A stretch of DNA of 32,000 bases from Haloplanus halophilus (GTDB lineage: Archaea; Halobacteriota; Halobacteria; Halobacteriales; Haloferacaceae). The notes beneath the pieces were generated by a model. That model was not told the DNA's origin and did no database searches. It saw nothing but the letters and a program-made list of their open reading frames with translations. The translations under genes and the position numbers were made by a program. Location: positions 1,987,998 through 2,019,997 of the forward strand of contig NZ_CP098514.1 of the NCBI RefSeq assembly GCF_023703775.1, written 5' to 3'. This document shows, one piece after another, positions 1-32,000 of this stretch (position 1 is its first letter; every line of letters begins with the position of its first letter).

Positions 1-833
1 CGGTGGACGAACGCCGGGCCGTCGCTGTACGGCTGGTAGGCGGCGACGTAGACGCCCATGTCCCCGCCGAGGCTCGCCCCCGGCCCGGCGTCCGGCCGCG
101 GCACGCAGGTCCAGTTCCCGCCCCGGCACCGCCGCTCGTACAGGTCCTCGACGTAGCCGGCGTCGCCCTCGATCAACCCCTGACGCGCCAGTCGCTCGTC
201 CCGCGTCAGGGTCCCGCGGTCGACGCCGAAGTGCTGGTCCTGCAGGGCGTGGACGAGTTCGTGCGCGAGCGTCCGGCGGTCGATCCTCGCTCCCTCGCCG
301 TCGCTCACGAGCACGATACGGTCCTCGCTCGGCACGTACGACCCCTGCACCGACGCGCCGTAGAACGACTCGAAGACCGACGCGACCGACCGGTCCTCGC
401 CGATCAGGAGCAGCGCCTCCCACACCGTCTCGTCGAACGCCGTCGCGGTCACCGTCTCCCGCGCGAGGTACGTCTCCCGGTCGACCACCTCGACCGGTAC
501 CGTCGACTCGAACTCGAGGCCCCGCAGGCGCTCGACGCGAGCCATCGTCCGCGCGACGACCGCCGACCGCTCGCTCCGGTTCAGGCCGTCCGAGGCGTTC
601 ACGGCCAGCGGTTCGTCGTGCCAGCGCCCCGCCTCCCACCCCAGCCGATCCGTGGCGGGGTCGGCGAAGGGCTCGCGTGGCTCCGCCGTCGGCGTCGCGG
701 TCGGCGTCCCGATCGGCGTCCCGGTCGGCGTCCCGGTCGGCGTCGCTCCCGCCGGTTCGGGACCACCCACCGTCCCCCCACACCCCGCGAGGACGACGAG
801 CAACGCGACCGCGAGGGCTGGACGCGCGCGCAT
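1..833 (-). CDS. Secreted lipoprotein with HExxH metalloprotease-like motif (Hvo_1808-family-like surface protein); C-terminus lies beyond the left edge
   Basis: Absent from the ORF track (open at the window edge). My translation of the minus strand from ATG 833-831 gives MRARPALAVALLVVLAGCGG (signal peptide plus LAGC lipobox), a TPTGTPTGTPIGTPTATP linker, DRLGWEAGRWHDEP, TLAHELVHALQDQHFG and RRCRGGNWTCVPRP. It is colinear with the neighbouring paralog at 881-2488. Confidence 0.8.
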   Translation of the reverse strand, partial: MRARPALAVALLVVLAGCGGTVGGPEPAGATPTGTPTGTPIGTPTATPTAEPREPFADPATDRLGWEAGRWHDEPLAVNASDGLNRSERSAVVARTMARVERLRGLEFESTVPVEVVDRETYLARETVTATAFDETVWEALLLIGEDRSVASVFESFYGASVQGSYVPSEDRIVLVSDGEGARIDRRTLAHELVHALQDQHFGVDRGTLTRDERLARQGLIEGDAGYVEDLYERRCRGGNWTCVPRPDAGPGASLGGDMGVYVAAYQPYSDGPAFVH

Positions 834-880
834 CTCGGGGGCTCTCGGCGTCGCCGCGTGAAAAGGGTGCCGTCGGGCCG

Positions 881-2488
881 TCAGTCGCGCCGCCGAGCCA
901 CCGCGAGCGCGACGGCCGCCAGCACCGCGAGGACGGCCGTCAGGGGTCCGAAGCCGGGCGCCTCCAGCCCCGTCGAGCCGCCCGCCTCGTCGGCGCTCGC
1001 CGTCGTCCCGCTCGCCGCGCCGCTCTCGCTCCCGCTCCCGGCCGCACCGTCCGACTCGGGCGGTCGGATGTTCGCCACCGCGTCGGGCGTCGGCCCGTTG
1101 ACGACGGTGACGCGCGTGCCGTCACGGTCGATGCGGAAGGCGTCCGCGAACCGACCCTCGGGGATCACGTACTCACCCTCGACCTCGTCACCGACACCGG
1201 GTGCGCCCTGGGCTTCGAGGATGGCCCCGTAGGCCCGGGCGAACTCCGAGGCGTCCTCCTCGCTGTCCCACTCGGTCACCCAGACGTAGCCGTACTCCCC
1301 GTCGGAGACGCTCCCCTTGTAGTACGGGAACACCCGGTCGTTCCCCCATCCCGCCGACGGCGGCGCGTCGTAGTTGTACGTGTCCAGCGGGCCGGAGGTC
1401 CGGGCCACCGACTGGACCGGAATCGTGTCGGCCCGGGCGGTCCGCGCCTGGTACCAGAACATCACGTACATCGACGCCTCGCCGACGGTGTCGGAGCCGT
1501 TCTCACCCTGGTTCGGGAACGTCTCCCAGCCGTTTCGGGCGCGGTCCTCGTACTCGACGGGCGTCGGCGCCTCGTCGGTCCGGTGGATCACCTGCTCGGT
1601 GGAGTTCGGCGGGTCGGCGAAGGCCGCGTCGACGGCGTCCCAGCCGCCGCGTTCGAGGAGCCAGTCGATGTACACCGGGCCGTCGGAGTACGGCTGGAGC
1701 AGCGTCAGGAGGATGCCGAGGTTCGGGGGCGACCCCGTGCCGCTGCCGCCGTCGCTCGGCGTCTCGACGCAGCGCCACTCGACGCCACAGCGCTGGGTGT
1801 ACTGCGTCTCGATGTAGTTGGCCTCACCCTCGACGACGCCGTCGACCGCGAGGCTGCCGTCCTGGGTCTCCGAGCTACCGATCCGCTCGCCCAGATTGCC
1901 GTTCTGGTCCTGCATCGCGTGGACGAGTTCGTGGACCAGCGTCGCGTTGTCGATGGTCGGGGCGCCCGTCGAGTCGGTGATGATCCGGATGCGGTCGTCG
2001 CCGGGGGCGTAGAAGCCGGCGGTCGACTGCCCCGACGCGCTCCGGAGCGCCTCGTTCGCGCTCCGGTCCTCGCCCACGATGAACAGCGCCTCCCACACCT
2101 GGTCGTTCCAGGCGTCGTAGGAGGCGTTGCTCGTCCGGTTCTCGCTGGACCGTCGCTGGAACTCCTCCCGGGAGATGACCTCGACCGGCACGTCGGAACT
2201 GAACTCGGTGTCGCGGAGGTACTCGACGCGCGCCATCGCCCGACTCACCATCGCGTCCATCTCCGCGTCCGAGAGCCCGTCGGACTGGTCGACGCTGATC
2301 CGCTCGTCGTGCCAGTAACCGTCCTCCCAGCCGACGGTGTCGCTCTCGGGGTCGGCCCGCTGGGGTGTCACGTCGTCCCCGGCCGCCTCGGCGTCGACGG
2401 CGGCCGGCCGTTCGGCCGCCCCCACCGCGGGCGCGACCGACGCCAACACGATCAGTACCGCGAGACCGACGGAGACCCGCTTTCGCAT
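881..2488 (-). CDS. Hvo_1808-family-like surface protein with HExxH motif and PGF-CTERM (archaeosortase) anchor
   Basis: 535-aa acidic ORF. Signal peptide MRKRVSVGLAVLIVLASVAPAVGAA; TLVHELVHAMQDQ (HExxH); QRCGVEWRCV Cys pair; Ser/Gly/Thr-rich linker; C-terminal PGFGPLTAVLAVLAAVALAVARRRD, a PGF-CTERM sorting signal. Confidence 0.9.
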   Translation of the reverse strand: MRKRVSVGLAVLIVLASVAPAVGAAERPAAVDAEAAGDDVTPQRADPESDTVGWEDGYWHDERISVDQSDGLSDAEMDAMVSRAMARVEYLRDTEFSSDVPVEVISREEFQRRSSENRTSNASYDAWNDQVWEALFIVGEDRSANEALRSASGQSTAGFYAPGDDRIRIITDSTGAPTIDNATLVHELVHAMQDQNGNLGERIGSSETQDGSLAVDGVVEGEANYIETQYTQRCGVEWRCVETPSDGGSGTGSPPNLGILLTLLQPYSDGPVYIDWLLERGGWDAVDAAFADPPNSTEQVIHRTDEAPTPVEYEDRARNGWETFPNQGENGSDTVGEASMYVMFWYQARTARADTIPVQSVARTSGPLDTYNYDAPPSAGWGNDRVFPYYKGSVSDGEYGYVWVTEWDSEEDASEFARAYGAILEAQGAPGVGDEVEGEYVIPEGRFADAFRIDRDGTRVTVVNGPTPDAVANIRPPESDGAAGSGSESGAASGTTASADEAGGSTGLEAPGFGPLTAVLAVLAAVALAVARRRD

Positions 2489-2537
2489 ACCCCCCGTTGG
2501 GAACCGGTACGGAAGTACCTTGCCCGCCGGGGATCGG

Positions 2538-3482
2538 CTACCGTTCGAGCACCGTCGCGCTCGCGCCGACGGCGACTTCGAGGCCGTCGGTGTCGACGAC
2601 CGCCTTCAGGTTCGACCCGCTGGGCGTCGCCTCTTGAGTCCAGCCCTCGGCGTCGCGCCGGAAGACGACCCCGCCGCCGCCGACGGCCAGTCCCGTCTCG
2701 CCGTCCATCTCCACGTCGCGGAGCGAGGCGTCGCCGGTGTCCTCGCGGACCCACTCGGCCCCGTCCCAGTGGTAGACGGTGCCGCCGCCGCCGACGACCG
2801 TCAGGTCGTCCGGGGCGTCGGAGTCGACGCCGTAGAAGTTGTTGTTGGCGTCGGCGATGCCGACCTTCTCCCACGTCGAGCCGTCGTCGGTGACGAACAC
2901 CGTCTTGTTGCCGTCGACGGCGTGCCCCGACCGGGGGCCGTGGAAGTCTACCCCGTTGATGTTCGACCCGCTTCCCGGCGTCACCGAGTTCCACGTCCCG
3001 GTTTCGCCGTTCTCGAAGCTGTAGTAGATCTTCCCGGAGTCGCCGGCGACGTAGACGTTCGCGTCGCCCGCCTCGCCGGTCACGGCCACGTCGTTGAAGT
3101 TGTTGGTCACGTCGTTCGGCGCCGAGTGGTCGTTCAGCCCCCGGGTCCGCACGTCGTACTCGCCGATGGCACCGCTGGAGCCGACGAACCAGAGCCGCTC
3201 GCCGTCGTCGGTCACGTCCGAGCCGTAGAGGTTGTTGCCGTTGCCGGTGGGGCCGCCGCTCGCGGCGATCCGCCACCCGTCGTCCGCGCGCTTGAGGACG
3301 TAGCCACTGCCGCCGACGGCGAACTCGCCGCCGACCGTCGTCTCCACGTCGTACAGGGTCGACCCGACGGGCGTCTCCACGTCCAGCCACACCCGGTCCG
3401 CGGCGCCGATGGTCGGCACGACCGCCAGCGCGGCGGCCGCTGCGCTACTCCGAAGGAACGTTCTGCGGGTCGTCTCGTGCAT
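2538..3482 (-). CDS. Tat-secreted beta-propeller protein (BNR/Ycf48-like blades)
   Basis: ORF 2538-3521. The internal ATG at 3482-3480 gives MHETTRRTFLRSSAAAAALAV (twin-arginine signal). Blade-like segments recur: VGGSGYVLKR, VGSSGAIGEY, VAGDSGKIYYS, VGGGGTVYHWDG, VGGGGVVFRRD. Confidence 0.8.
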   Translation of the reverse strand: MHETTRRTFLRSSAAAAALAVVPTIGAADRVWLDVETPVGSTLYDVETTVGGEFAVGGSGYVLKRADDGWRIAASGGPTGNGNNLYGSDVTDDGERLWFVGSSGAIGEYDVRTRGLNDHSAPNDVTNNFNDVAVTGEAGDANVYVAGDSGKIYYSFENGETGTWNSVTPGSGSNINGVDFHGPRSGHAVDGNKTVFVTDDGSTWEKVGIADANNNFYGVDSDAPDDLTVVGGGGTVYHWDGAEWVREDTGDASLRDVEMDGETGLAVGGGGVVFRRDAEGWTQEATPSGSNLKAVVDTDGLEVAVGASATVLER

Positions 3483-3581
3483 CGTGTCGAACACTCCACC
3501 CGGCTCTGGGGACCGTCGCATGTTAATGCCGGGTGGCGGTTAACGCCATTTTACCGGCGTTTAACGAGAATTTAACCGAAT

Positions 3582-3860
3582 TTACTCCGGGGCGTCGGCC
3601 GTGCCGTCGCCCCCGACCCCGAACAGGTCGTCGACCGCGGCCCGCGCCGCCCGCGCGGCCTCGTCCGCGACCGCCTCCGGGTCCGCCTCGTCGTCCGGCG
3701 CGTTCAGGTAGACGTCGACGTCGAGGACCCCCTCCTCGAACGTCACCGTCACGTCCAGGTCGCGGACCGCGGACTGTCGGTAGTTCGCGAACACCACTCC
3801 CTCGGCGGCCTCGGCCGCCGTCCGGACGACCGTCTCGTCGTCCGGGTCGTCGTCGGCCAC
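3582..3860 (-). CDS. DUF3194-like small acidic protein (conserved partner downstream of prefoldin beta)
   Basis: ORF 3582-3902, but its first codons overlap pfdB. A GTG at 3860-3858 lies 4 nt after the pfdB stop and gives VADDDPDDETVV.... The core DLDVTVTFEEGVLDVDVYL is typical of this family as I recall it. Start uncertain. Confidence 0.7.
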   Translation of the reverse strand: MADDDPDDETVVRTAAEAAEGVVFANYRQSAVRDLDVTVTFEEGVLDVDVYLNAPDDEADPEAVADEAARAARAAVDDLFGVGGDGTADAPE

Positions 3861-3864
3861 TGCC

Positions 3865-4260
3865 TTACGCGCCGCCGGCGCCGCCCGGGCCCATCGGGCC
3901 ACCGCCGCCGCCCGCGCCGCCCTGCAGCATCTGCTGGAGTTCCTGCTGGAGCGACTCGAACTGCTCGCGGACGCGCTCCTCCTGCTTGCTCAGCTGTTCG
4001 ACGCGGACCTCCAGGCTGTCGACCTTCTCCTCCAGGTCGTCGTAGGCCTCGTCGTACTCCGTCTCGACGAGGAGTTCGCCGACCTCTCGGTACATGACGG
4101 TGTCCTCCTCGATGTCGTCGAGGGCCTCCAGCGCCGTCTCGGACTCGTTGAGTTGGGTCTCGGCCTGCTGTTTCTGGGCCGCGACCTGCTGGGCCGTCTC
4201 CTGGAGATCCTGCAGTTCTTCGAGTTTCTCCTGGGCCTCCGGCGGCAGATTTCCTTGCAT
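3865..4260 (-). CDS. pfdB: Prefoldin beta subunit
   Basis: The internal ATG at 4260-4258 of ORF 3865-4698 gives 131 aa, [25 protein letters not shown].... There are two heptad coiled-coil arms around a central [13 protein letters not shown] region, then a Gly-rich tail. The upstream part of the ORF is Arg/Ser-rich junk. Confidence 0.9.
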
Positions 4261-4333
4261 GGGCGAACCGTCGAGTCCCGGAGTGAAAAAGCCCCGTATT
4301 CCCGACTCGTCGTCGACCGCCGAGACCCCCGCG

Positions 4334-4621
4334 TCAGGGCGCCCCGTCTCGTCGGCCGGCGGTTTCGGCCACGCGCTCCGCCACGTCGAGCAGCCGAATC
4401 CAGGTGTTCGTCCCCGCCCGGAGTGCGACGAGGTCGGCCGCACCGATCCGCACTCGGACCGTCCGCCCGTCACGGTCGACCCGCGCCGCCGACCGCGCGT
4501 CGTCGATTTCGCCGACCTCGACGCGGACGCTCCGCTCGACGACCGTCGCGCGTCGCTCCGTGTCGTACTCGAAACTGAGGCAGAGGTGGTGTGGCGCGTC
4601 GTCTCGGGCGGCGTCGGCCAC
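4334..4621 (-). CDS. pcc1: KEOPS complex subunit Pcc1
   Basis: 95 aa with a GTG start (4621-4619). The sequence [30 protein letters not shown]...[34 protein letters not shown] fits the Pcc1 pattern. It sits in the conserved archaeal position between rpoP and pfdB. Confidence 0.8.
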
Positions 4622-4625
4622 GACG

Positions 4626-4760
4626 CTACTCGACGTCGACTTCCTTGATCGTCGGGGCGCGCTCCTTCAGGAGCACGCGGTGCCCGCAGTACGGACACCG
4701 GACCCCGCCGTACTCGTCGAGTTCGACGTCGCGCTTACACCGGGAACACTTGTAGCTCAT
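4626..4760 (-). CDS. rpoP: DNA-directed RNA polymerase subunit P (Rpo12)
   Basis: Below the ORF-track size cut-off. My translation is [44 protein letters not shown] (44 aa, CxxC...CxxC zinc ribbon). Its ATG overlaps the rpl37ae stop (ATGA). Confidence 0.9.
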
Positions 4761-5029
4761 TCCTCGTCGTCGGTCGAGAGCGCGGCGCGGATCGACCGTC
4801 GGACGGTGCGGCCGCCGGGCGTCTCCGGCCGGTACGCGCCGCCGGTGAAGACCTCGCCCGTCTCCTCGTTCTTCCAGACGCCCGTCCCGATACGGGTCAC
4901 GCTGTCGCCGTCCAGCGTCGCGTTCTGCATGTCGCTCTCGATCTCCTTGACCCGTCGGCGGGCGACGCGCCCGTATCGCGCGCCGAACCGGCCCGCGCTC
5001 CCGGTACTGCGTGCCTTGTTCTCGGCCAT
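4757..5029 (-). CDS. rpl37ae: 50S ribosomal protein L37Ae (eL43), Cys-less variant
   Basis: 90 aa, [31 protein letters not shown]...[24 protein letters not shown]. The N- and C-terminal blocks are diagnostic, but the protein contains no cysteine at all. Confidence 0.9.
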
Positions 5030-5055
5030 AGTACTGATCGATACCGGCAGCGAAC

Positions 5056-5063
5056 GGATAAAC
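5056..5063 (-). promoter_or_regulatory. Putative TATA box of the rpl37ae-rpoP-pcc1 operon
   Basis: The minus strand reads GTTTATCC about 30 nt upstream of the rpl37ae ATG. This spacing fits a leaderless or near-leaderless haloarchaeal transcript. Confidence 0.35.
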
Positions 5064-5077
5064 CCTGCGAGTCCGGC

Positions 5078-5797
5078 CTACTGCAGGCCCACCGCCGCGA
5101 GTTCCTCGTTCAGGTCGTCCCGGACCCGCTCGCCCGTCTCGCGGTCCATCGCCGTCGTGACGATCCGGTTTTCCTGCACGCTCGACCCGTCCCGCAGGAG
5201 GAGGCGGACGTTGCCGTTGTCGTCGGCCCGCGTCACCTTCGCCCGCAGCCCCGACTGCGACCCCGTCCCGCCGGCGTCGATGGGGCCGGGGACGATCTTC
5301 TTCACGTGTGGGTGTTCCGCGACCGTCGAGATCGCCTGCCGGCCGCTCCGGCCGCCGATCAGCGTCGTGTGTCGCCCGCCGAGTTTCTCCCTCGGCGGCG
5401 TCTCGACCACCTCCAGCGCGCGCTCGCCCCGCCGATCCAGCACCGCGGCCACGGGGTCCTCGCCCGCGACGCGGTAGAACTCGTAGTGGGTCTCGGCCCG
5501 CACCGCACGGATGACCTCGCGATCGCCCGCCGCGAACACCGTCTCCGGGCGCTTGCGACGGATCTCGTCGGCGATCCGTCCCGCGAAGTTGCGGCGCTCG
5601 ACCACCCGACTCCGACCTTCCTCCTCCGGGCGGGTGGTGATGGCCGTCTCCCCCAGCACCTCCTCCCCGTCGAGCATGGTCAGCCGGGCGCGGTCCTCGG
5701 CCACGTCGAGCACGACGGCGTCGCAGTTGCCCGTGTGACAGACCAGACAGTAATCACCCGGGCGATCCAGCGGGGACCCGCACCGCCGACACTCCAT
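5078..5797 (-). CDS. DUF2103-like metal-binding protein (N-terminal zinc ribbon)
   Basis: The internal ATG at 5797-5795 of ORF 5078-6247 gives 239 aa, [26 protein letters not shown].... The protein is acidic. This family is typically encoded next to rpl37ae in archaea. The upstream 150 codons are Arg-rich junk. Confidence 0.8.
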
Positions 5798-5888
5798 GCC
5801 GGCCGCAGGCGCGCGCGCCGGATAAGTCCGTCCTTCGCCGCCGACGGAGGGCACAAAACCCATCCGTGTCGGCGACACACGCCCGCGC

Positions 5889-7253
5889 ATGGTCCCCTCG
5901 TCCCGCCAGCGAGTCCTCCTCGCCGCCCTCGTCGTCGGGGCCGTCTTCGCCCCCCTCGCCACGGGGGCGGCGACCGCCAGTCCCCGCCCCGTTCCGGTCT
6001 GTTCGCCCTGCGAACGCGGGTTCGTCTCCGCGGCACAGACCCACGACCACCCCGTTCGGATCGAACGCAGCACCGCCACGATGCGGGTCCACCGGAACGG
6101 CTCCGCGACGTGGACCGTCGAGAACCGGCTGAACGACTCCGCCGCCGCGGCGTTCCGCGAGAACGCCACGCTCCGCCGGTCGGTCGCCGAGGACGCCGTC
6201 TCGATCCACGACGCCCGCCTCCTCTCGACGGGCGTCGACGGCGACACCGTCCGGCTGCGCTACCGGACGCCGACCGTCGCCACGGACGCGCCCGGCGGCG
6301 TCCTCCGCGTCGGCTACTTCCGCGACGACCCCGGCGCGATGGTCCGTGCCGGCCTCGGCGCCGACCGCCTGACGCTCGTCGCCCCCGAGGGGATGGTCGT
6401 CGAGCGCGGCCTCCCCGGCGCCGACGTCTCCGACCGCCGGATGACGGTCACGTCCTTCGAGGGGTCGGGCGACGGGCCGTTCGTGACGCTCGCTCCCGAG
6501 GGATCGCTCCTCGCGCCGCTGTGGAGTCTCGTCGCCGTCGCCGCCGCCCTCGCCGGCGTCGTCGGCCGCAACCTCCTCTTGCTGGTCGCCCTCCCGTCCG
6601 CGGTGTTCGCGGGCGGCCTCGCGCTCGTCGCGTGGACCGTCGGCCGCACCGACCTCGGGTCGACGACCACCCCCGACCGCCGCGCGCTCGCCGTCCTCGG
6701 CCTCGGCGCCCTCGCGCTCGCCCACCCCCTCTACGCCGGCGCCGTCGTCGCCGGGTCGACGCCCCCGCTGCTCGCCGTCGGCGTCGGCGCCGTCGCCCTC
6801 GGCGGCGCCCTCGCGCTGCCGACCGTCCGCGACCGCCTCTCGCCGTCCCGTCTCGCAGCCGTCGTCGTCGGCGCGTTCGCCCTCGCCGTCGTCGCCGCGC
6901 TCCTCCTCCGGGCGCTCCCCCTCGGCGACCTCTCGATCCGCGACGACGCGAACGTCCTGACGCTCGTCCTGCCGGCGCTCCCCCTCTACGCCGTCACGCT
7001 CGTCGGCTACGCGGCCGCCCACACGTCGCTGCGCCGCGCGCTGGCCGCCGCCGTCGCCGCCCTCGCGCTCGTCCTGGCGACGACGTTCTCCATCGCGTCG
7101 CAGGGCGGGACGCTCTACTTCCTCGGCGTCGTCCTCGCCGTCCTCGGCGCCGTCGCGGGCGTCGTCCTCGGCGTCCCCTTCTTCCTGCTCGGCTACGGGC
7201 TGCCCGGTCCGGACGGCCGCGGGGACCGACGGAACGCCGGCGCGACGGCCTAG
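5889..7253 (+). CDS. Hypothetical polytopic membrane protein with an N-terminal extracytoplasmic domain
   Basis: 454 aa. There is a signal/TM segment ([21 protein letters not shown]) and a soluble domain of about 190 aa. These are followed by multiple Ala/Leu/Val/Gly-rich hydrophobic segments. No family recognised. Confidence 0.65.
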
Positions 7254-8584
7254 AGGTCCCGCGGGTCGGCCTTCAGGAACTCACGGAGGACGGCGGTGGC
7301 GTACGACCCCCGCGGGAGCGAGAAGGAGAGGGTGAGGGGGTCGCGCTCGACGGTCAACTCCGTGTCCACGAGTATCGCCCGCCGGGTGCCCGACGAGTCG
7401 AAGTTGCCGGGGAGGTCGAAGTCGGCCGGCGAGAGCCCCAAGTCGTCGAGCACCGAGCGCTCGACGTCGCCGGGGTCTCCCTCGCCGAGGGTCGTCTCGG
7501 TACCCACGAGCGGCGCGGTGACGAACGCCCGCCCCCGCTCGCAGTGGCGGGCCACCACGTCCACCCGGTCTTCGGTCACCCGCTGGACGCGGTCGGTGTC
7601 GGGGAGGCGCAGGTCCGCCGGGGCGTCCGCGTCGGCGAAACAGACCACGTCCCCGGCGACGGGCCGGTCGAAGGGGAGGCCGCGACGCAGGCGCTCCGAG
7701 CAGATGCGGTTGAAGGCGACGGACTGCGCCGCGTTGACGAACAGTCGCTGCAGGTTCCAGGGCACCGCCTCCAGCGCGGCACGGAAGTCCGCCGGGTCCC
7801 GGCCGCCGTTCTCGACCAGCCGGTGGAGCATCGACCGCTCGTAGCCGAGGTGGCCTGGCGTCGCCTCCAGCGCGGCCCGCCAGTCGGGGTCGTCGCTCGC
7901 CGCCACCGCCTCGACCGTCGCCCTGGCCTCCCGCGTCCGTTCCGGCTCCGTCTCGGCGGGATTGCCGACGTACGCCAGGACGGCCTCGCGCCACTCCTCG
8001 CGGACGACGTGCAGGCCCACCTCGTGGGTGACGGGTCGCCGACTGCCGAACCGCTGGTGGCCGAACCAGTTCGGCACCGCGGGCCGACCGCCGCCGAACG
8101 CCCGGAGCGCGTCGCGGACGTCGCCGACGGCGTCGGGTCGCTCCGGCTCGCTCACCCGGATCTCGAAGGCGTTGCCCGCCAGGTCCCCGAATTCGAGGTT
8201 GCGTCCCGTCCGCCCGAGCGCCTCCAGGTCGGCCCCGTCGAGGGCGGGCAGGTCGGGGGCCTCGATGCCACGGATCGAGAACAGTTGCGTCGTGACCGCG
8301 CGCTTGTCCTTGGTGCCGGCCCACGACACCCGCTCGCGGCTCACGCCGAGGGCGTCCGAGAGCGCGCCCGCGAAGTCGTTGGTGTCCCAGTCGGTGAGCG
8401 TCGCCCGGACGAGCAGGTGGGGGTACGCCGACGGGTCGGCGTCGAGCGGTTCCGGGTCGACGGCTTCGAGTTCCCGCACCCGGAAGTCCGCGGGCGTCCC
8501 CCGGAGGCGGCCGCCGACGCCGTCGCCGTCGCTCACGTAGTAGTCGATGCCGACCTGCCGTTCCAGCGGGTGTGCCTCGCGCAT
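7250..8584 (-). CDS. truD: tRNA pseudouridine(13) synthase TruD/Pus7
   Basis: 444 aa. The N-terminus is [29 protein letters not shown], and the catalytic motif [17 protein letters not shown] is present. Confidence 0.9.
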
Positions 8585-8645
8585 CTCGTCGTCGCCCCGG
8601 CCGTTCGCGTCGCCGACGGGTGAGGGTGTCGGTTCCCCCGCCCCG

Positions 8646-9323
8646 TCAGCCGACGACCCCCGCCACCTCGGCGATCAGGAGGAGGCCGACGCCGACGCCG
8701 AGGACGCCCGCGAACGCCCGGAGCGCCCGCTCGACGCCCGTCCCGAGCGCCCGGCCCCACAGGGCGGACACCGCCGCCATCGTCAGCACCGACCCGACGG
8801 CGAAGGCTGCGAGGAACGAGGTGGCGGTCGGGAGGTCGGGCGCCGTCGACACCAGCGCGACCACGAGCGCCCCGCTCCCGGCGACGCCGTGGAGCGCGCC
8901 GACGAACAGCGAATCGCCGTGCAGGTGGACGTGACGCCCCAGGGACAGGCTCCCCACGTCGAGGTGGCGGTGGAGTGGATGGGTCCCGTGGGCGTGTTTC
9001 CGGCGGTCGACAACCCCGGCGAGCATCCGCACGCCGAGGTAGACGAGGACGACGCCGACGACCGCCTCGACCGGGCGGACGACCGACTCGGGGAGACTCA
9101 CGCCCAGGCGGACGGCCGCGAGCCCCAGGATCGCGATGGGGAGGGTGTGGCCGACGCCCCACGAGGCGCCGACGAGACCCGGATGCGCGCGACCGGTCCC
9201 CGTCCGGGACTCCCCCTCACCGTCCCCGTCGACCAGCGTCGCCACCGCGGCGAGGTGATCCGTCTCCAGTGCGTGGCGGGCGCCCAGGGCACCGCCGGCG
9301 ACGAGGGCGGTGGCGAGTGACAT
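8646..9323 (-). CDS. NiCoT/RcnA-like nickel-cobalt transporter family membrane protein
   Basis: HALETDH matches the HX4DH signature. There is a His-rich loop ([31 protein letters not shown]) and a second [11 protein letters not shown] motif. ATG 9323-9321 is preferred over the GTG at 9347. Confidence 0.75.
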
Positions 9324-9364
9324 ACCGCACACTCGTCGACCCGTCACTTAGGGGTTGCCGTCCG

Positions 9365-9703
9365 TCAGTACAGCGAGAGGTCGCCCGTCACCCGGTCCAC
9401 GTCCTCGTCGTCGCCCGGCCCCACCGCGAGCGCCGTCACCGTCCCCGGGTCCAGTTGCGTGTGGCCGGCGTCGCGAACGATGGCGTTCGGGAGGCCCGCC
9501 CGCTCGGCTGCGTCGGCCAGTTCGAACAGCTGCGACTCGCCGCTCGCCTTCAGGACGACCTTCTTCTGTCCCTCGCCCTTCCACGCCCGCCTCGTCCGCT
9601 CGTCTGCGTCCTCGTACGCCGAGAGCGCGGCGTGGGCGACCTGTGCGGCGAGCTTCCCCTGACCCATCCCGATGTCGGTTCGCGCGACGATGGCCTGTTT
9701 CAT
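9365..9703 (-). CDS. pth2: Peptidyl-tRNA hydrolase, archaeal type (Pth2)
   Basis: 112 aa, [27 protein letters not shown]...[22 protein letters not shown], a characteristic Pth2 sequence. Confidence 0.92.
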
Positions 9704-9784
9704 GGCTCACCGTCCACGCGGGCGGGCCAAAGCGTCGTCGGTCGGCCCTCGCTCCTCGCTCGACCCGAAACGTCGCGTTCGGCC

Positions 9785-10861
9785 TCAGTACGCGTCGGCG
9801 TCGACCAGTCGCGCCGCGATGCGCTGGGCGCCGACCGCCGCGGAGAGCTCCGGCCGCTCCGGCGCCACCGCCTCCACCTCGCGCTGGAGTTCGTCGCTCA
9901 GGCGCTCCTCGAACTCCTCGACGATGCCCGGGATGCAGGCCATCCCGCCCGTGAGGACGATGGGGCGGTCCAGCGCCAGCTGGTAGACCTTGATGTGGTC
10001 GTTGGCGAGTTCCGGCAGGAAGGCGTTCGCCACCTCGTCGACGGCCTCGTCGACGTACTCGTCGACCGCGTCCATGACGCTGCGCTCGATGGTGAACTCG
10101 TGGGAGCCGCCGCCGGGCTGCTGGATCACGTCCGTGAACGGCTCGAAGTCGACGAAGTCGGCGTGTTCCTCCTTGTACTCCCGGGCGGTCGTGGTGTCGA
10201 CGTTGACCCGCCCCTGGGTCTCCTCCTCGACGTAGTTGGCGATGCGGCGGTCGACCTCGTTGCCCGTCACCGCGCCCGTGGTGAAGGGGACGAGCTGCTC
10301 GCCGCGGCGGTACGCCGAGGCTTCGAGGTTCGTCGACCCCAGGTTCACGGTGACGAAGATGTCCTCGACGGCCTCCAGGCCGTCGCCGAGGGCCGGGACC
10401 GACCCGCAGAGCGATTCGGGGTAACTGCGGATCAGCGCCTCGCCGACCGCGCTCCCCTCGATGACCGCCTGCAGGTTCTCCAGCCCTCGCTCGTTGTCGA
10501 TGGTCGGGATGGCGTACACCACCGCGCTGTCCGTCGGGACGTCGTTCGCCTCGATGACCTCCTCGAAGAACGTCGCGGTCAACGCCGCGCGGTCCTCGTC
10601 CTCCGGGAGCCCGGAGCGGAGGGTGTACTGCACGCGGTCGGGGTACTCCGTCGCCGCCTCCTCGCCGTAGAGGACGCGCTCCTCGCCCGTGATGACGTCC
10701 TCGTAGGTGGCGAGGCAGGTGAGCGTCTTGACCGTTCGCAACCCGTCGCCGTCGGGGATGGCGATGACCGTCCGGGTGCTCCCGAGTTTCACGCCGATTG
10801 CCGTCGGCTCGTCGTCGCCTGCGGTCGTCTCGTCGCCCGCGTTTTCGTCGGAGTCGCTCAT
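9785..10861 (-). CDS. Actin-fold (ASKHA) ATPase, MreB/ParM-like; probable haloarchaeal actin homolog (salactin/volactin class)
   Basis: 358 aa. Phosphate-1-like AIGVKLGSTRTV, phosphate-2-like VTVNLGSTNLEAS and adenosine motif IVLTGGMACIPGI are present. The N-terminal tail is acidic. Confidence 0.8.
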   Translation of the reverse strand: MSDSDENAGDETTAGDDEPTAIGVKLGSTRTVIAIPDGDGLRTVKTLTCLATYEDVITGEERVLYGEEAATEYPDRVQYTLRSGLPEDEDRAALTATFFEEVIEANDVPTDSAVVYAIPTIDNERGLENLQAVIEGSAVGEALIRSYPESLCGSVPALGDGLEAVEDIFVTVNLGSTNLEASAYRRGEQLVPFTTGAVTGNEVDRRIANYVEEETQGRVNVDTTTAREYKEEHADFVDFEPFTDVIQQPGGGSHEFTIERSVMDAVDEYVDEAVDEVANAFLPELANDHIKVYQLALDRPIVLTGGMACIPGIVEEFEERLSDELQREVEAVAPERPELSAAVGAQRIAARLVDADAY

Positions 10862-10906
10862 GCGGCCGCGGCTACACGCGGGTGTGGTAAATAAGCACTC
10901 CCGGGG

Positions 10907-11425
10907 TCATCGGCCGGCCAGCGTGGCCAGGCGGGCGACGTAGTGCAGGCTCACCCGGTGGTCGTCCGCGTCGAGGTCGTTGGCCGCGTTCGCCCGCGCG
11001 TCGTCGATGCCCGGGAGGTAGGCGTGGAGCGCCTCGGCCGCGTCGCCGCCGAGCCACCCGACGGACGCGTAGAAGTCCAGGGCGTCGGCCACCGACTCGC
11101 GACCCGCCTGCAACACGAGGAACTCCAGCCACTCGAAGATCAGCGCCTCGGCCGTCAGCGACGCCGGGAGCGCAGGGAGGTACGGGCGCTCGCGCGGTCC
11201 CTCCCGCCCCTCCATCGTGACCAGGTCGCGAGCCACCGACGCCTCGAAGGCGGCGTCCGCCGGCGGGCGGTCCGTCGACCGCTCCCCTTCCGCGGCGTCG
11301 TCGGCCTCCGGGGCCGCGTCGTCGCCCGGCCACCTCGCCTCGCTACGGGGCGACGCGCTACGGGGCGACGCGCCGCTGGCCGCCCGGAGTTCGTCGAGGT
11401 CGTAGTTCCGCGGATCGATGGCCAT
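10907..11425 (-). CDS. ArlD/E (FlaD/E)-domain protein, orphan copy outside an archaellum cluster
   Basis: 172 aa. The N-terminus is MAIDPRNYDLDELR. The C-terminal block is PYLPALPASLTAEALIFEWLEFLVLQAGRESVADALDFYASVGWLGGDAAEALHAYL, which resembles the FlaD/E domain (EWLEFLV ... YY..IGWI pattern) as I recall it. Confidence 0.7.
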   Translation of the reverse strand: MAIDPRNYDLDELRAASGASPRSASPRSEARWPGDDAAPEADDAAEGERSTDRPPADAAFEASVARDLVTMEGREGPRERPYLPALPASLTAEALIFEWLEFLVLQAGRESVADALDFYASVGWLGGDAAEALHAYLPGIDDARANAANDLDADDHRVSLHYVARLATLAGR

Positions 11426-11558
11426 TCGAACGGCGGGGGGTACGGCTGCCGGCGAATTAAACCTTCCCGACAGTCAGCCGCGCGTCCGACGCCGCGCGGG
11501 CCGACCGCCCCTCGACCGGGCGAAATCCTTATCCTGCCGCTCTCGTGGGATACGCTCG

Positions 11559-12287
11559 ATGCCGTCCCGCGTCGCGCTCCGCGTGCTCGGTGTCGTGCTC
11601 GGCGTCGCCTTGCTCTCGGTCGGCGCCGTCTTCGGCGGGATACCGCTGTTCAACGAGTACCAGAAGTACCAGCAGGTCGAGACGGCCCGACCGGTGAACG
11701 CGACGGTGGTCGACACCTCGATCTCGCGGCGGGTCGACGACGACCTGCGCGTCCGGGAGGTCCGCTACACGGTGCGGGTCACCTACCGCTACGCCGTCGA
11801 CGGGGAGACGTACACGAGTCGGAACGTCGTTCCGCCGGGCGCGGGTGGTGCCGGCGCCGTCGTCGCGGACACGCGGGCGGAAGCCGAGAACGTCACCGCC
11901 GCCTACGACGCGGGCGACGTCGTGACCGCCCACGTCGTCGCCGGCGATCCATCGGTGGCGTTTCTGCGTCCGCGGCGACCGGGGCCGCTGTCCCTCCTGC
12001 TCCCCCTCGGCCTCGCGCTCTTCCCGCTCTCGCTCGGCGCCGTCGCCCTCGCCACCGGCGCGGGCGTCCTCGACCCGTCGACGACCGCGTGGTGGCGGCG
12101 ACTGGTCGGCGTCCTCGCGACGCTCCTCCCGCTGCTCCCCGTGGGCACCGGGGTCGGCGTCGGCCTCGCCGTCGCGGAGCCGTGGTGGGCTGACGGCCTG
12201 ATCGTCGCGGGGGGGCTGGTGGCCGTCGCCCTCCTCCTCCGGCGCACCGCGCCGATGGTCCTGTTCGGTCGGCGCTGGGGCGGGTGA
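11559..12287 (+). CDS. DUF3592-like membrane protein
   Basis: The internal ATG at 11559 of ORF 11418-12287 gives MPSRVALRVLGVVLGVALLSVGAVFGG (TM). A beta-rich segment follows (VRYTVRVTYRYAVDGETYTSRNV ... GDVVTAHV), then C-terminal TM segments. Confidence 0.7.
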   Translation: MPSRVALRVLGVVLGVALLSVGAVFGGIPLFNEYQKYQQVETARPVNATVVDTSISRRVDDDLRVREVRYTVRVTYRYAVDGETYTSRNVVPPGAGGAGAVVADTRAEAENVTAAYDAGDVVTAHVVAGDPSVAFLRPRRPGPLSLLLPLGLALFPLSLGAVALATGAGVLDPSTTAWWRRLVGVLATLLPLLPVGTGVGVGLAVAEPWWADGLIVAGGLVAVALLLRRTAPMVLFGRRWGG

Positions 12288-12336
12288 GCCCAGGGGTCGG
12301 ACGGCCACGGATCCGGGCGGACGCGACCGGGCGGCC

Positions 12337-13509
12337 TCACACGCCGACGCCGAGCGCCCGGTTCAGGAGCAACGCGGCGACGAGGAGGGCCAGGAGCCCG
12401 GCGACGAGGCCGTAGGCCGCGAACCAGCCGACGGACCCCGCGACCGTCCCCGTCACGCCGCTGCCGAGCGAACTGCCGAGCAGCAGGATCGTCCGCACGA
12501 GGCCGAACCCCGTCCCGCGCTCGTCCGCCCCGAGGTGGTCCATGAACCGGGAGTTGAGCACGCCCGGCCACGAGAGGCCGAGGCCGACGAGCCCCGCGCC
12601 CGCGACCACCGCGACGGTCCCGCCGCCGCCGAACAGGAAGCAGGCGTAGCCGCCGACGCCCGCGAGGAAGGAGCCGACGAGCGCCGGGTCCCGGCCCGTC
12701 GTGTCCGACACCCACCCCAGTCCGGGGGCGGTGACGATCGTAAGCGCGAACACCGCGCCGAACACGAGGCTCGCGCGCCCGGTCGTGAGCCCCACGTGAG
12801 CCGTGAGGAACGTCGGGAAGAAGGAGGCGAACGACTGCCAGGTGAAGAAGGCCACCGTGGCCAGCAGGGTCGTGAACCCGATGCTCGGTCGGGTCAGAAG
12901 CGCGATCAGCCGGCGGGGGGAGACCCCGACGGCCGACGCGTCGCCGCCGCGCGGCGGCGTCTCGGGGACCCGCCACGCGAACAGGACGAGCACCACCGGC
13001 GCGACGGCCGCGGGGACGAGCAGCCCCGCCCGCCAGTCGAACCGGGCGGCGACGGCGGCGCTCGCGACGGGCGCGATCAACCCCGCCGTCGACGCTCCGA
13101 TCTCGTGGATGCCGAGCGCGCGCCCCGTGTCGTCGAACTGCGTCGTGAGAAACGAGGTGCCGGCGGTGAAATACAGCCCCGCGGACGCCCCGAGCGCGAC
13201 GGCCGCGACGGCGAAGACGGCGAAGCTCCGGGCGTTCGCGAGCGCGAGGCTCGTCGCGGCGATGCCGCCCATCGCGAGCAGGATCACGCGCCGCTCCCCG
13301 ATCCGGTCGGCGACGATCCCGCCCGGGAACTGAAAGAGGGCGTAGGCGGCCCACATCCCCGAGAGGGCGATCCCGACCGTCCCGGTCGTGACGCCGAACG
13401 CGTCGATGATGCCGGGGACGAGCGGGCTGGGTGCCAGCCGCGCGACCATCGTCACGAAAAACGCCGCGGTCGTCACGCCGAGCAGATCCCAGCCGCTGGT
13501 TCGGTCCAT
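12337..13509 (-). CDS. MFS transporter
   Basis: 390 aa with about 12 hydrophobic segments. The loop 2-3 motif is GGIVADRIGERRVILLAM. Confidence 0.85.
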   Translation of the reverse strand: MDRTSGWDLLGVTTAAFFVTMVARLAPSPLVPGIIDAFGVTTGTVGIALSGMWAAYALFQFPGGIVADRIGERRVILLAMGGIAATSLALANARSFAVFAVAAVALGASAGLYFTAGTSFLTTQFDDTGRALGIHEIGASTAGLIAPVASAAVAARFDWRAGLLVPAAVAPVVLVLFAWRVPETPPRGGDASAVGVSPRRLIALLTRPSIGFTTLLATVAFFTWQSFASFFPTFLTAHVGLTTGRASLVFGAVFALTIVTAPGLGWVSDTTGRDPALVGSFLAGVGGYACFLFGGGGTVAVVAGAGLVGLGLSWPGVLNSRFMDHLGADERGTGFGLVRTILLLGSSLGSGVTGTVAGSVGWFAAYGLVAGLLALLVAALLLNRALGVGV

Positions 13510-13601
13510 CGTCGGGCGGTCACCCCCGACCCGCTTCGTTCTTGGGTTCGCGGTGCATCCCGCCGCGAGGCTTTTTACTGCCCCGGCGACTGGGTTGGGG
13601 T

Positions 13602-14792
13602 ATGGACCCGGGGGACGTCGAGTACGAACCGGTCAGCGTGAAGGCCGTGCTCGTCGAGATGAAGGACACGGCCGAACTCCTCATCGACCTGTCGTACTCG
13701 GCGGTCCTCCACGGGAGCGACGAGGTGGCCGCCGAGGTGCTGGAACTCGAAGAGCGGATGGACGTGTTGCAGATGCAGGCGCGGATGAGCCTCCTGATGG
13801 CCGCCCGGAGCCCGGAGGACGCCGAGAAGCTGGCGCCCGTCCTCGGCGTCGTCGGCGCCGCCGAGAAGATCAGCGACGCCGCGGGCGACATCGCCAAGGT
13901 GGTGCTGGAGGACATCGGCGTCCCCGAGGCGATGCGGGCCGCGATTCCGGAGGCCGTCGAGTCGGTCGTCCGCGCCCAGGTCGCCCCCGACTCCGACTAC
14001 GTCGGCGCCTCGCTCGGCGGCCTCAACCTCGAGACGGAGACGGGCGTCCGGGTGATCGCCCTCCGGCGCGCCGGCGAGTGGATCGTCAACCCGGACCGCG
14101 AGACGACGTTCGAGGCCGGCGACGCCGCCCTCCTCCGGGGCACCGAGACGGCGCTGTCGGCGGTGTACGAAACCGCCACCGGCGACGCCTACGAGCCGCC
14201 GTCGGCGGTCGACTCCACCATCGACGACCTGGACCGCGCGGTCGACTCCATCGTCCTGATGAAGAACATGAGCGAACTCGCGGTGGATCTGGCCTACGGC
14301 GCCGTCCTCTTCGACAGCGAGGGCGTCGCCGAGGAGGTCGTCGAACTCGAAGCCGAGGTCGACGCCCTCAAATCGCGGTTCGAGGCGTGGGTGTTGCGCG
14401 CCGCCGGCCGGGTCGAGGACCCCATCACCCTCCGGGGGCTCGTCCACCTCGCGAGCGCGACGGAGGTCATCAGCGACGCCGCCCTGGAGATCAGCGAAGG
14501 GGTCCTCCGGGGCCTCGACACCCACCCCGTCGTCGCCGCCGCCGTCGAGGAGTCCGACGAGGTGATCGTCAGGGTGGGCGTGGCCGCCGGGAGCCGGCTC
14601 GCCGACGCCTCGCTCGGCGATCTGGAGGTGAAAACCGAGACGGGGATGCGCGTCATCGCCGTCCGCCGCGGCGACGGCGACTGGGTCATCTCGCCCGGGC
14701 CCGGGACGACCGTCCACGCCGACGACGTGCTGATCGCGAAGGGGACCCGCGACGGCGCGGCGCGGCTGTCGGAACTGGCCGGCGACGCCTAG
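13602..14792 (+). CDS. Potassium-channel-related regulatory protein with duplicated PhoU-like/TrkA-C (RCK_C) modules
   Basis: The internal ATG at 13602 of ORF 13431-14792 gives MDPGDVEYEPVSVKAVLVEMKDTAELLIDLSYSAVL. The architecture is duplicated: LIDLSYSAVL.../VDLAYGAVLF... helices are each followed by an LETETGVRVIALRR / LEVKTETGMRVIAVRR TrkA-C-like domain. Confidence 0.8.
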   Translation: MDPGDVEYEPVSVKAVLVEMKDTAELLIDLSYSAVLHGSDEVAAEVLELEERMDVLQMQARMSLLMAARSPEDAEKLAPVLGVVGAAEKISDAAGDIAKVVLEDIGVPEAMRAAIPEAVESVVRAQVAPDSDYVGASLGGLNLETETGVRVIALRRAGEWIVNPDRETTFEAGDAALLRGTETALSAVYETATGDAYEPPSAVDSTIDDLDRAVDSIVLMKNMSELAVDLAYGAVLFDSEGVAEEVVELEAEVDALKSRFEAWVLRAAGRVEDPITLRGLVHLASATEVISDAALEISEGVLRGLDTHPVVAAAVEESDEVIVRVGVAAGSRLADASLGDLEVKTETGMRVIAVRRGDGDWVISPGPGTTVHADDVLIAKGTRDGAARLSELAGDA

Positions 14793-15142
14793 AGGCGACG
14801 TGCGAGGCGGACGGCGGTCGCCGCCGTCAGCGCCGTCGTCACGAGGAGCGCCGTCGCCGAGGCGAGGACGACCCCGAGGAGGAGAAACCACCCCTCGGGG
14901 CCGACGAACGGGTACCGTTGGGTGCCGGCGTTCGGGCCGAGCAACTCGAAGACGCGAACGAGGTAGACGAGCACCGCGAGGACGGCGCCGGCGGCGACGC
15001 CGACGGCGGCGTTCCGCCGCACCTCCAAGGCGTCGAGCAGTCCCGTCGTCCGTGGCCGATCCGGTCGGTCGTCGCTCACGGTCGTCGTCGGGCCTCCACG
15101 ATCAAAGCCCCGTCGTTGTGTCGGCGGCGGTCGCCCCGTCAC
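14789..15142 (-). CDS. Small hypothetical two-TM membrane protein
   Basis: 117-aa ORF with two clear hydrophobic helices (AAVGVAAGAVLAVLVYLV, WFLLLGVVLASATALLVTTAL). The true start may be the GTG at 15079. It converges on the previous gene with a 4-nt CTAG stop overlap. Confidence 0.5.
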   Translation of the reverse strand: MTGRPPPTQRRGFDRGGPTTTVSDDRPDRPRTTGLLDALEVRRNAAVGVAAGAVLAVLVYLVRVFELLGPNAGTQRYPFVGPEGWFLLLGVVLASATALLVTTALTAATAVRLARRL

Positions 15143-15216
15143 GCCCCGACGCCGTCCCCCGGCCGCCGCGCGCAGGGATCGAATCGCTCAAAGGGGACGA
15201 GTTCCTGTGTCGAACA

Positions 15217-16173
15217 ATGACTTCGGTGGGAAGCGCGGACGCGTCGCCGGGAACGGTCGACACCGGCCGCCTCGAAGCCGGCGAGACGCGCGACGGCAGC
15301 ACGTTCGGCCTCCCCGTGGCCGTCGTCGAGGGCGCCCGCGACGGGCCGACCCTCTACATCCAGGCGGCCAGCGACGGCGACGAACTCAACGGCGTGGGCG
15401 TGGTGCAGCGCCTCGTTCCGCAACTCGACCCCGACGAACTCGCGGGGACGGTGATCGCCGTCGGCATCGTCAACTACCACGCCTTCCAGGTGGCCGAACA
15501 CCGCAACCCCATCGACGACACGAAGATGAACCGGGCCTACCCCGGCGACGAGAACGGCACGTCGAGCGAGCGCATCGCCGCCGTCACCTACGGGGTCGCC
15601 AAGGAGGCCGACCTCGTCCTCGACCTCCACCAGGGCTCGACGAGTCGGATGATCGACGAGGTCCGGGTCCGGTGCGGGCGCCGCCACCGCCTCCACTCGG
15701 AGTGTCTCGACCTCGCGAAGACGTTCGGCTGTGGCTACGTCCTCGACCAGAAGGGCCCCGACGGGCAACTGGCCCGCGTCGCGCCCTCGGACGGCGTGCC
15801 CGCGGTCGACCCGGAACTCGGCGGCGCCGTCGGCTGGGACGAGGACAGCATCGCCACGGGCGTCGAGGGCGTCTTCAACGTCCTCCGCGGCTACGACTTC
15901 CTCGACGGCGACGCGTCCGTGGAGGCCCAGACCCGCGCCAAGGGGTTCGACCAGTACGGCTCGCCGGTCGGCGGCCTCGTCCGCTACCGCCACGACCTCG
16001 GCGACCGCGTGACCGAAGACGAGACGCTGTTCGAAGTGACCGACCCCTTCGGCGGCCTGAAGGCCCGGATCACCGCCGACAACGACGGCATCTTCTGGCG
16101 GAGTCGGCGCCTCCCCCAGGTGGCGACCGGCGAGTACGTCTGCTCCGTCGGGAAGAACGTCGACTCCTACTGA
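15217..16173 (+). CDS. Succinylglutamate desuccinylase/aspartoacylase (AstE/AspA) family zinc hydrolase
   Basis: The internal ATG at 15217 of ORF 14800-16173 gives 318 aa, ...GPTLYIQAASDGDELNGV...NRAYPGDENGTSSERIA...DLHQGSTS.... This is the pattern of the M14-like AstE/AspA family. Confidence 0.75.
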   Translation: MTSVGSADASPGTVDTGRLEAGETRDGSTFGLPVAVVEGARDGPTLYIQAASDGDELNGVGVVQRLVPQLDPDELAGTVIAVGIVNYHAFQVAEHRNPIDDTKMNRAYPGDENGTSSERIAAVTYGVAKEADLVLDLHQGSTSRMIDEVRVRCGRRHRLHSECLDLAKTFGCGYVLDQKGPDGQLARVAPSDGVPAVDPELGGAVGWDEDSIATGVEGVFNVLRGYDFLDGDASVEAQTRAKGFDQYGSPVGGLVRYRHDLGDRVTEDETLFEVTDPFGGLKARITADNDGIFWRSRRLPQVATGEYVCSVGKNVDSY

Positions 16174-17279
16174 TGGCCGTCGACCTCGTCTGTCCGGCGT
16201 GCGGGGAGACGTTCGCCGACCGCTGGCGATGTACCTGCGGCGCCCCCCTCGAGTTCGCCTCGTGCCCGCGTCCGGAGGGTCCCGCCCCCGACCGCTCGGC
16301 GTTCGACCCGCGTCGCGGCCTGTGGGCGTTCGACGACTTCATCCCCGTCGAGCCGTCGGTCACGCTGGGCGAGGGGTTCACGCCGCTGGTCGACGCCCCC
16401 TCCCTGGACGCGACCGTCAAACTGGAGTACGTCTCGCCGACCGGGAGCTTCAAGGACCGCGGCGCCGCGACGGTCGTCTCCCGGGCGGTCGAGGTCGGCG
16501 CCGACCGGGTGATCGAGGACTCCTCGGGCAACGCCGGTGCGGCCATCGCCGCCTACGCCGCCCGCGCGGGCCTCGACGCGGACGTCTACGTCCCCGCGTC
16601 GGTCGCGGCGGCGAAGCGGCGGGCCATCGAGGCGACGGGCGCGCGCGTCGTCGAAATCGAGGGGGACCGCGAGGCGGTCGCCGAGGCGTGTCGGGAGGCG
16701 GTGGGCGAAGCGTCGCCCCGGGGAGACGGCGACGCCGTCGGTGGCGGGTGGTACGCCAGCCACGCCTGGAACCCGGCCTTCTTCGCCGGCACCGCCACGT
16801 TCGGGGTCGAACTCGCCGCCCAGCGGGACTGGTCGGTCCCCGACGCCGTCGTCGTCCCCCTCGGCCACGGGACGCTCCTGCTCGGCGCCTACCGCGGCTT
16901 CCGCGCCCTCGCCGATGCGGGGTGGATCGACGGACTGCCCCGCCTCCTGGCCGTGCAGGCGACGGGCTACGCCCCCGTGGCTGACGGGCGGGGCGGCGCC
17001 GATCCGGACGCGGACGCCAACGACCTCGCCGACGGCATCAGGATCCGGGAGCCGGTGCGACGCGCCCGGATCGAGGACGCCCTCGACGCGACCGACGGCG
17101 ACGCCGTCGCGGTCCCGGAGGCGGCGGTTCGGGACGCGCTGGCCGACCTGCGGGAGTCGGGGTTCGCCGTCGAACCCACCGCCGCCGTCGCCCCGGCGGG
17201 CCTCCGCGCCTACCGCGACCGAGGGGTCGTCGGGGCGGACGCGGACGTGGTCGTCCCCCTCACCGGCCGCGCGAAGTGA
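16173..17279 (+). CDS. PLP-dependent threonine synthase-like enzyme with N-terminal zinc ribbon
   Basis: The internal ATG at 16173 overlaps the upstream stop (TGATG). The protein begins MAVDLVCPACGETFADRWRCTCGAPLEF. It has the PLP-lysine motif PTGSFKDRGA, then DSSGNAGAA. 368 aa. Confidence 0.8.
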   Translation: MAVDLVCPACGETFADRWRCTCGAPLEFASCPRPEGPAPDRSAFDPRRGLWAFDDFIPVEPSVTLGEGFTPLVDAPSLDATVKLEYVSPTGSFKDRGAATVVSRAVEVGADRVIEDSSGNAGAAIAAYAARAGLDADVYVPASVAAAKRRAIEATGARVVEIEGDREAVAEACREAVGEASPRGDGDAVGGGWYASHAWNPAFFAGTATFGVELAAQRDWSVPDAVVVPLGHGTLLLGAYRGFRALADAGWIDGLPRLLAVQATGYAPVADGRGGADPDADANDLADGIRIREPVRRARIEDALDATDGDAVAVPEAAVRDALADLRESGFAVEPTAAVAPAGLRAYRDRGVVGADADVVVPLTGRAK

Positions 17280-17280
17280 C

Positions 17281-17529
17281 TCACCGGATCTCGTCGACGG
17301 CGATGAAGGAGTCGTCGGTCGCCGTGATCCAGGCCGTGAGCCGCCGGTCTTCGGGCACGTCCGACGGGTAGATCGTACACTGACTGCCGTCGCAGCCGAC
17401 GGCCTCGATGGCGTGATCGAGCGCGAACGTGGGCCACCGGTCGAGCGCGGGACTGTCGACGGCCACCGGTCGGTCGCCCTCCCCGGTCGAACTCACGGGC
17501 GGCCTCCCGGACGTGCGATTCGCTGACAC
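17281..17529 (-). CDS. Small conserved haloarchaeal protein (DUF7511-like; family recalled from memory)
   Basis: 82 aa with a GTG start (uncertain). The C-terminal half, CDGSQCTIYPSDVPEDRRLTAWITATDDSFIAVDEIR, resembles a widespread small halo-protein motif. Confidence 0.5.
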   Translation of the reverse strand: MSANRTSGRPPVSSTGEGDRPVAVDSPALDRWPTFALDHAIEAVGCDGSQCTIYPSDVPEDRRLTAWITATDDSFIAVDEIR

Positions 17530-17620
17530 ATCACGTCGACCGTCGCGCCCCGGCCCCTTCCCTATTCACCCCTTACTGCGGGTTAACGACTCATTGAACC
17601 CCGGAAACGCCGGCCTACCG

Positions 17621-18889
17621 TCACCGCTCGGGGTGGGTCGGCGCGTCGAACCCGCCCCGGATCAGCGGCTTGGCGACGTGTCGGCGGGCACACGGCGGCA
17701 CTTCGTACCACCCCGGGTCGAGGCGACGGTCGAGTTCGCGCTCGACCCTGCCGGGGGCCGCCGTCCCGCAGTCCCGGCACCGGTAGCCCTGATCCCGCCC
17801 GGCGCTCTCCATCGACCGCCCGCAGTCCGGGCACGTCGGCACGACGCGTTCGGTCGTCACGGGGTCGCGGAGGGCGAACTTCTCGAGTTTGAGCGTGCCC
17901 TCTCCCACCTCGCCACAGACGGTCACGCGGTCGCCGGGACGGAGCGCCCGCACCCGGTCGCGGAACCGCTTTGTCGGTTCGAACGCGACGCAGGGCAGCG
18001 TCGCGCCGTCCTCGCGGAGCGTCAGGTGGACGTGCCCGCCCGCGCGCGTCTCGGGCGCGTCGTCGACGACGCCGTCGACGCGGTAGCTCCGTCCGTCCTC
18101 GACGCCCCCCACACGGCCCGGGCGCAGGTGGGCGTCGGTCCCCTGATTCGTCACGAACGTCGCCTCGCGGTCGACCGGTTCGCCCTCGATGGCTCGCGCG
18201 ACCGACCGCACCGTCCCGGGGTCGTCCCCGCGGATGCCGTAGAGGATCGGCCCCGGCGCCGCGGGGACGCAGACGAGTTCCCCCTCCGTCCGGTCGACGG
18301 TGTCCCAGGCGTCGGGGTAGGCGTCCCGGGCCGCCGCCAGAACCGAGTCGCGGTCGACCTCCCGGGGCGTGCCACACCGCTCCAGTTCCCGGTACGCGAC
18401 GTGTTCGTAGGTCCAGTCGTCGAAGGCGCGCCCGGCGCCGACGGCCGCGAGGGCGCCAACCCGCCCCCGGCCGCCGTCCCAGCCGCGGTTGCGGTAGTTC
18501 AGGTCGTCGAGCAGGCGTTCGGCCTCGCCGGGGTCGATCCGCTCCCGGAGCGCGCGGCGGGCGAACGCGGCGACCGAGTCGGGGACCGACGCCGCCGACC
18601 CCGCGGCGACGACCAGCCCCGGACTCGTCCGCGGGTCCTCGACGGCAGCCAGCGCCTCGATTTCGGCGGCCGCGACGTCGAACGCGCGGTCGGGGTCGAG
18701 GTCGGTCTCGACACACAGCGCGGCGTTGCCGCGGGTCTTCCACTCGACGGCGGGGTTGAGGCGGACCAGCCGTCGCTCCCTGAGGTCGCCCCCGGCGGCC
18801 GCGATGGCCGCGGCGACGCGGGTCGCCACGTACGTCGTGCACATCCCCCGTTCCCGGGAGTCGGTGTCGTCGAGGCCGACGAGCGTCAC
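17621..18889 (-). CDS. tiaS: tRNA(Ile2) 2-agmatinylcytidine synthetase
   Basis: 422 aa with a GTG start. The N-terminus is TLVGLDDTDSRERGMCTTYV. There is an OB-like middle region. The C-terminus carries zinc ribbons (CPDCGRSMESAGRDQGYRCRDCG). Confidence 0.9.
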   Translation of the reverse strand: MTLVGLDDTDSRERGMCTTYVATRVAAAIAAAGGDLRERRLVRLNPAVEWKTRGNAALCVETDLDPDRAFDVAAAEIEALAAVEDPRTSPGLVVAAGSAASVPDSVAAFARRALRERIDPGEAERLLDDLNYRNRGWDGGRGRVGALAAVGAGRAFDDWTYEHVAYRELERCGTPREVDRDSVLAAARDAYPDAWDTVDRTEGELVCVPAAPGPILYGIRGDDPGTVRSVARAIEGEPVDREATFVTNQGTDAHLRPGRVGGVEDGRSYRVDGVVDDAPETRAGGHVHLTLREDGATLPCVAFEPTKRFRDRVRALRPGDRVTVCGEVGEGTLKLEKFALRDPVTTERVVPTCPDCGRSMESAGRDQGYRCRDCGTAAPGRVERELDRRLDPGWYEVPPCARRHVAKPLIRGGFDAPTHPER

Positions 18890-19005
18890 TGGGGGGGGCT
18901 ACGCCGGGGGGCGTTGAAAGCCGTTTCGCGTCGACTGGCGCGCGGACCCGCCGCCCGACCGCTCGGCGGCCAATCGCCGGACGCCGACGGAATCGCCGAC
19001 ACAAC

Positions 19006-19013
19006 TTATATAT
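19006..19013 (+). promoter_or_regulatory. TATA box of the HTH regulator gene (leaderless transcript likely)
   Basis: TTATATAT is centred about 28 nt upstream of the ATG at 19038, in an otherwise GC-rich spacer. Confidence 0.5.
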
Positions 19014-19037
19014 GTCACGGAGCGCTTACCTGCCGGT

Positions 19038-20009
19038 ATGTCACGGTCAGCACTGGTCGGAAACATCACTGCGATGCTCCAGGACGCGGGATTCGTGGTG
19101 AGCGACCGGTGTTCGATTCGTCCCAAGAGCTTCGACCTGGCGGCGCGGCGCGGCGACGACCTGCTCCTGGTGAAGATCCTCGCCAACGTGGACGGCCTCG
19201 ACGCCGAGACGGGCACCGAGATGCGGCGGCTCGGCTCGTACCTCTCGGCGACGCCGCTCGTCATCGGCCTGCGAACCCGCGACGAGGAGCTGAAACCGGA
19301 GGTGGTGTACTTCCGGCACGGCATCCCGGCGATCAACCCCGACACGGCCTTCGACCTGTTCGTCGAGAACGTCTCGCCGCTCATCTACGCGGCGCCCGGC
19401 GGTCTCTACGTCAACATCGACGGCGACCTGCTCTCCGACGAGCGGGAGGAGCGCGGCTGGAGTCTGGGTCGGCTGGCGACCGAACTCGGCGTCTCGCGGC
19501 GCACCGTCTCGAAGTACGAGGACGGCATGAACGCCAGCATCGAGGTGGCGGTCCAGTTGGAGGAGCTGTTCGACCAGCCGTTCAGCGACCCCGTGGACGT
19601 GATGGACGGCGCCGAGGACGTCCGCGAGGCCGACCCGACGCCCGAGGACCCGGCCCTCGACCCCGACGAGGATCACGTCCTCGCGGTCCTCGCCCGCGTC
19701 GGCTTCACCGTCCACCCGACGAACCGCGCCCCCTTCACCGCCGTCAGCGAGGACGGCGACCGCGAGATCGAGAACCTGCTCACCGGCCACTCGGCGTTCA
19801 CCCGGAGCGCGGAGAAGCGCGCCCGGATCATGTCCTCGCTCGGCGAGGTGACCCGGACGCGGTCGGTGTACGTCACCGAGGAGCGCGAGAAGCGCGACGC
19901 CGTCGAGGGGACGGCGCTGGTGAGCCAGGAGGAACTCGCGGCGCTTCGGGACGCCGACGACTTGCGGGACCTGATCCTCGAACGCGCGCGGGCGCCGGCC
20001 GAGAGCTGA
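19038..20009 (+). CDS. Conserved archaeal HTH (XRE-type) transcriptional regulator
   Basis: 323 aa. The N-terminal domain is [40 protein letters not shown]. The central HTH is [23 protein letters not shown]. Confidence 0.85.
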
Positions 20010-20089
20010 ACGCCCCGATTTCGTCGGCCGCGCGACGACGACACATACGGTTATCGTGTTATGTGTCGTATATGTTCGTGGTGTTCAGC

Positions 20090-20518
20090 ATGACGACCAG
20101 CCAGCAGCGACAGCACGAGCGAGCCGAACGGATCAGCGACGCCATCGTCCGGGCGTACAACCGGGGCGAGCCGGACCGGATCGACGACGTGTTCACCGAC
20201 GACTTCGTCTGCCACCTGACCGGGGGTGGCGAAGTCCACGGGCCGGCGGGCTACAAGGAGCGCATCGACGCCGTGCGTGCGGCGTTCCCCGACTTCCGGA
20301 AGGAGGAGGTGTTCCTCGTCGTCGAGGACGACCGCGCGGCGGTCCGGTACCGCTGGAGCGGCACGCACGAGGGAGAGTTCGCGGGGATTCCGCCGACCGG
20401 AAAGCGCGTCGAGACGACGAGCGCGGCGCTTCTGCGCATGGAGAGCGACCGACTGGCCGAGATGTGGGCCTACAGCGACGGCGAGACGCTGATGCAACAG
20501 CTCGAATCCGAGGCGTAG
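20090..20518 (+). CDS. SnoaL-like ester cyclase family protein
   Basis: This is the C-terminal part of the artefactual 1029-aa ORF 17429-20518. It reads MTTSQQRQHERAERISDAIVRAYNRGE...FVCH...AFPDF...GTHEGEFAGIPPTGKRVE. An alternative ATG lies at 20072. Confidence 0.75.
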   Translation: MTTSQQRQHERAERISDAIVRAYNRGEPDRIDDVFTDDFVCHLTGGGEVHGPAGYKERIDAVRAAFPDFRKEEVFLVVEDDRAAVRYRWSGTHEGEFAGIPPTGKRVETTSAALLRMESDRLAEMWAYSDGETLMQQLESEA

Positions 20519-20559
20519 GGGACCGAAGACGTATTTTGCCGGACGGTCACGGATCGACC

Positions 20560-20946
20560 ATGGACGGCTACAGCATCGTCCACCCCGCCGACGTACCGGC
20601 CGACCAGTTCAACACGTGTGAGACGGCGGTCCGGAAACTGACGGAGCCGCTCGGAGCGACCGAACTCCGGGTGAATCAGGTCGTCGTGGAGCCGGGCGAG
20701 GTGACGACGCCACACACCCACGAGGGACAGGAGGAGGTGTTCGTCTCCATGGACGGCGGCCAGATCTCGCTCGCCGGCGAGGTCCACGACGTGCCCGCCG
20801 GCGGCGTCGTCCGCGTCGCCCCGGAGACGGTCCGCAATCTCGTCAACCACACCGACGAGACCCACGTCTGGCTGGCGTTCGGCGCGCCGCCGGTCGGCAC
20901 CGTCGAGGACTTCGGGTCGTACGTCGTCGAGGAGCGGGAGTCCTAG
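20560..20946 (+). CDS. Cupin domain protein
   Basis: The internal ATG at 20560 gives 128 aa. The cupin motif is GEVTTPHTHEGQEEVFV ... GGVVRVAP. Confidence 0.8.
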   Translation: MDGYSIVHPADVPADQFNTCETAVRKLTEPLGATELRVNQVVVEPGEVTTPHTHEGQEEVFVSMDGGQISLAGEVHDVPAGGVVRVAPETVRNLVNHTDETHVWLAFGAPPVGTVEDFGSYVVEERES

Positions 20947-21191
20947 GCGCCGTACGTCTTCTCCAGATACGCGACGATGTCGTCGCTCTCGGACATCCCC
21001 TCCACGCCGTGGTCGGGGTCGACGAGGACGGGCACGCCCGTCTGCCCGCTCACCTCCTCCACCTCGGTTCGCTCGGAGTGCGAGCGCGGCACCTCGTGGG
21101 AGACGTACTCCAGCCCGAGTTCGTCGAGTTTGGTCTTTACCTTCGCGCAGTAGGGACAGCCGGGGAGTTCGTAGAGTTCCAAGTTCGGCAT
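20943..21191 (-). CDS. Glutaredoxin
   Basis: 82 aa, MPNLELYELPGCPYCAKVK, with a CPYC active site and TGVPVLVD. Confidence 0.9.
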   Translation of the reverse strand: MPNLELYELPGCPYCAKVKTKLDELGLEYVSHEVPRSHSERTEVEEVSGQTGVPVLVDPDHGVEGMSESDDIVAYLEKTYGA

Positions 21192-21260
21192 CGAGTGACC
21201 GTACAGGCTCCGCGAACTTGAGGCCGACGGACGCGTGCGCCGCGGGTGCGCGGCCGGGGC

Positions 21261-22661
21261 CTACGCCAGCGTGTTCGTCCGCACCACGTAGTACACGACG
21301 AACGCGCCCGCGAGCGCCCAGTGACCGGGGCGGACGTCACTCCACTCGCCGCGGGCGGCCTTCACCACGGGGTAGGTGACGATGCCGGCCGCGATGCCCG
21401 TCGCGATGGAGTAGGTCAGCGGCATGACGAGGATGGTCATGCCCGCGGGAATCGCGTAGGAGAGGTCGTCCCACGCGATGTCGACGACGTTGCCGAGCAT
21501 CACGACGCCGATGACGACGAGGGCGATGTGGGAGGCGTACAGCGGGATGGCCGCGGCGAGCGGCACGACCGCCAGCGACGCGAGAAAGAGCAGGGCGACC
21601 ACGAGGGCGGTCATGCCCGTCCGGCCGCCCTCCTCGACGCCCGATGCGGACTCGATGTACGTCGTCACCGTCGAGGTGCCGAGCATCCCGCCGACGGTGG
21701 TCCCGACGGCGTCGGCCATCAGCGGCTTGTCGATGTCGGGCAGGTTGCCGTTCTCGTCGAGGAAGCCGGCGATCTGGGCGACGCCGGTGAGTGTCCCCGC
21801 GGTGTCGAAGAAGTCGACGAAGAAGAAGGTGAAGACGACCAAGGCGAAGGTGAACGCCTCGATGTCCGCCAGTCCGGAGACGAAGGCGCCGGCGAGGGGG
21901 GTGATGTCGTAGGTGGCGCTCGGACCGCTCGCGACGAGGGCATCCGCGGCGTCGCTCCCGACGATCCCCGCGTTGGCGACGCCCCACCCCAGCAGCGCGG
22001 TGGCGGCGATGCCGATGACGATCGAGCCCCTGATGCCGCGGGCGTAGAGCGCGAACGTCAGAAAGAGGCCGACGACGGAGACGATGGCGACCGGATCGGA
22101 GGCGACCGCCCCCAACTGGACCAGCGTCGCGGGGTCGTCGACGACGATTCCCATCGCCTGTAATCTGATGATAGCCAGGAACAGGCCGATCCCGGTGCCG
22201 ACCGCGAACTTCACCGGTTCGGGGAACGCCCGGATGACGTACTCCCGGGCACCGACTGCGGTGAGGGCGATGAAGACGATGCCCTCGACGACGACCGCCG
22301 CGAGTGCGGTCTGCCAGGGGATGCCGAGCGCGCCAACGACGGTGAACGCGAAGAAGGCGTTCAGCCCGAGTCCCGGCGCCTGTCCGAACGGCCGGTTCGC
22401 GTACAGCGCCATGATCAGCGTCGCCGTCGCCGCCGCGATGATGGTGACCACCGCGAGCATCGACTGTACTTCCGGCAGACTGTACCCCGGGATCGTGACC
22501 CCGGGTTTCTCCCCGGGGATGCCGGCGAGGATGCTCGGGTTCACCACGACGATGTAGGACATCGTCAGGAAGGTGGTGGTCCCCGCGAGCACCTCCGTCC
22601 GGAGGTCCGTCCCGTGCTCTTCGAAGCCGAAGTAGTTCGCCAGCGAGTCACTCAGCGCCAT
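21261..22661 (-). CDS. NCS2 family purine permease (AzgA/PbuG-like)
   Basis: 466 aa polytopic protein. The N-terminus FGFEEHGTDLRTEVLAGTTTFLTMSYIVVVNPSILA is typical of COG2252-type permeases. Confidence 0.88.
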   Translation of the reverse strand: MALSDSLANYFGFEEHGTDLRTEVLAGTTTFLTMSYIVVVNPSILAGIPGEKPGVTIPGYSLPEVQSMLAVVTIIAAATATLIMALYANRPFGQAPGLGLNAFFAFTVVGALGIPWQTALAAVVVEGIVFIALTAVGAREYVIRAFPEPVKFAVGTGIGLFLAIIRLQAMGIVVDDPATLVQLGAVASDPVAIVSVVGLFLTFALYARGIRGSIVIGIAATALLGWGVANAGIVGSDAADALVASGPSATYDITPLAGAFVSGLADIEAFTFALVVFTFFFVDFFDTAGTLTGVAQIAGFLDENGNLPDIDKPLMADAVGTTVGGMLGTSTVTTYIESASGVEEGGRTGMTALVVALLFLASLAVVPLAAAIPLYASHIALVVIGVVMLGNVVDIAWDDLSYAIPAGMTILVMPLTYSIATGIAAGIVTYPVVKAARGEWSDVRPGHWALAGAFVVYYVVRTNTLA

Positions 22662-22748
22662 GCACGGATGAGCGTATCCGGGATGTGGAACTTAACGGTT
22701 GGCATGCGACGGCCCGGAAACACGGACGAACTCCCGTGACGGGGCCAC

Positions 22749-23270
22749 CTACTCCCCGGCCAGCAGGTCGCTCGCGGTCAGCAGGGCGTCGAGTTCGATC
22801 CCGTGTTCGGCGAGCAGTTCCCGGGCGCCCTCCTCTCGGTCGACGACCACCAGCACCCGGTCGACGACGGCGCCCGCCTCGCGCAGCGCATCGACGGCGT
22901 CGAGGGCGCTCTTGCCCGTCGTGGCGATGTCCTCCAGGACGACCACGCGGTCGCCCTCGTCGAGTCGTCCCTCGATGCGGTTGCCCGTGCCGTACTCCTT
23001 TTCCTGCTTGCGGGCGATGACGTAGGGTCGGCCGGTTTCGGCGCTCGTCACCGCCACCAGCGGCACCGCGCCGAGGGCGACGCCGGCGAGTTTCGGCTCG
23101 TCGATCCGCTCGGCGAACGCCGCGGCGATCAGGCGCAGACACTCCGGGTCCGTCTCGAAGAGGTACTTGTCGACGTAGTAGTCGCTGGTCCCGCCGTGGG
23201 AGAGTTCGAACTCGCCGAACTTCACCGCGTCGGCGTCACGGAGCGCGTCGACGAGGTCCTGGGTCGTCAT
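22749..23270 (-). CDS. pyrE: Orotate phosphoribosyltransferase
   Basis: 173 aa. It has [19 protein letters not shown] and the PRPP-binding motif [13 protein letters not shown]. Confidence 0.92.
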
Positions 23271-23300
23271 TTGATTGGAGGGGACCGCGAACGGACATAA

Positions 23301-23397
23301 ACGGGGCGGTTCGACGAGAGAACCGCCGGAATGACGGGGCGGTTCGACGAGAGAACCGCCGGAATGACGGGGCGGTTCGACGAGAGAACCGCCGAAA
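23301..23397. repeat. Perfect tandem repeat, 33 bp x ~3, each unit carrying an 8-bp-stem hairpin/palindrome
   Basis: The unit acggggcggttcgacgagagaaccgccggaatg occurs at 23301-23333 and 23334-23366. A third copy at 23367-23394 then diverges. The inverted repeat within each unit is GGCGGTTC-N7-GAACCGCC. Confidence 0.95.
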
Positions 23398-23406
23398 CCG
23401 GACCGG

Positions 23407-23949
23407 TTACCACGGTTCGGCCTTCAGGCCGAGGACGTACGCCCCGGCGTTCGTGGTGACGTGCAGGAGCGGCGTGGCGACGAGGATCACCGCCAGCCGC
23501 GCGGGCGAGAACGTCGACAGCGTCCACGACGGCGCGAGGAGGGCGGCGAGGACGAGCGCGCCGACCACGAAGTCGAGCTGGTCGAGTCCGGGGACGGCGG
23601 CGCCCCGCTCCCGGCCGAGCCGGCGCTTCAGGAACGAGGCGCCGATGTCGCCACACATCGCCCCGAGCGCCAGGCCGACGGCGGCCCGGAGCGAGAAGAC
23701 GGGGAGGCCGGCACCGAGCGTCGCGACGACGCCCGGCCGGACGGCGTTGAGCGCCATCGCCAGCGCGACGCCAGCGAGCGTGCCGGCGGCGGTACCGCGC
23801 CACGTCTTGCCGTCGCCGAGCAGCCGGCGACCGCCGAGCGTCCGTCCGCCGTCGATGGGGCGTCCGCCGCCGGCGAGGACCGCGGCGTTGTTCGGGACGT
23901 ACGCCGGCAACATCGCCCAGAGCGCGCCGGCGACGAGCGAGACGACCAT
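23407..23949 (-). CDS. carS: CDP-archaeol synthase
   Basis: The internal ATG at 23949-23947 of ORF 23407-24162 gives 180 aa, [25 protein letters not shown]...[13 protein letters not shown]...[12 protein letters not shown]...LDQLDF. These are CarS (DUF46) hallmarks. Confidence 0.88.
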
Positions 23950-24043
23950 ACCCACCGTAGGCCCCCGACGGGTGAAAAGCCCCGGCGGTTCCGATCGCGT
24001 CCCGTGGACACGCTGAAGGCCCCCGGCCCCCATCGTCCCGGTA

Positions 24044-24742
24044 ATGTCCTCGTGGAGACGCGACGTGGCCAGCGGACTCGTGGTTCTCGTGCCCATCCTC
24101 GTGATCCTGTTCGTCCTCAACTGGCTGTACTCGAAGGTGGCGGACCTCCCCGTCGTCGACACGCTCCCCCCGTACTACGGCGTGCCCGTCGCCATCGTGG
24201 TGTTCGCCATGCTGGTGCTGTCGGTCGGCTACCTGATGCGGACGACGGTCGGTCGGCTGTTCGAGCGCGGCCTCGACAGCGCGATGAACCACGTCCCCCT
24301 CATTCGGGTGCTGTACAACGCCTCGAAACTCGCCGTCGAGACGGCGCTCACCGGCACCGAGGACCTCCAGAAACCGGTGCGCCTGGAGACGTGGCCCGGC
24401 ATCAACATGACCGCCTTCAAGACTGGGCAGACGACGGCCGACGGCAAGGAGGTGCTGTTCATGCCCACCGCGCCCAACATCACCACCGGCTTCGTCATCG
24501 AGGTGGCCCCCGAGCGCATCGAGGAGACCGGCGAGAGCGTCGAGGAAGCCCTGACGCGCATCCTCAGCGCCGGGTTCGCGGAGGACGAACACGCGAAGGG
24601 CATCGAAATCGCCGTCGAGGACGCGGTGAACGACGGCGAGGAGTCACGCTCCTCGGGAACTGACGGCGAGGAGTCACGCTCCTCGGGAACTGACGGCGAG
24701 GAGTCACGCTCCTCGGGAACTGACGGCGGCGCGAACGACTAG
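24044..24742 (+). CDS. DUF502-family membrane protein with repeat-expanded acidic C-terminal tail
   Basis: 232 aa with two N-terminal TM helices. The conserved core is [12 protein letters not shown]-like, ...TGFVIEV.... The tail is ([10 protein letters not shown])x3. Confidence 0.85.
24632..24729. repeat. Perfect in-frame tandem repeat, 30 bp x 3.3, inside the DUF502 gene
   Basis: The unit gacggcgaggagtcacgctcctcgggaact occurs at 24632-24661, 24662-24691 and 24692-24721, with a partial copy at 24722-24729. It contains the inverted repeat GAGGAG-tcacg-CTCCTC. Confidence 0.95.
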
Positions 24743-25686
24743 ACGTCGACGTACGTGAACCAGTCCTCGTGGTCGTCGGTGCGCCGCTCAACTAGGTCGA
24801 AGAAGGCCTGCTGGATGTCGGTCGTCACCGGGCCGCGAGTCCCCTCGCCGACGACGACGTTGTCCACCTTGCGGATCGGCGTGACCTCCGCCGCGGTGCC
24901 GGAGAAGAAGAGTTCGTCGGCGGTGTTGAGTTCGCCACGGCTGATCGTCGCGTCGTCGTGGACGGTGTACCCCTGCTCGCGTGCGAGCGTGATGACCGTG
25001 TTTCGGGTGATGCCGTCGAGGATCCCCTCGGCCAGTCCGGGGGTGTAAATCTCGCCGTCCCGGACGAGAAACAGGTTCTCGCCCGGCCCCTCGGCGACGT
25101 TCCCCTCCTCGTTGAGCAGGAGCGCCTCGGTGTACCCCTCGCGTTTCGCCTCCAGACTCGCCAGCACGCTGTTGACGTACGGCCCCGTCGTCTTGGCGTT
25201 GGTCGGGATCTGCGAGGAGGCGTACTTGCGCCACGAGGAGACGGTGACCTCGACGCCCTCCTCCAGAGCGTCCTCACCGAGGTAGGCGCCCCAGGGCCAG
25301 ACGGCGATGGCGACCCGTTCGGGGCAGGTCTCCGGACTCAACCCCAGCATGTCGTAGCCGTAGTACGCGACGGGGCGGATGTAACAGGACGGAAGCTCCT
25401 GCCGGCGGATGAGCTCGGTCGTCGCCTCGGTGAGTTCCTCGCGCTCGAAGGGGATGTCGAGGTTGTAGGGCTTGCCCGACTGGTAGAAGCGGTCCAGATG
25501 CTCCTCCCAGCGGAAGATTGCGGGACCCTCCTCGGTGTCGTAACAGCGGACGCCCTCGAAGATCCCCGTCCCGTAGTGGAGTCCGTGGGTGAGGACGTGC
25601 ACCTCGGCGTCGTCCCAGTCGACGAACTCGCCGTCCATCCAGACCGTGTCGACGTCGCCGGCCTCGCGCATCTCTTCGAAACCCAT
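24739..25686 (-). CDS. ilvE: Branched-chain amino acid aminotransferase
   Basis: ORF 24739-25695 starts at a GTG. The ATG at 25686-25684 gives MGFEEMREAGDVDTVWMDGEFVDWDDAEVHVLTHGLHYGTGIFEGVRCY, a class IV aminotransferase pattern. Confidence 0.9.
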   Translation of the reverse strand: MGFEEMREAGDVDTVWMDGEFVDWDDAEVHVLTHGLHYGTGIFEGVRCYDTEEGPAIFRWEEHLDRFYQSGKPYNLDIPFEREELTEATTELIRRQELPSCYIRPVAYYGYDMLGLSPETCPERVAIAVWPWGAYLGEDALEEGVEVTVSSWRKYASSQIPTNAKTTGPYVNSVLASLEAKREGYTEALLLNEEGNVAEGPGENLFLVRDGEIYTPGLAEGILDGITRNTVITLAREQGYTVHDDATISRGELNTADELFFSGTAAEVTPIRKVDNVVVGEGTRGPVTTDIQQAFFDLVERRTDDHEDWFTYVDV

Positions 25687-25695
25687 CTCACGCAC

Positions 25696-25928
25696 CCTCC
25701 GAGCGTAGGCGTGCGCTTCTCGGCCGGATCGCGTCGCGAGAAGTCGTCGTATCGAGCGACATGAGTTGGTGTAATTTGGCCCAATCCGGTCTTAACAGTT
25801 TCCGTGCCGCGTTCCTCGACGCCGACCGCTCCGTCGACCCCTGGGGGTTCGGGGTGGATTGCGGGTCCACGGAAATAGTGAAGTGGAATCGGGTGTGAGG
25901 TGGGCGTGAGCCCGCCGGTTCGGGCATG
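25696..25928 (+). promoter_or_regulatory. Probable CRISPR leader
   Basis: This 233-nt non-coding stretch lies between the ilvE start and repeat 1. It is visibly less GC-rich (tgtaatttggcccaatccggtcttaacagtttcc, ggaaatagtgaagtggaatc). Its position upstream of the array follows from repeat orientation and from the decayed repeat at the opposite end. Confidence 0.55.
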
Positions 25929-26558
25929 GTTTCAGATGGACCCTTGTGGGGTTGAAGCGGACTCAAAGACGACCAAGACGCCGACAAGGATCGTGTTTCA
26001 GATGGACCCTTGTGGGGTTGAAGCAACGTCCTCAGCACCAGCGCAACCGGCTCCGTGGCCGCGTTTCAGATGGACCCTTGTGGGGTTGAAGCTACGTCGC
26101 CGCTAACGCGACCGACGAAGTCCGTCGGGTTTCAGATGGACCCTTGTGGGGTTGAAGCTTGGACCGGCTGGTTTCCGTCCGGACTGCCGCCATCCGGTTT
26201 CAGATGGACCCTTGTGGGGTTGAAGCAAGGAGATGGCCCCGCACCTGACAACCGCTCACGCTGTTTCAGATGGACCCTTGTGGGGTTGAAGCAGCAGTCG
26301 CGGGAGTAACGATCACCGGAGTCACCGCGTTTCAGATGGACCCTTGTGGGATTGAAGCCACGGACTACCGACGACGTCTCGGAACTGGTCGAGCGTTTCA
26401 GATGGACCCTTGTGGGGTTGAAGCGCGTCGCAGGTCGTACAGGTCCCCCAGCGCGTCGATCGTTTCAGATGGACCCTTGTGGGGTTGAAGCCAGCCGGAG
26501 GACGGTGTGGCCCTTCAGGTGCGCAACCGTTTCAGATGGACCCTTGTGGGGTTGAAGC
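25929..26558 (+). CRISPR. CRISPR array, type I-B-like 30-nt repeat, 10 repeats / 9 spacers
   Basis: The repeat is GTTTCAGATGGACCCTTGTGGGGTTGAAGC. Copies start at 25929, 25995, 26063, 26129, 26197, 26263, 26329 (G23A variant), 26395, 26462 and 26529. Spacers are 36-38 nt and all unique. From memory, the repeat is close to the Haloferax volcanii I-B repeat GTTTCAGACGAACCCTTGTGGGATTGAAGC. Confidence 0.97.
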
Positions 26559-26576
26559 AAACGCCGTTCTCGGCGT
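26559..26576 (-). terminator. Possible vapBC-1 terminator hairpin abutting CRISPR repeat 10
   Basis: ACGCCG-ttct-CGGCGT lies at 26561-26576. On the minus-strand RNA the stem is followed by UUUGCUU, which runs into repeat 10. It is 22 nt past the vapC stop. Confidence 0.35.
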
Positions 26577-26597
26577 GGGATGGACAGCGTATGAGCG

Positions 26598-26999
26598 TCA
26601 GGAAGTGAGAACGACGTCCACGTCGGCGATCTCGCGGAGGGGTGCTTTGTCGAAGTCGTTCTTGTTGTGGGTGACGAACGTGCCGCCGGCCTCGTGTGCC
26701 GTGGCCAGATTCAGGAGGTCCACGGGATCGAGCTTCACGCCTTGGGACTGAAGTTTTTCGTCGAGATAGGCGGCTTCGAGCGCGGTGTCAGCGGTGAACG
26801 GAAGTATCCGGTCGAGACTCGACCGGAGGTGTTGGTGTTCCCTGAGCATGTCGCTCCGGCTGCCGTGGCGCTGAAACGATTCCCAAGCGACGTGAGATGG
26901 AATGGTCCATTCGTCGGTTCGGTACTGCTTGAGATGCTGAACCACCGATTTCTCGGAGTTTCGGAGTTTCACCAGAACGTCTCTGTCAAGAACGATCAT
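26598..26999 (-). CDS. vapC: PIN-domain toxin VapC (cassette 1)
   Basis: 133 aa. It has MIVLDRDVL (N-terminal Asp) and LDPVDLLNLATAHEAGGTFVTHNKNDF (C-terminal PIN acidic residues). Its start is directly adjacent to the antitoxin stop. Confidence 0.85.
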   Translation of the reverse strand: MIVLDRDVLVKLRNSEKSVVQHLKQYRTDEWTIPSHVAWESFQRHGSRSDMLREHQHLRSSLDRILPFTADTALEAAYLDEKLQSQGVKLDPVDLLNLATAHEAGGTFVTHNKNDFDKAPLREIADVDVVLTS

Positions 27000-27215
27000 C
27001 TACCGGCGGTTCTCCAGCGATTCGTTCAGTCGTTCGCGGTCTTCGTCCATCTGCTCGATATCTTCCTCGTCGACAGGCGGAAGTGACTCGGCTATCGCTT
27101 CGACGTCTTTCTCGCTCCGGCTGAGTCGGTCCAGTAGGTCGTTGAAACTCTCGTCGTCCCGCTTCAGGTCTCGAAGCCGCTCTTTCACGTCGTCGGTGAC
27201 TCGTATCGTGCTCAT
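27000..27215 (-). CDS. vapB: VapB-type antitoxin (cassette 1)
   Basis: 71 aa, MSTIRVTDDVKERLRDLKRDDESFNDLLDRL. It shares this N-terminal motif with the second antitoxin and lies immediately upstream of the PIN gene. Confidence 0.8.
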   Translation of the reverse strand: MSTIRVTDDVKERLRDLKRDDESFNDLLDRLSRSEKDVEAIAESLPPVDEEDIEQMDEDRERLNESLENRR

Positions 27216-27261
27216 GTGTATACAGTGTGTACGAAGGAGTGTATGGGTTTCGGTGGTCAGA

Positions 27262-27287
27262 GCCAGTCGACTTTCTCGATCCCGCGC
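27262..27287 (-). promoter_or_regulatory. Conserved upstream block of vapB (copy 1)
   Basis: GCCAGTCGACTTTCT is followed by CGATCCCGCGC. The 15-mer begins exactly 47 nt upstream of the vapB-1 ATG, the same offset as copy 2. It contains the palindrome AGTCGACT. Confidence 0.5.
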
Positions 27288-27295
27288 TGTTGCGC

Positions 27296-27325
27296 GTTTC
27301 AGATGGACCCTTGTGGGATTGAAGC
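27296..27325 (+). CRISPR. Isolated intact CRISPR repeat (R11) between the two TA cassettes
   Basis: GTTTCAGATGGACCCTTGTGGGATTGAAGC is 29/30 identical to the consensus and identical to the R7 variant. It lies 737 nt after R10 and 2 nt before the vapC-2 stop codon. Confidence 0.9.
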
Positions 27326-27327
27326 GG

Positions 27328-27723
27328 TTAGTTTCGGTACTCGTCGATGTCGACGACCCGCTTCGTCTTGGGATGTGTGAGGTCGCGGTCCGACGAGACG
27401 ACAGGCGCGTTCAGTTCTCGGCCGACGGCGGCGATAAGGCCATCCGCCCCCGCGAGAAACGGTCCCTGTGGCCCGATTTCGTCGGCGATCACCCCGGCAA
27501 CCTCCGACGTCTCCGTCCCCGTCTCGTAGACTTCTCCCCAAGAGAGGTCGGCTTTCGCCTCAGCCACATCGCCGTCCGGGTCGTTCCCTTCTCCGACGAG
27601 GACTTCAGCGTAGGCCGGTGCTGGAAGGATGAACCGGTCGTTTTCGTTGGAAAGCAGGTACTCGGCGGTGGCGTCAACACCGTTCAGGTAGTCGATGAGA
27701 AACGTCGCGTCGAGTACTTTCAT
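27328..27723 (-). CDS. vapC: PIN-domain toxin VapC (cassette 2)
   Basis: 131 aa with MKVLDATFLIDYL and LIAAVGRELNAPVVSSDRDL. Its start overlaps the antitoxin stop (ATGA). Confidence 0.85.
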   Translation of the reverse strand: MKVLDATFLIDYLNGVDATAEYLLSNENDRFILPAPAYAEVLVGEGNDPDGDVAEAKADLSWGEVYETGTETSEVAGVIADEIGPQGPFLAGADGLIAAVGRELNAPVVSSDRDLTHPKTKRVVDIDEYRN

Positions 27724-27959
27724 CCGTCATCCGCCAGCCGACGAGTCCGCTCTTTCGACTTCTGCGTGGATTTCTCGCGGGCGTCTCGGACGCGGTCGGC
27801 GTGTTCGTCTGACCACCGACCAAACCCGGCGAGCAGGTCGCGGTCGTCTTCGAGCATACGCCGTAGCACGTCGTTGTAGCTCTCCCCCTCCCTCCGCCGA
27901 CGGTCCAGTTCTCGCTTCACCGTGTCGCTCACTCGAATCTGTTCGTCAGCGGTTGACAT
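27720..27959 (-). CDS. vapB: VapB-type antitoxin (cassette 2)
   Basis: The internal ATG at 27959-27957 of ORF 27720-28094 gives 79 aa, MSTADEQIRVSDTVKRELDRRRREGESYNDVLRRML. It is the same family as the cassette 1 antitoxin. Confidence 0.8.
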   Translation of the reverse strand: MSTADEQIRVSDTVKRELDRRRREGESYNDVLRRMLEDDRDLLAGFGRWSDEHADRVRDAREKSTQKSKERTRRLADDG

Positions 27960-28005
27960 CTTACGTTGACGTTGGCGTTGACACGGCTTAGTCGTTGGGC
28001 TTCGG

Positions 28006-28039
28006 GCCAGTCGACTTTCTGGCGCTCTCGATCCTGCGC
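28006..28039 (-). promoter_or_regulatory. Conserved upstream block of vapB (copy 2)
   Basis: GCCAGTCGACTTTCT is followed by an 8-nt insert and then CGATCCTGCGC. The 15-mer again begins exactly 47 nt upstream of the vapB-2 ATG. Confidence 0.5.
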
Positions 28040-28171
28040 CACCGGAGAAAACGTCCCCCGACGGTGATCGGGAAACGTCTCCGGATCGTTCCACCTGCCC
28101 CCGTCACAGACCAGCGACGGACCACGACCCCCGGCGCACCTGAGGGACGCTCCTCGTCGACGATGTCTCCG

Positions 28172-28201
28172 GTTTCAGACGGCACCCTCGTGAGGTTGCC
28201 C
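28172..28201 (+). CRISPR. Degenerate terminal CRISPR repeat
   Basis: GTTTCAGACGGCACCCTCGTGAGGTTGCCC aligns with the repeat at about 24 of 31 columns with one indel (GTTTCAGA, GG, ACCCT, GTG and GGTTG blocks kept). It is in the same orientation, 846 nt after R11. Confidence 0.6.
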
Positions 28202-28287
28202 TCCGACAACGACGATCGGGTGATCCAGATACGACGTTTCGGGCGGGCGTTGGCGGCGGTGCCCGATTCGGCGCGAGCGCCCCGCCC

Positions 28288-28959
28288 TCACGCCAGCGCC
28301 TCGACCAGCGCCGCCCCCTCCACGAACGGCACGTCGTGTCGTCGGGCGTACGTCCGCGCGTCGGCCGTCGAGAGCGCCCCGCCGGTGTCGTCGTCGAGCA
28401 TCTCACAGCCGGCGACCGCAGGGGCGACGCCGGCCTCGCGGGCCAGCGCCAGCCCCAGTTCCGTATGGCCGCGGCGCTCGCTCAGGAGTCCCGGTGCCGC
28501 CCGGAGGAGGTGGACGTGGCCCGGCGTCCGGAACTCCGCCGCGAAGTCGTCGACGCCGTAGTCGTCGTCCCCGCTCACCTCGCCGAGACGGCGGATGGTC
28601 AGCGCCCGGTCGTCGTCGGTCACGCCGGTGAAGCCGTCGCGATGGTTGACCGTCAGCGAGAACGACGGATGGGCGTCGTACCCCAGGTCGGTGTGGTCGT
28701 TCGCTGGGTGGTCGAGTTCCTCGTGGAGGAAGGGCAGGTCGAACCGCTCGGCGACGGCGTCGGTGAGGGCGACGAAGACGAGGCCGCCGCCGTCGTTGCG
28801 CAGGCGTCCGACGGCCGCCGGCGTCACCGCGCTCGCGGGATAGAGGAGGTCGGTCTCTCCCTCGCGGTCGTCGGCGTCGTGAACGAGCACCGGGTCGCCG
28901 TCGCGGAAGGCGGCGACGACCCGGTCGAGCGCGCCGACCGCCTCGCTCCGGCCCCGCAT
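28288..28959 (-). CDS. ribB: 3,4-dihydroxy-2-butanone 4-phosphate synthase
   Basis: The internal ATG at 28959-28957 of ORF 28288-29571 gives 223 aa, ...VLVHDADDREGETDLLYPA...GHVHLLRA...RRGHTELGLALA.... It starts 2 nt after the ribK stop. Confidence 0.9.
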   Translation of the reverse strand: MRGRSEAVGALDRVVAAFRDGDPVLVHDADDREGETDLLYPASAVTPAAVGRLRNDGGGLVFVALTDAVAERFDLPFLHEELDHPANDHTDLGYDAHPSFSLTVNHRDGFTGVTDDDRALTIRRLGEVSGDDDYGVDDFAAEFRTPGHVHLLRAAPGLLSERRGHTELGLALAREAGVAPAVAGCEMLDDDTGGALSTADARTYARRHDVPFVEGAALVEALA

Positions 28960-28961
28960 CG

Positions 28962-29672
28962 TCACGCGTCCCCCAGGTGAACCGTCAGGCGGTCCCCGTC
29001 CGAGAGGTCGAGTGCGTCCCGGAGTTTGTCCGGAGCGATGAGTTCGAGCTGGGTGGCGTCGTGGTGGGTGCGGTCCGGGACGATGACGTGGGCGCCGTCG
29101 TACGACTCGCCGTCGACCTCGACCCGAGCCGCGTAACACGTCGCCGGTCCGAAGGTGCGCTCGTCGTCCTCCCACCCGTCGATGGGCGTCGCGCCGGTTT
29201 CGAGGGCGTCCATCTCCCCGCGGGCCCGGACGCTTTCGGGAGTCAGTTCGACGTTGAGCGTCCCGGGGAACGGCTCGTAGCCCAGGCGCTCGCGGAACTG
29301 CGTCATGTAGCCGGACAGCGAGATGTAGTGACGCCCCTCGCCCATGCCGCTCGTGACGGTGCCGTCGAGGGAGAGTGCCGCCTCGTCCTCGAACAGCCGC
29401 CGGTAGTCGGCGTACTCGCGCCTGAGCGCCGCCGCCCCGTCGTCGGTGAGGGCGACGAACTGCCCGTCCGCCAGCACCTCCCGGTCGAGGAGGCCGGCGT
29501 CGTCCAGCCGCTGGAGTCGTCGAGAGGCCGTCTGGGCCGACGTGCCGAGGCGATCGGCCAGGCCGGAACACGAGACCTTCGTCCGCCCCGAGAGGCCCCC
29601 GTCGAGTCCGATCCGCTTCAGGGCGGCGAGTTCGTCGTGCCCGACCGACGACGCCGCTGCGCTCTCTGCCAT
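28962..29672 (-). CDS. ribK: CTP-dependent riboflavin kinase fused to an N-terminal winged-helix DNA-binding domain (RbkR-type)
   Basis: 236 aa. The N-terminal HTH is [29 protein letters not shown]. The C-terminal kinase domain has GEGRHYISL and FPGTLNVEL. Confidence 0.88.
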
Positions 29673-29694
29673 ACCCGGGCTTGTTACTCGCCGC

Positions 29695-29720
29695 GTATAA
29701 GCATACCGAATACGGTATGC
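29695..29720 (-). promoter_or_regulatory. ribK promoter: TATA box plus adjacent perfect palindrome (candidate RbkR operator)
   Basis: On the minus strand, TTATAC (29700-29695) is centred about 26 nt before the ATG. Immediately upstream lies GCATACCG-AATA-CGGTATGC (29701-29720). Confidence 0.5.
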
Positions 29721-29798
29721 ATCTCGAAATCGTGATGGAGTGTCGTCGGGCGGGTCACGGCGGTCGCTCGCCTTCCGGGCGACGCGGTCCGTTCTCGG

Positions 29799-29927
29799 TC
29801 ACGCCGGCAGGGCGACGCCGGCGATCAGCGACCCGCCGACGGCCGACACCGCGAACGCGCCGATACCGAGAGCGAGCAACAGAAACAGCAGTACCCACCA
29901 GAGTGGAATCGCGTTCGACTCTTGCAT
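29799..29927 (-). CDS. Possible 42-aa single/double-TM micro-protein
   Basis: My translation is MQESNAIPLWWVLLFLLLALGIGAFAVSAVGGSLIAGVALPA. It is below the track cut-off, and the only support is hydrophobic coherence and the intergenic position. Confidence 0.3.
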   Translation of the reverse strand: MQESNAIPLWWVLLFLLLALGIGAFAVSAVGGSLIAGVALPA

Positions 29928-29966
29928 ACCTACCCGTCGTCGTGGCGTCCCCAAAAAACAACCCCT

Positions 29967-30962
29967 TCAGCCCAGGAGCCAGCGGAGGAACCCGGAGCGC
30001 TCGCTCCCCGCTTCGTCCTCGCGGTCCGCCTCCGTGTCGTCGTCCGTGTCGTCGTCGGTTCCGTCGTCCGCATCGTCGAGCGTGACGGAGCCGTCGTCCG
30101 GCGTTCCCTCCTCGGTTTCGGTTGCTTCCGCCGACTCGCGGGCCGTCTCCTCGGCGTCGGCGACGACGACGCCGTCCGCGTCGTGTGTCGGCTCGTCGGC
30201 CGTCGGCTCGTCGGCCGTCGGCGCGAGCGCGTCGTCGTCGAGCAACTCGGCCGCGAGTCGGCGGTAGGCACCGGTCGCGGGTGCGTCGGGGGCGGCGACG
30301 ACCAGGGGGTCGCCGGCCGCTGCTGCGGCCGCCACCGCCGGGTCCTCGGGGATCGATCCGCGGACGGTGACGCCGAGGCGGTCGGCGACGGCCGCCACGC
30401 CGTCGGTCCGCGAGCGGTCGGCGGCGCGTTCCCCGTCGCCGTCCGTCGTCGCTCGCGTCACCACCGCGCCCCACACGGGCGTTCCGAACCGGTCGGCCAC
30501 CTCGCGCGTCTTCGCCGTGTCGCCCAGCGCGCCGGGTTCGGCCGTCGACACCAGAATCACCTCGTCGGCCACCCGGAGGGGTTCGACGCTGTCGTGACTC
30601 AGCCCCGCGGAGGTGTCGAGCAGGACGACGTCCGCGTCGAGGCCGTCGAGGAGCGTCGAGAGGCCGTCTGGGTCGCCCCGCCCGAAGTCGTCGAGGTCCG
30701 TCGACGCCGGGAGTACCGACAGGCCGACTGGGCCCTCGCGGACGGCCGCCGTGATCGTCGCCGTCCCCGCGAGGACGTCGTTGACGGTCGGGCCGGCGTC
30801 GACGTCCACCCCGAGGACGCCCGCCAGGTTCCCCATCCCGAGGTCGACGTCCACGGCGACCGTCTCGTGGCCCGCCTCGGCGAGGACGGCACCGAGGTTG
30901 GCAACCGTGGTGGTCTTGCCGACGCCGCCTTTCCCACTGGCGACCGCGTACACCCGGCTCAT
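29967..30962 (-). CDS. minD: MinD/ParA-family ATPase with long acidic C-terminal extension and terminal amphipathic helix (MinD4-like)
   Basis: 331 aa with the deviant Walker A SGKGGVGKTT. The ATPase core of about 230 aa is followed by an Asp/Glu/Thr-rich tail of about 90 aa, ending in SGFLRWLLG. Confidence 0.88.
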   Translation of the reverse strand: MSRVYAVASGKGGVGKTTTVANLGAVLAEAGHETVAVDVDLGMGNLAGVLGVDVDAGPTVNDVLAGTATITAAVREGPVGLSVLPASTDLDDFGRGDPDGLSTLLDGLDADVVLLDTSAGLSHDSVEPLRVADEVILVSTAEPGALGDTAKTREVADRFGTPVWGAVVTRATTDGDGERAADRSRTDGVAAVADRLGVTVRGSIPEDPAVAAAAAAGDPLVVAAPDAPATGAYRRLAAELLDDDALAPTADEPTADEPTHDADGVVVADAEETARESAEATETEEGTPDDGSVTLDDADDGTDDDTDDDTEADREDEAGSERSGFLRWLLG

Positions 30963-31018
30963 AGGTCGTCAGGAACCTCCGCCGACTGGCATATAACTTT
31001 ACTCCCCGCTCCACACGC

Positions 31019-31261
31019 TCACCGCCGCACTCGGGCCGGGCTGTCGGCTCGGATGAACGGCACGTCACCTTCCGTCTCCGCGAACGCCACGCCGCCCCCG
31101 TCGGGACGCGAGACCGCCCACGTCGGCAGTTCGGGAACGCCGTAGTCCGCCGGTTCGCAGAACTTCGACGCCACGATCCACGCACGAGCCCGCATCGGTG
31201 CTTCCCGGCCTGCCGTCTCCGTCCCCTCCGATCCGTCGTGTCGCACGGTGTCGTCGGCCAT
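31019..31261 (-). CDS. Small hypothetical acidic protein upstream of minD
   Basis: 80-aa ORF (alternative Met at 31195). Its composition is compatible with a halo-protein and it ends in FIRADSPARVRR. No family recognised. Confidence 0.4.
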   Translation of the reverse strand: MADDTVRHDGSEGTETAGREAPMRARAWIVASKFCEPADYGVPELPTWAVSRPDGGGVAFAETEGDVPFIRADSPARVRR

Positions 31262-31263
31262 GT

Positions 31264-31281
31264 TTTTAGGCCAGCCTAAAA
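31264..31281. promoter_or_regulatory. AT-rich perfect palindrome in the divergent region upstream of aRF1
   Basis: TTTTAGGC-ca-GCCTAAAA. The two halves could serve as back-to-back TATA-like elements. Confidence 0.3.
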
Positions 31282-31389
31282 CAACATAACGGTTGCGGTC
31301 TCCGGCCCCCGGGCGGTGATCGGCGGGTCGTGATGCCGGTCACGCTCCAGTCAAAGGTTACTTCACCGCGGCCGGCGCTAGATTCGCCA

Positions 31390-32000
31390 ATGAGTACCGA
31401 CACGCAGGATGCCGACGACGACCGTCGGAAATACGAGTTCCAGAAGGTCATCGAGGACCTGCGGGAGTACGAGGGCTCCGGCACCCAACTCGTCACTATC
31501 TACATCCCGCCGGACAAGCAGATCTCGGACGTCGTCGCCCACGTCACGCAGGAACACAGCGAGGCGAGCAACATCAAGTCCAAGCAGACCCGGACGAACG
31601 TCCAGGACGCGTTGACGAGCATCAAGGACCGCCTCCGCTACTACGACACCTACCCGCCCGACAACGGCATGGTGATCTTCAGCGGCGCCGTCGACTCCGG
31701 CGGCGGCCAGACCGAGATGGTGACGAAGGTCCTGGAGAGCCCGCCGGACCCCATCCAGTCGTTCCGCTACCACTGCGACTCCGATTTCCTCACCGAACCC
31801 CTGGAGGGGATGCTCACGGACAAGGGTCTGTTCGGCCTGATCGTCCTCGACCGGCGCGAGGCGAACGTCGGCTGGCTGAAGGGCAAGCGCGTCGAACCGG
31901 TCAAGTCCGCCTCCTCGCTCGTCCCCGGCAAGCAGCGGAAGGGTGGCCAGTCGGCCCAGCGGTTCGCCCGCCTGCGTCTGGAGGCCATCGACAACTTCTA
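31390..32000 (+). CDS. prf1: Peptide chain release factor aRF1 (5' part; continues beyond the right edge)
   Basis: Not in the ORF track (open at the edge). My translation from ATG 31390 is MSTDTQDADDDRRKYEFQKVIEDLREYEGSGTQLVTIYIPPDK...ASNIKSKQTR (NIKS motif)...PGKQRKGGQSAQRF (GGQ motif). Confidence 0.93.
   Translation, partial: MSTDTQDADDDRRKYEFQKVIEDLREYEGSGTQLVTIYIPPDKQISDVVAHVTQEHSEASNIKSKQTRTNVQDALTSIKDRLRYYDTYPPDNGMVIFSGAVDSGGGQTEMVTKVLESPPDPIQSFRYHCDSDFLTEPLEGMLTDKGLFGLIVLDRREANVGWLKGKRVEPVKSASSLVPGKQRKGGQSAQRFARLRLEAIDNF

Follow-up and report, generated by a model that had tools for sequence, protein, structure and literature searches.

To our knowledge, only two haloarchaeal actins have a described behaviour, and salactin is one of them. 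In Halobacterium salinarum, salactin (VNG0153C) assembles into dynamically unstable filaments, which start at the cell poles and grow by distal addition of subunits, and no polar anchor for them is known (Zheng et al. 2023, PMC10746226). Deletion of the gene leaves soft-agar motility unchanged, and the only reported phenotype concerns DNA distribution at low phosphate (PMC10746226). The same study found poor synteny around the gene and reported no link to motility; its neighbourhood comparison was made within Halobacterium only, the group in which, as described below, salactin and the archaellum gene arlD are separated (PMC10746226). In Haloferax volcanii, archaellation depends on ArlD1, which is found with ArlCE at the motor, and deletion of its paralog ArlD2, for which 35% identity to ArlD1 was published, leaves motility normal (Li et al., PMC7534055). 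ArlD1-GFP foci are polar in more than 97% of cases (PMC13644373). The H. volcanii genes for ArlD, CheD and CheC are HVO_1203, HVO_1205 and HVO_1206 (PMC12091111); csmR (HVO_1209) lies upstream of arlA1/A2, and cirA is HVO_1212 (PMC13286277). ArlD/HVO_1202 has been named as one transcription unit (PMC13286277), and HVO_1201-1225 are co-regulated (PMC10716476).

Two bacterial actin systems resemble the locus described here. In both ParM/ParR and MamK/MamJ, a dynamically unstable actin-like filament is encoded beside a small partner through which it may be attached to a cell structure. MamK is the actin subfamily nearest to salactin (NCBIfam MamK match: 35.6 bits; PMC10746226). ArlD, however, is unrelated in sequence or fold to ParR or MamJ, and the Haloplanus pair has no known centromere or organelle cargo; its putative partner is instead part of a rotary motor.

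The arlD and salactin genes of Haloplanus halophilus

The window is a 32,000-nt stretch of the Haloplanus halophilus genome. Two open reading frames are arranged in it head to tail on the minus strand, arlD (172 aa; 10907..11425) and salactin (358 aa; 9785..10861), with a spacer of exactly 45 nt (10862-10906), as given in the preliminary description. The nearest named relatives are from Haloplanus species. The surrounding genes are unrelated to the pair and encode PTH2 (pth2), TruD (truD), a DUF3592 membrane protein and an MFS transporter.

The 358-aa protein, an actin-fold ATPase, covers the whole of the Pfam model PF25229 (positions 1-335 of 335; 623.2 bits, cut-off 27.1) and matches the NCBIfam salactin equivalog NF053533 with 601.2 bits (cut-off 400). 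Its scores against the MreB, MamK and volactin models are far under the respective cut-offs. Judged by these matches, it belongs to salactin, a known family. In an alignment of 40 orthologs including the window protein, which is 68-93% identical to the other 39, the actin motifs GVKLGSTRT (phosphate-1), NLGSTNLE-type (phosphate-2) and LTGGMACIPG (adenosine) are invariant or nearly so, and residues G23-V32, N173/S176/L179/E180 and T304-P311 are invariant. The three motifs had already been read as those of an actin-superfamily ATPase, with salactin cited as an actin homolog; the relationship stands, but the protein is itself salactin. It is encoded in single copy in the Haloplanus genome. The H. 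salinarum protein is likewise single copy, is assigned to the family over its full length by the same two curated models and shares the actin nucleotide-binding blocks. Its gene is not beside arlD, whereas in Haloplanus and most other genera arlD is directly upstream.

The sole domain of the 172-aa protein is Arch_fla_DE (PF04659; residues 79-167, 83.1 bits, cut-off 21), so the FlaD/E-type C-terminal domain proposed earlier, whose quoted peptides are present in this protein, is borne out by the profile. An N-terminal motif, MxI(D/N)PxxYDxxELR, is followed by an acidic disordered linker and the C-terminal Arch_fla_DE helical bundle. In the AlphaFold2 model (pLDDT 82 overall, >90 at residues ~81-140 and 151-170), the conserved motif lies on a short N-terminal helix, the acidic linker is disordered and the helical bundle is predicted with confidence. 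No solved relative of the Arch_fla_DE domain was found in the PDB by sequence or profile, or by Foldseek at E <=0.001; the best VIA-align matches (Z 5.2) were to generic helical hairpins.

There are three Arch_fla_DE places in the Haloplanus genome, one of them in the window. The first is arlCE (462 aa, FlaC_arch plus Arch_fla_DE). The second is the window gene, which has the small-ArlD format of one Arch_fla_DE domain, ~150-190 aa and no FlaC coiled coil. The third is a diverged ArlD-like gene (G000:C1:2268814-2269839; L115:8814-9839, minus strand; Pfam 33-37 bits) that groups with the Haloferax ArlD2-type genes; it is located at C1:2.2688 Mb, directly upstream of the gene for a 1186-aa Prim-Pol protein. 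Three such places occur in all sampled Haloplanus genomes but one. The arl operon of the genome has the order cheC-cheD-arlCE-arlF/G-arlH-arlI, lacks arlD and lies ~960 kb from the pair.

Maximum-likelihood analysis of 73 Arch_fla_DE regions placed the second Haloferax copies in an ArlD2-type clade (support 100/94), together with the third Haloplanus copy on a long branch. All remaining small ArlDs make up the main group. Among them are the window protein, the Haloferax ArlD whose gene precedes salactin and the ArlD that Halobacterium encodes beside arlCE. The window protein shares 39% identity over its full length with the H. volcanii copy at the HVO_1203 position; with the ArlD2-type second copy of other Haloferax species the figure is only 28-29%. 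Identity between the two H. volcanii copies is 35%, the same figure as that of Li et al., which fits their assignment as ArlD1 and ArlD2; the equation of the copy at the HVO_1203 position with ArlD1 is based on published gene names. By tree position and identity, the 172-aa protein is the ortholog of H. volcanii ArlD (HVO_1203) and not of ArlD2. It had been called an orphan, a label that has to be dropped: the arl operon of this genome is located elsewhere and is without an arlD of its own. A position of arlD outside the operon is usual in Haloferacaceae and Haloarculaceae and is no argument against orthology.

Conservation and joint loss of the pair

Of 109 salactin loci counted in two independent samplings, 93 have a same-strand ArlD-type gene immediately upstream of salactin, as do 23 of 27 further loci that were picked by genus or open-frame length. 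Within a sample of 401 halobacterial genomes, the adjacency extends to at least 31 of 36 salactin-bearing genera in four families, so that the pair, for which a wider neighbourhood comparison had been suggested, is conserved well past close relatives of Haloplanus. In most genomes the only small arlD is the copy by salactin, far from arlCE; in one Haloarcula genome (G064), for instance, the two are located at 1.975 Mb (arlD) and 2.550 Mb (arlCE).

The H. volcanii genome illustrates the same arrangement. The genome that we take to be that of H. volcanii DS2 has the order ArlD2-type gene, histidine kinase, salactin homolog, arlD, cheD, cheC, (gap), csmR, arlA1, arlA2, cirA, in agreement with the published gene numbers. 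Its arlD (1,095,684-1,096,214) is directly upstream of the salactin homolog, HVO_1202. The H. volcanii and Haloplanus pairs are alike in gene order, with 39% (ArlD) and 51% (salactin) identity, but the former lies inside the mot/che supercluster whereas 960 kb separate the latter from the arl operon. The annotation of HVO_1202 is still that of a conserved hypothetical protein, and H. volcanii salactin is unusually diverged. The salactins of H. volcanii (L181:8485-9582) and ~15 other Haloferax genomes give E-values of ~1e-124 to 1e-159 and 51% identity to the window protein, and have altered positions within the phosphate-1 and phosphate-2 blocks. Other Haloferax salactins are closer (E-values of ~1e-170 to 1e-181; ~73% identity to the window protein in three named species).

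On at least three occasions the two genes have come apart. Members of the Halobacterium group have arlD beside arlCE and salactin elsewhere; in Halosimplex, an opposite-strand 3.9-kb gene is inserted between them; and some Natronomonas-type genomes make up the third case. A pyridine-nucleotide oxidoreductase gene allows one ancestral locus to be followed: Halorutilales-type genomes have oxidoreductase-arlD-salactin, a salactin-free family has oxidoreductase-x-arlD-kinase, and the Halobacterium group has oxidoreductase-salactin. From these gene orders the split state of the Halobacterium group looks derived, which would explain the poor synteny noted in the salactin paper among close relatives of H. 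salinarum. In the salactin-free family (f6; L127-L129), arlD is far from arlCE and lies between the oxidoreductase gene and that of a large PAS/GAF histidine kinase; a histidine kinase gene adjoins the pair in Haloferax too.

Several loci depart from the common arrangement. Halovenus carboxidivorans (L099, 1700-10750) has two salactin genes and three arlCE paralogs inside one arl operon, in the order cheD-arlCE-arlF-arlG-salactin-arlCE-arlH-salactin-arlCE. In Haloferax mucosum (L095, 4998-6580), salactin has no ArlD1-type gene upstream and is directly followed by an ArlD2-type gene; the locus looks locally rearranged. At L157 (G400:C1:1545600-1551100), the arlD that precedes salactin is broken up into two ORFs (2633-3258; profile positions 1-68 and 76-169), which is a frameshift or sequencing error. 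A genome of the Haloarculaceae family with a GC content of ~58% (G222) has five salactin-family matches and only one weak Arch_fla_DE match; a very diverged ArlD-like gene lies upstream of one of its salactin copies (L142; G222:C1:108000-122000).

The presence of the two families across genomes is also linked. Among the 401 Halobacteria, salactin is encoded by 196 and Arch_fla_DE by 319. Every one of the 196 salactin-bearing genomes also encodes Arch_fla_DE, and the 82 genomes that lack Arch_fla_DE are all without salactin. In the two salactin-rich families, salactin is absent from 30 of 30 Arch_fla_DE-negative genomes and present in 185 of 210 positive ones, and in three genera where salactin is otherwise usual it is missing from 5 of 5 Arch_fla_DE-negative genomes; these genomes are related and not independent, so that there will have been fewer separate events than the counts indicate, although the direction of the pattern is uniform. 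Four Halorubrum genomes lack both arlD and salactin and retain the large arlCE. In a fifth, arlD is 828 nt from a contig end, and the missing salactin is explained by the break. Arch_fla_DE genes are found without salactin in about 120 of the sampled genomes, from which it follows that the motor role of ArlD does not require salactin.

Promoters and a candidate operator

A TATA box, TTATTTA (10888..10894, minus strand), is located 33 nt upstream of the salactin ATG and is identical in 12 of 12 Haloplanus loci. In these loci both the box and its spacing are constant despite a shifting arlD stop codon, which in two of them overlaps the box region. The TATA-like sequence that the preliminary description reported in the 45-nt gap (GCTTATTTACC) is thus present, and the element stands at a fixed distance from the salactin ATG. 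When 39 non-redundant loci from many genera were compared, 27 had their AT-richest spacer heptamer 30-36 nt ahead of the salactin ATG, a position that fits a leaderless salactin transcript. TTATTTA marks an internal promoter, and the salactin mRNA is probably leaderless. The arlD gene has its own TATA-like sequence, TTTAAT (11456..11461, minus strand), which starts 36 nt upstream of its ATG, and an AAGnTTTAAy box is found 30-40 nt before the arlD start in 24 of 39 non-redundant loci. The arlD stop overlaps the salactin ATG or is 5 nt away from it in Halorubrum and three other genera, which implies a single mRNA there. As salactin has its own promoter in most lineages, co-transcription with arlD is not obligatory, and the two genes remain neighbours even where a shared transcript is unnecessary.

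A palindrome, GTCnGAC-N4-GTCnGAC, precedes the arlD TATA box by about 10 nt; it is well conserved across Haloarculaceae genera and degenerate in Haloplanus. It was recorded upstream of arlD at loci L010, L012, L021, L047, L068, L069, L074, L079, L082 and L090. In the window it takes the imperfect form GTCGGAC-N4-GGCTGAC (11473..11490, minus strand; genome scan with 1 mismatch, G000:C1:1999470), a candidate operator. Exact copies number 3-8 per Haloarcula genome, and the reversed control gave 0. No copy was found near arlCE or che genes, either in the window genome (<=1 mismatch) or in five Haloarcula genomes (exact), and an operator common to arlD and the arl operon was rejected on this ground.

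Proposed coupling of salactin to the archaellum base

The proposed model for the pair is as follows. ArlD, a small cytoplasmic protein of the archaellum motor, and salactin, a polar actin-like filament, would act together at the cell pole. ArlD, alone or within the ArlCDE ring, would be a likely site at which salactin filaments are anchored or started. The salactin filament system would in this way be coupled to the polar motility organelle through ArlD, with both the physical contact and the direction of dependence being part of what is proposed. The Haloplanus genes are a copy of a conserved haloarchaeal arlD-salactin unit; that salactin is functionally coupled to the archaellum base via ArlD in this unit is a reading to which we give about an even chance. 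It draws on the identity of both genes, their adjacency, their joint presence and loss, the distance of most lone small arlD genes from arlCE, the close stop-start spacing in some genera, the H. volcanii locus, the salactin genes inside the Halovenus arl operon and the polar position of both ArlD1-GFP foci and salactin filaments. Weighing against it are the unlinked genes of the Halobacterium group, the genomes with Arch_fla_DE but no salactin, the separate salactin promoter of most lineages and the failure to find fusion proteins. The normal soft-agar motility of the H. salinarum salactin deletion counts against a role for salactin in motility. Prediction of an ArlD (A1) and salactin (A2) complex, run without controls, gave 0.01, 0.60 and 0.18 in three runs against a mark of 0.32. 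Apparent ArlD-salactin fusions in 13 genomes (salactin frames of 514-611 aa) are upstream frame extensions that overlap arlD in another frame. In the protein collection, no protein with both domains was found among longer proteins or among the 120 listed of 688 near-length matches, a weak negative.

The adjacency could also reflect regulation alone, if both proteins are needed in the motile rod-shaped phase and proximity keeps them in one regulon without any contact between them. The entire HVO_1201-1225 cluster, HVO_1202 included, shifts together in several H. volcanii mutants, each gene has its own TATA box, and the conserved palindrome upstream of arlD suggests a dedicated regulator. Separate promoters, however, make adjacency unnecessary, yet it has been kept in four families amid a changing neighbourhood. 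Moreover, it is arlD and no other arl or che gene that accompanies salactin away from the arl operon, and the loss in Halorubrum of just these two genes points to a unit. Regulation alone is a rather unlikely explanation in our view. We think it quite improbable that the genes are merely ancestral haloarchaeal neighbours that were never separated and have no present functional connection. The single ancestral locus traced through the oxidoreductase gene would be expected of such neighbours, as would the three or more separations of the pair; but there is no conservation of the remaining flanking genes, none of the 401 genomes has salactin in the absence of Arch_fla_DE genes, arlD and salactin are lost jointly, and tight stop-start coupling arose in several genera.

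The preliminary description suggested that the 172-aa protein may be a polar anchor or adaptor for the actin filament; in its strict form, this reading would make it an adaptor paralog dedicated to salactin and without a role in the archaellum. The distance of 960 kb to the arl/che cluster, the lack of a motility phenotype in the H. salinarum deletion and the existence in H. volcanii of a paralog, ArlD2, that is dispensable for motility (PMC7534055) all agree with that reading. It is nevertheless very unlikely, since the window protein clusters outside the ArlD2-type clade (100/94) with both the salactin-linked Haloferax copy and the arlCE-linked Halobacterium ArlD, and since the salactin-adjacent H. 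volcanii gene is at the HVO_1203 position, is annotated as ArlD and differs from its paralog to the published extent. In addition, most genomes hold no small arlD other than the salactin-linked one, which must then serve the motor wherever the motor needs ArlD.

Coupling of salactin to the archaellum base may have counterparts outside the Halobacteria, where a 401-genome phylum sample was searched. The salactin model has strong matches in 15 of 15 genomes of one family and 14 of 64 of another. The two families are presumably Methanocellaceae and Archaeoglobaceae. In the first (L165-L169), the salactin homolog adjoins an archaeal A24 prepilin peptidase gene, which is followed by that of an AAA ATPase. 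In the second (L170-L178), there is a conserved trio encoding the actin, a coiled-coil protein with sub-threshold similarity to FlaC and a ParA/MinD ATPase; in one genome this trio is directly behind genes for a PilB3-type ATPase, a PilC-type platform protein and a pilin-like protein. No Arch_fla_DE gene was found next to the salactin homologs in 12 of these loci, searched with a haloarchaeal-ArlD profile and, on selected neighbours only, with Pfam. Across Methanotecta, salactin-family actins might serve type-IV-filament machines, both archaella and pili, as an accessory cytoskeleton whose main task would be to position, anchor or pass on the polar motility organelle, with the DNA-distribution phenotype being secondary. 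This wider proposal is speculative, and we consider it doubtful.

Both families are known, and their association appears to be undescribed in the searchable literature: the publications found there on salactin or HVO_1202 contain no link between the two genes, and none of them calls HVO_1202 an actin. The link to arlD is a concrete and inexpensive hypothesis that can be tested in H. volcanii, for which ArlD1-GFP strains and arlD deletions exist and in which HVO_1202 is annotated as hypothetical. It raises the question of what role the cytoplasmic ArlCDE ring may have besides receiving CheY/CheF signals. The polar anchor of salactin and the need of the cell for this actin form the gap that the conserved link to arlD addresses.

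Follow-up and report, generated by a model that had tools for sequence, protein, structure and literature searches.

Two vapBC toxin-antitoxin operons, probably from small integrative elements, in spacer positions of a haloarchaeal CRISPR array

Toxin-antitoxin genes are already known from haloarchaeal CRISPR-Cas systems: CreTA of Haloarcula hispanica, whose type I-B system is genetically tractable, is an element of the cas operon in which both toxin and antitoxin are RNAs, the antitoxin being crRNA-like, and its function requires Cascade. In the Sulfolobales, vapBC pairs are interspersed in CRISPR-Cas loci and have been proposed to help maintain them (Garrett et al., PMC4390879). Large pieces of foreign DNA have also been found in arrays. 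SiL-E1 of Sulfolobus islandicus LAL14/1 is a plasmid fragment of ~2 kb inserted precisely between two repeats (Jaubert et al. 2013, PMC3718332), and Tn7-like transposons target CRISPR repeats (PMC11837452).

We analyzed a 32,000-nt stretch of the Haloplanus halophilus genome (the window; contig NZ_CP098514.1, positions 1,987,998 to 2,019,997) in which the two longest intervals of a CRISPR array each hold a vapBC operon. These intervals are best read as oversized pseudo-spacers like SiL-E1, and of the explanations offered in the original prediction, "giant spacers" is still the best fit. The cassettes are in spacer positions, they are framed by repeats, and the last of these repeats is a match beyond chance.

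A CRISPR array between ribB and ilvE

The array is type I-B-style, has a conserved leader and lies between ribB and ilvE. Its 30-nt repeat, GTTTCAGATGGACCCTTGTGGGGTTGAAGC, is present in ten copies (R1-R10, 25929-26558) separated by spacers of 36-38 nt. A repeat search confirmed that these are followed by an eleventh repeat and a decayed copy, as had been claimed, with intervals of 737 nt from R10 to R11 (26559-27295) and 846 nt from R11 to the decayed copy, R12 (27326-28171). All 11 of the repeats R1-R11 were above the gathering score of Rfam CRISPR-DR24.

25814-25928, plus strand: CRISPR leader, with a conserved core from ~25838 to 25928; aligns with other leaders
25929-26558, plus strand: regular part of the array, R1-R10 and nine spacers, defined by repeat search and spacing
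27296-27325, plus strand: R11, a 29/30 copy with a G23A change that is also present in R7
28172-28201, plus strand: R12, degenerate terminal repeat (24/31 aligned columns, edit distance 7)
28202-28287, no strand: trailer, between R12 and ribB, up to the ribB stop
28288-28964, minus strand: ribB, bordering the trailer

The match at R12 withstood the shuffle test that had been proposed for it. When the 2 kb downstream was dinucleotide-shuffled 2000 times, two of the shuffles gave a match of this grade on the plus strand; when the entire window was shuffled 150 times, one did so on either strand. R12 is 86 nt from the ribB stop, and the terminal repeats of orthologous arrays are 32 and 76 nt from it. 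We rejected R12 as part of a plus-strand integrase remnant, as the integrase alignment ends at 28160.

The leader aligned with those of five arrays, the orthologous L157 and L136 and the unrelated type I-B arrays L110, L132 and L122, and the conserved ilvE promoter region ends at ~25813. The neighboring genes (ilvE, DUF502, ribB and riboflavin kinase) have the same synteny as in relatives that have no array. We found no cas genes among thirteen window ORFs outside the cassettes scanned with Pfam, a subset of the window ORFs; ten of them were housekeeping genes or had no Pfam match. The locus thus has the near-identical 30-nt repeats, the spacers within 34-40 nt, the leader and the signs of adaptation of a CRISPR array, with no cas genes adjacent in the scanned set.

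The array probably predates the cassettes. In four other Haloplanus genomes (C73 and three MAGs), ribB and ilvE are 65-235 nt apart and the array is absent. A search for the ilvE-ribB locus with a vapBC-free array was successful: metagenomic relatives L157 (2 repeats) and L136 (11 repeats) have an array at the same site, with the same leader family and no vapBC, and the three arrays have zero spacers in common. Because the orthologous arrays share the leader, lack vapBC and differ in all spacers, the cassettes probably entered an existing array with spacer turnover. The full turnover among the three arrays also argues that Cas proteins acted on the window array. L136 and L157 persist without any toxin-antitoxin genes, and the suggestion that the array must be kept in the cell by addiction to these modules is thus not supported.

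vapBC operons and integrase remnants in the long intervals

Pfam searches of the ORFs confirmed that each oversized interval contains one intact vapBC operon, both on the minus strand.

26559-27295, plus strand: pseudo-spacer 1, 737 nt, int-vapBC1 element fragment, from homology to int-vapBC loci
26559-26587, no strand: homolog-free 29 nt holding a hairpin (26561-26576); relatives all have CCGAACCCCGCCCACCAACC... here
26598-26999, minus strand: vapC1, PIN-domain toxin, 133 aa (Pfam PF01850, E = 7e-10)
27000-27215, minus strand: vapB1, antitoxin, 71 aa (Pfam PF02697, E = 1e-11)
27257-27295, minus strand: integrase 3' remnant 1, (N)AQQRGIEKVDWL then stop; truncated exactly where R11 begins
27326-28171, plus strand: pseudo-spacer 2, 846 nt, int-vapBC2 element fragment, from homology to L093 and L094
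27328-27723, minus strand: vapC2, PIN-domain toxin, 131 aa (Pfam PF01850)
27720-27959, minus strand: vapB2, antitoxin, 79 aa (Pfam PF02697, E = 6e-15)
28001-28120, minus strand: integrase 3' remnant 2, decayed, PSLVCDGGRWNDPETFPDHRRGTFSPVAQDRERQKVDWPE
28122-28160, plus strand: inverted integrase piece (HDLRRTWGTLLVE box), on the strand opposite to remnant 2

Both pairs have the type II VapBC layout, with the PIN toxin gene directly downstream of the small vapB gene. vapB1 and vapC1 are adjacent (TAG-ATG), and vapB2 and vapC2 overlap by 4 nt. VapC1 was 84-92% identical to VapC proteins from Haloarcula and metagenomes, and VapC2 was 100% identical to a Haloplanus halophilus protein in a homolog search; looking up the exact VapC1 and VapC2 sequences gave no recorded entry. 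The dN/dS ratios were 0.09-0.17 for vapC1 and 0.09-0.24 for vapB1 (against five relatives), and 0.11-0.15 for vapC2 and 0.15-0.22 for vapB2 (against two relatives). The vapBC1 and vapBC2 genes are intact and, with ratios of 0.09-0.24, under purifying selection. Searches of plasmids recovered only ordinary vapBC2 homologs, and there was no match to the exact repeat, VapC1, VapC2 or the integrase in the viral contig collection.

The cassettes come from elements that encode an integrase. A conserved block had been claimed beside both cassettes (27262-27295 and 28006-28039). The block is real; it is not an anonymous motif, and corresponds to the 3' end of a tyrosine-integrase gene, of which the last 13 codons are left in cassette 1 and about 40 in cassette 2. 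We had considered the block as a small independent ORF and as an att site of a mobile vapBC cassette (GTCGACYGG repeats, L001), and dropped both ideas when complete integrase genes turned up ahead of vapB. In relatives, the gene order is int-vapB-vapC, with the integrase directly upstream of vapB, in small elements linked to a tRNA 3'-end fragment; such fragments adjoin the elements in L092 and L093. Judged by homology, each cassette is shown to be an internal fragment of an integrase-carrying mobile element, and the two oldest "spacers" are very probably 737- and 846-nt internal fragments of small int-vapB-vapC integrative elements.

The two fragments have similar extents. Each begins within the 3' end of the integrase gene, takes in the region upstream of vapBC and the two genes themselves, and stops shortly past the vapC stop codon (39 nt in the first, at R10; 2 nt in the second, at R11). 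This is roughly the smallest piece able to function as a self-contained toxin-antitoxin unit. The claim that both cassettes abut the preceding repeat within 2 nt holds for the vapC2 stop and, by position, for the hairpin, which begins 2 nt past R10; the hairpin fold itself is not significant (z = -1.7).

Pseudo-spacer 1 was 91-92% identical in nucleotide sequence over 26588/26596-27297 to the metagenomic int-vapBC loci L089, L090, L091 and L092, and its GC content was 57.8% versus 68.8% in the flanks. Integrase remnant 1 matched the L091 integrase at 11/13 residues (tblastn). The junction with R11, which has 2-nt microhomology, is at the same place as a deletion breakpoint that L218 and L219 show independently. 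The homolog-free segment at the other end is a 3' UTR that has diverged or else what is left of a spacer.

Pseudo-spacer 2 was 92% identical to both L093 and L094 over 27325-28020, and its GC content (63.0%) was also lower than that of the flanks. Integrase remnant 2 was 52% identical to an H. quadrata integrase (tblastn, E = 5e-7) and gave a blastn match to L006. The inverted piece matched L091 at 33/39 nt, with an alignment score of 48-51 compared to a shuffle maximum of 26, and is followed by 10 nt of no assigned origin before R12. An inverted-repeat match between this piece and spacer S9 was set down to chance. Overall, similarity to the elements runs up to R11 from both sides and breaks near R10 (29 nt) and R12 (10 nt and the inverted piece).

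These findings change how the cassettes are classified. The original prediction saw no transposase, terminal inverted repeats or target duplication; there are nevertheless signs of a mobile element, in that integrase stubs lie upstream of each vapB and the relatives are int-vapB-vapC elements. It had also been reasoned that mobile-element termini with a target-site duplication bounding each cassette would make this a trivial insertion. The stubs go part of the way towards that, but the cassettes are internal fragments that lack element termini, so this is not a simple insertion either. A search of 25696-28290 recovered neither a complete integrase gene nor any remnant of an att site or tRNA, so the intact integrase and flanking att repeats of an integrated tyrosine-recombinase element are lacking. 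There was also no transposase ORF, no terminal inverted repeats bounding the units and no target duplication, and neither unit resembles an IS or transposon insertion. Integron-like capture, another early suggestion, is not supported. Integrons have an integrase in residence beside attI, and their cassettes lack promoters and are delimited by attC sites. At this locus the integrase is not intact, nothing resembles attC, each cassette has its own conserved vapB upstream region, and the bounds are CRISPR repeats.

Proposed capture and retention, and alternative origins

A protospacer adjacent motif was found at one of the two units. The contigs most closely related to cassette 2 are L093 and L094, and their homology to pseudo-spacer 2 stops at TAA-CC-GAA. 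In the orientation of the array this GAA is a TTC PAM directly 5' of pseudo-spacer 2, on the correct side and strand, and TTC is the PAM of the H. hispanica I-B system (PMC3936756). On the strand that reads this PAM, which is the coding one, 2.2% of the trinucleotide positions in source-like DNA are GAA. The PAM at pseudo-spacer 2 is equally compatible with an earlier normal spacer at this position that later recombined with the element. Like canonical spacers, the units are of foreign origin and lie between two full repeats; at 737 and 846 nt, they do not have the 34-40-nt length set by the Cas1-Cas2 ruler.

This array lineage targets the int-vapBC element family. Spacer 4 of L136 matches L092, an int-vapBC locus whose vapBC1 homolog is 91% identical to pseudo-spacer 1, at 34/36 positions, and this protospacer is immediately preceded by TTC. 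Spacer 1 of L136 resembled vapC weakly over 20 nt; this match had no PAM and was dismissed. Comparison of the window array spacers with int-vapBC loci gave no match beyond chance.

We propose that the fragments were captured as spacers and retained by addiction. The array would have come first, with its Cas machinery drawing spacers from the int-vapBC family via the TTC PAM. Twice, as a rare event, Cas1-Cas2(-Cas4) would have integrated a long fragment that ended at a PAM and had escaped trimming; as in normal spacer acquisition, this would have happened at the repeat nearest the leader, with a second copy of that repeat as the result. Ordinary spacers would disappear over time through repeat-repeat recombination, and deleting a unit whose PIN toxin is stable and whose antitoxin is labile would kill the cell. 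Because such a deletion would be lethal, both units would have outlived their contemporaries and ended side by side near R12, and as a side effect they would lock the trailer end of the locus. The vapBC operons are antisense to array transcription, and therefore read-through pre-crRNA would be antisense to the vapBC mRNA. We consider retention through addiction, with VapC toxicity putative, to be rather likely, and capture by the adaptation integrase to be plausible at somewhat less than an even chance. The explanation as a whole, comprising identity, capture by adaptation and retention by addiction, seems to us evenly balanced between right and wrong.

Several observations weigh against capture. 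A length of 0.7-0.8 kb is about 20 times that of a I-B spacer, and we know of no in vivo demonstration that spacers of this size are integrated. There was no oversized interval among 2297 other spacers, in 80 metagenomic arrays with this repeat. The 29 nt at the start of pseudo-spacer 1 have no homolog, and a PAM could not be read there. The inverted 39-nt integrase piece and the following 10 nt at the end of pseudo-spacer 2 look like an untidy rearrangement, and the junction of pseudo-spacer 1 with R11 shares the microhomology-associated L218/L219 breakpoint.

Other routes could have led to the same arrangement. In homologous recombination, which we regard as unlikely, a circular int-vapBC element would have recombined with one or more existing anti-element spacers, either through one crossover and a later deletion or through two crossovers involving neighboring spacers, leaving element DNA between intact repeats and a toxin-antitoxin unit that blocked its loss. 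This is the route put forward by the SiL-E1 authors (PMC3718332). The anti-element spacer in the orthologous lineage fits it, the PAM-adjacent start of pseudo-spacer 2 is what a former normal spacer would look like, and the untidy end of pseudo-spacer 2 and the microhomology at R11 could be secondary illegitimate deletions. However, a double crossover predicts a TTC 34-40 nt before each 3' end; the TTCs in pseudo-spacer 1 are at 44 and 20 nt, and the final 70 nt of pseudo-spacer 2 contain no TTC. A single crossover needs a later deletion flush with the next repeat, two times over, and only 36 bp of homology would be available. Whole int-vapBC elements could instead have inserted at or in trailer-end repeats, with a repeat serving, for example, as a secondary attachment site, and then been trimmed to the toxin-antitoxin unit. 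The integrase remnants beside both operons are consistent with this, as are tandem decayed int'-TA units without any CRISPR (L001, L006 and L090), PIN or integrase domains in ~5/36 trailer flanks, a vapC1-like gene 119 nt past the last repeat of L137, in the same orientation as in the window, and a full-length integrase of the family that begins 27 nt past the degenerate terminal repeat of another I-B array (L116). That integrase is, however, in the opposite orientation relative to the repeat. Furthermore, elements of this family are known to use a tRNA 3' end beside the element for attachment, not a site next to vapC or inside the integrase 3' end, no att remnant was found at the array, and up to four deletion endpoints must stop at repeat boundaries, leaving R10 and R11 perfect. 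We think that this origin is improbable.

It is also conceivable that the copy at 28172 is a chance match, R11 a stray solitary repeat and the toxin-antitoxin genes ordinary neighbors of a 10-repeat array. R12 does have 7 edits, and toxin-antitoxin and integrase genes are frequent near arrays, both in the surveyed trailer flanks and in published loci (PMC4390879). However, the shuffle results, the placement of R12 where orthologous arrays end in a terminal repeat, and a 29/30 copy at R11 on the same strand with two sharp junctions make this extremely improbable.

Comparison with known systems

The captured-and-retained reading has implications beyond this locus. If the adaptation machinery placed the fragments, then Cas1-Cas2 is not strictly length-ruled in vivo and can move whole genes. 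This would be relevant to the origin of CRISPR from casposons and to the use of Cas1-Cas2 for recording or integrating DNA. We suggest, as a possibility we consider doubtful, that the I-B adaptation integrase rarely inserts gene-sized DNA in vivo and that captured toxin-antitoxin operons become undeletable "fossil spacers". Arrays would then be occasional gene-capture sites, and toxin-antitoxin modules permanent anchors of the trailer end. An addiction module between repeats would be selfishly exploiting the array, escaping repeat-repeat deletion while normal spacers turn over. Other cases of this kind may be overlooked, since array finders would end this array at R10 and its vapBC pairs would be annotated as two "ordinary" ones.

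The units resemble and differ from each of the described systems. Like the Sulfolobales loci, this one physically links VapBC addiction modules to CRISPR-Cas components, but the Sulfolobales genes lie between cas gene cassettes, whereas those in Haloplanus lie between repeats, and orthologous arrays persist without them. They share with CreTA an association of toxin-antitoxin genes with haloarchaeal type I-B; in contrast to CreTA, they encode a protein type II system, originate from mobile elements and have no evident dependence on Cas. As in Tn7-like and IS insertions, foreign DNA interrupts the array at or near repeats, but there is no transposase, terminal inverted repeat, target duplication or complete element, only internal fragments of integrase elements.

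The likeness to SiL-E1 is in the kilobase-scale mobile-element fragments between complete repeats, absent from related strains or relatives, with element similarity that reaches the repeat boundary (in Haloplanus, at R11). Unlike SiL-E1, the Haloplanus units are two in tandem, at the trailer end of a haloarchaeal I-B-type array with no cas in the scanned flanks. There is PAM evidence at one junction, and two of the four junctions are imperfectly accounted for. Each unit consists of a complete vapBC operon, an integrase stub and little else, which provides a reason for its retention. To our knowledge, kilobase "pseudo-spacers" have been described only once before, and those of Haloplanus are the first with addiction genes.

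The array and its two long intervals

The window (GC 70.8%) contains a CRISPR array between ribB and ilvE in which two intervals are long, 737 and 846 nt. Each long interval holds one intact minus-strand operon encoding a VapB antitoxin (PF02697) followed by a PIN toxin (PF01850). The original prediction had described this arrangement accurately.

24044-24742, plus strand: DUF502 gene, with three perfect tandem 30-nt copies at its 3' end (24632-24728) that encode the same 10-residue peptide three times
25814-25928: array leader
25929-26558: R1-R10, ten perfect or near-perfect copies of the repeat GTTTCAGATGGACCCTTGTGGGGTTGAAGC, with nine unique spacers of 36-38 nt
26559-27295, operon on the minus strand: unit 1 (vapBC1)
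27296-27325: R11, an eleventh repeat that has the G23A change also found in R7
27326-28171, operon on the minus strand: unit 2 (vapBC2)
28172-28201: decayed repeat (24 of 31 aligned columns match, edit distance 7)
28288-28964, minus strand: ribB

R1-R11 all exceeded the gathering score of Rfam CRISPR-DR24 (11/11). When the decayed repeat was put to the shuffle test suggested in the original prediction, 2 of 2000 dinucleotide-shuffled versions of the 2 kb downstream contained an equally good match, as did 1 of 150 shuffled versions of the whole window searched on both strands. With 86 nt between it and the ribB stop, the decayed copy is placed as a terminal repeat would be. There was no cas gene among the subset of window ORFs that was scanned.

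The vapBC units are fragments of integrative elements

Homologs of VapC1 with 84-92% identity are found in numerous hypersaline metagenomes as well as in Haloarcula and Halomicrobium, and a protein of Haloplanus halophilus matches VapC2 at 100% identity. Every VapC1-homolog context that we fetched has a tyrosine-integrase gene, whole or as a remnant, ahead of vapB (L006 from H. marismortui, L007 and L008 from H. quadrata, and contigs L090, L091, L092, L218, and L219). The integrase of this int-vapBC family ends in ...GGWEDWDTFREHYLGAYSLDAQQRGMEKVDWL and a stop codon. Before vapB1, only (N)AQQRGIEKVDWL and the stop are left (27298->27257), truncated at R11's first base; before vapB2 there are approximately 40 decayed codons (28120->28001; tblastn E = 5e-7). 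What had been noted as a conserved block beside each cassette is the 3' end of this integrase, and the claim that signs of mobile elements were lacking was wrong.

Cassette 2 is most closely related to L093 (nucleotide identity of 92%), where a tRNA 3' end is followed by a decayed integrase, then vapB2 and vapC2; in L092 a similar tRNA 3' fragment is ~560 nt beyond vapC. These layouts indicate that the members of the family are small integrative elements with which a tRNA 3'-end fragment is associated. We found no att remnant, tRNA remnant, or intact integrase at 25696-28290 of the window and no terminal inverted repeats at the cassettes, indicating that each cassette comes from the interior of such an element. 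The low GC content of the two cassettes (57.8% and 63.0%, versus 68.8% in the flanks) likewise marks them as foreign. All four vapB and vapC genes are intact, with dN/dS of 0.09-0.24 relative to their relatives, and each fragment is close to a minimal predicted functional toxin-antitoxin (TA) unit.

Tandem units of an integrase stub plus TA genes, with no CRISPR repeat, are present in L001 (5729-7367), L006 (6432-6623), and L090 (1453-1684), where a MazE-type pair or another integrase comes after vapBC. These relics suggest repeated integration and decay of int-vapBC elements at single sites.

History of the ribB-ilvE site

The units occupy the spacer position of a pre-existing array with spacer turnover. 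We compared 80 loci fetched around ilvE homologs. The closest relatives (Haloplanus sp. C73, three Haloplanus MAGs, and Salinirarus) have an uninterrupted rfk-ribB-ilvE-DUF502 order with a ribB-ilvE gap of only 65-235 nt, and neither an array nor vapBC between these two genes. Because these relatives are free of the array and conservation of the ilvE promoter region reaches to ~25813, the stretch from ~25814 to 28287 is an insertion.

The locus with an uninterrupted array, which the original prediction suggested looking for, is present in two metagenomic orthologs, both with an array at the same place and without vapBC. L157 (nucleotide identity of 90% in ilvE and 80% in ribB/rfk) has the leader and two repeats around one spacer, the last repeat being 76 nt from the ribB stop. 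L136 (~80% identical to the window locus) has a leader of the same family and 11 repeats, the last of them 32 nt from the ribB stop. No spacer is common to the three arrays. We conclude that the site has long had an adaptation-competent array, with spacers turning over, and that the vapBC units are lineage-specific additions. Addiction of the cell to the array by the TA modules is an unnecessary proposal, given these TA-free arrays. Leaders of this family also precede unrelated I-B arrays.

Arrays at this locus have taken ordinary spacers from the int-vapBC family using TTC, the PAM that precedes 94% of new protospacers in the Haloarcula hispanica I-B system (PMC3936756). Spacer 4 of L136 (flipped) shares 34 of 36 nt with L092 (684->649), where TTC is immediately 5' of the protospacer; this protospacer falls in the PDDEXK_16 gene of an int-vapBC1 element whose vapBC1 homolog is 91% identical to unit 1. 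Two other metagenomic arrays (L147 and L175) share a spacer that matches the int-vapBC1 integrase at 21 of 22 nt (L090/L091, 40-61).

Junctions, origin, and retention of the units

At the R11/unit 2 junction, homology to contigs L093 and L094 ends at the repeat. The contigs read TAA-CC-GAA-CTCC there, so that in them the unit 2 fragment (GGTTAGTT...) is preceded, in array orientation, by 5'-TTC-3'. At the unit 1/R11 junction, homology to L089-L092 extends to 27297, overlapping the repeat by 2 nt. At R10/unit 1, homology begins only at 26588, which is 10 nt beyond the stop of vapC1. Nothing corresponds to the preceding 29 nt (26559-26587), where all relatives have a conserved CCGAACCCCGCCCACCAACC... 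instead. At the far end of unit 2, 28122-28160 (plus strand) is an opposite-strand match to the integrase HDLRRTWGTLLVE box (33/39 nt, with an in-frame stop; score 48-51 versus a shuffle maximum of 26). This piece adjoins the minus-strand remnant at 28001-28120 and is followed by 10 unexplained nt before the terminal repeat. The 51 nt at 28121-28171 are the exact length of integrase codons 66-82, a fit that suggests an in-place inversion; the inverted stretch looks to be about 49 nt long.

We tentatively prefer capture of the fragments by the adaptation integrase. Such capture would explain why repeats are complete on either side, why the R11 junctions are sharp, why the PAM is on the correct side, and why element termini are absent; it would also explain the link to an array that had demonstrably been sampling the element. 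The giant spacer of the original prediction is plausible in these terms; integron-like capture is not. Recombination of an element with pre-existing spacers is compatible with the PAM evidence, but there is no TTC 34-40 nt from the 3' end of either unit, and we consider this origin unlikely.

Insertion of whole elements followed by trimming seems less likely still, as it requires several deletions ending at repeat boundaries. It is suggested by the tandem relics and by 2 of the 80 loci from a metagenome scan with the repeat, in which the same gene families adjoin the trailer end of the array. In L116, an unrelated I-B array ends in a degenerate repeat, and a full-length family integrase (original 469-1164, flipped 237-893) starts 27 nt past it. 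The L137 array has 88 repeats, and 119 nt past the last of them is a gene resembling vapC1 (original 40-592; 58% identity), which like the window operons runs antisense to its array; vapB is cut off by the contig end. An independent internal integrase deletion between two CTCGAC motifs (L218, ~2690-2785; L219, ~80-177) also has its 3' breakpoint at the position of the unit 1/R11 junction, weakening the argument from flush junctions at that junction only. Across 2297 normal spacer intervals in the scan, none was 80-8000 nt. Among 141 ORFs from 36 trailer flanks, Pfam domains were PIN in 2, integrase in 3, and Cas6 in 3. The L116 integrase is followed by a convergent ORF pair, then the contig end; judged by sequence, the pair looks like a DUF433-type antitoxin and a PIN-like toxin.

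Addiction probably accounts for retention: ordinary spacers between the units could be lost and the TA-bearing units could not, which would explain why only the latter survive and why they are adjacent at the oldest end of the array.

The only described equivalent that we found in the literature is SiL-E1 of Sulfolobus islandicus LAL14/1, for which the authors suggested either an error in processing the protospacer or recombination with a spacer already present (PMC3718332). In Sulfolobales, vapBC pairs are scattered among the cas cassettes, and a role in maintenance has been proposed for them (PMC4390879); cyanobacteria have Tn7-like elements that target CRISPR repeats (PMC11837452). The case described here provides a hypothesis that can be tested by experiment. 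It is an example of a rare phenomenon reported before, and what is new is the tandem units, the TA cargo, and the PAM evidence.
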